Shown here in pieces: positions 1-60,209 of a DNA stretch of 60,209 nt (the stretch's first letter is position 1; each line of letters starts with the position of its first letter). Made by a program: the position numbers and the translations under genes. The notes under the pieces were generated by a model, which saw only the letters and a list, made by a program, of their open reading frames with translations, had not been told where the DNA came from and ran no database searches. The DNA is from a virus (Duplodnaviria > Caudoviricetes), in the IMG/VR virus record IMGVR_UViG_3300037518_000230, positions 1-60,209 of that record; one strand, 5' to 3'.

Positions 1-127
1 GGAACGGCGGCGCAGGACTGGCCCGGATCCTGATAACTGGCGGGAGCGCGGCGCTGATGGTCGATCATCTAAAATCTGCCTTCGCTCATGCTCAGATCGT
101 TGACGACCCGATCTATGCAAACGTCCT
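1..127. repeat. Terminal direct repeat (assembly overlap); contig is circular
   Basis: 1-127 is identical to 60083-60209, and the ParM-like ORF reads through the join. Confidence 0.97.
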
Positions 128-158
128 AGGTTACTGGAAGTTCGCACAGAGGCTATGA
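1..158 (+). CDS. parM: ParM-like ATPase, 3' end
   Basis: ...ILITGGSAALMVDHLKSAFAHAQIVDDPIYANVLGYWKFAQRL*; ATGA overlap with the next gene. Confidence 0.88.
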   Translation, partial: NGGAGLARILITGGSAALMVDHLKSAFAHAQIVDDPIYANVLGYWKFAQRL

Positions 159-448
159 GAATTCAACTGCGCTTCTCGCTCGATCACGAAAGCGATCGGG
201 ATATCGTGGAATATATCGAGAGCCTGCCGACACATCAGCGCTCGGCGACTATCCGAGATGCGCTCCGAGTTCACATGCGGCACGACGGCGTTACGATCGG
301 CGATGTCTATGACGCTATCAAAGAACTAAAGGCGAGCGGGCTAGCCGTTCGCACACAACCGAAACGACCGGACCTAAAGAGTTCGGTTCATTCTAAAGCC
401 GAGGTCGATCCGGAAATTCTAAGCGCCCTCGATAACCTGGGAAGGTGA
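155..448 (+). CDS. ParR-like (ribbon-helix-helix type) DNA-binding adaptor
   Basis: Translationally coupled to parM; N-terminal beta strand followed by 'DRDIVEYIESLP...RSATIRDALR'. Confidence 0.65.
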   Translation: MRIQLRFSLDHESDRDIVEYIESLPTHQRSATIRDALRVHMRHDGVTIGDVYDAIKELKASGLAVRTQPKRPDLKSSVHSKAEVDPEILSALDNLGR

Positions 449-753
449 TTATGTACAACAACAATAAGCTACGGCTCCTTTATCCTCCCGGCTCGACTGA
501 CGAGGATACAAAACGTCGTCGGCTCCGGATCACGCTAACTCCGGAGACGTCCGAGAAGCTGGAAGCGCTTGTGTATGTTGGGCGCGGCGGCTACGGCTCA
601 GCGATCATCGAGCTCTCGTTGCGGTTCCTGCTCGCGCTGAGTGGTAAGCTCGATCTCGAAAAAGTTATGAGCGAGATCAAAAGCGTTATGACCGAAGAGG
701 GCTATCGAGAATTTATGGAGCATCTCGCCGCTGTTTATAACCAGGAGTGGTGA
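445..753 (+). CDS. Small putative RHH-like DNA-binding protein
   Basis: RRLRITLTPETSEKLEAL...SAIIELSLR pattern; overlaps the upstream stop. Confidence 0.45.
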   Translation: MIMYNNNKLRLLYPPGSTDEDTKRRRLRITLTPETSEKLEALVYVGRGGYGSAIIELSLRFLLALSGKLDLEKVMSEIKSVMTEEGYREFMEHLAAVYNQEW

Positions 754-756
754 GCG

Positions 757-1080
757 ATGGATCAATCCGATCTCGCTAAGAAAATGTTGATATGGGAAGC
801 GCTACAGAGGCAACTCAGACGGCTTGAGGAAGAGATCGCCGATACAGTCCTTATACTAGGCGAAACCCAGGTAGTCGGGAATGTCCGAGCGACATACTAT
901 ACCGGCCGTAAAACCTTCGATTATGAAATGGCCGGGAGAAATGCACCGGAGCCGATCGTCAAACAGCACACGACAATTATCGAGAAGGTCGATTGGAAGA
1001 CCGTCTGTGAATTGATCGGAGCCGAAGCGCCGGTAAAATCTCAGAGTGAACCGTCGGTGCGAATAAAGCTCGAAGACTAG
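757..1080 (+). CDS. Hypothetical phage protein
   Basis: ORF in operon context. Confidence 0.6.
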   Translation: MDQSDLAKKMLIWEALQRQLRRLEEEIADTVLILGETQVVGNVRATYYTGRKTFDYEMAGRNAPEPIVKQHTTIIEKVDWKTVCELIGAEAPVKSQSEPSVRIKLED

Positions 1081-1086
1081 AACAGA

Positions 1087-1116
1087 AAACGCCCACGGTG
1101 GGTACGTGGACGTCTT
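1087..1116 (+). terminator. Possible hairpin terminator
   Basis: acgcccacg...cgtggacgt imperfect stem just after the stop codon. Confidence 0.35.
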
Positions 1117-1192
1117 CGGGGAATGGGAACAGATTTGCCTCTGCCTTCCTCATTCTAGCTGATAATCGAATAAAGTCAATCCCCTTTGCCTA

Positions 1193-1221
1193 TTGACAAA
1201 ATGGACATTTCGTTATAGGAT
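1193..1221 (+). promoter_or_regulatory. Sigma70-type promoter with AAATGGACATTT operator
   Basis: TTGACA-17-TAGGAT, operator at 1199-1210, GA-rich leader. Confidence 0.8.
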
Positions 1222-1244
1222 TGTAGAGAGATCGAGAGAGAGAG

Positions 1245-1748
1245 GTGAAAATGTCCAAGATAAATCGTTTCCAGAGAGCACGGGCGATCGCTAAGAATAA
1301 CCTCGTTGGGATCGTCGAGCATGATCGTGACGGTCGGGCGAAAGTCCTTGTCGTTCCCGGCTCCGAAGGGAAGCGGTATGAAGTTATCATTCGCCGGAAC
1401 GGGAAAATGACCACCGAATGTCGGCTCGACACCGGTATCGGTTATCGGCCCTGCAAAGGCAACAATCATTCCGTGTGTTATCACAGCATCGCCGCCCTGA
1501 TCGTCGCCGCACAGGAGCGCGAGTGCGAAGTCGCGATCTGCCGGACCGAAGGCGAAGCCAAACTCCGGACCAGGATCGATGGCCGGAAATTCGAAGTAAC
1601 AAACTTTCACGGCGAAGGTAATCCGGTCTGGCTCGTCGTGAACGGTTGTGAGGATGCGCGAGAAGAAAGCACTCCGGTCGTCGAAATGACCGAAGAGGAA
1701 CGAGCGGAAAAAGCCCGCCTCGATTATCAGGCATTATGGGGAGAATGA
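1245..1748 (+). CDS. SWIM-like zinc-finger protein
   Basis: ECR...CKGN...CYHSIAA. Confidence 0.55.
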   Translation: MKMSKINRFQRARAIAKNNLVGIVEHDRDGRAKVLVVPGSEGKRYEVIIRRNGKMTTECRLDTGIGYRPCKGNNHSVCYHSIAALIVAAQERECEVAICRTEGEAKLRTRIDGRKFEVTNFHGEGNPVWLVVNGCEDAREESTPVVEMTEEERAEKARLDYQALWGE

Positions 1749-1749
1749 A

Positions 1750-4428
1750 ATGACCGTCGAAATTATCAAGCGCTCGACCTTCGAGAACTTTCTATGCGAT
1801 AACTTCCAGGCCTCCTGGGAAACCCTGGGCGTCCTTTATGGGGAATGGGTCTATCTCGTTCCCCTTAATGAGCGGGTCGGCGTTTACATCCGTTCCAGCA
1901 TCCACCAGAACGACGTCAGCGCCGAAGCCGGAGAGGATAGTATCCGAGTGATGCTCTTTGATCGAGAGGAACGCAAACATATCAGCGTCAAAACTTCTCG
2001 ATGGATCACCCGCGTTCCCGGATGGCAAAACCGCCTTCTCGATGCGATCGATCAACTCACACAATGGCACAGCCTCGCCGGATTTTGCGAGAAGTGCGGA
2101 GCCCCGAAGAACATCTTCAAGGTGAAGAAAGACGGGAAAAACAAGGATCGGATGTTCGGGAAATGCACCGTCTGTAACGACGGCTTCGTCTGGCTCGATG
2201 AGGTCAAAACCGCTTGGCTCGACGAGATCGAAGCCGAGGCAGCAGAGACCGATTCGGACTTGACAGAAATGGACATTTCTAGTATAGTTGACATCGAACC
2301 GAGAGAGAGAAAGGAAAACTCGATGTCATTGAACCCCTATCAACTAGAGATCGTCGAAGCACTCGCTAAGGGACCCCAGGTTATTGAGGCGTGCCCCGGA
2401 AGCGGGAAAACCCGCACAATCGAGAACCTCGTTGCGGCGCTGATCGAGTCGGGTGAAAATCCCGGCCGGATCGGTGCTTTTACGTTCTCCCGAAATGCCG
2501 CAAACGAAATGCGCTGGCGAATTGCTCGGACCATCTGGCCGGATGCGAGCGAGCAGAAACTCGCCTATTATGCGAACCCCTATGACGAGACGCTGAAATT
2601 CGAATACGAGGACCGGAACGACCCAGTGCACAATTTCTTGGTCGATTGGGTTTGCACGATCCACGCCCTAAGTTACCGGATGCTTCGGGCAAACGGCGAG
2701 AAGTTCCGGGTACTCTCCGGTAAGTGGGAATGGGAAGTAAAGGAGCTTCTCCGGGATAGCATGGCAGAACTCGATTGGGCTGACGAGAGCCTCCGAAGCG
2801 TCCGGGTATGGATCAGTCGAGCTATCACCAACCTGATCCTTCCGGGGAACTGCGAGAACTGGTTCGCCGATCGGATCGCCGCTCACGACGGCCCGGTCTG
2901 GAACGCCCCGAAGCTCGCCGAACTTTACCGTCGTTATATGGCCTTTATGAAGGCGCATAACCTGATCGACTTCGACATGATGCAATCCCGTGTAGTTTAT
3001 AAGCTCCGCAACGATCCGGCCTTCCGGCGATGGACCCAGGACCTCTTCGACTACGTTATCGTTGACGAGGCCCAGGACACGAGCGATCAGCAGAGCGAAA
3101 TCCTTTTCACGCTCGCCGAGAAGAGCGGGAACATCGTCTATTGCGGTGACGTCGATCAGTCGATGTACGCCTTCCGGGGAGCGCAACCGGCCGTACTCCG
3201 AGAGCACTTCGAGAGCCGATGGCCGGAAGTTCGCCGCTTCAATCTGCCGATCAACTACCGATCGACACAGCGAATTGTAAAGTCGGCAGCGTCCCTGATC
3301 GAGCGGAACTATAACGGCCCTTCCGACCCCTATCTAAAGCCCTTCCAGTATCGAGACGATGCACCCGAAGGCGAAACGATCGGCTATACCGAGTTTGGCT
3401 CGATCGAGGATATGGCACAGTCGATCACGCAGCTAGTGGTCGATAGCGATCGCCCCGGCGACTGGTTCGTTCTTAGCCGGACTCGTGCCGAGTGCGCCGC
3501 CCTCCATATCGCACTGATCGCCCAGGGTATCCCGGCGATCAACGCGGTCGGCGGGCTCCTCTTCGGAGCTCCTCACGTTCGTAAAGTCCTCGCCTATGCG
3601 CAACTCGGATGCAACTATCAGGACGCCCGGAACAATACCGAAATCCTCAAAGAGATTGCCAACGTCGCTACGGTTCACTTCCGGGCCCCGATGACCCGCC
3701 GCCGTCACATCGACGGGTGCGACAATACGAGGTCCTGGGTAAATTGCGGATGCCCGATCGTTATGGAAGAAGGGATCGACTATAGTCACTCCCGTTTCTA
3801 TGGTGCTCGCTCGATCGAAGAGGCCGGGAACTGGGAAGGTGTCGTAGCCCAACAGTTCGATCGCAACCGGGGAAATTATCCGACCATGAAGGCGAAGGGC
3901 TCATACGATCTCGTCTCATTCGTCAAGCGGATCGAGGCGCTACAGGATAACGCCCGGCTCGCCCTGAGACTTATTATCGACGAGTGCGCTCTCCCTTGGC
4001 TTCAAGCCGATGAGGGCCTGAGCGATGAAGACCTCGCCGAGAACGGCAAGACCGAAGACTTCGATCTCCTGATCGAGATGATCGAGGGCGAGATGACCTT
4101 AGCCCAGTACCTCGATAGCATCGAAGAGATCACCCGGAGCTCATCGAGCGAAGGCGAGAACGAGTGTGTAATTCTAGCGACCTGCCATTGGGCGAAGGGC
4201 GCAGAGCGAGAGAACGTTATCGTTAACACAACACGCCTTCCGATCGTTCCACCACAAACTCCCGAAGGCAAACTCCCGGTTGGCCGTCCTCCGGCGATCT
4301 CCGAAGAGCGACGTCTCTTCTACGTCGCCGTAACACGCGCGAAACAGGCCTGCTACGTTATGCATAGCAACGTATGGAACGGCCGGGAAACGAACCCGTC
4401 TCAGTTCGTCTATGAGATACAAAGCTGA
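1750..4428 (+). CDS. UvrD/Rep (SF1) helicase with N-terminal GRF-like zinc-finger domain; internal start at 2323
   Basis: ACPGSGKT, VDEAQD, GDVDQSMYAFRG, NYRST, HWAKGAE, EERRLFYVAVTRAK; CEKC..KKDGKNKDRMFGKC..C. Confidence 0.92.
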   Translation: MTVEIIKRSTFENFLCDNFQASWETLGVLYGEWVYLVPLNERVGVYIRSSIHQNDVSAEAGEDSIRVMLFDREERKHISVKTSRWITRVPGWQNRLLDAIDQLTQWHSLAGFCEKCGAPKNIFKVKKDGKNKDRMFGKCTVCNDGFVWLDEVKTAWLDEIEAEAAETDSDLTEMDISSIVDIEPRERKENSMSLNPYQLEIVEALAKGPQVIEACPGSGKTRTIENLVAALIESGENPGRIGAFTFSRNAANEMRWRIARTIWPDASEQKLAYYANPYDETLKFEYEDRNDPVHNFLVDWVCTIHALSYRMLRANGEKFRVLSGKWEWEVKELLRDSMAELDWADESLRSVRVWISRAITNLILPGNCENWFADRIAAHDGPVWNAPKLAELYRRYMAFMKAHNLIDFDMMQSRVVYKLRNDPAFRRWTQDLFDYVIVDEAQDTSDQQSEILFTLAEKSGNIVYCGDVDQSMYAFRGAQPAVLREHFESRWPEVRRFNLPINYRSTQRIVKSAASLIERNYNGPSDPYLKPFQYRDDAPEGETIGYTEFGSIEDMAQSITQLVVDSDRPGDWFVLSRTRAECAALHIALIAQGIPAINAVGGLLFGAPHVRKVLAYAQLGCNYQDARNNTEILKEIANVATVHFRAPMTRRRHIDGCDNTRSWVNCGCPIVMEEGIDYSHSRFYGARSIEEAGNWEGVVAQQFDRNRGNYPTMKAKGSYDLVSFVKRIEALQDNARLALRLIIDECALPWLQADEGLSDEDLAENGKTEDFDLLIEMIEGEMTLAQYLDSIEEITRSSSSEGENECVILATCHWAKGAERENVIVNTTRLPIVPPQTPEGKLPVGRPPAISEERRLFYVAVTRAKQACYVMHSNVWNGRETNPSQFVYEIQS
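2260..2288 (+). promoter_or_regulatory. Operator-containing promoter inside the helicase ORF
   Basis: TTGACA-17-TATAGT with AAATGGACATTT at 2267-2278; AAGGA RBS then in-frame ATG at 2323. Confidence 0.75.
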
Positions 4429-4539
4429 CAAACGAGCCAATATACTAAAGAAACCCAACGATGCCTAGCGACCCCTCCCTCCCCTCACCGCCTAGTATAT
4501 GGGGAGGAGATCGTCTCAACCGAGAGAAAGGATAAGATC

Positions 4540-5136
4540 ATGGAAATCTTAGAATGCACGCAGAATGAGGCTCGCGCTCTGAAATGGCTGGATATAAAAC
4601 GTCGCAGCGGAAAAGCGCTGGGACCCACTGTCAGCTTCCAGTCGTACATTTCGATCTTAGAAGACGTTACCTTCGCGACCGATGGATTCTCAATTCATGT
4701 GATCGAGACTCCGCGATGCTTCTTCCCTGAACTGATCGGAAGGTTCATCGAGCCGATCTCGATATCGATCAAGGATAAGTTCATTGTCTTCGATGATAGA
4801 GGGGATGTGAACGAGAGCCTTTCGCCCAAAAGACTCGACGTGATCGCAGGCGTTCTAAAGCCGAGCGAAAGCTCAATCGAGATTATGCTCAATGCCGATC
4901 TCCTGAAAGAAGTCCTTAGCCTTGCTTATAAAGACGGCTCCGGGACTCGGCCTATCGTTCTTCGCGTCCCTCGAAACGAGTCCGATCCGCTTGTTCTTCA
5001 GTATAGAAATACCACGGCGATGGCATCCGTAATGCAGATGCATCGAGGTAGAGGGATAAAGGGTATCGGCCACGAGTGGGCTTCTAAAATAAACAATATG
5101 TCGCCCGGAGCGGATACCCCCACATCTGGCGCTTGA
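4540..5136 (+). CDS. Hypothetical protein (weak sliding-clamp-like pattern)
   Basis: FATDGF and 'MLNADLLKEVL' resemble beta-clamp fragments; weak. Confidence 0.45.
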   Translation: MEILECTQNEARALKWLDIKRRSGKALGPTVSFQSYISILEDVTFATDGFSIHVIETPRCFFPELIGRFIEPISISIKDKFIVFDDRGDVNESLSPKRLDVIAGVLKPSESSIEIMLNADLLKEVLSLAYKDGSGTRPIVLRVPRNESDPLVLQYRNTTAMASVMQMHRGRGIKGIGHEWASKINNMSPGADTPTSGA

Positions 5137-5201
5137 AGTGCGGGATGCAAGAAGCTATACTAAGGGAGCCTCTAGCCGGACCTAATGGGAACAGGTGATA
5201 A

Positions 5202-5810
5202 ATGTCATTCGACGCCTCTGAAAAAACTAAGTGGGTATCTGCAAGCCTCGACGAAGACACCTATCGAGCACTCAACCGCCGGGCCACGGAGCTCGGCATG
5301 CACCCCAGCGTCTTGCTGGAACGCTATCTTATACGAGGCATTACGGAAGACGCCAAAGAGGGGAAGGGTGAAAAAGCGAGCATCGAGACACGCGTCTTCG
5401 TGCGCCTTAGCGAAATTCGAGGTAGAGGCCGGACCCGCGCTCAATTACAGCAGATTGCATACGATCATATTCAGGACCCAACCGAAGAGAAAGCCGACAT
5501 GCTCCGGTCCTACTGCGAAGAGGCCGGGTTTACCATCGAGGAAATCCTCGAAGAGGCGAACGACGTCGCTCAAATCCCGCTGACCTTCGATGACGGGACC
5601 GGCGTTATTAGCGCGATGCATTGGCTCCGCTCGACACTTCGGGATCATCCAGACGGCCTTCCATCAACCGGCGTTATGGACGCCGGAGCAAAACACGGCT
5701 TTAGCCAGCACGTTCTCAACGATGCAAAGCGCAGGCTCGGTGTGAAATCCGTCCGACATTCGACTCATTGGGCCTGGATACTGGAGGAGGAAGAAAACGA
5801 AAATGAATAA
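5202..5810 (+). CDS. Putative DNA-binding protein (N-terminal RHH-like, C-terminal HTH-like)
   Basis: WVSASLDEDTYRALNRRATELGMHPSVLL; FSQHVLNDAKRRLGV. Confidence 0.55.
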   Translation: MSFDASEKTKWVSASLDEDTYRALNRRATELGMHPSVLLERYLIRGITEDAKEGKGEKASIETRVFVRLSEIRGRGRTRAQLQQIAYDHIQDPTEEKADMLRSYCEEAGFTIEEILEEANDVAQIPLTFDDGTGVISAMHWLRSTLRDHPDGLPSTGVMDAGAKHGFSQHVLNDAKRRLGVKSVRHSTHWAWILEEEENENE

Positions 5811-7452
5811 TCCCCGCGATCTCGGCGTTCCTCACGACGAGTGGCGTCCTAACCAACTTGCAGCTTATCAAGCAACGAAGGAAATCTTCGATACCGGCGA
5901 GACAAAGCACGTCTTCTTAGAGCTCGGAACCGGATCAGGGAAGAGCGGTATCGCAACCGCGCTCGGAGCGCATCAGCCGGTCGTCGTTCTGGTTCAGACC
6001 CTTAGCCTTCTCGATCAGTATGAAGAGGCCTATGGCTTCGAGATTATCAAAGGACGCCAGGAGTACGATTGCGTCCTCGAAGAGAAGACTCGCGAGTGGA
6101 AAGCAAAGACCGGCTTCGCTCCGAAGGCCTCGGATTGTCACTTCCCGAAGATGCACGATTGCCCCGTCGCTCATCGATGCCCGTACCTTATCGCCAAGCA
6201 ACGAGCGCTCTCATCGAAGAGGATGGCCTGCACTTATCGCTATGCTTCTCTAAGCCATAAAGTCGCCGAGCGAGAAGGGATTGTTATCCTCGACGAGGCG
6301 CACGCGGCCGGGGAAGAAGTCCTATCGTTCGCCGAGTTCAACATGACCGAGGAGCGCCGGAGGAAGTTTAACCTCCCGCCGCTTCCATTCCCGACCGGCT
6401 ACGGGCCACAAGGAAAGGGCGATCTGATCGATGCGAAGGCGCGCGGCGTTATCAAGGACTGGATCGCCGAGAGCCGGAGCGCACTCCGAGCCCTAAAGGG
6501 GATCGAGGCGGCATCCGATCGGCAATCTCAGGTCAAACGGATGTACGATCGCCTGTCAAGACTAAGCTCCGATATCGGAGACGACAGGCAAGACTGGTTC
6601 CTATACCAGGGATCAGGAAACATGCCGACCGGATCATGGCAGACATTCGATCTCGTCAATCGCGCTCCGACCTACATGAACCTTCGACCCCTTAGCGCCC
6701 GGCCGATCGCCCCTGTTCTGTGGAAAAGTAAGGATCTGGCGGTCCTAATGTCGGCTACGATCGGCGACCCGGACCCGCTCGCGAACGAGCTTGCGATCGA
6801 AGATTATAAGGCGATCGACTTCCCGCATCCGATCCCGCCGGAGTTCCGGCCGGTCGATGATCTTCACGTCCCGCGCATGACTCGTAGCAATATCAACGAT
6901 AACCCGAACCTGTATGAAGTGCAGGCTGTCTCGATCTGGAACTGGGTCCGGCAACTCGACCCGTCTTGGAGAGGGATCGTTCTAACGACAAGCTATACAA
7001 AGATCAACGAACTAAAGAAGCACCTTAAGAGCCGCTTCAACGGCCGGATTTATGAGCCGCCCGATAATGCGCGTGGCGTGACGGCAAGGGTAAATGCGTT
7101 CCTCGCCGATCCACGTCCCGGCCTTATTGCGATCGATACCATTCAGGGATGGGGCCACGGGATCGACCTCTATGGCGATCTAGCCCGTTTTGCGGTCGTC
7201 GCCGGAGTTCCGCACTCTAACCCTAGCGACCCCTACGAGCGGGCCCGCACAAGCCGTCCTGGGGGCCGTAAGTATGCTTGGTGGACAGCCTATAACGCGA
7301 TCCCTCAGGCCGTCGGCCGTGTATCGAGAGGAGAGAAAGACGAACATGGGGAATGGATTATCAACCGCGCCGCTCTCGCTGATGGAAGCGCCACCGCGCC
7401 AACTGCCTTCCGGTACTTCCCTCAATGGTTCCGGGAAGCCATCCGTCGCTGA
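5803..7452 (+). CDS. DinG/Rad3-like SF2 helicase
   Basis: RPNQ Q-motif, GTGSGKS, Cys cluster (possible Fe-S), LDEAH, MSAT, QAVGRVSR. Confidence 0.88.
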   Translation: MNNPRDLGVPHDEWRPNQLAAYQATKEIFDTGETKHVFLELGTGSGKSGIATALGAHQPVVVLVQTLSLLDQYEEAYGFEIIKGRQEYDCVLEEKTREWKAKTGFAPKASDCHFPKMHDCPVAHRCPYLIAKQRALSSKRMACTYRYASLSHKVAEREGIVILDEAHAAGEEVLSFAEFNMTEERRRKFNLPPLPFPTGYGPQGKGDLIDAKARGVIKDWIAESRSALRALKGIEAASDRQSQVKRMYDRLSRLSSDIGDDRQDWFLYQGSGNMPTGSWQTFDLVNRAPTYMNLRPLSARPIAPVLWKSKDLAVLMSATIGDPDPLANELAIEDYKAIDFPHPIPPEFRPVDDLHVPRMTRSNINDNPNLYEVQAVSIWNWVRQLDPSWRGIVLTTSYTKINELKKHLKSRFNGRIYEPPDNARGVTARVNAFLADPRPGLIAIDTIQGWGHGIDLYGDLARFAVVAGVPHSNPSDPYERARTSRPGGRKYAWWTAYNAIPQAVGRVSRGEKDEHGEWIINRAALADGSATAPTAFRYFPQWFREAIRR

Positions 7453-8329
7453 TATTGCGGTCGGTTGGTTGCAGCGAAATGTAATACCGATCCCGATCGT
7501 CAACGGAACCAAGTTCCCGGCGATCGCCTGGAAGAAGTGGGTTGAGGAACGGCCGAGTGAGACGCTGGTTCGAATGTGGTTCGCGAAGGAGAGGGGCCTT
7601 GGTCTGTTATGCGGAGGCAAGAGCAACCTCGTCGTGCTTGACTTCGATAGCCTGCCGGTATTTTACGATTGGAAGGCCGTCTCCGAGCGCCGAGGAGGAA
7701 TGAGAGCGGCGATCGCCAGAACAGGGTATCGAGTTCGGACCAGGCGAGGCATGCATGTTTACCTGCAATCGACGACCGAGATCAGTACCCGTATGAGAGT
7801 TAACGACACGATCGACGTCAAAGCGAATGGTTATGTTCTGGCCCCGCCGACGATACACCCCGACGGTGAAGCCTATTATGTTCATCAATACGGGCCGATC
7901 GTTGCGATCGGATCGCTAACCGAAGTCCTCGACGTCGATTACAAGGCCACGATACAACAGTCGGAAATCGAGAAGCAACGCGAGCTCGATCCGCTCTTTA
8001 CCCCAAAGAACACGATCTATCACGGGATCATTCAGGATATCAAGATCATGCTTCCGATCCTAACGCTCGCTAACCGCTATACACAGATGCGCTCGTCGAG
8101 CGACTGTGGCCGGTGGTGGGTAGGGCGCTGCCCGCATCCGGAGCACTTCGACCGGAAGCCGTCATTCAAGATCGACGCCGTAAATAATCAGGCCTCGTGC
8201 TGGAAGTCGAGTTGTGCGCTTCACGAGCCGCGCGGCCTCGACGTAATCGATCTCTTCGCGCGCCTTCGGGGAATACGGATGAAAGACGCGATCATCGCCC
8301 TGGGGATGCAGTTAGGATTGCTACGGTGA
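7190..8329 (+). CDS. Bifunctional primase-polymerase (Prim-Pol) with C-terminal CHC2-like zinc finger; true start probably about 7346-7400
   Basis: LVVLDFD, TRRGMHVY, GYVLAPPTIH; CPHPEH..RKPSF...CW. Confidence 0.85.
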   Translation: MRSSPEFRTLTLATPTSGPAQAVLGAVSMLGGQPITRSLRPSAVYREERKTNMGNGLSTAPLSLMEAPPRQLPSGTSLNGSGKPSVADIAVGWLQRNVIPIPIVNGTKFPAIAWKKWVEERPSETLVRMWFAKERGLGLLCGGKSNLVVLDFDSLPVFYDWKAVSERRGGMRAAIARTGYRVRTRRGMHVYLQSTTEISTRMRVNDTIDVKANGYVLAPPTIHPDGEAYYVHQYGPIVAIGSLTEVLDVDYKATIQQSEIEKQRELDPLFTPKNTIYHGIIQDIKIMLPILTLANRYTQMRSSSDCGRWWVGRCPHPEHFDRKPSFKIDAVNNQASCWKSSCALHEPRGLDVIDLFARLRGIRMKDAIIALGMQLGLLR

Positions 8330-8733
8330 AATTATCTCTCGGAAGAATAGAGCTTGAGAAAAGCGGTATGAGCTTTATCAAGGACGCAAGCGATCTACCG
8401 CCCAGTATCATGAAAATCGATGCCTATAGCTACACCTTCCAGGCGGGATCGAGTAAACGCGCCCGGCGCTCGACCGGAAGGATGATCTCCGGTATCGACA
8501 AGAATCGTGGTGTTTTTATGATCGCCCAGGGTGATCGGCGATCGCCGACGATGGACGAAATGATCGCGCTCCGAAGAAAAATTATCAGCGACCGCAGCGT
8601 AGTTATGGCCGTCCTTCTCCACTGGGAAGATGAAGGGGAACCGAACACCCTATATGCATGGCAGCTTGCCGTTCGCGACGACAGCGTTATAGTGGACGCG
8701 CGCGGGAAGGCCATAGGAGTAGAGAAACTATGA
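8326..8733 (+). CDS. Hypothetical protein
   Basis: GTG start overlapping the primase stop. Confidence 0.55.
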   Translation: MKLSLGRIELEKSGMSFIKDASDLPPSIMKIDAYSYTFQAGSSKRARRSTGRMISGIDKNRGVFMIAQGDRRSPTMDEMIALRRKIISDRSVVMAVLLHWEDEGEPNTLYAWQLAVRDDSVIVDARGKAIGVEKL

Positions 8734-8984
8734 AACTCATAAATCCCGGTATCCTATATCAATTCGACTCAATCACACCGCCGCGCCTTCCGACCGAGCT
8801 CGATGGGGCGATCGCCGCCTATCGAAACCGGTATGAGCAGGATCCGAAGGCGATAAACCTCCACGAAGCAACGAAAGCGGATCTTGACGCCGCTCCCGAA
8901 CCATGGCAGAGTGAGATTAAGATCGTCGTCGCCTCTCACGTTCCTCCGGGTCACGCCTGGATGTTCGCCCCGGACGTGCCATGA
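8730..8984 (+). CDS. Hypothetical protein
   Basis: ATGA-coupled start, MKLINPG... Confidence 0.5.
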   Translation: MKLINPGILYQFDSITPPRLPTELDGAIAAYRNRYEQDPKAINLHEATKADLDAAPEPWQSEIKIVVASHVPPGHAWMFAPDVP

Positions 8985-8993
8985 AAGGACATC

Positions 8994-9173
8994 ATGAGCA
9001 ACTCGCACACCCTTATACTAGGCCTCCTGCTGTGCGTCCTGATCGGGAGCGTGATCGCGCGCGCTTCGGGATCGTCACTTCTAGCCGGGATCGTCGGAGT
9101 CGTTCTGATGGCGGGAGTAACAATGGTCGTCATCTACAACATCTTCAACGAGCGAGACGAGCCGCACATGTGA
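8994..9173 (+). CDS. Small two-TM membrane protein (59 aa, not in the ORF track)
   Basis: AAGGA RBS; MSNSHTLILGLLLCVLIGSVIARASGSSLLAGIVGVVLMAGVTMVVIYNIFNERDEPHM*. Confidence 0.6.
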   Translation: MSNSHTLILGLLLCVLIGSVIARASGSSLLAGIVGVVLMAGVTMVVIYNIFNERDEPHM

Positions 9174-9236
9174 CACTCAAGACGGCTTGCGTCCGTCGGA
9201 ATGATATTCGTATAGTCGTTTCGTATAGTCAGGACA

Positions 9237-9914
9237 GTGGGGTGGGGGGCTTTTATGCTACACCGACCGCATAGAATATGGACTTCCGTTCTTCTTTTCA
9301 TACTCGCCTTCTTGGCAATATGGATTTCATCATTTGCTGAACATACGCTCGATCTCGTTTTGTTACTGGTGGTCGGGCTGATGATCGCCGCCGCAGGCCT
9401 CGCCGATCTCGGTTACTTTATCGCCTCGAATTTTGATCTCCTTCCGGCATCGCTCGAAGAGGAGGCGCGCGCTTCGATCGTCACGCCTGAAGTCGAGCAA
9501 CTCCGGTTGATCTCGAATATGAATAGCGAACAGATCGCGCTCCTTCGAGAGCACTATATCGATCTCATTACGCTTCCGGGCCCGCGCGAGTTAATCCGCT
9601 TTGGTTCCGAGATCGAAGTCCCACGCACCTTTGTCCTTAGCTTCTTCTCGGCGATCGAGAACAATCAGCTTCCGGCCGTCCGCTGGTATCGATCGAGCTC
9701 GGCTGAGTTCGAGTGGGCCAACAAGACCGTCGCCGGGCTCTCTGGTCTGGGCTACGCTCGACGCGTTGGAGGCCCGTACTCCGCACGCCTCCTGATCTCG
9801 CCAATCGAGCTCGCAGAGCGCTTCCGGCTCACCGAGCTTGTCGAAATCTTCCGGGAAGAGAGCCAGGAGCTTACAGGCGAGCACAGGCGGGCCGCTGCGG
9901 AGCCGGAAGTCTAA
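9237..9914 (+). CDS. Membrane protein (two N-terminal TM helices)
   Basis: Hydrophobic N-terminal segments. Confidence 0.6.
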   Translation: MGWGAFMLHRPHRIWTSVLLFILAFLAIWISSFAEHTLDLVLLLVVGLMIAAAGLADLGYFIASNFDLLPASLEEEARASIVTPEVEQLRLISNMNSEQIALLREHYIDLITLPGPRELIRFGSEIEVPRTFVLSFFSAIENNQLPAVRWYRSSSAEFEWANKTVAGLSGLGYARRVGGPYSARLLISPIELAERFRLTELVEIFREESQELTGEHRRAAAEPEV

Positions 9915-9972
9915 GTTCGTAGTCTCACCTATGAAATGGCGTAAAATCGCTTAGAAGGGACAGGAGAATATC

Positions 9973-10458
9973 ATGGCAATATGGACCGAAGCACCCCCGG
10001 AAGTTATCTCGATCGCCGAGGAAATGATCCGCAAGTATCATCCCCGGCTTGCCGGAGCACGGATCGCCTTTGTTATGCGCGATAAGGCAACAAAGAGTCA
10101 GGGAAGGCGCATATGCGGAGAGGCTTCGAAGATATCCGCTAAAATGCAAACCTTGATTCACTATCACTTTATGATCTGGCTCGCAGAGGACTTTTGGAGC
10201 GAGATCACCCATGCCCAACGACTCGCTCTCGTCGATCATGAGCTCTCGCATTGCCGCTGGAACGAGTGGGAAGAGACGGCAGAGATCGTCGGGCATGATA
10301 TCGAGGAGTTCGTCAGCGTAATCGAGCGACACGGCCTTTGGAGCGATGCGACAAAGAACGTCGCCAGGGCCGTTCAACAGCTACCGCTCGAAATGGAAGA
10401 GCTCCCCGCGCGCGGTAAGGTCGGGTCGATCGACCCCGCGCTACTAGAGAAGGCCTAG
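9973..10458 (+). CDS. Putative phage metallopeptidase-domain protein
   Basis: LVDHELSHC...HDIEEF..VIERHGLW. Confidence 0.8.
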   Translation: MAIWTEAPPEVISIAEEMIRKYHPRLAGARIAFVMRDKATKSQGRRICGEASKISAKMQTLIHYHFMIWLAEDFWSEITHAQRLALVDHELSHCRWNEWEETAEIVGHDIEEFVSVIERHGLWSDATKNVARAVQQLPLEMEELPARGKVGSIDPALLEKA

Positions 10459-10561
10459 TATATGGGGGGCTTGATCGCGTGGCTCTTCTGTGGTATTTTG
10501 ACCCCATGAGCCTGTCGAGAGTTCCCCTTTACCCGGAGCGCACCGCCTGATATTAAAGGCG

Positions 10562-11260
10562 GTGATCGCTCTTTCGTTGGCAGCGAGCCTCACCCTCTCC
10601 GATCAAATCAAATCGCCAACACCGGATCGAGAAACTTCGTGCCTTTACGATCCCGATCACCCTAGCTGCGAGAATGTTTATCTTGGCTATTGGTGGGGGA
10701 ACTTCTGGGTCCCCGGCATGATCGACAACATGACCTGGTACACCCCCGCTCCCGACCATATTGTCGGGAAGGCCGTCTTCTACGCGCCTTATATGATGCG
10801 TGCAACAGCCGAGTACCGGGGACTCGATCTCGACGGCTATCTAGACGGTGTAAGCCTGATGTCTCCGGCCGATATTGGTCAGACCGTATGGATCAAACGC
10901 CCTGGCGAAGAATGGGAAGGCCCGTTCCTGGTCGTCGATTGCGCCCGGCGATCGGATATGTACGGGGTGATCGTTCACAATGAAGAGGTTGTCGAGGTCG
11001 GCTTCCGTACCGCCGAGCGCTGGAAGATGGTCAGGCGCACCCAGGAAGGCTGGGTGACGCTCCTGTGGAATATCGAAGGCGTAGAGATATATAAAGGCCC
11101 TAGAGCCCCGCAGGAGCCCTCTCAGGCGATCGTCTATACTGACTGGTTCTTGGAGCGCGTCAGCTTTACCTACCGCTGGCAGAGCCCGCCACGCTTTACC
11201 GGACGACCTCTCTTCTTCAAACAACCGAACCAGTACATCGGCCTATACTTGGCAAATTGA
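10562..11260 (+). CDS. Exported protein, possibly RlpA/3D-like double-psi barrel
   Basis: Hydrophobic N-terminus; IGQTVWI...GPFLVVDCA. Confidence 0.45.
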   Translation: MIALSLAASLTLSDQIKSPTPDRETSCLYDPDHPSCENVYLGYWWGNFWVPGMIDNMTWYTPAPDHIVGKAVFYAPYMMRATAEYRGLDLDGYLDGVSLMSPADIGQTVWIKRPGEEWEGPFLVVDCARRSDMYGVIVHNEEVVEVGFRTAERWKMVRRTQEGWVTLLWNIEGVEIYKGPRAPQEPSQAIVYTDWFLERVSFTYRWQSPPRFTGRPLFFKQPNQYIGLYLAN

Positions 11261-11293
11261 AAGGCGCACCCCGCCCGAAGAGTGCGCCTTTCT
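11259..11293. terminator. Bidirectional terminator between convergent early and late arms
   Basis: gaaaggcgcac...gtgcgcctttc inverted repeat. Confidence 0.75.
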
Positions 11294-11325
11294 GGAGAAG
11301 AAGAGCAACCATGTACCCCGATATT

Positions 11326-11634
11326 CTACCCTCGACCGGCGAGACGCGCAACTACCGATCCGGCCACGTTCCCGTAACCAAGGACTCCTAAGAACATTCC
11401 CAATGCCCCGAAGCCGACCGTTGCGAGTTGCTCGAAAGGCGGCCACGCTACTGCAATATCAGGCGCATAGGCGATGAGCACGAAACCCGCCGCGGCGAGA
11501 CCGGCACGCAGGAAGTTACCCGTCTTCTCCGAAACAACCTCTTCGTCGATCAGGAGTTTGACGCTCCCCAAAATAATCCCGCCTAAGGAAATCCCGAACA
11601 ATACTAAGTTATCCATCAGCTTTTTCCTCCACAT
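11326..11634 (-). CDS. Holin-like membrane protein
   Basis: Three hydrophobic segments; downstream of the endolysin. Confidence 0.65.
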   Translation of the reverse strand: MWRKKLMDNLVLFGISLGGIILGSVKLLIDEEVVSEKTGNFLRAGLAAAGFVLIAYAPDIAVAWPPFEQLATVGFGALGMFLGVLGYGNVAGSVVARLAGRG

Positions 11635-12148
11635 GTGTTTGTCGAATGAGCTCGGTCAGAAGCCGTATAAGTGTTTCCGTTCGCGTCTGATACTCGCGCT
11701 CCCAGTTATCGTGATCGACGAGCGTCGAATGAACCGTATCGATCCGAATAGATAGCCCTTCCTGGACACTTGAAAGGATTTTACTTATCGCCTTCTGTTC
11801 TTCGGCGAGCCGGGCTAGCCCTTCGGAGTATATTTGATTGCGATCATTCTCCCGTCTATCCATCCACTCCATAAGGCGATCGTCTCGTTCCTTCTGAGCC
11901 GCCTGACTTGTGTTGTTCATTGTAGTGACAGTATCGGCCCACCGCGCCTCGCTCCGGCTGATATGCGCCATCATAAGCCGGACGAGATAGCCGGTAAAAA
12001 CGAGCATAATAAGACCGATTGCGAGCGGAGGCCATAGGTTACTAAGCGCCTCAATCTCGCCTACTGTTTGAAAGAATGTTCCAATAGCAAGCATAATTAA
12101 CCCCGCGATTGAATATCCAGCATACGCCTTCCATACCGAGAATAACAT
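11609..12148 (-). CDS. Lysis-cassette membrane protein (two TM plus coiled coil)
   Basis: Two N-terminal TM segments; lies between endolysin and holin. Confidence 0.55.
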   Translation of the reverse strand: MLFSVWKAYAGYSIAGLIMLAIGTFFQTVGEIEALSNLWPPLAIGLIMLVFTGYLVRLMMAHISRSEARWADTVTTMNNTSQAAQKERDDRLMEWMDRRENDRNQIYSEGLARLAEEQKAISKILSSVQEGLSIRIDTVHSTLVDHDNWEREYQTRTETLIRLLTELIRQTHVEEKADG

Positions 12149-12151
12149 CGA

Positions 12152-13174
12152 TTACACTTTCTGAAGTTTCCAACCCGGTTCCCAAAACCAACCCTCGACA
12201 CCGTTCGCATCTCGAACGAACCACCACTCCTCCGACCTCTGGCCGAGATCGAAGACGCGCTCCCCGTCATTGATGAATCGGATCAGGTTAGGAGGGCTCG
12301 ATTGAACTCCTGGGCTAGTCCGGAAGTTCCCCCCGACAACAACAAGATATTCGTCGAGCGCCGGAGGAGGAGTGGGAGCCTCTTCGCACTCGGTCTGGTT
12401 CTGTGCGAGCCATTCGAGAAGAGCATCAACGGGAACGACTTTCTCTGTCATATCTGCATACCTCCATAGATTGAGCAATAGCTCCATCCAGTAATCGCGA
12501 TCGACGGTTGCACTCTGAACCCATGGAACGGCCCAGGATGATGTTTGCTGCCATGCCACGACATCGGGCGTGTAGTCTCTTGGAAGATCGGGGCCGATAT
12601 TATTGTAACCCGTTAGAAAGTGATCGAGCTCTCGGAAAAACTGAGGTACCTGAAGTTGATTTAAGAACCAAGCCCCGGAGTAAGGGAGCGGAGGGATTCC
12701 CCAAAAGTCATCGATCTTCTGGAGCCATAGCTCAACATCGCTCCACCGCACCGGCGCAAGCTCGACGTCCGGCATCCCTCCGAGCTCGCCCATATCCCCA
12801 TCGACGAGATCGATCGCCCGGCGCATCCCGTCGAAGTGCTGCTGCCCGGACGAGGCCGGGTCCCATACCCAGTATATCATTCGCAGCATTCCGACTCTCT
12901 TCGCGTTCTTCCAGTTCTCGACGAACCGGCTATCGGTCCACCCCGAAAGCCCGTGTCGCTGACCACCGCGTATTGCGGCGAAGCGAACACCGTCCTTCCA
13001 GGCAGCGTCCCAGTCGATCGCCCCCTGATAGAACGAGACGTCGATTCCGAGCGGGAGTTGATCGCGAGGGTACAGCGGGGGTGTAGCAGCGAAGGCCTCG
13101 ATGAGCACCGATGGATCAGGCGCGATCGAGAGCCCGTCTCGAATTGCTTGGCCGAGAGCGATACCTTTATCCAT
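12152..13174 (-). CDS. Endolysin: GH25 muramidase with C-terminal SH3-like cell-wall-binding domain
   Basis: GIDVSFYQGAIDW, DVE acidic motif, AWQQTS, VDRD; C-terminal NFRTSPG...WWFVR..GVEGW. Confidence 0.9.
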   Translation of the reverse strand: MDKGIALGQAIRDGLSIAPDPSVLIEAFAATPPLYPRDQLPLGIDVSFYQGAIDWDAAWKDGVRFAAIRGGQRHGLSGWTDSRFVENWKNAKRVGMLRMIYWVWDPASSGQQHFDGMRRAIDLVDGDMGELGGMPDVELAPVRWSDVELWLQKIDDFWGIPPLPYSGAWFLNQLQVPQFFRELDHFLTGYNNIGPDLPRDYTPDVVAWQQTSSWAVPWVQSATVDRDYWMELLLNLWRYADMTEKVVPVDALLEWLAQNQTECEEAPTPPPALDEYLVVVGGNFRTSPGVQSSPPNLIRFINDGERVFDLGQRSEEWWFVRDANGVEGWFWEPGWKLQKV

Positions 13175-14018
13175 GACCATACATCGCCTTTGTCTGCTCA
13201 TAAAGAGCATTGATTGTAAAGTCTGGCACCGCCGCAGCACACAGGAACACATTCGAATAGAACGCCGGCAATGCCCGTCCTGTGCTTTCCATTCGACCAA
13301 CCGTAAACGGTGCCGTCGAATTAAAGATCGAAGCCGGAATAGCCGTTGTGTTTACGGTCTTTTCCTTGTCCACCCAAATAGCGCTTTCAGTCGATGGATC
13401 AAAGCGCGCGGCCAAGAATACCCATTGTTCCTGCGGGAGCGCTCCTGGGCTGTTCACCGCGACCAGCGAAGTCCCCGGATTCCCGGTTGCACTGACTAGA
13501 AAAGACGCCGTTGCCCCCGCCGCCCCCATTCCCAGTGCATACGAGAACTGATTCCCGGCGAAGTTGGCCTTAGCAACCGCCCCCAGGAAGTTGCCAGGTG
13601 TCACAGGATAAATCCATATCCAACACCCCAAAGTCAGACCACGAAGGCTCGGCGTTACAAAACCATCAAGTCCAGTAATGTCCAAATTCGCATTATTGGC
13701 AAAAGACAGCCACGCAGACGTTGCTTCGAGATTGACTGCCGGAGCAAGCCCGAACTGCCGACCATTTGTGCCAGGACCAATGCTGTCACCGCCGCCGCAG
13801 GTATAGACAAACGCGCCGTTCGCTGTCAAATTTAATCCAATATGGCTCATATCAACTGCTGATCCCGCAGAACTCGATCCTGACATCGGCCAGAAGCCGC
13901 GCAAGACGGGAAGTTGAAGATAGCAAGAAACAGCCGACTTCCAGGCGAAGTTCGGCTCGTTGCGTTGAGGATAATACGATCTTAGGCTCTCGATCAAAAC
14001 GTCATTCTGTCCCATCAA
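13167..14018 (-). CDS. Tail-associated LamG/concanavalin-like protein
   Basis: GFWPM, LTLGCWI, WVFLAARFD, IWVD, FTVG. Confidence 0.7.
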   Translation of the reverse strand: MMGQNDVLIESLRSYYPQRNEPNFAWKSAVSCYLQLPVLRGFWPMSGSSSAGSAVDMSHIGLNLTANGAFVYTCGGGDSIGPGTNGRQFGLAPAVNLEATSAWLSFANNANLDITGLDGFVTPSLRGLTLGCWIWIYPVTPGNFLGAVAKANFAGNQFSYALGMGAAGATASFLVSATGNPGTSLVAVNSPGALPQEQWVFLAARFDPSTESAIWVDKEKTVNTTAIPASIFNSTAPFTVGRMESTGRALPAFYSNVFLCAAAVPDFTINALYEQTKAMYGHG

Positions 14019-15196
14019 ACACCGCCCATCGAGATACGCGCGAGAAGCTGAGAAGCGCTCCCTGAATTTCGATCATGGAGCTCGACCTGATCCGGAACGG
14101 TAAACTTTACCCGGTCGATCAGGATCGAGCGAGGATCCCGACTAAGGTTGCTTTGTGGGATCGGTCGGCTTGCTAAAAGATCGGATGCGAAGGCCCAGTA
14201 CCCAGGACGAACCATAGAAGGAGCTACCTCACCCCTGCCATCATATGTAAAGACGCGCTGCACATTATTGCGTACACGCGTCGAGTAGAAATACTCCTCA
14301 TCAACCCCCCTATAATAGGCCTTTCTATCCCCATAAATCCCAAAAGATATTTGCTGCCCTGAGTTAATCCCTAGCTTGAATAATTCCTGTAAAACTTGAG
14401 AAGCCTTCTTGTCGTTGTTCTCATAAATATCGACTTGAAAGCTATTCTCTACAATATTGGTGTAGTCTGTGCTGAAGTAAGAGTTAGGTTCTGCTTGAAG
14501 AACCCGCTGTAACTTCCCGTATGGGCTATCATTATCAGAGAGATCGATCTCGCCGCCTTCCGCTGTTTGATTATAGGCATAGAGAAGAGTGAAATAATAA
14601 TAGCCTAGTATTTCGAGAGAGATGGTCACTTCTCCCGGTTGAAATCCGATCGTCTTCGAAGATGGAGGGTCCTTTAGTTCTTCAAGTAGCGCATCCCGAA
14701 CCTCTTCGGCCTCGGATAAAGTCGCACCGCCAAGGGACTGAATATATTCGATAAAACCCCATCGATCTTGCGAGTCGGTATCGATAGCATAGTCCGTTTT
14801 CTCGCGTGCCCCAACGAGCGGAGGCGTTACACTTGTATCGACAGTCGAGAAAACAACCGCGATATTGTTTCCTATCTCCATGAATGGACCAATAACGCTT
14901 CGATATCTTCCGACTTGTAGAGATATCGAATTGACAAAACCATTGAATACCAAGTCTTGATCCTGATTATATACTTCTATATCTCTAAGCAATCCATCCT
15001 CAATCCACTCATCGATATCTTGTTCCTCCATCGAAAAAGATATCGATGACCTATCAAATCCGATCCAGTCAGTAAGATCATGACTGTAATCAAGAAGCGG
15101 CCATGTAAGGTTACGAATAAATGAGCCACCCCGAATGATCGGATTTGATATCTTGAAAGAGAGCCCTTTATTGCTAACTCCGGATGGCGTTGTCAT
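14015..15196 (-). CDS. Tail tip/baseplate hub protein
   Basis: Position in the tail module; beta-rich composition. Confidence 0.6.
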   Translation of the reverse strand: MTTPSGVSNKGLSFKISNPIIRGGSFIRNLTWPLLDYSHDLTDWIGFDRSSISFSMEEQDIDEWIEDGLLRDIEVYNQDQDLVFNGFVNSISLQVGRYRSVIGPFMEIGNNIAVVFSTVDTSVTPPLVGAREKTDYAIDTDSQDRWGFIEYIQSLGGATLSEAEEVRDALLEELKDPPSSKTIGFQPGEVTISLEILGYYYFTLLYAYNQTAEGGEIDLSDNDSPYGKLQRVLQAEPNSYFSTDYTNIVENSFQVDIYENNDKKASQVLQELFKLGINSGQQISFGIYGDRKAYYRGVDEEYFYSTRVRNNVQRVFTYDGRGEVAPSMVRPGYWAFASDLLASRPIPQSNLSRDPRSILIDRVKFTVPDQVELHDRNSGSASQLLARISMGGV

Positions 15197-18100
15197 CGGT
15201 TCCCCCTTGCTTGAAGGTATCGTTGTGCTTTTTGAAGCTCAACAACATCACCGTGTAAATTTCCTGCTACAAATCCAACCTCCGGATCGAGACTTAGACC
15301 CAGACTATAGATACGTTGCCTCCGGTTTGCCTGAAGTGTGAAGGGTCTAACAACAACATTATCAATCGACGCTGCGCCGGGCTCAAAGACCCGGATTGAC
15401 TCGCGAGGAGACTGAAGCGAGTCGATCACCGTATTATTCACGATCGAGCCGCCATCATATTGGCCGACCCACTCGTCGATCGGCATGATCCATATATCCA
15501 TAAGATCGACGTCGATACTCCCGGCTGCCGCCAAACAGAAATTAATAGTGATCGAGAATAAGCCCGACTCTCCTGGTAAAAGGAGCGGATCTGGAAACTC
15601 AAAAATACCATAGTCGATCGTCATAATATTTGTTCCATCAACAAGGATAGGAACATCACTATTTCGATAGATATCTCCATAGGTCGTAACAATCGCGATC
15701 TCGGTTAGAACATCTTCCGATGCACCACTTAGAGCAACAAGGCGAGCAAATACTCGGAAGCGCCCGAAATAGTCAGCACCACTAGCAGACCAGGTAGATC
15801 GAACCGCTCCTGCACAAACGGTTGTGTTTACCGTAAATCGTCTCGCATACCCTGTCGGGAAATCACCGCGTGGAACAACTGCGTCTCCGCTAGTCGTGCC
15901 CTGTGTCCATCCATCAACAACCCGGCTACTCGCATCGATAACTGCCGAGAAATCCTCGCCCCGATCAACAGAGCGTGTCGCTATGAAACGGTCCGGAAGA
16001 CCTGCGCCACTCAGATGATCGATCGCCGCCCGAACTAGCGCCGGGATATCCCCTCCGATCGAATCTTCGGCAACCTCGATGTAGGGAAGGAACGGTGTGA
16101 AAAGATGCTCGCTCTGCTGAACCGGAGGAGTTAGATTGACAGCCGCGACACCCAAAACAACCCTTATCCAGAAAGCCGAAACGCCATTGACAATCGTCTG
16201 AACCCAGTCGTCTCCAGGCCGAAAGACCGCCTGAAGATTGCCAGTATCTCCAAAGAATTGTGTACCCGGACTACTTGGAAACCCCGACCATGTTGCCCCG
16301 TCCCAGTATTGCCAGCTAAGAACAGAAAGCGTTCCGAATCCCGTCGAAGCGATATTGAAAAGCACACTCGAAAAAGCGGAGAGAGCCGATCCAATATAAA
16401 GTATGTCATCCTGATTGGCTGGGTCGGGGAATAGATTATACGGTGGTGCTCCTTCGAGAAGATTGGCGCTATAGGTTCCGGCCGAGTCGTCGAATACGAA
16501 CGCATGAGTTAGAGGTGCACCGCGCTTGTTCGCCCAGGCGATCGTAGCCCCGTCGCAGCTTGACGTGAGTTCGCCGGTGATAAAGGGCTCTTCGCTCTCG
16601 AAGATATCTTCGATCTCCTCAGACGACAGCACTTCATCCATGATCGCTAGGTCGTCGATGACGCCGTTTGCTTGATCGTCGGGTACTGTGGTCGAGCCAA
16701 TGTAGATGTCAGATCCCAATACTGGGGCGGTGTATGTACCGCCTGTAGCAACAGATACCCCGTTGCGATAAATAGCTAACCCGGAGTTACCGTACACAAA
16801 AGCAAGGTGCTGCTCAACGTATGCGGAAAAGGTCAGGGCCGGAGTTGAGATGGTGTTTGTGCCATCCGTGAAATAAATCCTGTCGTCCGAAGCCTGATAA
16901 TAGGCCTCAAGACTTCCTTCGTCGAACAAACTCTGATCGGGTCCATCCTGATCGCTGTATGGAATCCACCACATCGAGATTGTTCCGGCAGTGTCGCTAA
17001 GAGGGTTAGCATAAGCCAGGACCGTCACCGTCCGCGTACTTGTCGATGCGTGCGCCGTTCCGGTCCAGGCGTGGCCTGCTCCGAGCGAGCCGTCGCAATT
17101 GTGGGTGACAAATCCGTTTGCAATAAATTCGTGACCATCTTGTAATGTAATGTCAATCAGTCTTCGTTTGCCAAGAGGAGTAATGCTCTCGATTTTTGAG
17201 TGCTCTCTTCTCTTATAATGACTGACATCGTGTGCAAGGAGTCGATCTTGTTTATAGTCTACCTCTGGGGATAAACCCATATTCCTCAAGTAGATGCTGT
17301 CTGCCTTAGTAATTCTAATTCTCCAGGTTGTACCTTGTCCCCCATAGGACGAGTTCTGATCATAAACAAACGACGATATGTGTCCATTTACTCCCAGCCT
17401 CATAGATAATAGATTTCCCAGCTCTTTGACTAGAGTCTCTGAGATAGAGTTGTAGCTGATCGCTCCATCCTTGTCTACACTACCGTCAGAATCAATCATT
17501 CCAGATAAAAAGGCTACCAAGTCTACAAGTCCATAGTCCCACACAATATCGGGTATTCTTTTTCCAGATGCTCCGCAGTCTGCCGGAACACCTCTTTTGT
17601 GAAGCATGGATGCTATCTCAGAGTTATAAGTTGTCAACATCCACTCTCGGTCACAAGAATTCCTTAGGGACGGATATGTTTCTTTTCCGCGTACGATAGA
17701 CGCGGGCATTGCTATTTTATATTTCTCGTGAACTTTTTCTGCCAATGCCTTGTTGTTTATTCCGAATGTCCATCCAATTTGGGGTTTTCCATTACAGTCG
17801 CTTGAGCAGAAATATCCATCGCCAATTAGGTGGCCTAATAAATATGCCAAATCTGGTTCATGCCCATCGTTCGTGATATTGGAACTTGTGTTGAGGCGCA
17901 GATAATCTCCAACCTCTAATTCTTCAGTGGTCCTGTACCGCCAACCGCTCGTTTTGTTATAATCCCACGGCCATCTCGTAGCCAAAAATCTATGCTCGTC
18001 AGAAGCGATAACGGTAAACCCATTTTTGAGTTTGATCTCATAGGCACCCGCAAAAACATCCCATTTGTCAATTACAGTATTCTTCTCTCCCTCCGGACCA

Positions 18101-20076
18101 ATAAGACAATCGCCAATCTTGATGTTGTCTAGCGTTTTGAAGCCTTCTCCAGATAAAACTAATGTTTCTGGACCTAGGCAGTAGCCGAGCCAGTATGCCG
18201 AGGCGTAGCAGGCGGCGGCGTCGATGTAGATAAACTCTCCGGCTGTCGGGGCTGATCCTACCTCTTGTAGCAACAACTGGCCCGACAAATCCCCAGCATC
18301 AGGCGTTCCGTAGGCAACAACAAACTGCCACTGATCTCGGATCGTCATATCAATGTCGCCCTGGACCAATCCCGTTGCACCCACAAAGCCGCTGAAGAGC
18401 CATCGTAAATCAGTTCCATCGTATGAGGCCGGAACATAGATCCATGCTCCGGTTACATGAGCCGCTGCCGTGAGCGTGATAGATGATATCTGAGCAAGCG
18501 TTGCTGTGTTGTCCTGATAAGTAACTTTGAGACTATTTGATCCGACATATGCCTGCTCGGTAGATTGCGCAATCGTGTTCGCTCCACCTGTTGCCCACCC
18601 GGTCGTGTTAGTCTCAAGGGATGGGTTTTCGACTATGTTTTCCGCTGCCTCGCCGGTCTGGACACCGTACCCGTACTTGCCGGGCCGACCGATCAGACCG
18701 CCGGATGCCGTCGAAGGAGCCTGTCCGGTCTGAGCGCCGAGATCAACCGAGAAATTCTGTTCCGGCTCGACTTCGGGATTCGGCGTATCATAGGCCGCAT
18801 AAAAAAGTACATCGTCTGATTCCCCAGCGATCGGCGAGTAGAGATAATTCATCTGACCTGGAAGGCAGCAGAGTGCATCGCCCCACTCATGAAATGTCTG
18901 AAAGACGGTTAGCTCCGGTGTATCAGAGGTCGATTCGTTCCGGGCTACATTACCAGACCCCTCGACGAGATTAACTTGCCAGAGAGTATTTGCATCCACT
19001 CCGGGAGGATCACAGAGAGGCGCAGGTTCAAAGGACGTCGTATATCGAAGCACATCTGATATCCGCTGCCAACCCATAGATGCGAGCCCATAATCGAATA
19101 GGAAGCGAAGATCATCATTGAGCTCGACAGTCCCCGCCGCCGCTACTTGTGTCGCGTAAGCTACCTCTTGCCCATCGACCCACAGCCGGATTTGCCGCGT
19201 TCCACCGTCGTCATAAGTCATCGCTAGATGATGCCACTCTCCATCGACAATATTAATATTCGAAGAGACACTACGCGCATCAGTGCTATTTGTCTCAATC
19301 TCTGCCTCGATTGAACCATCTGAATTTGCTCGTAAGAACCATTCCCCTGTCCCCTTTACAAAGATTGATAACTGCTGACCAGACTCGATTTCGTCAATCT
19401 TGAAATATCCTTCGGCAGTAAATGCATCATCTTGAATACCATCAATTGAGTTGGTCCCATCAGTTTGTATAAACGGCGTTACTGTTGAAGGAACATCGCC
19501 AGAATCTATCTTATCGATAGAATAATATAAACATATATCGTCAAGAGTTCCGTAAGCTGGGAGACAATCTCCTTCTCCAGGCACGGTGCTTTGCCAAGTA
19601 TTATGTTCGAGTGTTAGGGCTATTTGATTGCCATAAGAATACTCATTCACGTTATAGAACGGTGCTGTAAATGGATTGACAACTTGAGGGAGACGATAGT
19701 TTACAAGAACGGCATAGCGGCTCTCTGTTTCCAGATGTGCCCTTGCTTCGATGATAACGGGATCTGGCTGTACTCTTCCACCCGACCAGTAATCGACGCC
19801 CGATTGCAGCAGGCGAAGGAGCTCCTGCATAGCCCGGATGCTCTGGTCCTGTTCGGGCGTTGTGATCGCGAAGGTTAGATTCTCGACCGTCGTCTCCCAT
19901 TGATAGCTTGTGATCCGGCGATAATCGAAAAGCGGGCTATCGGCGATCACGCCGCCACCCTTAAAGCCAGGGATGACCGGAGCCCACTCGTTGAGAATAT
20001 AAGGCGATCCGGGAGCTAAGAAGTCGATCGTTACAATACTGTTGTAGATTTTGAAAACCGCAAGTCCGTTGCTCAT
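15193..20076 (-). CDS. Large distal tail protein with LamG and CBM-like domains, interrupted by an intein
   Basis: Directly after the tape measure; DGEWHHLAMTYD (LamG), NIVENPSLETNTTGW (CBM-like), second LamG after the intein. Confidence 0.85.
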   Translation of the reverse strand: MSNGLAVFKIYNSIVTIDFLAPGSPYILNEWAPVIPGFKGGGVIADSPLFDYRRITSYQWETTVENLTFAITTPEQDQSIRAMQELLRLLQSGVDYWSGGRVQPDPVIIEARAHLETESRYAVLVNYRLPQVVNPFTAPFYNVNEYSYGNQIALTLEHNTWQSTVPGEGDCLPAYGTLDDICLYYSIDKIDSGDVPSTVTPFIQTDGTNSIDGIQDDAFTAEGYFKIDEIESGQQLSIFVKGTGEWFLRANSDGSIEAEIETNSTDARSVSSNINIVDGEWHHLAMTYDDGGTRQIRLWVDGQEVAYATQVAAAGTVELNDDLRFLFDYGLASMGWQRISDVLRYTTSFEPAPLCDPPGVDANTLWQVNLVEGSGNVARNESTSDTPELTVFQTFHEWGDALCCLPGQMNYLYSPIAGESDDVLFYAAYDTPNPEVEPEQNFSVDLGAQTGQAPSTASGGLIGRPGKYGYGVQTGEAAENIVENPSLETNTTGWATGGANTIAQSTEQAYVGSNSLKVTYQDNTATLAQISSITLTAAAHVTGAWIYVPASYDGTDLRWLFSGFVGATGLVQGDIDMTIRDQWQFVVAYGTPDAGDLSGQLLLQEVGSAPTAGEFIYIDAAACYASAYWLGYCLGPETLVLSGEGFKTLDNIKIGDCLIGPEGEKNTVIDKWDVFAGAYEIKLKNGFTVIASDEHRFLATRWPWDYNKTSGWRYRTTEELEVGDYLRLNTSSNITNDGHEPDLAYLLGHLIGDGYFCSSDCNGKPQIGWTFGINNKALAEKVHEKYKIAMPASIVRGKETYPSLRNSCDREWMLTTYNSEIASMLHKRGVPADCGASGKRIPDIVWDYGLVDLVAFLSGMIDSDGSVDKDGAISYNSISETLVKELGNLLSMRLGVNGHISSFVYDQNSSYGGQGTTWRIRITKADSIYLRNMGLSPEVDYKQDRLLAHDVSHYKRREHSKIESITPLGKRRLIDITLQDGHEFIANGFVTHNCDGSLGAGHAWTGTAHASTSTRTVTVLAYANPLSDTAGTISMWWIPYSDQDGPDQSLFDEGSLEAYYQASDDRIYFTDGTNTISTPALTFSAYVEQHLAFVYGNSGLAIYRNGVSVATGGTYTAPVLGSDIYIGSTTVPDDQANGVIDDLAIMDEVLSSEEIEDIFESEEPFITGELTSSCDGATIAWANKRGAPLTHAFVFDDSAGTYSANLLEGAPPYNLFPDPANQDDILYIGSALSAFSSVLFNIASTGFGTLSVLSWQYWDGATWSGFPSSPGTQFFGDTGNLQAVFRPGDDWVQTIVNGVSAFWIRVVLGVAAVNLTPPVQQSEHLFTPFLPYIEVAEDSIGGDIPALVRAAIDHLSGAGLPDRFIATRSVDRGEDFSAVIDASSRVVDGWTQGTTSGDAVVPRGDFPTGYARRFTVNTTVCAGAVRSTWSASGADYFGRFRVFARLVALSGASEDVLTEIAIVTTYGDIYRNSDVPILVDGTNIMTIDYGIFEFPDPLLLPGESGLFSITINFCLAAAGSIDVDLMDIWIMPIDEWVGQYDGGSIVNNTVIDSLQSPRESIRVFEPGAASIDNVVVRPFTLQANRRQRIYSLGLSLDPEVGFVAGNLHGDVVELQKAQRYLQARGNR
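17098..18180 (-). mobile_element. Intein (361 aa) with LAGLIDADG homing endonuclease
   Basis: Starts CLGPETLVL, has block B 'ASDEHRF', LGHLIGDG and LSGMIDSDG, ends FIANGFVTHN|C; AT-richer than flanks. Confidence 0.93.
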
Positions 20077-22451
20077 CTGGCATCCCTCAATATCTCTCGA
20101 AACACACGCTCGGCACGAGCAAAGAATACCGCCTCGTCGATGCGATCGTAGAACTGATTATTCATATTGACTTCGAACCGATTGCCTTCTGATACCGCTT
20201 CTTGAGCCATCATCGGAGCGAGAAGAAGCTGAGGATCGATAACCGGCCGTACAGTCTGGCTCATGCTCGCCGGAGCACTAGCTCCCGCCGATACGACCCC
20301 TTCCGATACTTGGCGCACTTCGGCGACGGGGAGCCCAGAAAGACTAGCTAAACCCTGTTGAAAACCACGCATAATATCTTCACCAAAGTCTATGAATACC
20401 TTCGATGGTGATCCGAAGTTGAAAATATCCTGTGCCACCTTTACGATATCTTCAAGAATATCTTTAAGTGTTTTTAAGACTTCGTTTGCCTTATCCTTGA
20501 TACCCTGTGCTAGACCCTCAATCAGATCACTACCAGCCTGAACAAAATCCGAAACCTTATCTTTGATAATATCAACGATCGCCGCAACGATCGTTACAAA
20601 GAGGTCCCAATTCGTTTTCCATTGCTCGACAATCGATTGCCAATCTGTACCGAGAAAGCCCGCTACGAAATCGGCGAAGGCAAGGAGAATATTCGGGATC
20701 GTGTCTTCGAGAAGGTTCCTGACAAACTCTTTTGCCCCTTCCCAGGCTCCCTCCCAGTCACCGCCTAGTATGTTGATGACGACATCGGCGAGATTGAGAA
20801 CTGCGTCGATCAGGCCGCCTAAGATCGCCTCGATTATAGGAACGGCACGTTCGATTGCCGGGAGAAGCGTCTCTTCGAAGAAGGTAGCGATATTCTCGAC
20901 CGCCGCCTGAATCTCAGGCCCGTGATCGACGAACCATTGACTGATCTTCTGGAACTGCTCGACAAGGAACGGAACGACTTCATCGGCGATATGCTGGAAC
21001 GTCTCGGCGATCGCCCCGAAGACATCCTCGGCGATCTGCTGAAAGAACGGCCCGTTCTCCTCCCAGAATAAGAGGAGATCATCGAACCCCTTTTGAATGC
21101 CTAGTATTGCAAACATGAGCTCCGGAGGAATGAGGTTGGCAAGCGTCATATCCCCGGACGTAAAGCGCCCGATAAGAGAGACGACATTCTCTAGCGCCGG
21201 AGCAAGCACCCGTTCGAAGATATCCTTCGCAAGCTCGCCAAAGGCGTCGATTAGAGGTCGTGCGACTTGAAGCATATCGTTAAGCGCCGGAAGGAGAAGA
21301 TCACCGATCGAGAAGGCGACGTCTCGCATCGTGTTTTTGAAAATCTCGATCTGCGATTCGGTTGTAGCGTAGCGCTTAGCGGCCTCTTCCGTCAACGCCG
21401 TACCGTCTTCGAAGGCTTCATTCGACGTAGCAATCGCACGCGCTAAATCATCGCCAGACCCAGCCAGAGATAAGAAACTTCGAGTAAGGCGCGCATCGGA
21501 AAGTCCGAGATCGGAAAGAATAGTAATCGCATCTTCGCCTGCCACACCGAGCCCCTCGACAAAGCGCGTAAAGGCGACGTCGGCGTCATTCTCCCACACA
21601 TCGGCAAACTCTTCAGCCGATAGTCCGGCTACTTCAGCGAACTTAGCGAGGCTGTCGTTCCCGGTTGCCACGGCCTCGGTCATCTCTAGCAAAACTTTCT
21701 GAACCGACGTACCACCCGCCGCTGCCTCGACACCGACCTGTGCCAGGGCAGTACCAATACCGAGGATATCGGCCTGAGAAAGACCGGCGATTCTACCAGC
21801 ACCAGCGATGTTCGCTGCGAAGTCTAAAATCTGTACTTCGTTCGTAGCAAAGTTATTGCCGAGTTCGACGACCGCGGCCCCAACCCGCGCCGTACTATCT
21901 GACATATCCTCGGCTGAGACTTGGTAGATGTTTCCGAGTTGCGCCAGTGCTGTTGCTGCTTCTTCGGTGGTTAGGTTTGTAGAAACTCCGAGTGCGGCGA
22001 TCGTCTCGGTAAACCCTAGTAACGCTTCCTGCGGAACGCCCAACTGACCAGCGATCTCGCCAATACCAAGAAGCTCCTCGACGGCGATCGGAACTTCCTT
22101 CGCAAGATCACGAAAACCCTGGCGCAGTTCAGCACCGACCTGTGTAAGCTCGCCGCTGCTATCGACGAGCCCATCGGTCGTTTTGATAACGCCTGCAAAG
22201 GCGCTCTCAAGCGAGATCGCGTTCGTAACTCCGATCGCTCCGATCCCAACGAGAGCCCCTGCCGCCGCCGCACCGAGCCCGATAAAGGCGAGTGTACCGG
22301 CCTTCGCGAAAGAGCCGATCGCCCCGGCCATGCCGGAGCTCGCCCGGTCGGTTGCACGCGAAGCGTCACCAAGCGCGTTCTGATATTGAGAGAAGCCGCG
22401 CCGAAACGCTTCGGTTTTGAAGACAGCCTCAAGACCGATTTGTTCAGCCAT
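20073..22451 (-). CDS. Tape measure protein (TP901-like)
   Basis: ESAFAGVIKT, LGNNFATNE, EAAAGGTSVQK, EEAAKRYAT, GSPSKVF. Confidence 0.93.
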   Translation of the reverse strand: MAEQIGLEAVFKTEAFRRGFSQYQNALGDASRATDRASSGMAGAIGSFAKAGTLAFIGLGAAAAGALVGIGAIGVTNAISLESAFAGVIKTTDGLVDSSGELTQVGAELRQGFRDLAKEVPIAVEELLGIGEIAGQLGVPQEALLGFTETIAALGVSTNLTTEEAATALAQLGNIYQVSAEDMSDSTARVGAAVVELGNNFATNEVQILDFAANIAGAGRIAGLSQADILGIGTALAQVGVEAAAGGTSVQKVLLEMTEAVATGNDSLAKFAEVAGLSAEEFADVWENDADVAFTRFVEGLGVAGEDAITILSDLGLSDARLTRSFLSLAGSGDDLARAIATSNEAFEDGTALTEEAAKRYATTESQIEIFKNTMRDVAFSIGDLLLPALNDMLQVARPLIDAFGELAKDIFERVLAPALENVVSLIGRFTSGDMTLANLIPPELMFAILGIQKGFDDLLLFWEENGPFFQQIAEDVFGAIAETFQHIADEVVPFLVEQFQKISQWFVDHGPEIQAAVENIATFFEETLLPAIERAVPIIEAILGGLIDAVLNLADVVINILGGDWEGAWEGAKEFVRNLLEDTIPNILLAFADFVAGFLGTDWQSIVEQWKTNWDLFVTIVAAIVDIIKDKVSDFVQAGSDLIEGLAQGIKDKANEVLKTLKDILEDIVKVAQDIFNFGSPSKVFIDFGEDIMRGFQQGLASLSGLPVAEVRQVSEGVVSAGASAPASMSQTVRPVIDPQLLLAPMMAQEAVSEGNRFEVNMNNQFYDRIDEAVFFARAERVFREILRDAR

Positions 22452-22752
22452 TTTTTACCTTAGCTTTATGCCGGGCCCGGTCGATCGCCCGTTGCTGCTC
22501 GTCGGCATGAATAGCGCTCATTCTGGATCTCGCTCTCATATAAGCGATCATGGTCCATCGATCTTCGTCACTCGAAGCCCAGAACTCAGAAGGCTTCATG
22601 TTCCAGTAGTGCGCGGCGTCGATATCTTCGAATAGAGAGTTATAGCTCCATCCACTACTCGGAAGGCTCGCCGTCCACTCCTGGGCCTTCCGGCCCTTCC
22701 AGTAGAGATCGAAAGGAACTCTCGATCTTGTCGATCGCCTCCCCTCGAACAC
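22444..22752 (-). CDS. Tail assembly chaperone, frameshift (GT) portion
   Basis: Overlaps the upstream chaperone in the +1 frame; AAHYWNMKPSEFW; precedes the tape measure. Confidence 0.7.
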   Translation of the reverse strand: MFEGRRSTRSRVPFDLYWKGRKAQEWTASLPSSGWSYNSLFEDIDAAHYWNMKPSEFWASSDEDRWTMIAYMRARSRMSAIHADEQQRAIDRARHKAKVKNG

Positions 22753-23320
22753 CGGATAGCTTCATAAGCTCGACGGTAACTTCGAGCATATCCCGCAATG
22801 ACTTCAGGACTTCCGTCTCGATATACAGGATCTTGAGATCGGTTTTGTTATCCGGTATATCGAGACCCAGTATTTCGAGCTCTTCGATCCAATCTGTCTC
22901 TTCAGGGAGCTCGATATCGATCCCCTTGAAAAGCATCGCTCTGGTCTGAAGGCGCATCGCATCAGCGTTCGCCTCATCGAGCTCTTTCTTGTACTTCTCC
23001 CAGGCTCGCTTGTTCTGCCGGGTTGCTTCTTCGTCATCCTCGACTTCGAGGGTCGTCTCGTCGTGATCGTACTCCTCGACGTCTCCGGATGCGAGCTCGA
23101 CTTTATAGGTGGGCGGCTTAGGAAATTCGATAGCACGGGTGATCTGTGTGAGAAGGTTCGAGCTAACATGCTTGAGGCGAAGCTCCATCCCCTCCTCGGT
23201 GATATAAACTTTCTCTTTAGTTTCCATACTAGGCTTGCTCCCGTTATCGCGAGCGATGAGAACCAGCGGTTCGCTGGCCGGGAGCTGCCCTTCCCCGCTG
23301 GCTCCCATCGCGACTGTCAT
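22655..23320 (-). CDS. Tail assembly chaperone (G)
   Basis: Between tail tube and tape measure; TCC TTT CGA near the 3' end. Confidence 0.7.
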   Translation of the reverse strand: MTVAMGASGEGQLPASEPLVLIARDNGSKPSMETKEKVYITEEGMELRLKHVSSNLLTQITRAIEFPKPPTYKVELASGDVEEYDHDETTLEVEDDEEATRQNKRAWEKYKKELDEANADAMRLQTRAMLFKGIDIELPEETDWIEELEILGLDIPDNKTDLKILYIETEVLKSLRDMLEVTVELMKLSGVRGEAIDKIESSFRSLLEGPEGPGVDGEPSE

Positions 23321-23338
23321 AGATATTATTCGCTCCCG

Positions 23339-24829
23339 TTAGGGCAGGGCCTTCAGAACAAAGGCCGTCCCTCCTTGAGGTTCGCCGACGGCATAGATCA
23401 GTTGCGAAGAGCAGATCACAAGCGAGTTCAGCCCAGCGTTCGAGGGCGTCACAACCGCCTGCCAATCATAGCCGCCATTGTTAGTGTAATAGAGCGTTCC
23501 GACGGGCCCGGCTGTGTTGTGAAGAAGCGCCCCTTGAAGCTCATTGATGAACTGGATCGCGGTGATCGTTCCGGTATCACTTGCCCCGGCGATATCGCGT
23601 TCGGTCCAGGTTGTGCCGCCGTCCTTCGTGAAGTAGAGAGAGGCCGCAGCGTCACCGACCCACGCATGGCTATCGGAGAGCACCTCGACACTCAGGATAT
23701 TTGCGCCGCCGCCGGTAGCAGATACCGCGCTCCATGTGTCGCCGCCGTCGAGCGTTCGAACGATCACATCGCTGTTCGCGACCGCATACCCGTTGCTATC
23801 ATCGGAGAAGCTAACACCCTGATAATCTTCGGTTGTGAGGACCGCGCTCTCCTGAGCCGTCCAGGTTGCGCCGCCGTCGGAGGAGAAATAAATATACCCG
23901 CCGGAAGTGACGGCCCATACATGATTGTAGTCGAGCGCAAAGATCGCATCTTTACCGCCGACGAAATACTGGCCCAGAACCGCGCCGACATCGACGAGCG
24001 TCCAGGTTGCCCCGCTGTCGTCGCTATAGGCGATCTCGGCCGGATTGCCTGCATCGGTCGTGCCACGCCCAACGATAATCCGGGTCGTGTTCTTGTCGAT
24101 CGAGAAGCACGCGATACCCCGGATGTCTTCTGCAGCGGCGAACGGATTCGCCGCTGTCTCCGTCCAGGTAGCGCCACCGTCGGTTGTAACAAGCACATTC
24201 GCAACATTCGAGGGAGAACCCCCGGCGGCGTCTCCGATCGCATACATGATGTCACAGGGCTCTTGATCGTCGCCACAGTCGCCCGCGCAGCGAAGATCAC
24301 CACAGGCCACAACTCCGTTGAGTGCTTCCGTCTCGGAGACAGACTGACGCGCCCCCTGAAGATTGAAGCCGAGCAGAAGCTCTTGAGCGCTGATCGCGAA
24401 CTCCTGCATGGAGCGATCCTGATTGTCGGGATCGCGTGCGACCTGATTGCTGCGCGTGATCGACGTGATATCAGCCTTGTTGAGAATGAAGGTCCGATCG
24501 TAATTCCTGAAAACGTCTGTGCGCCCGCACGAAATCTTATGAACATAGATCGGAACCGGACATCGGATCGTCTCAAGATAATCGGCCTTCTTGAGCGTAT
24601 CGGCGGTGATCGCTGTCGTTACCGGGCCCGGCGCACCCTTAAAGGAGCCGATCACCCGAAAGGCATTCGGCCGGGATGGATCAGGACAGAAGAGGAGCGT
24701 CACATCCCCGCGCGGCTCTTCGAGATCGCCGAGCATGTGACATCCCATATAGGCCGGTGCAGTATTCGGGCCACTAGGCTGCAAGAACAGAGCACCGTTT
24801 CCGGCGAGGTAGTGGATAGGTTCGGTCAT
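23339..24829 (-). CDS. Major tail (tube) protein with C-terminal BNR/Asp-box beta-propeller
   Basis: Position; repeated S/TxDGGxTW motifs. Confidence 0.75.
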   Translation of the reverse strand: MTEPIHYLAGNGALFLQPSGPNTAPAYMGCHMLGDLEEPRGDVTLLFCPDPSRPNAFRVIGSFKGAPGPVTTAITADTLKKADYLETIRCPVPIYVHKISCGRTDVFRNYDRTFILNKADITSITRSNQVARDPDNQDRSMQEFAISAQELLLGFNLQGARQSVSETEALNGVVACGDLRCAGDCGDDQEPCDIMYAIGDAAGGSPSNVANVLVTTDGGATWTETAANPFAAAEDIRGIACFSIDKNTTRIIVGRGTTDAGNPAEIAYSDDSGATWTLVDVGAVLGQYFVGGKDAIFALDYNHVWAVTSGGYIYFSSDGGATWTAQESAVLTTEDYQGVSFSDDSNGYAVANSDVIVRTLDGGDTWSAVSATGGGANILSVEVLSDSHAWVGDAAASLYFTKDGGTTWTERDIAGASDTGTITAIQFINELQGALLHNTAGPVGTLYYTNNGGYDWQAVVTPSNAGLNSLVICSSQLIYAVGEPQGGTAFVLKALP

Positions 24830-25269
24830 CGAGATTCCTCCTGGTATGCTTTTGCAGCCCTTAGGATTGCCGCAAAGTCTGTTTTTAGCGCCGTCTGAAG
24901 AGCACCCATCGCGGCACTCGTGTTTTTCATAACGTCATCGCCGGTCCATAGTCCGGCTCGCCGAAGCTCGCGCGCGACATCTTCGGAAGAGGCGGTAAGA
25001 TGAATGATCTCTTCCCAGGGGAGCCCATAAGGGATCCCGGCTTCGAGAACAAAACGATCAATCATGCCTTCTTTGATCTCGCCGGTAGGAACGATCGCCC
25101 GCCGAACGTCGTCGCCGTCGATCCATTGAACCAAAGACGACTTCCCTTGAACCTTAATAACCCGGACTTGTAACCGCTCCGGCTCGACCGGCGTTTGATA
25201 CTTTAATTCTTCGGTATAGTCGTAATTCATAGGTCCCTCAAATCGCGTGATCGGATTTCTTGACAGCAC
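24826..25269 (-). CDS. Hypothetical neck/tail-region protein
   Basis: Synteny. Confidence 0.55.
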   Translation of the reverse strand: MLSRNPITRFEGPMNYDYTEELKYQTPVEPERLQVRVIKVQGKSSLVQWIDGDDVRRAIVPTGEIKEGMIDRFVLEAGIPYGLPWEEIIHLTASSEDVARELRRAGLWTGDDVMKNTSAAMGALQTALKTDFAAILRAAKAYQEESR

Positions 25270-25738
25270 GCTTCATCGCCTTCTCCATGCGCCTCTTATA
25301 ACGGCTTGACCATTTCTTCTCGATCGTCTTGCTAAAGTTCCGGGCCTTGATACCGGGGTGAATAACTTGTTTCGCATAGACGTTATCGCCACCCTTAAAC
25401 CCGGATGTCGATCCAATCACGCCCGGAGAAGTCTTCGCTCGAAAGACACCCGGAAAGCGGAGCGCTCGCGCTCGCTTAGGCCGGATAACATAAGGTCCCT
25501 TTGTACCCTCATCGACATATCCGTAGATCTCGTCATCCGTAAGAACAGCTATGGTAAGCTCGCCTCGTGACGTATCGGTTAGGGTAACGAACTGAGGCTT
25601 ATGCTTCCATGTTTGCGTCGTCTTCCGATAATCGTCGTTAATCTCCTTCGCGACCCTATTCATCTCGGCCTTCAGTTCATCGAAGAAAGCCTTATCGTTG
25701 AGACGCTTGGGTTTTATTGACTTAACAACGACGGTCAT
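25238..25738 (-). CDS. Tail completion/neck protein (HK97 gp10-like)
   Basis: YGYVDEGTKGPYVIRPK..KQVIHPGIKARNF. Confidence 0.7.
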   Translation of the reverse strand: MTVVVKSIKPKRLNDKAFFDELKAEMNRVAKEINDDYRKTTQTWKHKPQFVTLTDTSRGELTIAVLTDDEIYGYVDEGTKGPYVIRPKRARALRFPGVFRAKTSPGVIGSTSGFKGGDNVYAKQVIHPGIKARNFSKTIEKKWSSRYKRRMEKAMKRAVKKSDHAI

Positions 25739-26799
25739 AATACACTCGCCCCTTGATAGCGAAGAGCCTGTGTAAACTTCCAGGCGATCCACGCACCATC
25801 GCTCAGTCCGAATGGGCAATTGATCCGCTCGCGAGTAAGAACGTCAGGGACGTTCCGATCTCGACGCCACACCTGAATAACGAAATCGCAACCGCACGGT
25901 TCGGAAGGCATCTTCGAATGAGCAAGCCGCGTAACGGTATCTTCATGCTGATAGGACACCGAAGGAAGCCCGGCTCGATAGTTGAGTAGAACCTTTTCGG
26001 GCTTCCCAGAGCAACAAAGCGCCGTCGAGCTCCATGCCCCGCTAGAGAAGTTCGCCGGAGCGATATCGAGCGCGCCCGTCTCTGCATTACGAATGTAAAT
26101 ACATCCGTCCTGCCGATAGTCGGAGCAAAGAGAACAACCACCGGAGCACGAGCATTGATGAGGCCAGATCAAAACGGCGTTCGTCGATGAATCGTTATAA
26201 ACCCGGATAACATCGACCGTCTCTTCGAAATTAGAGATGTCGTTGTAGTCCCACCCCGTCTCCGGCTGTTCGTCGGCGAGTGTCGCCTTTACCATCCGAC
26301 AGCGAGGGATACTGATGATAACGTCGCCACCGGAGCGAACCATCGCCGAAGGATGTATCTCGACCTCGGTATCGGGATGATAAACAATGATCTCATCGAT
26401 ATCGACGGCCGTAGTGACGGTAACGACAGCCGGATCAGCGGCGTGATCGACAATCGCGCCTTCTTCGATCGCCGCCGTCGCGCGTATCCCGGCCTCGATA
26501 ACCTTCTTCCAGTAGGTGTGTAAGGGCCACTTATAATAGGCCTCTTCGCTAGCAAACCACTTCGGAACCAATGGATAACTGATCTGATCCTCGATCTCCT
26601 GCTGTGCTTCGAGAAGATACTTCGAGATAAGATCACGCTCGCGCTTTGTAAAGACGCGATCACACCCACCGACTAAATCCTGATCCCGGCGAACCCCCAT
26701 AAGAAGGCACTCTGAAAGATCGGTAATCTGCGCATAGCGCGCCAGAGGAACCGCCATATAGTTGTATTCGGTAAGCGTATCCTGAGACGCTACAATCAC
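25735..26799 (-). CDS. Head-tail connector/adaptor protein
   Basis: Position; LLEAQQEIEDQISY, VLLNYRAG. Confidence 0.65.
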   Translation of the reverse strand: MIVASQDTLTEYNYMAVPLARYAQITDLSECLLMGVRRDQDLVGGCDRVFTKRERDLISKYLLEAQQEIEDQISYPLVPKWFASEEAYYKWPLHTYWKKVIEAGIRATAAIEEGAIVDHAADPAVVTVTTAVDIDEIIVYHPDTEVEIHPSAMVRSGGDVIISIPRCRMVKATLADEQPETGWDYNDISNFEETVDVIRVYNDSSTNAVLIWPHQCSCSGGCSLCSDYRQDGCIYIRNAETGALDIAPANFSSGAWSSTALCCSGKPEKVLLNYRAGLPSVSYQHEDTVTRLAHSKMPSEPCGCDFVIQVWRRDRNVPDVLTRERINCPFGLSDGAWIAWKFTQALRYQGASVL

Positions 26800-28086
26800 C
26801 GTAGCTCCCTCCAGGTCATTGATGCTAGAATTTCGGATGATCCGGCCACATCCTGACAGGCCAGCAAATATGCGATCTGGTTCCCCGCGTTATCGTGCAC
26901 CCACGGGTAACGCTGAAACTCGGCGTCGATACTAACATTCTCCCGAACAATATTGGTTGCGTTGATATACCCACTCGCAATCTGAATACCGCCCGTAAAA
27001 CTCGTCATAGTCGTGTTCTTCTGCGAGGCCGACTCGCTATCATGAGCGGCATCAGCCGCCCACGCCCCGCCGACAATAGTAGGGTTATAGATCAGGGCCC
27101 ACCGGAACGGCCCCGTCCCTGAAACCGGCGTCATATCAAGGCCTCGAATAACAAACCGGCCCCGGAAAGGAAGTGTCTTAAATGTCGTCGCCGGGCGAAC
27201 GGCTAAGATCGGCGTTAGAGTTGTATCAAAAGTCGCCGCCGTAATCCCCATATCAGAGCTAAAACGATAGCCCCGCTCCTGAACAGGACCTTGCTCGCTA
27301 ACGACCGAGCAACAAATTTGTTTTAGGGTTGCTTCACCCGCCGCCGCGCCATCAGCGACTATCCGGTACATAACCGGAAGGTTGGCAGTTCGCATATATA
27401 CCGTCGGAAGTACGTTCGATCCATCAAAAAAGTGAGCGTAGATAATACGTCCATCAATATAAAAACCTAAGCGTACCCGACCAACGCCAAGCCATTGAAG
27501 GTCAGGGACCATATTCTGAGAGAACTCCCAGTTAAGATTAATCCCGCTTCGTCCTAAGCCGTTAAGCGGATCTTCGTTCCAATCATCTTGATATATGACG
27601 GCGATATTCTGTGGTGTTCCGCTCGTCGAGGACCGAACGACAAAAGCAATGCGCCCGTCTCCGGTCTGTCGAAGAGAGACACCATCATCTAAGTTGCCAT
27701 ATCCGACATACTTCGCCACATTCTCGACCGGAGCAGTGAAATTAAACGTTGCGTCGAGCTTCTGACCGTTACCGGGTTGATAGCGGCTGTTGTCCTTTTG
27801 TATCCGGAGCACTGATGCGTCAGGAGTCGTATCAATCGAGAGCAGAACAGACGACTCGTTCGGAAGATGCGCCGCGCTCCCGCCCGGAGTGGTAATCGTA
27901 TTCCACAATAAGGGCGCGATATCATACTCGTGCTGTGCGTCGAATTGAAGCTGTGGCTCCGATACACGCTGTCGCATAAAGGGATCGAGAAGCCCAGATG
28001 TGTAACGACCGAAATACATCTGTTCTGCAACCGAAAGACCTAGCTCATCCCGGTTGACAATGCGTACTGGATCATTCGGAGCCATA
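26796..28086 (-). CDS. Virion structural protein, beta-rich
   Basis: RYQPG, DLQWLGVGRVRLGF, YMRTANLP; start probably MAPND. Confidence 0.6.
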
Positions 28087-28401
28087 TTGTTCTCCGTAAT
28101 ATTCAAGCAATGACTGAATAGATGCGATCCCGAACCACGTAATAAAGAACTCAATAGCGCCTTCAGGATGGGCGATCGCAGCAAGGGGAGCGGCTACCCA
28201 TAGCCCCGTACAGAAAGCGCACGAGAGCGCCTTCCCCAGTTCAGTTTGCGATCGCCCATCCCGCCCTAAGTCGTAAACACCCACGCGCCTTCGTATCCTT
28301 AGAAAGACATCGAATGGCCCTTCGTCATACACAAGAAGCTGTGTCAGGCGAAAGCACACGAGGCCTAGTATGAGAATGGGGGAAAGCGCCGGAAGGTTCA
28401 T
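28072..28401 (-). CDS. DUF1360-like membrane protein
   Basis: FRLTQLLVYDEGPF...LSCAFCTGLWVA. Confidence 0.75.
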   Translation of the reverse strand: MNLPALSPILILGLVCFRLTQLLVYDEGPFDVFLRIRRRVGVYDLGRDGRSQTELGKALSCAFCTGLWVAAPLAAIAHPEGAIEFFITWFGIASIQSLLEYYGEQYGSE

Positions 28402-30302
28402 ACAGTCTCGCTATCCTCGTCTTCGAAAAGATCGGCGATATACCCGGTGACGGTTACTCGGTCCTTCCCCGCCCTCTCAAGTCCGAGGACGTCGAAAAGA
28501 ACATCCTTCCCATAGTCCTTGCTCGAAAGCTCGGCTATCACGTCCCGTGCGTTGAGGGCTACGATCTCTCCGGCGCTCAGAAGCGCGTCAGCGGGCTCAG
28601 GAGCGATTTCCTCTGGCTCTTCGTCTTCCAGCATACCCTTATTCACTACAGTCGCTTCAGGAACCGCCTGAGGCGCTTTAACCTTGTACGGTTTGAAGAC
28701 CTTGCGCCGCTGCTCGTATAGTTCGAGCATTGCTGTTTCGTCTTCCCGCTCGACATAGATCACGCGCCGATTTCCACCGGCGACATACCGGGTTCCCGTT
28801 ACAGGCCCGAAATAGCTTTGCGATCCCGCGTTCAATCCGACATACTCGATCAATACCATTCCCTTCTTGCCAGCAAAGGCCGTCTGTGCTCCTTGAGTGC
28901 TTGAAGCAGTCGCCTTCTTGCTTGAAGTTCGTCTTCCTCCACAGCATCCCATGGGTCTATCTCCTGCATAGATATTCGGGTAAAGGCCGATCAACTTCTC
29001 CAAAAACTTTTGGTGATGGTGAGGAGTTGTGTTGGTCAGCGTTCGGTTTTGTCCTTCGCGCCGGTAGAGATATCCGGCATACTCAATGTGCTTCCCGCAA
29101 TACCCGTTGATCCCTAGCGCGATATTGAAGGCCCAGTCCTCCCGACCTCGATCGAAGATCTCCGGGTAACGCCCGGACTTCTCCCAGGCGTCCTTCGAAA
29201 ACATGATCCCGGCGTGCATGTGGTTCTTATAAATAAGAAGCTCGAAGTCATACGTTCTCATCGGCCAATACTTCGATCGCTTGCCATTGGTGACTATACG
29301 CATATCGTCGTAGATCACCCGCTTTGGGTCGGCCGAGATTGCCTCGAAGAGACGGCGTAGGCGATCGGGCTCCATCATATCGTCGGCGTCGATCCGGGTA
29401 ATAAAGCGCCCGTAAGAATTCTTGATCGCCGTGTTGATTGTCGCCGCCGAGCCGAGATTGTAAGGGTGCCGGTAGCAACGGATCCCTTTCCATGGATCGG
29501 CTACCCTCTCGCAATGCTGCCAGCTTTTATCCGGGCTCGCGTCATCGACTATAACGACCTCGAACGACTTGAAGCTCTGAGCCGGAGCACCTCCAAGCGA
29601 TGTCGCGCCACCCAAGAGCGTTCCGAGAAGGTCGTCGAGATAGCGCCCGTGCTTGTAGCATGGAACGACGACCGAAACGAGCGGCGGTGTCCGGACCAGC
29701 CACGAGCGCTTCTCCGGCATTCGCTTCAGGAGCGTCGATATACCGGAACCGTAAGAAGCCTTTGCTTCGTCCCGCTGATGATGGAAGCCCGGAACCGGCT
29801 TGACCGGAAGCGCTTCATACCCGGCTCGACAAATCTCTAGTTGCCATTGAGCCGTAGCGCCCCATAGCGGGAAGTTCTCCTCGTCGAAAGCCCCTACTTT
29901 TCGGATCGCATCGCGGCGCATATACATGAAGGTTCCCTGCACATAGCCGTTCGGCCATGCCGGATGCGCCATTACCCCGTCGCCGATCGTCGCATATCGA
30001 GAGCGGTTACTCTCGATAAGATCGAGCCACTCGATCCCTTCGAGCCAGACATCCTGATTGAGAATAAGGACATCCGTCGCACACTCGGCGATCCCGCGGT
30101 TACACGCTCCGGAGAAGTACCCCTTCTCGTCGAGGCGTAGAGTTCGGATGCTTCGGTTGTAAAGGTTCGGGTCCAACGTCAACGGCTGATCGCTCTGATC
30201 GTCAACGATGATTATCGGTAACTCTTCAGGGATCGAAGCGATCAGCCGCTCGATAGCATGATGTCCGTTGAAAAACGGAACTACGATTGTTAGATTCTCC
30301 AT
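28398..30302 (-). CDS. Tandem GT2 glycosyltransferase fused in frame to a C-terminal MGCCGG domain
   Basis: IVVPFFN..IIVDDQS and VVVPCYK..IVDDASPD..RIDADD; internal AGGAG RBS and ATG at 28952. Confidence 0.88.
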   Translation of the reverse strand: MENLTIVVPFFNGHHAIERLIASIPEELPIIIVDDQSDQPLTLDPNLYNRSIRTLRLDEKGYFSGACNRGIAECATDVLILNQDVWLEGIEWLDLIESNRSRYATIGDGVMAHPAWPNGYVQGTFMYMRRDAIRKVGAFDEENFPLWGATAQWQLEICRAGYEALPVKPVPGFHHQRDEAKASYGSGISTLLKRMPEKRSWLVRTPPLVSVVVPCYKHGRYLDDLLGTLLGGATSLGGAPAQSFKSFEVVIVDDASPDKSWQHCERVADPWKGIRCYRHPYNLGSAATINTAIKNSYGRFITRIDADDMMEPDRLRRLFEAISADPKRVIYDDMRIVTNGKRSKYWPMRTYDFELLIYKNHMHAGIMFSKDAWEKSGRYPEIFDRGREDWAFNIALGINGYCGKHIEYAGYLYRREGQNRTLTNTTPHHHQKFLEKLIGLYPNIYAGDRPMGCCGGRRTSSKKATASSTQGAQTAFAGKKGMVLIEYVGLNAGSQSYFGPVTGTRYVAGGNRRVIYVEREDETAMLELYEQRRKVFKPYKVKAPQAVPEATVVNKGMLEDEEPEEIAPEPADALLSAGEIVALNARDVIAELSSKDYGKDVLFDVLGLERAGKDRVTVTGYIADLFEDEDSETV

Positions 30303-30318
30303 CCGTTTTGCTCCCGGC

Positions 30319-30350
30319 GGGTGAGGTTGGCCCTTCCACCAACCTCACCC
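30319..30350 (-). terminator. Hairpin after the major capsid gene
   Basis: gggtgaggttgg...ccaacctcaccc. Confidence 0.65.
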
Positions 30351-30364
30351 TATGGAGGAGAACA

Positions 30365-31681
30365 TCAGCACTCCGCGACTTCAAAGCTCGTCAACGGGAA
30401 GAAGCTAGTCTCGGTCGGATCAGGCGAGAGCGGTCCAAGCGGCGTGTTGCAGCGGACATCCTGGAAGCGAACATTGGTCCAGGGAGCCCACGACAAGATG
30501 CGAGGTCGCAATTCGACACGGCGCTCAATACAAGTCTCGTCATTAACCGTCCAGGTTAGAAGACGTCCACCGTCAGAAGCAAAGTACGGTGTGGCGCTCT
30601 CCGGGTACGAGTTACCGGCATTGTTCATGTTGAGGTACTGCCCTTGCAGCAGTTCAACATTTCCGATACGAGAGGTCAGCATATAAACATCTGACCGGTT
30701 CGGACCCTTCTGCAACTCCCAGTCGTAGGGGAGCAAAGGGATTTCGAAGCCGTCAAGAAAAATGCGCCCGGCACCGAACATGCCGCCGTTTAGATTATCC
30801 CGGAAGGTGCGAGCCTCGAAAGTGTTGAGATTGGCTTCGTTGAAAGCCACGCCAGGGCAGACACTCCAGCAGGTGTAAGCGTCGAGCAAACAACGAGTCA
30901 TTTGCTCGGTCATAACAAGAACAATATCGCCAACTCGCAAGCGCTGTGCGTTCAACTGAGGAGACCAGCGGATGCGCTGGCGAATGTTCCGGAAGACGTC
31001 GAGCAGAACGTCGATGAAGTCGTAAGTCGCCGGAATAGCAGCGCCGTTTACGGTAACTCCAGCGCCCCCGTCTAGACTGTTCGAGTTCCAATCAACAACG
31101 ACACTATCCATCAACTGACAGAGCTTGCCGTCCGAGTTGGTATAACCGGTTTTCACAAGCCGTTCAAATCCATCGAACTGCCCACCGGTCGTGTTGTTGC
31201 CGATCACTAACAGGCGCTTGAGGTCCTGCATGATAATCTCAGTCGCCCAGCGCATGTCGAATTCGCGATCGTCAGTAATCAGAGTGCCATCGAGACGATA
31301 GCGAGGCTGCGTCTCGCAGTAGCGCTCGTCATTCTCGGTGATATCGCGGGTCGGTCCCTTGCGGCGAAGACGCCCGAAGTCGTTCAGGGTAAAGTCGCAC
31401 TTGCCCCATTCGACACCGTTCGGCTCGGCGCATGGATCGGCCAGATAACCAGCGGTTGCAGCACCGCCGGAATATTCAGGCCGTACCCAAGCGATAAACT
31501 CTTTTTTAATCAGACAGACGTCCGAAGACTCCCATCCGATCCAGTCGAGTAAGGGCTCCTGCTCCTGAAACGACAACGACATAATATCGTTGTCAGCGCA
31601 CAGATCGAAAATCCCACAACAGCCGTAAATGGTTGCCAGAGAACTCTCGGTCAGGCGTGCTACTGCAAATTTGTTCTTCAT
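30365..31681 (-). CDS. Major capsid protein
   Basis: Follows protease/scaffold; IGNNTTGGQFDGFERLV; 438 aa; strong RBS and downstream hairpin. Confidence 0.8.
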   Translation of the reverse strand: MKNKFAVARLTESSLATIYGCCGIFDLCADNDIMSLSFQEQEPLLDWIGWESSDVCLIKKEFIAWVRPEYSGGAATAGYLADPCAEPNGVEWGKCDFTLNDFGRLRRKGPTRDITENDERYCETQPRYRLDGTLITDDREFDMRWATEIIMQDLKRLLVIGNNTTGGQFDGFERLVKTGYTNSDGKLCQLMDSVVVDWNSNSLDGGAGVTVNGAAIPATYDFIDVLLDVFRNIRQRIRWSPQLNAQRLRVGDIVLVMTEQMTRCLLDAYTCWSVCPGVAFNEANLNTFEARTFRDNLNGGMFGAGRIFLDGFEIPLLPYDWELQKGPNRSDVYMLTSRIGNVELLQGQYLNMNNAGNSYPESATPYFASDGGRLLTWTVNDETCIERRVELRPRILSWAPWTNVRFQDVRCNTPLGPLSPDPTETSFFPLTSFEVAEC

Positions 31682-31726
31682 AGAATTTCTCTCCTAGTTT
31701 CCTTCGCGTCAATTAGCTTCCGATCT

Positions 31727-33337
31727 TCAGGAAGGCATATTCGCGAGAGTTCCTTCGGCAACCGCCGACATGGGGATTTCCTCATCCTCGCTCTCGGCAC
31801 TGTTGCGAACGGTGCGAGGGCGATACGTTACCGCAACACGCTTCTGCTTCGGCAGATCGTTCTGCCACTCACGCTTTTTCTCGTCGTCGTCACGCTCCAG
31901 CTTGTCGAGACGTTTCTTGGACTGAAGAATGTGCTTCCCCGTCTCCTTGTCGAGGTTCGCGATGCTCTCTTGAACCTCGGCTACTGAGTCGGCAAGACGA
32001 CCGATCTTGTCGTTGAGACCGGTAAAGACTTCGCTCTTGACAAAGCTCTGGGCGATCGCCTCGATAACCTCATCGGTGATCTCGACTACCGGCTCTGCGG
32101 TTGCCTCGGCCTCGTCTTCTTCTTCATCCTCTTCGACCTCGACCTCGACTTCGACCTCATCCTCGGTGCTCCGGGTAATCAGATCGTTATCGACAATCGA
32201 ACGATTGGTGTTATCCACCTTCTCGGCCAACGCTTCGACGGCTTCCGCATTCTCTTCACCGGCGAGGCGCATCAAGGCCCCTTTGATCTTGTCATTCATT
32301 CTCTTAACCTCCGTGGGGATTGAATGGGTGAACCATGATGCGGCTTCGTCTTCGAGAACGGTGGACATCTCGACACAAACGCCGCGCTTGTAAACCGGGA
32401 TCGTGATCCCGTCTGAAATTTGATAAAGCTCTGGATTGTCCGATCGGAAGCCGATACTCTCACCCCATGTATCCGGCTCACGTTGCCGGGCCTCGATCTC
32501 GAAGCGCGCCCACTCATTCTCTTCCGGATCGTCGTATAGCCCGCTGGTAATAAAGACATTATCGTCACGAGCAAGGTAGTCTGCCATGCCGGTACGCGTC
32601 TCTTCCCCCAGGTGATAGAGTTGGCGCATTGGATAGTCGCCCGTTTCCTGTGCATTGGCGATGAAGCTGTCGAAGAGATCGCGACTATCAATCTCGCCGA
32701 CCCGGTTAAGGACTGACGTCGCCGAGATCGAGAACCAGCGCCACTTCCCATCAGCCTGCCTGAAAATCTTCGTGCGCCCGACCGGAACAAACTCCTCCAT
32801 GACCTGAACCGGCTCGCCGAGCTCGACGGACCCATTAGAGCCGATCATTACATCGGCTCGGTAGAGTTTACCGCCTGAGGAATACACCGCGAAGTGCATC
32901 CCGTCATCATCCATATAAAGGTCGTTAAGCCATGCGTAATAATCAATCCTTTCGATCTCGTCCCATACCGCGTAATAAACCGCATTCATGTTGATCGCGC
33001 GCTCTTCCGTCTCCCCGCCAAGCAGCGATAGCGTCCGACTGATCGATTCGATCATGCCCCGTAAGAGCCCCTTGATAAGGCCGGTACTGCCTTCGTCCCT
33101 TACGGTAACTGTAAGATTGCTGCTCCCTTTCGCCATACTTAATCTCTCCTCTTCGTCGAGTACAACCCCGTTGGCCTGGGCGAAGGCGCTCCCCTCACAC
33201 TCCCCCATCTCGCCATCGTCATCCATGCAAGCCTCGAAAGCATCATTGAAAATTGCGACCCATTGCTCGCGATCGCCCTCTTCTAGCTCCTGTATGTAGT
33301 CCGGAAGTTCGGGATCGTTCGGGCCACTATAAGGCAT
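31727..33337 (-). CDS. ChaB-like domain, capsid maturation protease and scaffold
   Basis: MPYSGPNDPELPDYI..QWVAIFNDAF (ChaB-like); NRVGEID..YH..ESIGF..EMSTV; acidic coiled-coil C-terminus. Confidence 0.75.
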   Translation of the reverse strand: MPYSGPNDPELPDYIQELEEGDREQWVAIFNDAFEACMDDDGEMGECEGSAFAQANGVVLDEEERLSMAKGSSNLTVTVRDEGSTGLIKGLLRGMIESISRTLSLLGGETEERAINMNAVYYAVWDEIERIDYYAWLNDLYMDDDGMHFAVYSSGGKLYRADVMIGSNGSVELGEPVQVMEEFVPVGRTKIFRQADGKWRWFSISATSVLNRVGEIDSRDLFDSFIANAQETGDYPMRQLYHLGEETRTGMADYLARDDNVFITSGLYDDPEENEWARFEIEARQREPDTWGESIGFRSDNPELYQISDGITIPVYKRGVCVEMSTVLEDEAASWFTHSIPTEVKRMNDKIKGALMRLAGEENAEAVEALAEKVDNTNRSIVDNDLITRSTEDEVEVEVEVEEDEEEDEAEATAEPVVEITDEVIEAIAQSFVKSEVFTGLNDKIGRLADSVAEVQESIANLDKETGKHILQSKKRLDKLERDDDEKKREWQNDLPKQKRVAVTYRPRTVRNSAESEDEEIPMSAVAEGTLANMPS

Positions 33338-33482
33338 GAAACCTCGCTTAAGAAATAAAGAGCCGCTCCGGATCGGAACGGCTCTCGAACAGTCTCGAAG
33401 GACTTACGGCCTTTGATTTTTGACAACGGCGCTTAGGCAAACTGGTTTTACTTAGTATAAGTGGCTCGTTGTCTTGATGCCA

Positions 33483-33511
33483 ATCTTAGATGGACATACT
33501 CGATTTGTCAA
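33483..33511 (-). promoter_or_regulatory. Promoter for the capsid operon, with operator core
   Basis: Minus-strand TTGACA-17-TAAGAT with ATGTCCAT in the spacer. Confidence 0.65.
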
Positions 33512-33555
33512 GTAGGTCTATGCGAAGTTCGTAAGTCCGCTGTAAGATAAAGGGC

Positions 33556-33585
33556 TTGACAAAATGGACATTTCGGTTATACTAT
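33556..33585 (+). promoter_or_regulatory. Operator-containing promoter
   Basis: TTGACAAAATGGACATTT...TATACT. Confidence 0.8.
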
Positions 33586-33606
33586 GAGTAAGAAAGAGAG
33601 AGAACG

Positions 33607-33870
33607 ATGACGACTTCCAGAAAAACCAAAATCAATCGAATAACGATCGGCGGCGTACTAACGACCGTTGAGCGTGGCTTCGATCGCCGGACCCGCTTTA
33701 CCGATCAGAAAGTCTCGAACCGCTGGATCGCCGCTGCGACCGAAGCCGATATGCAAGTCTCGATCTCGGAAGGAACCGTTACCTTCTCGCGTGAGATTGA
33801 AGCCGACTATCTCGAAGCCCGGCTCGACCGGCTCGCCGAACTGTTCGCCCGAATCTCAGAGGATGTGTGA
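33607..33870 (+). CDS. Hypothetical protein
   Basis: First ORF after the promoter. Confidence 0.6.
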   Translation: MTTSRKTKINRITIGGVLTTVERGFDRRTRFTDQKVSNRWIAAATEADMQVSISEGTVTFSREIEADYLEARLDRLAELFARISEDV

Positions 33871-33871
33871 A

Positions 33872-34183
33872 ATGAGCGCTGAATATATTTGTAGCGGATG
33901 CCTCGCCGTTTCTAGCGAGGGTTACTGGACCGATAGCGAAGATGGAAAAGCCTTCTATGTGTGCAATTATAAATGCGAGCAGAAGGCCCGAACCAAGCTC
34001 GAAACCCGGCCGGATAGCGTAGCAAGTGTGCGATCGGCGAAGGTCGTCGATGTCATGGCCCGCTTCGAAGAAGGACACTATATGGGCCCGAACGATCTCT
34101 ACTGCCTGGAAGACGCACGCCGGAATGGGCTCCTGAACCGGGAAGAGCTCGACATGCTCGACGACTACCTCGGCGATTGGTAA
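33872..34183 (+). CDS. Small zinc-finger-like protein
   Basis: CSGC...CNYKC. Confidence 0.55.
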   Translation: MSAEYICSGCLAVSSEGYWTDSEDGKAFYVCNYKCEQKARTKLETRPDSVASVRSAKVVDVMARFEEGHYMGPNDLYCLEDARRNGLLNREELDMLDDYLGDW

Positions 34184-34204
34184 GGTCCCTGTAAGCTGGA
34201 TCGC

Positions 34205-34233
34205 TTGACAAAATGTCCATTTTAGTCTATACT
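34205..34233 (+). promoter_or_regulatory. Operator-containing promoter
   Basis: TTGACA AAATGTCCATTT ... TATACT, 17-bp spacer. Confidence 0.8.
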
Positions 34234-34269
34234 TGGTCATAGAGAGAACGAGAGAGAGAGAGACGATCA

Positions 34270-34521
34270 ATGACCAAGAGCGAGCGACTAAAAAAGGTCC
34301 GACGAGAACAAAAACAACGAGCGATCGGAATGCTCGGCGGGAAATGCGAAGATTGTAGCTCGACTTCCGAGCTCGAATTTCACCACGAAGACCCGGCGAG
34401 TAAAGCCTTCAATATCGGTCAGTACCTCGGCCGAATCCGATGGGCCCGGATCGAAGAAGAAGTCGTAAAGTGCTCGCTGAAGTGCCGGACCTGCCACGAA
34501 GAATTTCACGGACTATGCTAG
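34270..34521 (+). CDS. HNH endonuclease-like protein
   Basis: GGKCEDC..LEFHHEDP..K..CRTCH. Confidence 0.8.
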   Translation: MTKSERLKKVRREQKQRAIGMLGGKCEDCSSTSELEFHHEDPASKAFNIGQYLGRIRWARIEEEVVKCSLKCRTCHEEFHGLC

Positions 34522-34564
34522 ACCGAAGCTACATTTCAAAATCTCTAAGCCTGGGAGGGCTAAA

Positions 34565-34792
34565 ATGATCGCACCCCTGGAAATCAACTTAATCGTTCGC
34601 CGATCGCTCGAAGATATCGAGCGTGGCGATCTCCTCACCGTCGAACTTCCCGACGGCCAGCGCTCCGGCGCACGCTTCTTATACTGGGACGGCAACCTCG
34701 CGGTTGTCGCGCTAGTCGGGCTCGAAGCACCCGCTCCGCACAAAATCGGAGATTGCTTCGCTCTCTCTCACTCGGCGATCATCGACTGGTGA
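34565..34792 (+). CDS. Hypothetical protein
   Basis: GGAGG RBS; hairpin at 34800-34828 follows. Confidence 0.55.
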   Translation: MIAPLEINLIVRRSLEDIERGDLLTVELPDGQRSGARFLYWDGNLAVVALVGLEAPAPHKIGDCFALSHSAIIDW

Positions 34793-34860
34793 CCGCCACG
34801 GAGGGAGGGGCTCTCTCCCCTCCCTCCATACCCTACCCTGAGAGAGATAGGATACCGATA

Positions 34861-35418
34861 ATGCAGATACCGATGTTCGAAACAGAAACGACAACCGAGA
34901 AGATGAACTTCTCGACCCTGCTCTCCGTGATCGACGACGTGCCACTCTTCCGGGCCATGGATGAAGAGTTCTCCCGGATGGAGATCGTAGAAGACGAAAT
35001 CGAGAAGGCCAGGATCAAGCACGGCGAAGTCGAGCGAGGCCCGCTATGGAATAGCTTCATGGCCTGCAAGCCGTCGGAGCTCTTCTACACAAGCCGCTAT
35101 AGCGACAACCTGTATCGCGCTCACGTTCGAGAAATCCTTGATCGGGTTGCGATCGCCCCGGACAAACCGAAGGCGCTTGAACCGGCCACCGACGCCGAGG
35201 TTATGATCCTGCTGATCGAAGCAAGCCTTAGGGCTCCTCTCAAGGACGGCTATTTTATCGTCTATGCTAAGCTCTTCCATAAGCGCTTCTCATACTTGGC
35301 AGCGAAGACCTTTGGATCGATCGAGCTCCCTGTCGAATCGTGGCCCGGCCGGACCGAGGAACTCCTCGGTGAGATCAGACGAAAGATGACAATAAAGCGA
35401 GGACACGATGAAGAATAA
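34861..35418 (+). CDS. Hypothetical protein
   Basis: YRAHVREILDRV...PATDAEV. Confidence 0.6.
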   Translation: MQIPMFETETTTEKMNFSTLLSVIDDVPLFRAMDEEFSRMEIVEDEIEKARIKHGEVERGPLWNSFMACKPSELFYTSRYSDNLYRAHVREILDRVAIAPDKPKALEPATDAEVMILLIEASLRAPLKDGYFIVYAKLFHKRFSYLAAKTFGSIELPVESWPGRTEELLGEIRRKMTIKRGHDEE

Positions 35419-35743
35419 AACCGGATGCCCGCATACCTCAGCGTCACAACCGTGTACGATCTGTGCCGAAGTTTACCGAGCGCTTGATGCACTCTTCCCG
35501 AAGGGATGGGAAAAAGACGACATACTCAGTCTCGGATCGACCGTTGAGGGCGTCGTCAAGACATCGTTCGAAGATATGCAACGAGCCGAAGCCGCCGAAG
35601 CCGAGATCGAGCGGCTGTGGGAGGCGCTGGGAAGTGTTCGCGGTTTGCTTGAGCCGTATCCTATAGAGAATTTCCGGGTCACTCATACGATGTACTCGGA
35701 TTGGTGGAACAAGATTGGTGATCTGCTAGGAGCCAATGCTTAG
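35408..35743 (+). CDS. Small cassette protein (shares its C-terminal module with 36216..36482)
   Basis: IERLWEALGSVRGLLEPYPI. Confidence 0.6.
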   Translation: MKNKTGCPHTSASQPCTICAEVYRALDALFPKGWEKDDILSLGSTVEGVVKTSFEDMQRAEAAEAEIERLWEALGSVRGLLEPYPIENFRVTHTMYSDWWNKIGDLLGANA

Positions 35744-35753
35744 GAGGCCGACG

Positions 35754-35966
35754 ATGAATAGTTACCTTGATGATTTGAGAGTTGGATTGCGGAAAGCCAT
35801 TCAAGAATGGATGGATGCTGTTTGCGAGGATAGCGCCTGGGAAGGTCTTGATACCTATGTGGCAAACGACACAGCATTGTATATGGCCGACGCAGCCATA
35901 CAGGTTTTGGCGGCTCAAGCAGCCTTGTCTAAGATGTTACGAGATGATTACGGTGTGGATATATAG
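35754..35966 (+). CDS. Small cassette protein
   Basis: Starts within GGAGGCCGACGATGA. Confidence 0.6.
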   Translation: MNSYLDDLRVGLRKAIQEWMDAVCEDSAWEGLDTYVANDTALYMADAAIQVLAAQAALSKMLRDDYGVDI

Positions 35967-35977
35967 GGAGGCCGACG

Positions 35978-36223
35978 ATGAACGCAATTGAAGCGGCAAG
36001 GCTGCTGCGAGATGCGGCAGGGCTAATTGGTTCTTACGGCGAATACTACACTACGGGATCAACAAATCCTGTATCAGTCCACGAGGAACATATCAATCTG
36101 CTGCGGCGGCTGGCTGAAAACATAGAGAGCATGTCTAGGGCTATAGAAGAATATCCGGCGCTGACGACAGGTATGGATTATTTCTTGGACGAATTGCTAA
36201 GACAGGAGGCCGACGATGAGTGA
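35978..36223 (+). CDS. Small cassette protein (paralogue of 36674..36904)
   Basis: EAARLLRDAA...LLRRLAENIE. Confidence 0.6.
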   Translation: MNAIEAARLLRDAAGLIGSYGEYYTTGSTNPVSVHEEHINLLRRLAENIESMSRAIEEYPALTTGMDYFLDELLRQEADDE

Positions 36224-36482
36224 GTACGATGGCATAAACTGGGACAGAATGGCGTCGTTGTTGAATAACGACAAGTGGTCGGACTGGCGTGATGTCGTCG
36301 GTGAGCAGGAGAAGATCATCAAGGATCTGAAATCCAAGATCGAGCGGCTGCGGGAGGCGTTGGGGGGCGTACGCGGCTTGCTTGAGCCGTATCCTATACA
36401 ACACTTCGAAGTTACGCAAACGATGTATGCTGACTGGTGGCATAAGATCGGCGAAATACTGGATGCCGACGATGAAGCCTGA
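36216..36482 (+). CDS. Small cassette protein
   Basis: IERLREALGGVRGLLEPYPI. Confidence 0.6.
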   Translation: MSEYDGINWDRMASLLNNDKWSDWRDVVGEQEKIIKDLKSKIERLREALGGVRGLLEPYPIQHFEVTQTMYADWWHKIGEILDADDEA

Positions 36483-36684
36483 CATTTATCGCAAACTCAA
36501 CGCCTGGGAGGTGTGGACCAATGGTGTCAAGCTTATTGTCACCGGTATGCCAGCAATGGACGATGATGAACATAACTGCGATCAGATGCAGTGTGGATTA
36601 CACCATGTGATCGTACGAGGTAGTATCACTCTATTGGGTGTGGCGTTCAACTCAATACCGCAGGAGGCCGCCGATGAAGGCTAA
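36472..36684 (+). CDS. Small cassette protein
   Basis: HNCDQMQC; ends QEAADEG. Confidence 0.55.
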   Translation: MKPDIYRKLNAWEVWTNGVKLIVTGMPAMDDDEHNCDQMQCGLHHVIVRGSITLLGVAFNSIPQEAADEG

Positions 36685-36904
36685 AGAAGCCGCAAAGCTG
36701 CTGCGAGAGGCAAGCCGCGTCCTGGAACAGCACTATGATGAGTGTGAGGGCTATGAGGACGTCGAATATACGGATGTCGCCCTGCTGCGGCAGCTGGCTA
36801 CTAGGATCGAACTACTAGATGATCTAGCGGCACACAGCACAAAAGGTGTGACGCTAGATGCAAAGTGGGCGGTGGGTGTCTTGCTGGGCGAGGATAGTGA
36901 GTGA
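36674..36904 (+). CDS. Small cassette protein
   Basis: EAAKLLREAS...LLRQLATRIE. Confidence 0.6.
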   Translation: MKAKEAAKLLREASRVLEQHYDECEGYEDVEYTDVALLRQLATRIELLDDLAAHSTKGVTLDAKWAVGVLLGEDSE

Positions 36905-37221
36905 TGCAAATAACCTATATCCGAAAGTGGACCCGTAAAGGGGATTGGGATCAGGCAGTAATCCTTAGCCGTCCGGCTCGGATGGCAGGTGAAGGTGTTG
37001 TCATTGATAACGCCATAACAATTCGCAGCACAAAGAATTATTCCGGCTCCGGACCCACCGCCTTCGGATTCAAGCGCGGCGAGAAGGCTGAGTGGCCTCA
37101 CGTCGAACTCGCCGTAAGCCTTCCGGCTGGGAGAGAGGATTTGGCAGAATCGCTTGTGAAAGAGCTTATGGAGCAAATTGATCGGTTTGTGCTTGATAAC
37201 AATTTGGATGGTAGTGAGTGA
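36901..37221 (+). CDS. Hypothetical protein flanked by TAGTGAGTGATGC direct repeats
   Basis: Repeat at 36895-36907 and 37212-37224. Confidence 0.55.
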   Translation: MMQITYIRKWTRKGDWDQAVILSRPARMAGEGVVIDNAITIRSTKNYSGSGPTAFGFKRGEKAEWPHVELAVSLPAGREDLAESLVKELMEQIDRFVLDNNLDGSE

Positions 37222-37480
37222 TGCGCAATCCTCTATCGTACCTGGACGTATCCGGTTACCAGACATCCCGTATGCCACAGAAAGGAGACAAAATGCCTAC
37301 TCCACTCGAACGTGCTCGTCGTGTCGCCCCTGCCACCCTCGTTGATTGCGGGTGCGTAGCTATTCCGTACCTCGACGGGTCTGGCATAGAGATTGAATAC
37401 TGTGATCGCCACGCCGCAAGGACTGCCAGGGCGATGGATGGTAACAGGGAGCGTGCTTTAGGCTGGAGCATGGACGTCCT

Positions 37481-37960
37481 TTACTTACCGTTACTGCGAG
37501 CGTTTTCAGCGTAGCTGAACAGATCGACGGACTTAGAAGCCTGCTCGGCAGCCTTTAGATTCTTGACGGCGACGGCGTAGTAGGAGTCCTTGAGTTCAAT
37601 TCCTACAGCCCGGCGGCCAAGCAGGATGGCTTGATACGCTTCGCTCCCGATGCCCATGAATGGCGTCAAAACAAGCTCTCCTGGATTGCTCCAGAGCTTG
37701 ATGCAACGCTCAATAGTGCCAAGCTGCAGCGGGCAGATATGTTTTTCGTCACTCGCATCCCGTGCCGTGGTGAATTGCAACGTATCCGACTCACGGATGC
37801 CGAGCCATATGCCACCGGCCCAATCGATCCATGTCTCGTTGTCCAGCTCACCGTTCTCAACGGGCTTGATAGCAACTTTGTTTTCTCCTGGCTTCTTGAA
37901 TATCAGTATTTGATCCAGGATCGCAGGCCGGCGAGATTGTTCAATACTATCTGATCGAGT
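37481..37960 (-). pseudogene. 5'-truncated N4/N6 DNA methyltransferase remnant
   Basis: ILIFKKPGEN..DEKHICPLQLGTIER...VLTPFMGIGSE..GIELK; no catalytic xPPY/F motif; upstream in-frame stop. Confidence 0.8.
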
Positions 37961-38075
37961 TCTCGGATGTAGGCCCCGACATAATCGAGGCCGAGATCAT
38001 AGTCCCCACCGTCTTCGACGAGGATACCCCAAAGAAGAGCCCCTTCGAAGGGATCGACTTCCAGGCCCAGGGCTT

Positions 38076-38294
38076 CTAGTCAATCAACTTGGAAATCAGA
38101 GCATCGAGGCGAATCTCGACGAACCGGGAGCCTCGATGCTCCGAGCGCTGTCGGTTGCTATCGGCGAATTGTACATAGACCCCATCGAGGCGCGTGATTG
38201 TGCGGAAGACCGGGAGCCCATCCACCCGGACGAGGCCAGTATGGCTGACCTGAATACAATCGCCGTTCGGATCGACCATGCTCATCCCAACCAC
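38076..38294 (-). CDS. Hypothetical protein
   Basis: Coupled to the upstream head gene. Confidence 0.55.
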   Translation of the reverse strand: MVGMSMVDPNGDCIQVSHTGLVRVDGLPVFRTITRLDGVYVQFADSNRQRSEHRGSRFVEIRLDALISKLID

Positions 38295-38920
38295 TCCTCA
38301 CCCGTAAATGAGTTCCGGTACGAAAGAAAGCATTGACAATTACTGATACACGGCGTCCCCCCGCTCCCCGGATAATCACCGCTGAATGGGTCGTCTTCGA
38401 TCTTCGCCCATCCGATCGAAGCGTATCCCTCACAGCCGGTGCAATGTGCTGCTCCGGATGTAAGGTTCCATGATATCTCGTCGGCTCCCCAGGCTCCGGC
38501 GACCCTCTCATGGGCCCGCTCGAAACCCTCACGTGCGCTATTGATATACATTCGAGATCGGGCCGCGATCTGCGCCGGGGAGAGGTTCTCAAGATCATCT
38601 CGGAACCCGGATAGATAGCGGTACTGATCGGCAAGCATCCCGCCGACCGAGCCCCAGTCTGCCTGTGTCATTCGATCCCGGCCACCACGTCCTAAGATGT
38701 ACTGCCGGATATACTCGCGCTTGATCTCTTCCCGCATAGAGTTGTGCCACTCAGTCGGAGAAAGCGCCCCATCGCCTACCAGCGTTGCCAGGGCTCCCGT
38801 TACGTCGCCGGAAGATGAAATAGAGCTCGTCACATAGGCCCTAAGCCTAAAACGGCTTAGAAACGCTCCTGTGCCGTCGTTGCGGTATCTTGCCGCATTG
38901 CTATCCCAGGCCCACGCCAT
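38282..38920 (-). CDS. Head morphogenesis/minor capsid protein (MuF-like)
   Basis: WNLTSGAAHCTGC...PCISNCQC. Confidence 0.7.
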   Translation of the reverse strand: MAWAWDSNAARYRNDGTGAFLSRFRLRAYVTSSISSSGDVTGALATLVGDGALSPTEWHNSMREEIKREYIRQYILGRGGRDRMTQADWGSVGGMLADQYRYLSGFRDDLENLSPAQIAARSRMYINSAREGFERAHERVAGAWGADEISWNLTSGAAHCTGCEGYASIGWAKIEDDPFSGDYPGSGGTPCISNCQCFLSYRNSFTGEEWLG

Positions 38921-38923
38921 CGG

Positions 38924-39487
38924 TCAGCCTCCCCGTACTGCTACAATAACATCGTCTTCGATCCATGAGCGGGTATGAATAGGGCTCTCTCGAAACACCT
39001 TCCCGACTTCCGAGATCGAAGGCCAGCCATTCGTCACGTCGAAGAGCCGGGCATCGTCGATCATGATCGCGTGTCGCCCCGGCATCAGTTCGTTAATCGC
39101 CCTGATCTCGTCGAGCACCGGGCATACCGGGAGCTCACTCTCGGATGCCTTCCAGTCGAGATCACGCGACCAATGCGCGTCGAGCCAGAACAGGACCGGC
39201 ACACGACTAACATAGATGTCAATAATGTTTCGGAGCCCGGTTGGGCTCGATCCTAAGAAGGAGACGACATTGAGCCGTCCCTCAAGCAAGTCATTGGCCC
39301 GATCGAAGTATCGCTGATGCGCTTCGAGCGTAAAGACGTAATCGAAATGATCCGAGGCCCAATGCGCCGATCGCCCCAGAAACGTTCCCGTCTCGACAAA
39401 ATGGTTGAGCCGATAACGCCTCTTTAGCCGGAGCGCAATCTTCGGGTGAATACCACGATGAACGATCCCCATCAGACCGGTATCCAT
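38924..39487 (-). CDS. Class I SAM-dependent methyltransferase-like protein
   Basis: FVETGTFLGRS, FWLDAH, MIDDARLF. Confidence 0.8.
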   Translation of the reverse strand: MDTGLMGIVHRGIHPKIALRLKRRYRLNHFVETGTFLGRSAHWASDHFDYVFTLEAHQRYFDRANDLLEGRLNVVSFLGSSPTGLRNIIDIYVSRVPVLFWLDAHWSRDLDWKASESELPVCPVLDEIRAINELMPGRHAIMIDDARLFDVTNGWPSISEVGKVFRESPIHTRSWIEDDVIVAVRGG

Positions 39488-40203
39488 TCTTCAAGTGCGC
39501 CCGCCTGTTCGAGCGCCATAACCACATCTCGATCAAAGCCTTTGAGATTAATCCCCGGCCGGTGATGACGTAAGACCGGCGTGTATTTGAGCGGATGCGC
39601 GTCCGTGCCTAGTATAAGTGGGGAGGGCTTCGCGTACAGGCGCTTGCTCCCGTTGACTTCGGCCTCCCAGGGCGACTCCTCCGGCCGGAGCGCTTGTTGG
39701 AGAAGGGAGACGTCCCATATTGCCGCCTGAAAAGACATCAGGTATGGGGCCTTGTTCGACGAGCGAATGATCTTGAACTTAGAGCTATCGGAGCGCCTTC
39801 CGGCGGCGTAGTTCTGGTGCGCCTTTGAGACGCGATCGGCGCTAAGATCAACCCGCAAGATATCCGAGCGCGTCTCGATCGCCACATACGAGGCATCGAT
39901 CACGTCGATATCGACCGGTGCGCGTAGCCAATAGTCTTCGAGCATCAGTAGCGCGTAGCGGCTTCCGAGTATCGAGAGCGCCCGGAATAAGCCCTCCGAC
40001 CAGCGCCGCTTCGGATAGTTGATAGGAGCGATCGAGCGAAACGAGAAGTTAGAAGGGAGCTCGAAATCCGGAGCACGGAAGCCAAAGACCTGCACCGGCT
40101 GATGCTCGCCCCAGTACCGGTTGAAAAGTAACGAGAAGCCCCGTAAGGCCCATAGGTACTGATCGCTTGTAAGAACGATCACCGGAACGTCGATAACTCT
40201 CAT
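39472..40203 (-). CDS. Putative glycosyltransferase (GT-A-like)
   Basis: VLTSDQY, LLMLEDYWL, SFQAAIW, SPWEAE. Confidence 0.65.
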   Translation of the reverse strand: MRVIDVPVIVLTSDQYLWALRGFSLLFNRYWGEHQPVQVFGFRAPDFELPSNFSFRSIAPINYPKRRWSEGLFRALSILGSRYALLMLEDYWLRAPVDIDVIDASYVAIETRSDILRVDLSADRVSKAHQNYAAGRRSDSSKFKIIRSSNKAPYLMSFQAAIWDVSLLQQALRPEESPWEAEVNGSKRLYAKPSPLILGTDAHPLKYTPVLRHHRPGINLKGFDRDVVMALEQAGALEEWIPV

Positions 40204-40955
40204 AGCTCATATCCTAACCTGGATGCAACGGCGTCAAAGGCGATCCGGGCCGCAACTGTGTTGTCCTTCCCAAAGGCGCTCTTCCAGTCACCGACAACGC
40301 CCCGACGTAAAAAGTGCTTCCAGAAAGGCGCGCCTTCGTTCGCCTTCATCGATTGAAAGCTGTTGCGCGAGACAGCCTGTGCCGCTCGCGAATAGGCGTC
40401 GATCCGGTCGAACGCCCGGATAAAGAACCCCTGCTGAAGAAAGTCGATCATCGATTTGACTTCGGAGACCGGATCACGAAGGAGCGCCTCGTAACTGATG
40501 CGGTAGATAAAGTCGAAGCGCTCCTCGGCCTCTAGCCACGCGGTGATAAAAGACGTCCATGGGCCATGAAAGTTCATCGGCCCATGCCCCCGAATAACCG
40601 CGTCAAGCTGGACGTCGATCGAGTTGCGCCAGTAGTGAGCGCCGGAGACAACGATATCGCATGGATGACGAACGATATGAATAACCGGCGTCGTCTTCCC
40701 AACGAGCGCCCGGAGGGAAATGCGATGCTCCCGATACACGGCCGGAGAGACGAGATCGCCTGTCGGGAGGAAATGCCCCTTGCGCACGACATAAGGCTTC
40801 GGTCGATCGAGGCCGGTCGTCGCCGGTTCGCGCTCGTCGTCTTCAGGACGACATCCTCCCGCCGCACAGTTCAGGACATCGGCGAGAAGGCGCGTTGCCC
40901 AGGTGTTGCCCGACTTCGGAAAACCCGCGAGGTAGATCGGCGATCGCTCGATCAT
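40200..40955 (-). CDS. PAPS-dependent sulfotransferase
   Basis: 5'-PSB loop GFPKSGNTW, 3'-PB motif RHPCDIVVS, C-terminal RRGVVGDWK. Confidence 0.9.
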   Translation of the reverse strand: MIERSPIYLAGFPKSGNTWATRLLADVLNCAAGGCRPEDDEREPATTGLDRPKPYVVRKGHFLPTGDLVSPAVYREHRISLRALVGKTTPVIHIVRHPCDIVVSGAHYWRNSIDVQLDAVIRGHGPMNFHGPWTSFITAWLEAEERFDFIYRISYEALLRDPVSEVKSMIDFLQQGFFIRAFDRIDAYSRAAQAVSRNSFQSMKANEGAPFWKHFLRRGVVGDWKSAFGKDNTVAARIAFDAVASRLGYEL

Positions 40956-41057
40956 GGGTAAAGCAGCAGCGCTAGTAGAATACAACCGAAAAAGATCGGA
41001 ATACCAAGAAGAAGGCCTAGTATCAGACCGCGGCATCCACTCAGTCGATAATCGACG

Positions 41058-41750
41058 TCAATCGGCGCTTCGTTCGATCGCAAGGCACACCTCCCCATCC
41101 TGATGAATAAGCTCTGCCATCGCTTCCCATGTAATCGTAGCCCGGCCGTTCCTTCCCCACGCATGCCCCCAGGAGTTCTTAATCCGGAGCGTCTTCGTTC
41201 GCACATTCACACCGTTGAGAAGGTACGCATGCCCGCCGACCGGCGAACCGATCAGATCATCGATGTTAATAAAACCATCGCGAGGATCGAACATGCGACC
41301 GTACCATTTCGTGCCGACGACGACCGGGCCATGATAGAGGAGCGCCTCGATCGCATCCTCTAGCGTCCATGCCCATCGATACTCGCTAATAACACCGAGC
41401 TCCGAGAGCACCTTCGCTCCCGCTCGAACCGATGTGCCATCATAATTGTTGCCAGGAAACTCATCGATCTCCTGTGCTCGCCGGTAAATATCCCTGGGCC
41501 GATAAATAAAGCCCGGCCGATCGCGCGGCTCGTGAGTAATCGGGCCGTCTTCCATCCAATGAAGCCACGCCCCGGCAACGCACCACGGCTTGTTTCCCTG
41601 ATCCCACCACGCGCCGCCGTCCCACCAGTAACGGTGCAGGAGACGCTCCTCCGGAGGACGTGCGGCGGCAAAGGCGCGAATGGTAAAGTCTTGATCGCGC
41701 TCGTCGGGCTCATAAATTCGGCCAAGACCATAGTCTCTAGCTGTCATCAT
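41058..41750 (-). CDS. Papain-like (C1) cysteine peptidase
   Basis: DQGNKPWCV, GGHAY, KNSWG..WG. Confidence 0.88.
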   Translation of the reverse strand: MMTARDYGLGRIYEPDERDQDFTIRAFAAARPPEERLLHRYWWDGGAWWDQGNKPWCVAGAWLHWMEDGPITHEPRDRPGFIYRPRDIYRRAQEIDEFPGNNYDGTSVRAGAKVLSELGVISEYRWAWTLEDAIEALLYHGPVVVGTKWYGRMFDPRDGFINIDDLIGSPVGGHAYLLNGVNVRTKTLRIKNSWGHAWGRNGRATITWEAMAELIHQDGEVCLAIERSAD

Positions 41751-41752
41751 AC

Positions 41753-42019
41753 CTACCTCTCAGACGCCCATGGGAAAGTCCGGCTAAGATCGTTGAGAAC
41801 TTCCCATACGCGATGCTCGACCGTGTAATAATCGATACCGCCCTCGATATAAACCGAGACATGCGCCGATGTGTTTGTAGCGCCGATCTGCTCTAGGACC
41901 CATTCTAAGGCAGCCTCAGCGCCTTCGAAGTAAGCCCGGTCATCCCTGGCATGCATGGCGTGTATCTTCGTTCGCCGCAAATCCTCGGCGATCTTCTCCC
42001 GCAAATCGTCGATCGTCAT
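41753..42019 (-). CDS. Hypothetical protein
   Basis: ATGA-coupled ORF. Confidence 0.5.
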   Translation of the reverse strand: MTIDDLREKIAEDLRRTKIHAMHARDDRAYFEGAEAALEWVLEQIGATNTSAHVSVYIEGGIDYYTVEHRVWEVLNDLSRTFPWASER

Positions 42020-43275
42020 GGTGCTCTCCCGTCTGTATTCTGAGACCGGAGCCGGTCCCAGTCGAGGCGTCCCTTCCGAATATACGAGCGGCTCTTAACG
42101 TTGAAATACCCGTCGAACATCGAGCCGAAATCCATAATCGAGACGTTCGAAGCACTCCAGATATCGTCGATAAAAACCTTCGCGTGCAGACCGGAGGAGA
42201 TACCCAGGAAGTCGGCCCCGGTCGTCTCGATCGCATCGAGTGCCTCGCTAACGATCCGCTCCCGCTCTTCGATCGCATCGCGCGGTGGGACCTCGACATA
42301 GCGGGCGATCCGGAAGAAGGTGTCGTTAATCCCCCGAAGGTGCGGAGGCCCAATATATACGACCGTGCGCCTCCGGATTTGATCGATAAGAGGCCACAGG
42401 TTCCCGGCGAGGCTCTCATCGAGGAGCATATCGCCGATCGTCCACTCGACCTCGATCTTCTCCCGTTCGAGAAAAGCGCCGATCTCGCGCGCTAGCTTGC
42501 GCCGTGCGATCCGAAGGATAGCGTGCTCATAGGGTCGATTGTTATGAAGGACCTCTCGGAGCGCATCCCTTAGCTTCGGTGTAAAGATACAGCCATTCGA
42601 GTTGCGCCGATCGAGATAGGATAGGATAGCCAGCCACTCCCCGTCACCGTAGCGGGCAAAACCCAACCGCTCTCCCCGCTGGAGCCTATCAACGTAATAA
42701 GATAGAGGGTGCTTTTTGAGATCGCGCCCCCATACAGGAAATTTGATTGCCGCCATGATGCGCTCCCGTAAATAGAGTTCGAGATTGAACTTCGCGCGCC
42801 ACTCGTCCGCTGCACGCTTCACCGCCTCCCACGCCGGATGACCGGTTCCGTAATCGTGAAATACGATCGTCGCTCCAGAAGCAAGGTGAGGCTCCCACGC
42901 TTCGAGCTCGCTCCGGACGTAATCGTAAGAATGGTTGCCGTCCACGAAAAGAAGATCGATCGGGCCGCCTTCCCAGCCGGAGCCCGCTCGAATACTGTCG
43001 CCCTGAAGCTGCTTGTAGCGCTTACCGGCGATACCAGAAAGCGCCTGCCGCTCGGCATATAAGGATGAAGAGCTTTTATCGACGGTCGTGAGTTTAACGT
43101 CCCTGCGAGCCTCCAGGATCGCTAGCGCACTCGTGCCGACACCCGCGCCGATATTGACAACTATCGCCCCCTTCGGGAGTTCCTTCGCGAGCGACTGAAG
43201 CTTCTGTACTTCCCCGACACTCATCATTCCCTTAGATGCTGCAAGCTCGATTGCCTTCATAGGACATCTCCCCAA
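42016..43275 (-). CDS. Methyltransferase fused to a GT-D-fold (DUF1792-like) glycosyltransferase
   Basis: NIGAGVGTS, FVDGNHSY, FHDY; then FARYGDGE and DFGSMFD. Confidence 0.8.
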   Translation of the reverse strand: MGRCPMKAIELAASKGMMSVGEVQKLQSLAKELPKGAIVVNIGAGVGTSALAILEARRDVKLTTVDKSSSSLYAERQALSGIAGKRYKQLQGDSIRAGSGWEGGPIDLLFVDGNHSYDYVRSELEAWEPHLASGATIVFHDYGTGHPAWEAVKRAADEWRAKFNLELYLRERIMAAIKFPVWGRDLKKHPLSYYVDRLQRGERLGFARYGDGEWLAILSYLDRRNSNGCIFTPKLRDALREVLHNNRPYEHAILRIARRKLAREIGAFLEREKIEVEWTIGDMLLDESLAGNLWPLIDQIRRRTVVYIGPPHLRGINDTFFRIARYVEVPPRDAIEERERIVSEALDAIETTGADFLGISSGLHAKVFIDDIWSASNVSIMDFGSMFDGYFNVKSRSYIRKGRLDWDRLRSQNTDGRAP

Positions 43276-43469
43276 ACAAGAACAGTTCTTCCACCGTGAC
43301 CATGAATCTTCATCAGAACTTCGATTGATTCATAGAGGGCGGTAGAGGCGTACTCTGTAAGCCATCGGAGTACACATGTCCCATCGGTAAACTCAACGCC
43401 TTCGGCGATCCACCCAGTACCGCTCACTCCTGTAGCGTCCTTATCGCGCCGAAGCATGAAGGTTTTCAT
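43257..43469 (-). CDS. Small phage protein
   Basis: DATGVSGTGWIAEGVEFTDG..HGHGGRT. Confidence 0.7.
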   Translation of the reverse strand: MKTFMLRRDKDATGVSGTGWIAEGVEFTDGTCVLRWLTEYASTALYESIEVLMKIHGHGGRTVLVWGDVL

Positions 43470-43762
43470 TCGACGGGTTGCTCAACGAAACTGAAGGCCT
43501 GCTGCCGGATCCGTGATCGCTTCTCAAACTCGGCGTTAATGAAATCGACCTTCCGTTTCTGAAGAAGGCCATCAGGAAAGATCATCCCTTGCATATCGTT
43601 GCGCTGATCGTAGATAACAACCTGAGTGCCGCCATCCTCTCCGATCGCGAAACCAAGCGAGAGGCCTAGTATGTGAAGGAAGCGCCGGTTAACTTCCTGT
43701 AGATAGCCGTCATCTTTGAACTTTACCGGGTCCATTACATTGCGATTATTGACTTGTGACAT
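43466..43762 (-). CDS. Hypothetical phage protein
   Basis: GYLQEVNRRFLHILGLSL. Confidence 0.6.
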   Translation of the reverse strand: MSQVNNRNVMDPVKFKDDGYLQEVNRRFLHILGLSLGFAIGEDGGTQVVIYDQRNDMQGMIFPDGLLQKRKVDFINAEFEKRSRIRQQAFSFVEQPVE

Positions 43763-43764
43763 TC

Positions 43765-45432
43765 TTATGCTCCCGTTTCTTCTTCGTAGAGATCGGCGGT
43801 AAGAAGCTCGCCGAAGACCTCACCGGTCCTGGCGACCCCCTCTTCGATCGCATGATCGACGTCCTCCTCGGTGATTACAACGTCTTCGCTCTCGAATAGG
43901 ATCTCCCCCTGACGCACCTTCGCGACCGGGTAACTCTGACGCCGAACGAGATCGGAGCCGGAGGACGCGAGGATCACAGTCCGGTTCTCAGGCCAGCAGT
44001 AACGAACAATCGGCTCTTGCGGGAATGTCGCGATCGTCCGCACAATATACGGGTCGGATAAAAGGCGATCGCGCTGTCTTCGTCTCTCGGCCTCACCGAG
44101 GTCCTCGGCAGCCTCTTCGATAACTTCGGATTCGATTTGATCGGCATCCTCGGTATCCGTTGCGACGGCCTCCTCCTCGACTTCCGTCCACTCCGGAGGG
44201 ATAAAGCCCATATCGGCCAGGAGCGAGCGTGCCTCTTCACGACTGATAAGAGGAACTCCGAGCGTAAGCCCGCTCTCATAAGCCGTTCGAACGGCGTCCA
44301 CCTTTGCCTTCGCAACGTCGGCGTCGATCATCTCGCCTTCCGCATCGCGCTGCTCGAACTCGAAGTGAAGCGTCTCCGGAAGTTGGCCCTGTAACTTCTC
44401 CTGATAGCCGAGCGCAAAGTCGAGGCCCCCCTTCCCCGTCGCCTTCATGTGCTGGACCTGACTCTCGGTCCCCCGGCCAAGGGAGCCGAACTGCACGGGC
44501 CAGAACTCCGACGGGTCATAACCGAAGCATAGCGCATAGCCATACATAAGAAGATCGACAAACGTCTTGCGATCGAAGCCATCGGGAAGGCTAGAGAGCG
44601 CGATCAGCTTTGCGTCGTTCTGCTCGATCCCTTCGGATGCAAGGACCGCCACCGCACCGTAGTATTTCTGCTCGTTCCCGTCGAGCTTCTCGGCCCGCTC
44701 GTTCATCGCCGCATTCCATTGATGCTGAGAAATATTCTGAAGAAGAAGGATCCCGCGCGGTGCACGCGCCAAGAGCTTCTCCTGATCGTGCTGATAGATA
44801 GCGATCATCAGCTTCGCGAGTTCAAGAACGCGCGAGAGAGCGCAGAAACCTAGCCGGGAGAACGTCTCGTTCGTCGAAGGCATCGAGACGACCCGGAAGA
44901 AATCATCCCGTTGCCAGAATTGAGGCGAGCCCAGACGAGGATAGTAGAGAAGCGGAGTAGAGGGATTGCCGCTGAGGCGCACGCGTGCCGGATCTACGTG
45001 AAAGAGCGATCGCATCGGACCGCCGAGCCCATCCCGGCCGATCTCGGTAATCGAGCCGACATCGGACGTATAGAACGATAGCGACTCCATGCTCATGAAA
45101 GTGCGCCACCCTGAATAGTCCTCGACCTCGTGAAGGATATCGGTATAGCGCCGCACCTGATTGCGCCCACCGGTAAGGGTCCATCCCCGGTTTTTGTCGA
45201 TCGCTACGACGCTATTGAGAACGCCCGCTAAGTGGGGCTCTCGAATCCAGAACCGCTGAAGCCACGCGTCACGCGCCCGGCTGCTCACCCCATAATCCGG
45301 CTCTTCGATATCGGCCATCTTTACCCATCGGTAAACCGAGGTAAAGATATAATTAACTTCGTCTTCGCTAAAGCGCGGTTGTTTTGAAAGTGAAGAGGCG
45401 TCAGTCATCAGTTTGCCATCCCTCTGGCCCAC
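43765..45432 (-). CDS. Portal protein
   Basis: Directly after the terminase; 555 aa; LFHVDPARV, ISREEARSLL. Confidence 0.75.
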   Translation of the reverse strand: MGQRDGKLMTDASSLSKQPRFSEDEVNYIFTSVYRWVKMADIEEPDYGVSSRARDAWLQRFWIREPHLAGVLNSVVAIDKNRGWTLTGGRNQVRRYTDILHEVEDYSGWRTFMSMESLSFYTSDVGSITEIGRDGLGGPMRSLFHVDPARVRLSGNPSTPLLYYPRLGSPQFWQRDDFFRVVSMPSTNETFSRLGFCALSRVLELAKLMIAIYQHDQEKLLARAPRGILLLQNISQHQWNAAMNERAEKLDGNEQKYYGAVAVLASEGIEQNDAKLIALSSLPDGFDRKTFVDLLMYGYALCFGYDPSEFWPVQFGSLGRGTESQVQHMKATGKGGLDFALGYQEKLQGQLPETLHFEFEQRDAEGEMIDADVAKAKVDAVRTAYESGLTLGVPLISREEARSLLADMGFIPPEWTEVEEEAVATDTEDADQIESEVIEEAAEDLGEAERRRQRDRLLSDPYIVRTIATFPQEPIVRYCWPENRTVILASSGSDLVRRQSYPVAKVRQGEILFESEDVVITEEDVDHAIEEGVARTGEVFGELLTADLYEEETGA

Positions 45433-46919
45433 CCTCCGGCAAGCCCTGTTACGATCGCGTGGTGTCCTAGCGTCGAAGCATCGACAATATCATCGTGCCA
45501 CGAGGGACTAGGAAAGTTCTGCATATGTCGAATGTACCATGAGTTCCAAGGCCCTTGCAACAAGAAGACGAGTCCGGCCTCGGTATCGGAGGATAGAGGC
45601 CCCGCTCGTGCGACCTTATCTTGACGAGATGTAACCCCCCGAACCACCCGGCCTCGGCATAGCCGTTTGAGATCGTAGATTTGTTTTTTCCCCGACTGTC
45701 CCGGCTCCTGCTCGAAAATATAAGGAATATCGAGCGGATCACTCTCATGATAAGAGAGGACGTAATTATCGATCCGAGATACATCGATCCGGTCCTGATC
45801 GGCCTCTTCGATGTAATACTCATCGAGCGGCTTGGATGCCTGCTTCCGGCGTCGAAGCCCCATAAGGACGTTAGCGGTGTAGTCCGGGTCGTCTTTGAGC
45901 GTTTTCTTCTCGGTACCGGCGAGATCGAAGGCCCGGACCCGGAGCGTAAGCGCCGGAATAGAACCGACGATTTGACCGGCCCACCAGTCACGCTGAAATA
46001 CCTTCCCGGCCGAAGCCTCAACGTGCCAGTCTCCGAATAGAAGCTGCTGCCGCTCGACATACGGGAGCGCCATAAGCCGCGCAAGATAGCCAGGATCATT
46101 TTCAAGGAGCGCCGGATTGTCATATACCGAGGCCGGAATGAAGGTTCGGGAAAGACCGTCCGGGTCGTCGGGCTCGCATACGACGTCATTATCGTTATGA
46201 TCGCGTTTGAAATAAAGGACCTCGCCCGGCTCTGCGCGTGGGAGCCCCGCCTCTTCGAGCTCTTCGTCGAGACCGAGCCATGGAAGCCAGCGGGAAAGCA
46301 CCCACCGTGCGCCGGGATTGGCCGTCGCACATACCTGAGGCGTGATACTCGGATTCGTAGAGCGAGCACGAGAGAAAAGATAGAGGTAAGTATCGAGATC
46401 GAAATCTTCGAGCTGATCGAAGCCAATAAAGCCGTACTCCGCACCGCGATAGTTGAAGCGATCGGATGGGTTTTGAAGGTGACGCATCGCGACCTGCGCC
46501 GCGTTCGGGAACTTCCAGCGGTACTGACCGGAGAAGTAATGCGCCCCCATATCAGCGTAGATATCCCGGCTCCGATCGGCAAGCCCACCGGCCTCGGTGA
46601 TCTGCTTGTATGTCTTCCGGAATAGGACCGCCGCATAGTCCGGGTGGTGCGCCTGCATACAGGCCTTAGCGAGCAGGCCGATCGTCTTCCCACCACCGGC
46701 CTGCCCGCCATAGAGAACCTCGAATGCCTCCGAGATGAGGAACTGCGCTTGCCTTCCAGGGTTAGGCCTCCATATCTTTAGAAGCCGTTCCACCGCCGAG
46801 CGCGAGTCTAGCGAGGGTGTCGGAAGCCCCCTCTTCTTCATCTCCGAAATCGCTATCGCTAACATCTCCCGTTGTTCTTTCGGAGAGGAGGCTCGCTGTA
46901 AACTCTTGGAGTTGCTCAT
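45408..46919 (-). CDS. terL: Terminase large subunit
   Basis: YGGQAGGGKT, IGFDQLEDF, ATANPG, AFDLAGT, HDDIVDA. Confidence 0.93.
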   Translation of the reverse strand: MSNSKSLQRASSPKEQREMLAIAISEMKKRGLPTPSLDSRSAVERLLKIWRPNPGRQAQFLISEAFEVLYGGQAGGGKTIGLLAKACMQAHHPDYAAVLFRKTYKQITEAGGLADRSRDIYADMGAHYFSGQYRWKFPNAAQVAMRHLQNPSDRFNYRGAEYGFIGFDQLEDFDLDTYLYLFSRARSTNPSITPQVCATANPGARWVLSRWLPWLGLDEELEEAGLPRAEPGEVLYFKRDHNDNDVVCEPDDPDGLSRTFIPASVYDNPALLENDPGYLARLMALPYVERQQLLFGDWHVEASAGKVFQRDWWAGQIVGSIPALTLRVRAFDLAGTEKKTLKDDPDYTANVLMGLRRRKQASKPLDEYYIEEADQDRIDVSRIDNYVLSYHESDPLDIPYIFEQEPGQSGKKQIYDLKRLCRGRVVRGVTSRQDKVARAGPLSSDTEAGLVFLLQGPWNSWYIRHMQNFPSPSWHDDIVDASTLGHHAIVTGLAGGWARGMAN

Positions 46920-47466
46920 CCGTCATCTCTCCGATCATCAACCAAGCGTCGGGGAGCCCGCGCGCTGTCCTCTCAACCTTCGTAAGCATTTCGAGACGCC
47001 CCATACCCTGAATAAGATACTTCATCAAGTCGTCGTTTGAGAGACCGTCGAGGAACTTCTTATCACCCTCCTTAGCCGCGCGCTGCACGCGCTTGAGGAA
47101 CTCGCCGGTAAGCTGACCGAGAGCGCCGATCGCTAGTTGCGCCTGTGTCGCGTGACGCCGCCCCATTTCGGCGACCGCCTCAAGCTGTTCGTTCCGGCTA
47201 ACCCGATCACATTCGACGTCCCATTCTGCCGCCCGCTCGACCCATCGCCATTGAACCGACCAGCGCTTCATAATGGTATCGCTTTTAGATAACACCTGGG
47301 CGACATTATGTAAAGAACGAGAGACGCCCATATCGCGATAGATCGAAAAAGCCTCGAACGCCTTTGCGCTCTCATATCGCTGTCGCACCCATGGATCCCG
47401 GTCGTCGTTTAATGGCCGGATCTTGGTCGATGGTTGGTTGCGGAATACTTTCTTCTTGTCGCTCAT
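46762..47466 (-). CDS. terS: Terminase small subunit
   Basis: WVRQRYESAKAFEAFSIYRDMG..RS..WS..WRWVERAAEWD; upstream of terL. Confidence 0.8.
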   Translation of the reverse strand: MSDKKKVFRNQPSTKIRPLNDDRDPWVRQRYESAKAFEAFSIYRDMGVSRSLHNVAQVLSKSDTIMKRWSVQWRWVERAAEWDVECDRVSRNEQLEAVAEMGRRHATQAQLAIGALGQLTGEFLKRVQRAAKEGDKKFLDGLSNDDLMKYLIQGMGRLEMLTKVERTARGLPDAWLMIGEMTDEQLQEFTASLLSERTTGDVSDSDFGDEEEGASDTLARLALGGGTASKDMEA

Positions 47467-47477
47467 GCGCGACCTTT

Positions 47478-47804
47478 CTACTCGCTGTTGGGATTGTAGA
47501 TATCGGTAGCGACCGAGGCCGGGTCGACCCAGTCCGGAACGTCGCCGCGCTCTAGTAGATATTCTAACCACGTATTGATGTCTTGGATACGCACCCGGCC
47601 GTCGGGCGTGAAGTGATAATCGCTAACGCTCTCGACGGGAATACCGGTGTACTTCGAAATGATCGGCTTGGCCTCGTCTTGATTGGCCTCGATCCAGTTG
47701 ATCGCATCGACGACCCCGGCTACGAATGCCCGCGCCTGCTCTGGATTGTACTGGCCCCATAGCCGGTTGATAAAGATAAGGGAGACATGCCGCGACTGAC
47801 CCAA
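47478..47804 (-). pseudogene. C-terminal fragment of an ABC transporter (SsuA/NitT-TauT-like) substrate-binding protein
   Basis: NPEQARAFVAGVVDAINWIEANQDEAKPIISKYTG. Confidence 0.6.
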
Positions 47805-48073
47805 CTTTCTGAAGCCGTTGTTCTTTTACTATGTGACATTCGCTTGAATCTCCATGATTGAATTAGAATATACACGAAACTAGAACAAATTTCAATGCTT
47901 GACGCTAAAGAGTTCTGGTGCTAGTATGATCTTAGATCGCGGGATAAGAGCCGGGGAACCCCACCCCCATCTTGTCCTCCTTTCTCTCTCAGTCGAGCGC
48001 TCGCACACACCCCCTGATGCCCTAGCGTCATCTCCGGCCAAGTGACGAGCGCTCGGCGCATTTAATTTGCCTC

Positions 48074-48103
48074 TTGACAAAATGGACATTTCGATTGTAT
48101 AAT
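48074..48103 (+). promoter_or_regulatory. Operator-containing early promoter
   Basis: TTGACAAAATGGACATTT...TATAAT. Confidence 0.85.
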
Positions 48104-48126
48104 GAGAGAAAGAAAGCGAGAGAGAA

Positions 48127-48333
48127 ATGACAAATAATTTCAAAACCCACGTTGAAGAAAGCGGATACTTTGAGGGGATCGTCGATTGGAATACGGTCCT
48201 CGAACTCTTCCCCGATGAACTCCCCGGCGAAGAGGGATGCTCGGAATGTAACGGCTCCCTGATGGTCTATGACGAGATCGACGTCGGCGACACCTTCGTT
48301 CGTGTTCCCCGATGGTGCGAGTGCGCCCGATGA
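48127..48333 (+). CDS. Small zinc-ribbon-like protein
   Basis: CSECNG...WCEC. Confidence 0.55.
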   Translation: MTNNFKTHVEESGYFEGIVDWNTVLELFPDELPGEEGCSECNGSLMVYDEIDVGDTFVRVPRWCECAR

Positions 48334-48542
48334 AGATATCTTTTCGCCGCTTCCCCGCCTCCGAGCTCGAAACTGAGGAGATCGACTTTCTTAGTATCGA
48401 GCTCGGCGATCGGCAGGAATTTGAACTTCGGGAGCTCCTGAAGAGCCGGACTAAAAACAGCCTTGAGATCGCTAACTTCCGAGGCCGGATCGAGGTCCAG
48501 AATACCGGAACAAAGTCCGTGATCGTGATCCGAACCGCTTGA
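48330..48542 (+). CDS. Hypothetical protein
   Basis: ATGA-coupled, MKISFRRF. Confidence 0.5.
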   Translation: MKISFRRFPASELETEEIDFLSIELGDRQEFELRELLKSRTKNSLEIANFRGRIEVQNTGTKSVIVIRTA

Positions 48543-48567
48543 CATTATGGACATTTTATACTAGGAT
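48539..48567 (+). promoter_or_regulatory. Operator-containing promoter
   Basis: TTGACATTATGGACATTT...TAGGAT. Confidence 0.75.
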
Positions 48568-48590
48568 GATCGAGAGAGAAAGGGAACCAA

Positions 48591-48764
48591 ATGCCCAAAA
48601 CCCCTGAGAAGAAATACTACGTCGTTTATGACCGGACCGGCCGACAGTGCGGCCATGTATCGATCGATGATATCGAGGTCGAACGCCGCGCCCACCCGGA
48701 CCTGCGCTATGAGCCGAGCAAAGTTGTCGAGCGCTATTTCGCCCGGCTCCGGAAGGAGGCCTAG
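48591..48764 (+). CDS. Small hypothetical protein (not in the ORF track)
   Basis: MPKTPEKKYYVVYDRTGRQCGH...RKEA* after promoter and RBS. Confidence 0.5.
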   Translation: MPKTPEKKYYVVYDRTGRQCGHVSIDDIEVERRAHPDLRYEPSKVVERYFARLRKEA

Positions 48765-48767
48765 TAT

Positions 48768-49025
48768 ATGAGTGGGAAACGCTCTAGATGCCCTTGTGGG
48801 CGCGAGATGATCGACGGCGGCGAGTGCGCCTTCTCGATGATCGCTGACGGAAGACTTTACAACCGGACGCCGAATGGAAGAGCGGAGAACTGTCACGACT
48901 GCGGAGCCGGGCCCGGCAAAGTTCATCATTGGGGGTGCGACATGGAACGCTGCCCTCGCTGTCACGGCCAGCTTATCTCATGCGATTGCCGCGGGACCTA
49001 CCCGACGGCGCTCGCGAGATTGTAA
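48768..49025 (+). CDS. Cys-rich small protein
   Basis: CHDCG..HHWGCDMERCPRCHGQLISCDC. Confidence 0.7.
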   Translation: MSGKRSRCPCGREMIDGGECAFSMIADGRLYNRTPNGRAENCHDCGAGPGKVHHWGCDMERCPRCHGQLISCDCRGTYPTALARL

Positions 49026-49231
49026 TGATCTGGAATCCGAAGACCGATCAGCGCGTACGCCTTCACTATCGGAAGGAGAGCGCGCATTTCTTCCCGCATC
49101 ATGGAAAAAGCGGGATCATCATACACGCTTCGAAGGGAGGTGGTGCTACTGGGCCAATAAACGCGATGGTTCTTTTAGAAGACGGAACTCTAACTATCGT
49201 ACCGCGTGGAAATCTAATAAGGGAGAAATGA
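49026..49231 (+). CDS. Hypothetical protein (start approximate)
   Basis: MIWNPK...GPINAMV..IVPRGNL. Confidence 0.5.
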
Positions 49232-49232
49232 A

Positions 49233-50102
49233 GTGAAGAAACTTAGCTTTGCAATCGTGCTCGCCCTCGTGCTTCTTATGGTCGTTGCGCTCGGAGCGTT
49301 TGCAGCACCGGAGCAGATGGAAGCACAAACCGGGCAAGAGACATGCCCGAACGGTGGCGACTGGGTGAAAGTCGATGGCCTTAGCGGTTATACCTACACC
49401 TACACACCGCCCCCTGGGTTTGCCGTGACAGATAACTGCTACAAGCACTCGACGTATGTGCATTACGGTAGCGGCCCGACCGTTACCGCTGACTGGCACT
49501 ATTCGTTCCCGTTTCCCAAGAGACACGAATTGAGCCATGCGAGTTTCAAATTGGTTGCTGTAGAGCCTGAGATCACCGTCAAGGTTGTGGACCGGGTAAA
49601 CTGTGATGCCGCTCGCTGGATCGCTCTTGTATTTGTCGATGGTGAGCCCGGTGGAGTGTATAACCTCGCTCGTTTCGAATGGGTCGATCCCTATACAACC
49701 GAAGTCGCCGTTGGTCCTAGCGGAACTTATCTCCTGGGCATCTATGGCGAATGGCGCTTGCGCCTGGAGGACGTAAACGAGCCTGGAGAATGCCTCGACA
49801 CCGAGCCTACCCCTGAGGTCACTCCGGAAGTGACTCCGGAAGTAACACCGGAGATCACCCCGGACAATCCTCCCGATGATAATCGTCCAGTGTGCCTCAA
49901 CTACCCGGACTGGACATCGCTTCCCTCCGGCTGGTGGCGAGCTTCTAGGGATCAGGAACCGCAATACACCGCGGGCTACTGCTACACCACGCCCCCATCT
50001 ACAGGCGGTGGTGATGCGCCCATCATGGTGATCGCCCTTATCGCCATTGGTGTTCTGATCGTCGCTATGGGAGCGATCGGATTTCGAGGGCGTCGAGCAT
50101 GA
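49233..50102 (+). CDS. Secreted surface protein with LPXTG-like sorting signal
   Basis: Signal peptide, (PEVT)n stalk, PPSTG, hydrophobic TM, RGRRA tail. Confidence 0.8.
   Translation: MKKLSFAIVLALVLLMVVALGAFAAPEQMEAQTGQETCPNGGDWVKVDGLSGYTYTYTPPPGFAVTDNCYKHSTYVHYGSGPTVTADWHYSFPFPKRHELSHASFKLVAVEPEITVKVVDRVNCDAARWIALVFVDGEPGGVYNLARFEWVDPYTTEVAVGPSGTYLLGIYGEWRLRLEDVNEPGECLDTEPTPEVTPEVTPEVTPEITPDNPPDDNRPVCLNYPDWTSLPSGWWRASRDQEPQYTAGYCYTTPPSTGGGDAPIMVIALIAIGVLIVAMGAIGFRGRRA
49802..49862 (+). repeat. 12-bp tandem coding repeat (TPEV)
   Basis: EPTPEVTPEVTPEVTPEITP. Confidence 0.8.
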
Positions 50103-50872
50103 CTAGAATTGCGCTGATCCTCTTCGGGTTGGCGCTGATTGGTGCGGGGATTGTTGGACTGGTCCCCGCACCAGTCCCTACCGGCTCACTAATCGTATCT
50201 CGGACCTCGGAACCGATCGCCCTACCAACCGAGGCCCCCACACAAACGCCGGTAGTGATCGAGCGCATCGTTGTCGTAACCGCAACGACCGACCCGGAAC
50301 CGACACGAACACCCCTGCCAAAGTTCGATCTATGGAGCGCCCAAAACGTCAAGGTACAGATCGGAGAAGTGGTTATCGAATTCAATCCCGTACACTATAC
50401 GCCTGCATTCGATACCGACTTCGAGACACCGAACGGCGCACTATGGACCGATAACAATAGGAATACTGGCGTATGGCTCCACTCTGGGCCCAACAGTGCC
50501 GCTACCCCGCTACAGATGGCCGTCGAGCTCGACGAGCTTGGAAACCGGCGCTCGCTCTTTGAAGTGAACAAAGTAATAGACCAGTTGCCAGGGCAACCCG
50601 CACTTGTGACTGTTGACGGCGTGACGTTCAACATGGTCGTTCGCAAAGTTGGCCGTTTTCCAGCCTGGGACGTCCCTTTTCTTGAAGAGAACTATATGAG
50701 CGTTGACGAGATCATTGGCGGTGAGCCGGTCGAAGGCGGTCTGATCCTGTGGCATTGTGTTCGCGCTGCCGCTGGCGACGAGATCGGAAACAATATTCGG
50801 GTCGAAGTCGGCGGTGAAACATATTCCGATGGATGGTCATTTGGCCGCCTAGTATGGGTTTTGGGAGGTTGA
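50099..50872 (+). CDS. Sortase-like protein
   Basis: N-terminal TM and P/T linker; WLHSG (His), LILWHC (Cys), GRLVWV (Arg); coupled to the PPSTG substrate gene. Confidence 0.65.
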   Translation: MTRIALILFGLALIGAGIVGLVPAPVPTGSLIVSRTSEPIALPTEAPTQTPVVIERIVVVTATTDPEPTRTPLPKFDLWSAQNVKVQIGEVVIEFNPVHYTPAFDTDFETPNGALWTDNNRNTGVWLHSGPNSAATPLQMAVELDELGNRRSLFEVNKVIDQLPGQPALVTVDGVTFNMVVRKVGRFPAWDVPFLEENYMSVDEIIGGEPVEGGLILWHCVRAAAGDEIGNNIRVEVGGETYSDGWSFGRLVWVLGG

Positions 50873-50873
50873 T

Positions 50874-51854
50874 ATGCACGAAAGAGAGAAAGGTCAGGCG
50901 ATCGTTATTCTAGCATTCGCCTTTATCGTGTTCGTAGTTTTGGTAGGAGTTATGATCGATGGGGCGCTCGTCTTCGCACAGAAAACCCGTCTCGACGAGA
51001 TCGCATCCATCGCAGCCTGTGACGCCGCAGGAGGCTACAGGAAGGGCGTTGCGGTGGGATATAGTGTAGGACAAGCACTACAGACCAACGACGTTCCTGA
51101 TACCGTCTCAGTCGATTATGGGGTTTATCAGGGTTCGATTAAGGTCATGCTCTCCGGCGAGACACCCGCATACTTTCTGACAATTATCGGGATCGATAGT
51201 CTGCCGATCTCAGGACGAGCTCGCTGCCTGATCCCACAAGGAACGTTTAAGCCGATCGCCGTGAGGATGTCGGCTGTTGAGCACTCGCTCGGAGGAGGAT
51301 CGCCGGAAGAGTACGAAATCCTGGGAAGCTCGCCGAAGTGGGACCTCGCCGACGTCGAGAGTGGTGAGAACTTCCGGGGAGCCGTGTTTCTGCACATGCG
51401 CTGCAAAAGCATTGACGATGTTCCGGTTGAGAACTGTCCGGCCGTTGATGTCTTTGACCCACTCGATGCCGAGCCTCCCTCGCCACAGTCAGTAAAAGAC
51501 CTCGCCGAGGCATGCTTCGAGAATACCGGATGCAATATCCGGCATCCGGCCGGGAGCTATCTTCCGATCGTAAGCGGAACGAGTAATAAGTTCCTCGTCG
51601 AGGCCTTCTGTAGTACCGGATGCTTCGAGGGTCAGCTTGTCGCAGTTCTTATCTTCGACGGAACAGTCTATGATCCAGACCCCGGCTACGGGAACTGGGA
51701 GAATGTAAAGATTGTCGGCTTCGCGGTGTATGAGATTGTCGAGATCGATACCAACACAATCACCGCGAAGCTGCATAGTGGGCCGTTCAACTCTCTTGAT
51801 GATCTCGATATCGAGATCGATCCGAGGGAAATACCATGGAAATACGGGAGCTAG
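50874..51854 (+). CDS. TadG-like Flp pilus protein
   Basis: EKG|QAIVILAFAFIVFVVLVGVMIDG..RLDEIASIAACDAA. Confidence 0.8.
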   Translation: MHEREKGQAIVILAFAFIVFVVLVGVMIDGALVFAQKTRLDEIASIAACDAAGGYRKGVAVGYSVGQALQTNDVPDTVSVDYGVYQGSIKVMLSGETPAYFLTIIGIDSLPISGRARCLIPQGTFKPIAVRMSAVEHSLGGGSPEEYEILGSSPKWDLADVESGENFRGAVFLHMRCKSIDDVPVENCPAVDVFDPLDAEPPSPQSVKDLAEACFENTGCNIRHPAGSYLPIVSGTSNKFLVEAFCSTGCFEGQLVAVLIFDGTVYDPDPGYGNWENVKIVGFAVYEIVEIDTNTITAKLHSGPFNSLDDLDIEIDPREIPWKYGS

Positions 51855-51856
51855 AA

Positions 51857-52423
51857 ATGGATAACCGAATCACAAACTACACGACCAAAGATGTCATGCG
51901 GTATATCGAGGAGAACGATGATCGCCTTTACAATCAGTTCCAGGCCGCAGGCTGGCTGATAGGGACCTTCGCTAACCTCGACCGGACTGAGGCGATGCGT
52001 CTTTATCGGACTTATCAAAACAACCTGCACGGGAAATGGGAAAAAGGTCAGTCGCTCGTCGAGTTTGCCCTCTTCGTGGTAATGGGCTTCCTAAGCCTGT
52101 TACTTATCTTCGATGCAACGCTCTTCGCACTGAATGTAGGGCTCGCCGGGATATCCAGTTTCAATGCTTCGAGAGCGGCGAGCATCTTCTATGCCGGAGA
52201 CGGCACGACCTGCGCCGGTAATATCGAGATCGCCGGGAATGTAACCGATCCGATCGGCCCGGCATCATGGCAGCGCAGCACCACGCCCTGCCCCGATGAC
52301 CCGTACTGGGTACCACCCTCCGGAGCACTAGCAACAAGTGTCGTCACAGTAACCTATCACCCTATGTTTGTCCCCGGCGATCCGTGGGTCGTCGAGGTCG
52401 TTATCCGAAATTCGTTCGAGTAA
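51857..52423 (+). CDS. TadE-like pseudopilin with long N-terminal extension
   Basis: EKG|QSLVEFALFVVM...ASRAAS. Confidence 0.8.
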   Translation: MDNRITNYTTKDVMRYIEENDDRLYNQFQAAGWLIGTFANLDRTEAMRLYRTYQNNLHGKWEKGQSLVEFALFVVMGFLSLLLIFDATLFALNVGLAGISSFNASRAASIFYAGDGTTCAGNIEIAGNVTDPIGPASWQRSTTPCPDDPYWVPPSGALATSVVTVTYHPMFVPGDPWVVEVVIRNSFE

Positions 52424-52433
52424 ACAGGAGAAG

Positions 52434-52889
52434 ATGATGAATACCGAAGTCAAAGTAACACTTGCCCTGATCGCTGTTCCATTCGCTACCTTAGCAATCA
52501 TCTACTTCGTCGCACCCTTCGTGCGCTGGCTACGACTCGCTATCCGAGTGAGGAGAAGCGAGGAACACTGGAGCCAGCGCTCCGAATGGCTCGAAGAGAA
52601 TATGCCGACCGACGTACCGCTTGCCTTCCGGGAGAAATACGCTGAGATAAGAAACTTTGACCCGATCCGGCAGAGAAGCACAGCAGAGCTTGAGAGCGAT
52701 TTGAGGGCATATGGGTATAAAGACGCCCGCCTTGTGAGTGACGCCCTTAACAGACGCCTGGGACGCGGCCAGAGCATGCTTGAGTATGCCATTCTCATCG
52801 TCCTGGTGGCGATCATCGTGCTGGTGATCCTGTCGCTCCTGGGCCCGTCGATCGGAAACCTCTTTTCGAACGTCGTCTCGAACGTCTGA
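52434..52889 (+). CDS. Flp pilin fused behind a TM-containing N-terminal domain
   Basis: RG|QSMLEYAILIVLVAIIVLVILSLLGPSIGNLFSNV. Confidence 0.85.
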   Translation: MMNTEVKVTLALIAVPFATLAIIYFVAPFVRWLRLAIRVRRSEEHWSQRSEWLEENMPTDVPLAFREKYAEIRNFDPIRQRSTAELESDLRAYGYKDARLVSDALNRRLGRGQSMLEYAILIVLVAIIVLVILSLLGPSIGNLFSNVVSNV

Positions 52890-52905
52890 ATAGGAGGAAA
52901 GCGTA

Positions 52906-53142
52906 ATGGGAATGCTACCGGATAAAACTAAAAAGAAGATCGTGATATACCCAGAAATCAACCTTGAGAGAGGGATACATCTTGCTCAGACTTTTATACA
53001 CGACTACGGGTGGAACCCTAAAAAACAAGGATTTAATCACGGTGTGATCTATGCGTATCCGGGCTTCAAGAAGTCCTATTATGTATATCAAACCAAGACA
53101 TCGGTCATTGTACGGAAGAATAGCTGGGAAGATAACGATTGA
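52906..53142 (+). CDS. Hypothetical protein
   Basis: AGGAGG RBS; AT-rich. Confidence 0.55.
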   Translation: MGMLPDKTKKKIVIYPEINLERGIHLAQTFIHDYGWNPKKQGFNHGVIYAYPGFKKSYYVYQTKTSVIVRKNSWEDND

Positions 53143-53179
53143 TACCTTAGGAAGCCTAGTATAAGAGGGAGTCAAGGCT

Positions 53180-53650
53180 ATGACGGATCTAGAATGGCAA
53201 AAATCATCGGAGCGCTACGGAAACCGGATGTTCGCAACCGAACTGATGTATCCAGAGTTCGAAGTCGTGCTCCTGAAAGATAACGGGCTCGACCCGTACC
53301 CTTACATTATCGATCAGGAAGCGAAGAGGGACGGGGAGCATGGCACGACGGCGAGGCTCGTCGGCGCATGCTGGATGACCCTAAAAAGGCCGGACGGCGA
53401 AGAGGTAACGGTCTATGCAAAGCCTTGCCCGGCATACGAGAACGACCTCCACGCCGCCTTGCAACTCTTGGAGAAGGCCCCTCGATGGGATATCGGAATA
53501 GACCACGGCAAGCTGACAATCTCGATCGGCGAGGAGCCCTGGGTTTTGCGGTCTTATCCGCTCGATGGGCCCTATGATCTCGCTCGCCGGATCACCGAGA
53601 CGTGGATAAACTGGAAAGGGAAGGATATTGGCTATGCCTCCGAAACCTGA
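53180..53650 (+). CDS. Hypothetical protein
   Basis: PAYENDLHAALQLLEK. Confidence 0.6.
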   Translation: MTDLEWQKSSERYGNRMFATELMYPEFEVVLLKDNGLDPYPYIIDQEAKRDGEHGTTARLVGACWMTLKRPDGEEVTVYAKPCPAYENDLHAALQLLEKAPRWDIGIDHGKLTISIGEEPWVLRSYPLDGPYDLARRITETWINWKGKDIGYASET

Positions 53651-53837
53651 CGGGAGAGTTACGGAAGGCGAGCTCGAAGCATATGGGAGCAACCTTCTGG
53701 CCTATGATTGCTTCGTCGAGAACGCCCGGTTAGGGCTGGTTCGGGATGCGAAGCTCGGCCGGGTTAGAAGCGGCGAGCTCCGGCGATCGATCGTTCCGAA
53801 CGAGCAGGACTTCGACGGCGATCGGAGGACGCGATGA
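53634..53837 (+). CDS. Hypothetical protein
   Basis: Overlapping operon ORF. Confidence 0.45.
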   Translation: MPPKPDGRVTEGELEAYGSNLLAYDCFVENARLGLVRDAKLGRVRSGELRRSIVPNEQDFDGDRRTR

Positions 53838-54040
53838 AATCCCCCGAAGATATCCGTGCAATCATGAAGTATGCCGATCGCCCTGTCGGAAAGGCAGCAC
53901 TGCACCTCTCAAATATTCAACCGCAAGTCGGGGAATACTTCCAGCTTCAATGGGCCCGATTTCTAATCGATGGCGATCAGGATAGCCGCCCTGTTCACTT
54001 CCCGCACATGATCGGTAGCTTTATCGTCTGGCATCGATAA
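53834..54040 (+). CDS. Hypothetical protein
   Basis: GGAGG RBS, ATGA coupling. Confidence 0.5.
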   Translation: MKSPEDIRAIMKYADRPVGKAALHLSNIQPQVGEYFQLQWARFLIDGDQDSRPVHFPHMIGSFIVWHR

Positions 54041-54059
54041 TTCAAGAGATAATCGGAGC

Positions 54060-54091
54060 AAAGGGAGGGTTCTCAAGAACCCTCCCTTTTT
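54060..54091. terminator. Intrinsic terminator
   Basis: aaagggagggttct-ca-agaaccctccc-ttttt. Confidence 0.85.
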
Positions 54092-54100
54092 GCGTCTTCG

Positions 54101-54175
54101 AATCTTGGAATGGACATAAAGAGGTACGAAATAAAGCTAGATTTCGTATAGACAAGAAGAAGAAGAAGAAGAAGA
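54101..54175 (+). repeat. Left arm of an ~75-bp imperfect inverted repeat with (GAA)n
   Basis: aatcttggaatggacataa...cgtatagacaagaagaagaagaagaagaaga. Confidence 0.85.
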
Positions 54176-54211
54176 TTTTACCTTAATATAGGCTATACGC
54201 ATTAAGCCCCA

Positions 54212-54240
54212 TTTGACGGGCCGGAAAACTATGCTAAGGT
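54212..54240 (+). promoter_or_regulatory. Putative promoter
   Basis: TTGACG...TGCTAAGGT. Confidence 0.5.
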
Positions 54241-54243
54241 GAG

Positions 54244-54358
54244 GTCGTCGAGATGCCGAGGTTGATAGTCGTAAATAAATAAGCTATTATCAATCTACGG
54301 TAGGGCTTCGCAAACAGGCGCCTCGACAACGACTGTCGGCCAGCGGAGCCCTACTGTA
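54244..54358 (+). ncRNA. Putative pseudoknotted leader RNA
   Basis: Stems 54247-57/54317-27, 54260-69/54286-95 and 54296-311/54343-58; the first and third cross. Confidence 0.55.
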
Positions 54359-54373
54359 TTTTGAGGAGGCGCT

Positions 54374-54832
54374 ATGGGGAAGAATAAAACATCCATTGAG
54401 GCAATGTCAGAAATTAGACTAGACGCACAGTCTCGTAACCTCGACTTCGATTATAGGCTAAAGGAAGCTAGGCGATTCTCTCGCAAAGTTCAGAACGGAG
54501 AGAACACTCATTTTGTATATTTCATTAGTTCTTATTGGTTCAATTTTGTAAAGATTGGAATAACACGACAGACCAATCTCGTGTATCGATTGCAAGCACT
54601 TCAAGTCGGAAATCCATTTCCGCTAGACTATATTGGCCTAGTGATAACTAGACGACCTCGGAAGACAGAGCGGAACTTGCACTTCACCTACCGGGAATAT
54701 CAAGCTACCGGGGAGTGGTTCGATATAAAAGATCAATACGTAAACGAGATCAAAAGCCGCTACCAAGATGAATACTTTGACGTCGGAGTTGCCTCGATCG
54801 AATATGCCCTGATCCCCGGTAAGACAATATAA
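54374..54832 (+). CDS. T5orf172/MUG113-type GIY-YIG-like protein
   Basis: FVYFI..VKIGIT..RLQALQVGNP..ERNLH..GEWF. Confidence 0.85.
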   Translation: MGKNKTSIEAMSEIRLDAQSRNLDFDYRLKEARRFSRKVQNGENTHFVYFISSYWFNFVKIGITRQTNLVYRLQALQVGNPFPLDYIGLVITRRPRKTERNLHFTYREYQATGEWFDIKDQYVNEIKSRYQDEYFDVGVASIEYALIPGKTI

Positions 54833-54858
54833 GTATATATGCTCTTGGTTTAATTTCT

Positions 54859-54934
54859 TTCTTCTTCTTCTTCTTCTTCTTGTCTATACGCAATACAAAG
54901 CTAAAACCCCTCTCATTATGGACATTCCAAGATT
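54859..54934 (-). repeat. Right arm of the inverted repeat
   Basis: tcttcttcttcttcttcttcttgtctatacg...ttatggacattccaagatt. Confidence 0.85.
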
Positions 54935-55029
54935 GGCTCGAACAACATTGGAAGAAGAATATCGCCCCATCTTCTTCTTCCTGCCTTCGAATAGAAGATT
55001 GGAAGAAGAAGATTAAATGTCCATTCTTC

Positions 55030-55059
55030 TTGACATGAAATGGCCCTTTGTGCTAAAAT
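55030..55059 (+). promoter_or_regulatory. Promoter flanked by operator sites
   Basis: TTGACA-18-TAAAAT; AAATGTCCATT at about 55015 and AAATGGACAT at about 55056. Confidence 0.7.
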
Positions 55060-55158
55060 GGACATGAGACACGAGAAAGGAGGCACATGGGGTGAACTTC
55101 AGGTATCGTATTATCGACTAAAACCGTAATGCTCGACGCAAAATACAAGGAGAATTCT

Positions 55159-55866
55159 ATGTCGTTCTTAGATCAACTCGACCAGCTAGAACAGGAAGCG
55201 TCTTCCGGCGGCGGTATTATCGGCCGGATCAATTTCGAGATCGGCGAGAAGTGCTTCGTCGCCGGTGTCGGGAATGAGGAGAGCTTCTTCTCATTTCAGC
55301 CCGGCAATCCCGAATCGAAAGAGGCGGCGCTCGCCCAGGCCAAGGAACTGATCTCGAACTCCGGCGGCGGCTTCCGGCACAGCGTTGCCGTGCAGTTCCG
55401 GGTTTATCGCGATCAGGTGCTCGGCCGGGAAGTGAACTGGATGGGCGATCGCTTCTTCACGCATCCGCTCTGGACCGACGGCTACAAACATGTTGTCAAG
55501 CCCGCTCTCGCCGAGATCGGCGTTGAGAACGTGGGGGAGTATTGGGGACGAATCTCATTCGCTCCCGATCCGAGCGGCCGGATGGAGAAGGACCAGGACG
55601 GAAACGATCGCGTTGCAATGCTCGGCTTCTTAGCCGAGGTTTATGACAGCGAAGAAGCCGCGCAGCAGGCAGCAGGAGCCTTCGCTTCTTCGACGGCTTC
55701 TTCTACGCCGTCAAGCGATCCAAGCATTCCGGCCGGATGGACCGTAGATGGCTGGAATAGTGTCAAGCCGGAGATCGCCAAGGAATTGGCGGCCGGGAAA
55801 ACCATCCCGGACGTCGCGAAAGCCTATGGAGTCGAGCCCCGTTTTGTGTCTCAAGCTAGCTCATAG
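55159..55866 (+). CDS. Putative ssDNA-binding/recombination protein with C-terminal HTH
   Basis: AGGAG RBS; low-complexity linker; GKTIPDVAKAYGVEP. Confidence 0.45.
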   Translation: MSFLDQLDQLEQEASSGGGIIGRINFEIGEKCFVAGVGNEESFFSFQPGNPESKEAALAQAKELISNSGGGFRHSVAVQFRVYRDQVLGREVNWMGDRFFTHPLWTDGYKHVVKPALAEIGVENVGEYWGRISFAPDPSGRMEKDQDGNDRVAMLGFLAEVYDSEEAAQQAAGAFASSTASSTPSSDPSIPAGWTVDGWNSVKPEIAKELAAGKTIPDVAKAYGVEPRFVSQASS

Positions 55867-55930
55867 GTAGAATTTGTATCGGTACGCGGGAGGGGGTTTA
55901 TCCCCCTCCCCACCCCTAAAGGAGAAACCA

Positions 55931-56116
55931 ATGGATCAAAAACACGAGATCGTCTGGGTCGTGCAGGGCCTCTATGTCGGCGAAGAAGGCATCGAATGGG
56001 AGGACGTGTACGAAGACACCGACAAGGCCATATCAGAAGACAACCTTCGTCGCTACGACGAGAACGAACCAACCTTCCGTCACCGTCTTGTTCGGCGAAA
56101 GATCGTCATCCTGTAG
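55931..56116 (+). CDS. Small hypothetical protein
   Basis: AAGGAG RBS; MDQKHEIVWVVQG..WEDV. Confidence 0.6.
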   Translation: MDQKHEIVWVVQGLYVGEEGIEWEDVYEDTDKAISEDNLRRYDENEPTFRHRLVRRKIVIL

Positions 56117-56133
56117 CCCAACATATACTCGGC

Positions 56134-56214
56134 AAGTAAGCCGGAAGTCCGAAGCAACCCATAGAGCACGAGCGAGCCAGAGAATTGAAGAAACCCGATA
56201 CTTGGAAGCGAGGG
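56134..56214 (+). ncRNA. TIGR-like dual-repeat guide array, upstream part (two 36-nt units)
   Basis: aagtaagcc-GGAAGTCCG-aagcaaccc-ATAGAGCAC-gagcgagcc-AGAGAATTG-aagaaaccc-GATACTTGG-aagcgaggg. Confidence 0.8.
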
Positions 56215-56222
56215 ATTAAAAA

Positions 56223-57089
56223 ATGAGCACCAAACAACGGCTTTATCAGGAACTTTTCGAGCGACAGAACGGCCTGTGCGCATCCTGCGATTGCGAACTC
56301 GTCGATCGCTATACGACCCAGATTGATAGGATTATTCCAGGAAAAGACGGCGGGCAATACGTCATCGATAACTGCCGTCTTATCTGCCTTCCGTGCGACT
56401 GGAAGAAAGAAGGGAATAAACCGAGATCGAAATATCCAGAGCTTGCCTCGGCCTATCGAACTTACAAGATGTGGCAAACTATGCACGGATCGATGGACCG
56501 TAAAATTCGAGCTTTTACCGGTGATATCGCCGGGACGACCAGATCGCCTTACATCGATGGCTTCACTCTTCAAGAGATCATTGATCTAAAGGACTACTTC
56601 AAAGATCAAGAAAAAATGTCTCAAAAAAGAGTAAAGCATCTAGTAAGAGAAACTCCGGAATGGATTGCCTTCCTGAAAGACGCACCCGGATGTGCCGAGA
56701 TTTTAGCCGCGCACCTGTTGTCACGAGTTGATATCGGAAAAGCTGAAAACGTCTCTTCTCTGTGGCGCTTCTTCGGTTTTGATCCCGCTAACGCCGCCGG
56801 TCAAAAGGGCAGAAATCCGGGTCTAGGTTCTGAGCGTGCGCCTATCTATGCCGCCCTGAGTATCTCGGTTTGCACCCGAACCGATAGCGAGTATCGCAAA
56901 ATCTATGATACTTACCGCGGTCGTGATGTCAGCCATGGTGGTGCTCTTCTAAGGACCATAAAATTATGGCTCAGTCATTTATGGTCGGCATGGCGAGAGT
57001 TCGAGGAGTTACCTGTAACAGTACCGTATGCGAATAATCACCTGGGGCATGATGGCTTTTATGATCGGAAGGAGTTCGGCTGGAAATAG
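56223..57089 (+). CDS. tasH: TasH-like protein (HNH-like domain, coiled coil, Nop/IS110-like RNA-binding domain)
   Basis: CASC..IDRIIPGKDGGQY..NCRLICLPC; FLKDAPGCAEILAAHLLSRVDIGKAENVSSLWRFFG; KLWLSHLWSAWR..LPVTVPY..HLGH; arrays on both sides. Confidence 0.82.
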   Translation: MSTKQRLYQELFERQNGLCASCDCELVDRYTTQIDRIIPGKDGGQYVIDNCRLICLPCDWKKEGNKPRSKYPELASAYRTYKMWQTMHGSMDRKIRAFTGDIAGTTRSPYIDGFTLQEIIDLKDYFKDQEKMSQKRVKHLVRETPEWIAFLKDAPGCAEILAAHLLSRVDIGKAENVSSLWRFFGFDPANAAGQKGRNPGLGSERAPIYAALSISVCTRTDSEYRKIYDTYRGRDVSHGGALLRTIKLWLSHLWSAWREFEELPVTVPYANNHLGHDGFYDRKEFGWK

Positions 57090-57236
57090 CCCGGAGGGGT
57101 GAAGAAACCCATCCTGAGAAAGCGAGCCAAAGAATCCAAGTAAACCAGCTTGTATAAGCGAGCCGGAAGTGTGAAGAAACCCATCATGGGTAAGCGAGCC
57201 AGTCCCATCAAGAAACCCAGTGATGCAAAGCGATCT
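57084..57236 (+). ncRNA. TIGR-like dual-repeat guide array, downstream part (four 36-nt units)
   Basis: Alternating aagcgagcc and aagaaaccc 9-mers with 9-nt spacers GGAGGGGTG/ATCCTGAGA, AAAGAATCC/AGCTTGTAT, GGAAGTGTG/ATCATGGGT, AGTCCCATC/AGTGATGCA. Confidence 0.88.
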
Positions 57237-57338
57237 AGACATGAATAGAAGCGAAATGATCGGAACAAGCAAAACAACGCACCCCCTTATACGAGGCACT
57301 CGCGGGTGTAAGAACTGAAATTACAGGGAGACATAAAT

Positions 57339-58178
57339 ATGATTATCATCGATCCGACCGAGGCGCGCGAGAGCTCAAGGCTCCCAACAATCGAAGGCGC
57401 GGTTGAGTGTCCTTTTCTCGAAGAGGCGACCGGCGCTGACATCATGATCTCGCCCCTGATCATCCCCGCTCTAACCGAAGAGCTCCTTCGAAAGCACATC
57501 GTGGCCGGAGCGCTTCTCATTCAACGTAAGAGCGGCGACGACCTTCTTCACTCCCTTGGCGATCGTCTCAATAGCTCTCTGGCCCGTATGCGGGCTACTG
57601 GCGCTCGACAGGCTCAATGCGTCCTTCTCTTCATCGGCCGGTTCGACGTTGGTCCGAAGGCCGAGGCGATCATCGACGGCTCGCTTGCGATCCGGAATAC
57701 AAGCTACTGGGGAGTACAGGGAGCCTTCTCGAAATGGCATGACCGAGGCGGCGTCGTCGAACAACTTCACGACCATCGCCTTCTTGCCGACTGGATAAAA
57801 CTCCGAGAGAAGCACGTCAACGAGTATGTCGAGCGTCCCATAAAAGACGTCTATCGTCCCACGCCCGATGTAACCGAGGTCGATCTCGAAGTCCTTCAGA
57901 CGCTCCGGCCAGTAAATGACTGGCGGGTCGTCGTCGCCGCACTTCCCGGCATTGGTCCGAAGAGAGCGAATGCTCTTCAGGAAACTATGAAAGCGGAGGT
58001 GGGAACCGATAATCTGGTAACGGCCCTGATCTGGCTAACGACACCCTGGCTCGGCAAGAAAGTTCCGGGGATCGGAGACGGTATTATCAACAATCTTCGA
58101 GAGTTCATGCAACTCGAAGATATCTACGCGATTAAGATCGGGTTCTTGAGTGAATTATCAGTTACCGCACACGATTGA
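57339..58178 (+). CDS. ERCC4/XPF-like nuclease with helix-hairpin-helix motifs
   Basis: IIIDPTE, GADIM, IQRKSGDDLLHS, LPGIGPKRA, VPGIG. Confidence 0.78.
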   Translation: MIIIDPTEARESSRLPTIEGAVECPFLEEATGADIMISPLIIPALTEELLRKHIVAGALLIQRKSGDDLLHSLGDRLNSSLARMRATGARQAQCVLLFIGRFDVGPKAEAIIDGSLAIRNTSYWGVQGAFSKWHDRGGVVEQLHDHRLLADWIKLREKHVNEYVERPIKDVYRPTPDVTEVDLEVLQTLRPVNDWRVVVAALPGIGPKRANALQETMKAEVGTDNLVTALIWLTTPWLGKKVPGIGDGIINNLREFMQLEDIYAIKIGFLSELSVTAHD

Positions 58179-58202
58179 CGAATGTCCATTTTGTGCTATG
58201 AT
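58175..58202 (+). promoter_or_regulatory. Operator-containing promoter
   Basis: TTGACGAATGTCCATTT..TGCTATGAT. Confidence 0.7.
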
Positions 58203-58236
58203 TGAGAAGTATGAACTAGAGAGAAAGGGAAACGCG

Positions 58237-59253
58237 ATGACCGAACCTCTTATCAAAGGATTGATCCATGTTACCGGGGAGCCCGACTCAGGGAAAACTA
58301 CCTTCGCGCTATCGTCGGGAACGCCTCCGGAGAAGATCGTCTTCCTTGACGCCGATCTAAAAACTCAATCGATCGCCGATCAACTTCGGGATTCAGGCGC
58401 TCCGCTCGGTGTGTATCACAATCTCACGCGCGAGTTCGAAATGCTCGAAGGAAATAAGCGCAAGCCGGTTGACTTCTACAACTACGTTATGGGGATCATC
58501 GATAAGATCGAGACCGGTAAGTATAGCATCCTGATCTTTGATAACTGGTCCCATCTCGAAGGCGGTATTCGAGCTAAGTCGATGGAGCAAATGAGCGATA
58601 TCAGCGACCTGACCTGGGGCCAAATCAACAAGATGCAACAGCTAACTTGGCCTGCGACCTATCGCTTCTATGAGGGGGTGCTCGATCGCCTTCTCTCGAT
58701 CGCTCCGACCGTCTTTCTGATAACGCACCTGAAGGAGAAGTATATCGGCAATACCGCTACCGGGCTCAAGGACGCACGCGGCCAGCGCCCGGTTCGAGAG
58801 AAATCTTCGATGCGGATATGGCTCCGGCATAATCCGGACGGCCCGGAGCCGATCGGCTTGGTGCTAAAACGGCCGATGCGCGTATCGGTTGTCGATGGGG
58901 CTCTCAAGCCGATCAGCATTTTGCCCCGGCGAATAAAGCCCTGCACATGGGAGAAGATCGCCGAGTATTTCGAAAGCCCTATTCAGAACCGGGAGCCGAC
59001 CGAGGAGGAAACACCGAACGCCTTCGAGCTATCGGTCCTCGACGGTATCCTAACCGAAGATCAAAAGGACGTTCTGCGCGCCGCCCTTCAGGACATCGAA
59101 GATCGGCACGAATCCGAGGCGATCGAGGCGGCTGAGTTCGCCGGAACGCTCGCCGACCGTGTAGCAGAACTCACGATGCAAGGAAAGACGATACTCGAAA
59201 TCTCGCAGGAGCTCGGTGTAAGCCCGGCCGAAGTCGCTCATGCGAAAAACTAA
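58237..59253 (+). CDS. AAA ATPase (Sak4/AAA_24-like recombination protein) with C-terminal HTH
   Basis: GEPDSGKTT, FLDAD, LIFDN, LITH; GKTILEISQELGVS. Confidence 0.75.
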   Translation: MTEPLIKGLIHVTGEPDSGKTTFALSSGTPPEKIVFLDADLKTQSIADQLRDSGAPLGVYHNLTREFEMLEGNKRKPVDFYNYVMGIIDKIETGKYSILIFDNWSHLEGGIRAKSMEQMSDISDLTWGQINKMQQLTWPATYRFYEGVLDRLLSIAPTVFLITHLKEKYIGNTATGLKDARGQRPVREKSSMRIWLRHNPDGPEPIGLVLKRPMRVSVVDGALKPISILPRRIKPCTWEKIAEYFESPIQNREPTEEETPNAFELSVLDGILTEDQKDVLRAALQDIEDRHESEAIEAAEFAGTLADRVAELTMQGKTILEISQELGVSPAEVAHAKN

Positions 59254-59268
59254 CAGGGAGAAAACAAC

Positions 59269-60209
59269 ATGAAAACAGGCATCGATATCGGATACAGCGC
59301 GGTGAAAATTATCGCCGATGGCGGCGTCAAAACGAGCCTGCCCTCGATCGTCGGAACGGCCGAGCAAGCGCGCTTCTCGGTGTACGGAAGTTCCGAAGGG
59401 ATGATTATCACCGATGAGCGAGAGCGGGATTGGCTCGTTGGGCAAAGCGCCGTCGAGCAATCCCGTATGGTTCAGCGCCGGGAAGATCGCCGCTGGATCG
59501 AGAGTGACGAGTACCGGCTCCTCTTCTTAGCGTCACTCGCGACCGTATCGCCGGATGGCGAGCGGCCTCTAACGATCGTCTCTGGCCTTCCGGTTGCGTT
59601 CTATAACGACAAGGAGAATCTTCAAAACTTCTTTATCGGAACGCACTTCGCAAAGATTCACGGTCAGGGCGATGTCTCGTGGACCGTTCGGGAGTGCCGG
59701 GTAATCCCTCAGCCCTTCGGCGCTCTCCTTAGCGAAGCGCTCGATGATGCGGGCGATATCGAGGACGGCGAGCTCGCGAATGGTCGTGTCGGAGTGATCG
59801 ACTGTGGTGGGAAGACGACAAATCTTCTGAGTGTTTATCGAATGACCGAGCGTGTTCGTGAGACGGCAAGCGTCAATGTCGGCGGGTGGGATATCGTTCG
59901 AGCGATCCGGGAAATCCTCGCCGATCGTTGCCCCGATCTAGACCTTCGAGATCACGAAGTGATTGACGCGATCCTCGACGGCGAGGTAACGTATTTCGGC
60001 GAGCGGGTCGATCTTTCAACCGAGATCAATCTCGTTGTCGCTCCGATGGCCCGGCAGGTTATCGCCCAGGCCACGCAGCTATGGAACGGCGGCGCAGGAC
60101 TGGCCCGGATCCTGATAACTGGCGGGAGCGCGGCGCTGATGGTCGATCATCTAAAATCTGCCTTCGCTCATGCTCAGATCGTTGACGACCCGATCTATGC
60201 AAACGTCCT
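59269..60209 (+). CDS. parM: ParM/StbA-family actin-like ATPase, 5' part (continues across the junction to TGA at 156-158)
   Basis: Manual translation: MKTGIDIGYSAVK (phosphate-1), SGLP, VIPQPFGA, VIDCGGKTT (phosphate-2), ITGGSA. RBS GGGAG upstream. Missing from the ORF track because it wraps. Confidence 0.9.
   Translation, partial: MKTGIDIGYSAVKIIADGGVKTSLPSIVGTAEQARFSVYGSSEGMIITDERERDWLVGQSAVEQSRMVQRREDRRWIESDEYRLLFLASLATVSPDGERPLTIVSGLPVAFYNDKENLQNFFIGTHFAKIHGQGDVSWTVRECRVIPQPFGALLSEALDDAGDIEDGELANGRVGVIDCGGKTTNLLSVYRMTERVRETASVNVGGWDIVRAIREILADRCPDLDLRDHEVIDAILDGEVTYFGERVDLSTEINLVVAPMARQVIAQATQLWNGGAGLARILITGGSAALMVDHLKSAFAHAQIVDDPIYANV
60083..60209. repeat. Terminal direct repeat, second copy
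   Basis: Identical to 1-127. Confidence 0.97.

What the first reader, a model, noticed from the sequence alone, without database searches (positions are those of the whole stretch)
56134..57236. TIGR-Tas-like RNA-guided system with the guide array split around the gene
Seen: two 9-nt repeats (consensus AAGCGAGCC and AAGAAACCC) alternate with unique 9-nt spacers at an exact 36-nt period. There are two units before the gene and four after, and the downstream array starts in the stop codon. The 288-aa gene has an HNH-like N-terminus and a Nop/IS110-like C-terminus. Known: this matches TIGR-Tas (TasH), where each processed ~36-nt RNA uses two spacers on opposite DNA strands without a PAM. Inference: the phage carries six guides, probably against competing phages, plasmids or host loci. 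The array-gene-array layout would make one transcript serve as both mRNA and pre-guide.
Basis: partly seen in the sequence, partly recalled or inferred. Interest (0 to 1): 0.92.

Follow-up and report, generated by a model that had tools for sequence, protein, structure and literature searches.

The report
Phage TIGR-TasH guide RNA locus

Summary
Window 56223..57089 (+) encodes a 288-aa protein with an N-terminal HNH domain and a C-terminal Nop domain. Its best matches by sequence and by fold are the solved TasH and TasR structures.

It is flanked on the same strand by 36-nt dual-repeat units: 2 upstream (56134-56214) and 4 downstream (57084-57236). The edge repeat AAGCGAGCC and loop repeat AAGAAACCC are nearly those of the experimentally characterised Salicola phage CGphi29 array. 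Of 42 homologue loci examined, 33 carry same-strand arrays with this edge repeat, 7 of them on both sides.

The tyrosine/histidine pair that processes the guide precursor is conserved. The HNH metal-ligand histidine of the Salicola enzyme is aspartate here.

The split layout is not new. Faure 2025 and Xu 2026 describe arrays upstream, downstream or on both sides, and inside coding ends.

Additions:
- A well-formed orphan seventh unit lies at 4430-4474, just after a helicase gene.
- Differences between near-identical phages concentrate in spacers.
- No self-target, natural target or RNA evidence was found.

Verdict: new member of a known kind, moderate interest.

The parts
56134..56214 (+). Upstream TIGR array. 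It has two 36-nt units (U1 56134-56169, U2 56170-56205) plus a 3'-altered terminal edge repeat AAGCGAGGG (56206-56214). The GAGGG of that repeat lies 8 nt before the ATG and looks like the ribosome-binding site.
   Evidence: A near-identical relative (L031) keeps the repeats and U1 but differs at 6 of the 18 spacer bases of U2.
56223..57089 (+). tasH, 288 aa. HNH domain about residues 19-63 (Cys19, Cys22, Cys55, Cys58; Asp35-Arg36, Asn50, Asp59, Glu63). Two long helices at 72-98 and 113-142 form the coiled-coil region. The Nop domain runs to the C-terminus and includes the Tyr269/His276 loop.
   Evidence: Pfam HNH E 7.3e-07. PDB phmmer: TasH E 1.6e-11, TasR entry 9mty E 7.1e-09. AlphaFold model pLDDT 90.4, pTM 0.80. 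Foldseek: TasH 9w04_B E 1.2e-14, 9mty, IS621 8wt9. Residue conservation in 34 sequences.
57084..57236 (+). Downstream TIGR array. It has four 36-nt units (D1 57084, D2 57120, D3 57156, D4 57192) and a 3'-truncated last edge repeat (57228-57236, AAGCGATCT). The first edge slot overlaps the stop codon TAG at 57087-57089.
   Evidence: In laid contigs of a relative, the only 2 differences in 293 nt fall in spacers, at 57185 and 57204.
4430..4474 (+). Orphan single TIGR unit: AAACGAGCC, spacer, AAGAAACCC, spacer, TAGCGACCC. It starts 2 nt after the stop codon of the 892-aa helicase gene (1750..4428).
   Evidence: It has 3 mismatches in 27 repeat positions. My estimate of the chance expectation for such a match in this genome is about 5e-7. 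The helicase assignment is phrog_1967, E 1.2e-83.
55030..55059 (+). Nearest upstream sigma-70-like promoter match (TTGACA, 18 nt, TAAAAT; 11 of 12). It could drive a transcript through ORF 55129..55866, the small ORF 55932..56116, both arrays and tasH.
   Evidence: Consensus scan only. No + strand terminator-like site lies between 55060 and 57387.

Best explanation
This is a dual-repeat TIGR-TasH system of a tailed phage.

Proposed mechanism:
1. A + strand transcript that runs through the upstream array, tasH and the downstream array serves as both mRNA and guide precursor. The orphan unit is probably carried on the 3' end of the helicase mRNA.
2. TasH dimerises through its two long helices.
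3. Its Nop domains bind the repeat-borne box motifs: CC followed by A or G before each spacer, and AG after it.
4. The Tyr269/His276 loop cuts inside each edge repeat and releases 36-nt guides. Each guide carries two spacers of 8-9 nt.
5. The two spacers pair with adjacent stretches on opposite DNA strands, with no flanking motif required.
6. Each HNH domain then cuts, or at least the complex binds, the paired strand.

Shown here: the protein fold, the conserved residues, the repeat architecture, its presence beside homologues, and spacer-confined variation between near-identical phages.

Inferred from published work on the Salicola phage enzyme and on TasR: processing, dual-strand pairing and cleavage.

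Unknown: the natural targets.
For: Protein:
- Pfam HNH.
- Sequence hits to solved TasH (8 entries) and TasR.
- A confident model, pLDDT 90.4. Its ten best Foldseek matches in the PDB are all TasH or TasR chains, followed by IS621.
- Tyr269 and His276 align with Tyr289 and His296 of the Salicola enzyme (alignment). Those are reported as the processing residues (NAR 2026, section read) and as a dyad conserved in dual-repeat systems (Xu 2026, section read). In the 34-sequence family alignment, position 269 is Y in 26, W in 6 and F in 2; position 276 is H in 32.

RNA side:
- Exact 36-nt phase, same strand as the gene, far beyond chance.
- The repeats are nearly those of the Salicola phage array: AAGCGAGCCA and AAGACAACCA.
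- The last edge repeats are truncated at the 3' end and the first at the 5' end, as published.

Relatives:
- 33 of 42 homologue loci have chains of this edge repeat at 36-nt spacing on the gene's strand. None of the 42 has one on the other strand. Seven have them on both sides.

Function under selection:
- Against a 97.9% identical relative (1515 nt, 32 differences), 6 differences fall in the 18 spacer bases of unit U2 and none in repeats. P = 3.7e-5 for 6 or more among the 36 upstream spacer bases.
- The same six changes appear in contigs of two other runs. In the downstream array of one of these runs, the only 2 differences in 293 nt are in spacers.
Against: - No RNA data: no RNA run holds the locus, so neither transcription nor 36-nt products are shown.
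- No rho-independent terminator follows the downstream array, unlike the typical published array.
- The arrays are short (2, 4 and 1 units against the published 'most often 5 to 15'), and the upstream repeats are imperfect.
- The HNH site is not canonical. Arg36 sits where other HNH domains have the general-base His. Asp59 sits where the Salicola enzyme has His54, whose alanine mutant is nuclease-dead. Cleavage is therefore unproven.
- No target was found. Within the phage genome there is no match with 2 or fewer mismatches of 18.
Confidence: 0.9

Rival explanations
1. It is the same TIGR-Tas system, but the HNH domain does not make double-strand breaks. The complex acts as an RNA-guided DNA binder (repressor or roadblock) or as a nickase.
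For: - Asp59 replaces the His54 that is needed for cleavage in the Salicola enzyme, and Glu63 replaces its His58 (alignment; H54A is nuclease-dead yet still represses a reporter).
- Arg36 occupies the general-base His position of other HNH domains.
- Nuclease-dead TasR and nuclease-lacking TasA are reported to act as repressors (Xu 2026, abstract).
Against: - The Salicola enzyme also has Asp-Arg at that position and cleaves DNA.
- Asp59 aligns with the final His or Asn of the HNH motif in other nucleases. From my own knowledge, that position is a metal ligand that an acidic residue can fill.
- Asp35 (31 of 34), Asn50 (34 of 34), Asp or Glu at 59 (31 of 34) and Glu63 (33 of 34) are conserved. 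This looks like a maintained metal site.
Confidence: 0.25
2. It is a decaying remnant: the gene or the arrays are no longer functional in this phage.
For: - The arrays are short.
- The upstream repeats are degenerate.
- No terminator follows the array.
- One unit is stranded far from the gene.
Against: - The reading frame is intact and every family-invariant residue is present.
- The repeats are unchanged while spacers differ among near-identical phages.
- The orphan unit keeps the parts a mature guide should need, by my reading of the published repeat model.
Confidence: 0.05
3. The periodic repeats are not guide genes. They would be protein-binding sites such as iterons or operators that merely flank an HNH gene.
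For: Short direct repeats at regular spacing can be binding sites. No RNA evidence is available here.
Against: - The repeats match those of an array shown by others to be transcribed and processed into 36-nt guides.
- They occur only on the gene's strand, in 33 of 42 homologue loci.
- Variation between relatives is confined to the spacers.
Confidence: 0.02

Closest known systems
TIGR-TasH of Salicola phage CGphi29 (SpTasH; PDB 9w03, 9w04, 9vzx, 21kl)
   Same: - HNH plus coiled-coil plus Nop architecture.
- Best sequence and fold match.
- Asp-Arg at the first HNH position.
- The Tyr/His processing pair.
- Nearly identical edge repeat (AAGCGAGCC followed by A) and a similar loop repeat.
- 36-nt unit, and a phage setting.
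   Different: - Only 24.7% identity over 92% of the protein.
- His54 and His58 are Asp59 and Glu63 here.
- The second zinc-finger cysteine pair (Cys55, Cys58) has no cysteine opposite it in the aligned Salicola segment.
- The Salicola array lies only downstream, starts about 35 nt after the stop codon and ends in a clear terminator. Here arrays abut both ends of the gene, no terminator is seen, and there is an orphan unit.
TIGR-TasR of a Thermoproteota archaeon (TaTasR; PDB 9mty)
   Same: Nop domain (phmmer E 7.1e-09, Foldseek E 3.1e-06). Dual-repeat 36-nt arrays and dual-spacer targeting.
   Different: Its nuclease is RuvC, not HNH. Its spacers are 9 nt and its repeat sequences differ.
IS110-family bridge-RNA recombinases (IS621; PDB 8wt6, 8wt9)
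   Same: Related RNA-binding Nop-like domain (Foldseek E 7e-04). A weak Transposase_20 match at E 0.24, below the Pfam cut-off.
   Different: There is no DEDD/RuvC-like catalytic domain and no single bridge RNA. The locus has arrays of guides and is not a transposon.
CRISPR-Cas arrays
   Same: An array of repeats and variable spacers lies next to an RNA-guided effector. The spacers are the variable part between strains.
   Different: Two alternating short repeats, two spacers of 8-9 nt per guide, and no adaptation genes. Spacer variation here looks like replacement in place, not addition at one end.

Membership tests
TIGR-Tas, dual-repeat TasH type | C-terminal Nop RNA-binding domain | tested here: met
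   phmmer against the PDB: TasH E 1.6e-11, TasR E 7.1e-09. Model pLDDT 90.4. Foldseek top 10 are all TasH or TasR chains, with TM up to 0.73.
TIGR-Tas, dual-repeat TasH type | N-terminal HNH nuclease domain | tested here: met
   Pfam PF01844, E 7.3e-07, 29.7 bits against a cut-off of 21.4. Beta-beta-alpha elements at 32-36, 51-55 and 56-63 in the model. Alignments to other HNH domains.
TIGR-Tas, dual-repeat TasH type | Catalytically competent HNH site | tested here: inconclusive
   Asp35-Arg36, Asn50, Asp59, Glu63. The Salicola enzyme shares Asp-Arg but has His54 where this protein has Asp59. Activity needs an assay.
TIGR-Tas, dual-repeat TasH type | Adjacent array of two alternating short repeats with two spacers per 36-nt unit, on the gene's strand | tested here: met
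   Edge and loop repeats nearly equal those of the Salicola phage array.
TIGR-Tas, dual-repeat TasH type | [quoted passage not shown] | tested here: met
   Each spacer is preceded by CC plus A or G and followed by (A)AG. The 4-nt cores are CGAG (edge, ends complementary) and AAAC (loop). This fits the 14-nt interval plus 4-nt gap model in the Xu 2026 methods passage. The assignment of the boxes is my inference.
TIGR-Tas, dual-repeat TasH type | [quoted passage not shown] | tested here: met
   Tyr269 and His276 align with Tyr289 and His296 of the Salicola enzyme. Position 276 is His in 32 of 34 family members. The loop is the only low-confidence stretch of the model, residues 269-273.
TIGR-Tas, dual-repeat TasH type | Truncated edge repeats at array ends, then a rho-independent terminator | tested here: inconclusive
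   The truncated first and last edge repeats are present. No terminator-like site follows the downstream array on the + strand. The paper says 'typically'.
TIGR-Tas, dual-repeat TasH type | Arrays beside homologous genes | tested here: met
   33 of 42 loci, and 0 of 42 on the opposite strand. By a looser unit finder, 20 of the 21 loci at 43% identity or more have units.
TIGR-Tas, dual-repeat TasH type | Array transcribed and processed into protein-bound 36-nt RNAs; RNA-guided DNA binding or cleavage | not testable with these tools
   No RNA run lists the locus. This needs a pull-down with small-RNA sequencing and cleavage assays.
IS110-family transposase | N-terminal DEDD (RuvC-like) domain plus Transposase_20 domain, with element ends and a bridge RNA | tested here: not met
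   Transposase_20 scores only E 0.24, 12.3 bits against a cut-off of 21.3. No DEDD family was listed at E up to 1, and the N-terminus is HNH.

The most novel reading that the evidence does not exclude
TIGR guide sets may renew themselves in place, without any acquisition machinery, by duplication of whole units and by replacement confined to the spacers (mutation under selection, or conversion between units). A phage may also park single guides away from tas, in the 3' ends of other genes.

Support here:
- One guide (U2) exists as two alleles that differ at 6 of 18 spacer bases. Four of the six are transversions and two are adjacent doublets. The surrounding phage genomes are 98% identical and differ mostly by transitions.
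- The alternative U2 spacer A is closer to spacer A of unit D2 (2 differences) than to the allele it replaces (4 differences).
- Near-duplicate units occur within arrays. D1 and D3 differ at 5 of 18 positions, and 11 of 1462 within-locus unit pairs differ at 5 or fewer of 18.
- A complete orphan unit follows the helicase gene.
Probability: 0.35. Interest if true: 0.6.

Novelty: new member of a known kind. Interest (0 to 1): 0.35.

Why it matters
The locus adds one more complete, well-formed TIGR-TasH system in a fully assembled 60-kb phage genome. Its effector is compact (288 aa against 309 aa for the Salicola phage gene) and keeps the self-processing residues. That makes it a reasonable candidate for biochemical comparison, especially of the Asp-for-His change at the HNH metal position.

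Its wider value is the natural variation around it. Both papers I read name the origin of TIGR spacers and their natural targets as open questions. Here near-identical phages from several samples differ almost only in spacers, and one guide sits apart from the tas gene. These give concrete material for testing how guide sets change.

None of this overturns what is known.

Tried and rejected
Self-targeting. I searched the phage genome for the reverse complement of spacer A next to spacer B, in both orders, with gaps of 0-2, and with 9-nt and 8-nt spacers.
- Six units and seven units gave no site with 2 or fewer mismatches of 18.
- Four sites had 3 mismatches (36507, 37207, 41086, 48753), against a mean of 1.14 in 100 spacer shuffles. 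Two of the 100 shuffles reached 4.
- With 8-nt spacers there were 3 hits at 2 mismatches, against a mean of 1.21. Fourteen of the 100 shuffles reached 3.
- I treat this as chance.

Target geometry. I could not settle the order of the two half-sites from the texts I read. My arithmetic on the '8-nt 3' overhangs' statement fits neither order exactly, so both were searched.

Database-wide target searches. These were not run. The expected chance hits for 16-18 specified bases exceed any signal, as the Xu 2026 passage also says. They would also have required typing joined spacer sequences.

Expression. No RNA holder is listed for the locus, so expression stays untested.

Relatives.
- A single-sequence scan of viral contigs found none.
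- A genome-contig scan with the alignment found none.
- The helicase C-terminus found no relatives in viral contigs.
- The orphan unit's repeat pattern found no other viral contig.
- Conservation of the orphan unit is therefore untested.

Other checks.
- Rfam gave no match in 55000-58000 at E up to 1.
- The orphan unit is 4 of 18 positions from a unit in L033. By my rough estimate a few such matches are expected by chance among 47,993 pairs, so I rejected it as a signal.
- The near-duplicate statistic is not corrected for redundant loci and is suggestive only.
- L031 and runs X3 and X4 may not be independent samples of one population.
- The supplements of Faure 2025 (table of loci) and the TIGRSafari resource could not be seen, so I cannot say whether this very locus is already catalogued.

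Papers.
- Faure 2025 (PMC12045711): outline, abstract, sections 4-7, 10, 24, 49 and found passages.
- Xu 2026 preprint (10.64898/2026.09.09.750476): outline, abstract, sections 5 and 10, found passages.
- Zhou 2026 (PMC13421893): outline, abstract, sections 4, 15, 21, found passages.
- Guan 2026 preprint (10.64898/2026.08.11.744272): outline, abstract, section 8, found passages.
- Yeast preprint (10.64898/2026.07.30.739390): found passages only.
- The remaining papers appeared only in search listings.

Full report
What the window is. The window is a whole virus record of 60,209 bases, rated 100% complete, with 127-nt identical ends. It encodes a tape measure protein, a virion structural protein and a helicase, so it is a tailed phage. 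The finding lies in a block of + strand genes that runs from about 48.9 kb to the right end. On a circular map this block continues into the left end, where the helicase lies.

The observation. Reading the sequence and counting motifs confirm two alternating 9-nt repeats in exact 36-nt phase on the + strand.
- There are two units upstream of the gene (56134-56214) and four downstream (57084-57236).
- All 3 exact + strand copies of AAGCGAGCC in the genome are in the downstream array.
- 4 of the 5 exact copies of AAGAAACCC are in the two arrays.
- A scan for edge+loop half-units found 14 hits, all in three places, and none on the - strand. Shuffled genomes gave 0-3 hits.
- Tandem Repeats Finder sees a period of 36.
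- The upstream repeats carry 1-2 mismatches each.
- The first downstream edge slot is only a 3' remnant that overlaps the stop codon.
- The last edge repeats of both arrays are altered at their 3' ends. This matches the published description of array ends.

The protein. The 288-aa product has a Pfam HNH domain at residues 19-62.
- By sequence it hits the solved TasH of Salicola phage CGphi29 (E 1.6e-11) and PDB entry 9mty, which is TIGR-TasR (E 7.1e-09).
- An AlphaFold model built on 34 family sequences is confident (pLDDT 90.4, pTM 0.80). It shows a small beta-beta-alpha domain, two long helices and a helical C-terminal domain. The only low-confidence stretch is 269-273.
- Its ten best Foldseek matches in the PDB are TasH and TasR chains (best E 1.2e-14), followed by IS621 recombinase.
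- Tyr269 and His276 align with Tyr289 and His296 of the Salicola enzyme. These are reported as the residues that cut the guide precursor and as a dyad conserved in dual-repeat systems.
- In the family alignment, position 276 is His in 32 of 34. Position 269 is Tyr in 26, Trp in 6 and Phe in 2.

The HNH site. Alignments to other HNH domains place Arg36 at the position of the usual general-base His, and Asp59 at the position of the last His or Asn of the motif. The Salicola enzyme also has Asp-Arg at the first position, yet it cleaves DNA. Its nuclease-dead mutant is H54A, and His54 aligns with Asp59 here. Within the family, Asp35, Asn50, Asp or Glu at 59, and Glu63 are kept in 31-34 of 34 sequences. 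I read this as a maintained metal site and think cleavage is more likely than not. It is untested, and a binder or nickase role is the main rival.

The repeats compared. The array downstream of the Salicola phage gene reads AAGCGAGCCA, 8 nt, AAGACAACCA, 8 nt. This is nearly the same pair of repeats as here. In this phage the base after each repeat is A in 10 and G in 4 of 14 cases. The freely variable part of each spacer is therefore 8 nt, as in the Salicola phage complex, where 8 nt pair with DNA. The repeat cores fit the published box model: a 3-nt box C, a spacer, a 2-nt box D and a 4-nt gap. The edge core CGAG has complementary ends. Assigning the boxes this way is my inference.

Relatives.
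- The protein has 36 relatives of 37-73% identity in the clustered collection.
- The representative library holds 1304 matches at E up to 0.001, 14 of them at E up to 1e-30.
- I fetched 11 viral and 48 metagenomic loci and examined 42. I left out L012, L013 and L049-L061, which are short partial matches, and L035 and L037, which repeat L034's contig.
- Of the 42, 33 have chains of the edge repeat at 36-nt spacing on the gene's strand. Seven have them on both sides, 4 only upstream and 22 only downstream. None has a chain on the other strand. Many contigs end close to the gene, so 'only' is often a limit of the data.
- In L003 the start codon lies inside the last upstream edge repeat.
- In L004 and L005 the reading frame runs into the first downstream units.
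- Abutting or overlapping of array and gene is therefore common in this clade.
- More distant, shorter relatives that match only the Nop part (L006-L009 and others) use the same edge repeat.

What is already known. Faure and colleagues state that TIGR units lie 'upstream and/or downstream' of tas genes. The 2026 preprint from the same laboratory reports 6,685 arrays. The locus is a new member of a known kind.

How it most likely works. No consensus promoter or terminator separates arrays and gene. The nearest good promoter match is at 55030-55059, and no + strand terminator-like site follows the downstream array. I therefore favour one transcript that is both mRNA and guide precursor.
- Processing, dual-strand pairing and motif-free targeting are taken from published experiments.
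- The last upstream edge repeat contains the likely ribosome-binding site, and the first downstream remnant contains the stop codon. Processing could therefore feed back on translation. This is speculation, and the preprint raises the same idea.

New points seen here.
1. A seventh unit at 4430-4474 starts 2 nt after the helicase stop codon. It has 3 mismatches in 27 repeat positions. It keeps both CCA boxes, an exact loop repeat and the 5' half of a closing edge repeat. I found no relative to test its conservation.
2. A contig 97.9% identical over 1515 nt (L031) has the same upstream repeats and the same unit U1. It differs at 6 of the 18 spacer bases of U2, while the other 1,479 bases outside the upstream spacers carry 26 differences. 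P = 3.7e-5. Four of the six changes are transversions, against 3 of the 26 elsewhere.
3. The same six changes appear in contigs of runs X3 and X4. One X4 contig of 151 nt differs from the window only at these six places. Another, of 293 nt across the downstream array, differs at two places only, both in spacers. An X3 contig joins unit D4 to a different preceding unit. These samples may not be independent of L031.
4. Units D1 and D3 share 13 of 18 spacer positions. Across all loci, 11 of 1462 within-locus unit pairs differ at 5 or fewer positions, often in adjacent units. This count is not corrected for redundancy.

Together these suggest that guide sets change by unit duplication and spacer-confined replacement. 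That bears on a question both papers call open.

Targets. No convincing match to any of the seven guides exists in the phage itself. Searches of whole collections were not run, because chance matches would swamp 16-18 specified bases. No RNA data were available. The targets and the biological role (competition with other elements, host manipulation or regulation) remain unknown.

Verdict. This is a new member of a known family, and the layout is already described. Interest is moderate, mainly for the natural spacer variation, the orphan unit and the variant HNH site.

Noticed in passing
window 4430-4474 (+): An orphan, well-formed single TIGR unit lies directly after the helicase stop codon. 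On a circular map it is about 7.3 kb downstream of the tasH arrays. A C-rich hairpin-like stretch follows it (4472-4520).
   Followed up: partly
window 56179-56205 versus L031, and contigs of runs X3 and X4: Guide U2 has two alleles that differ at 6 of 18 spacer bases in otherwise roughly 98% identical phages. The repeats and unit U1 are unchanged. The variant spacer A is closer to spacer A of unit D2 than to the allele it replaces.
   Followed up: partly
window 57084-57191; L004 1384 and 1528; L024 1086-1158; L018 1347 and 1599: Near-duplicate or identical units occur within single arrays, often adjacent or two units apart. This suggests that arrays grow by unit duplication.
   Followed up: partly
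L003 2481-2500; L004 1348-1380; L005 3295-3361: In homologue loci the start codon lies inside the last upstream edge repeat (L003). In L004 and L005 the reading frame runs on into the first downstream units. The variable C-terminal tails of family members are therefore translated array sequence.
   Followed up: partly
window 59269-60209, continuing at 128: An actin-like (ALP_N / MreB-like_C) gene runs across the 127-nt terminal repeat and ends about 10 codons beyond it on a circular map (323 aa). The repeat may therefore mark a circular or permuted assembly rather than physical ends. Next to tasH lie an AAA_24 ATPase gene (58150..59253) and a gene with weak ERCC4 and helix-hairpin-helix matches (57339..58178).
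   Followed up: partly
window 35598-35734 and 36331-36467: Two 137-nt direct repeats (76% identical) lie in a stretch of about 1.3 kb with no ORF of 120 aa or more, at a strand switch. This may be an origin or a regulatory region.
   Followed up: no
window 54374-54832 (+): A MUG113 / T5orf172 domain gene (E 7.6e-13) lies about 1.4 kb upstream of the arrays.
   Followed up: no
window 55866-55930: A strong G/C hairpin (GGGAGGGGG, 5-nt loop, CCCCCTCCC) lies between ORF 55129..55866 and the small ORF 55932..56116. It is conserved in L031 apart from one loop base and has no T run after it.
   Followed up: no
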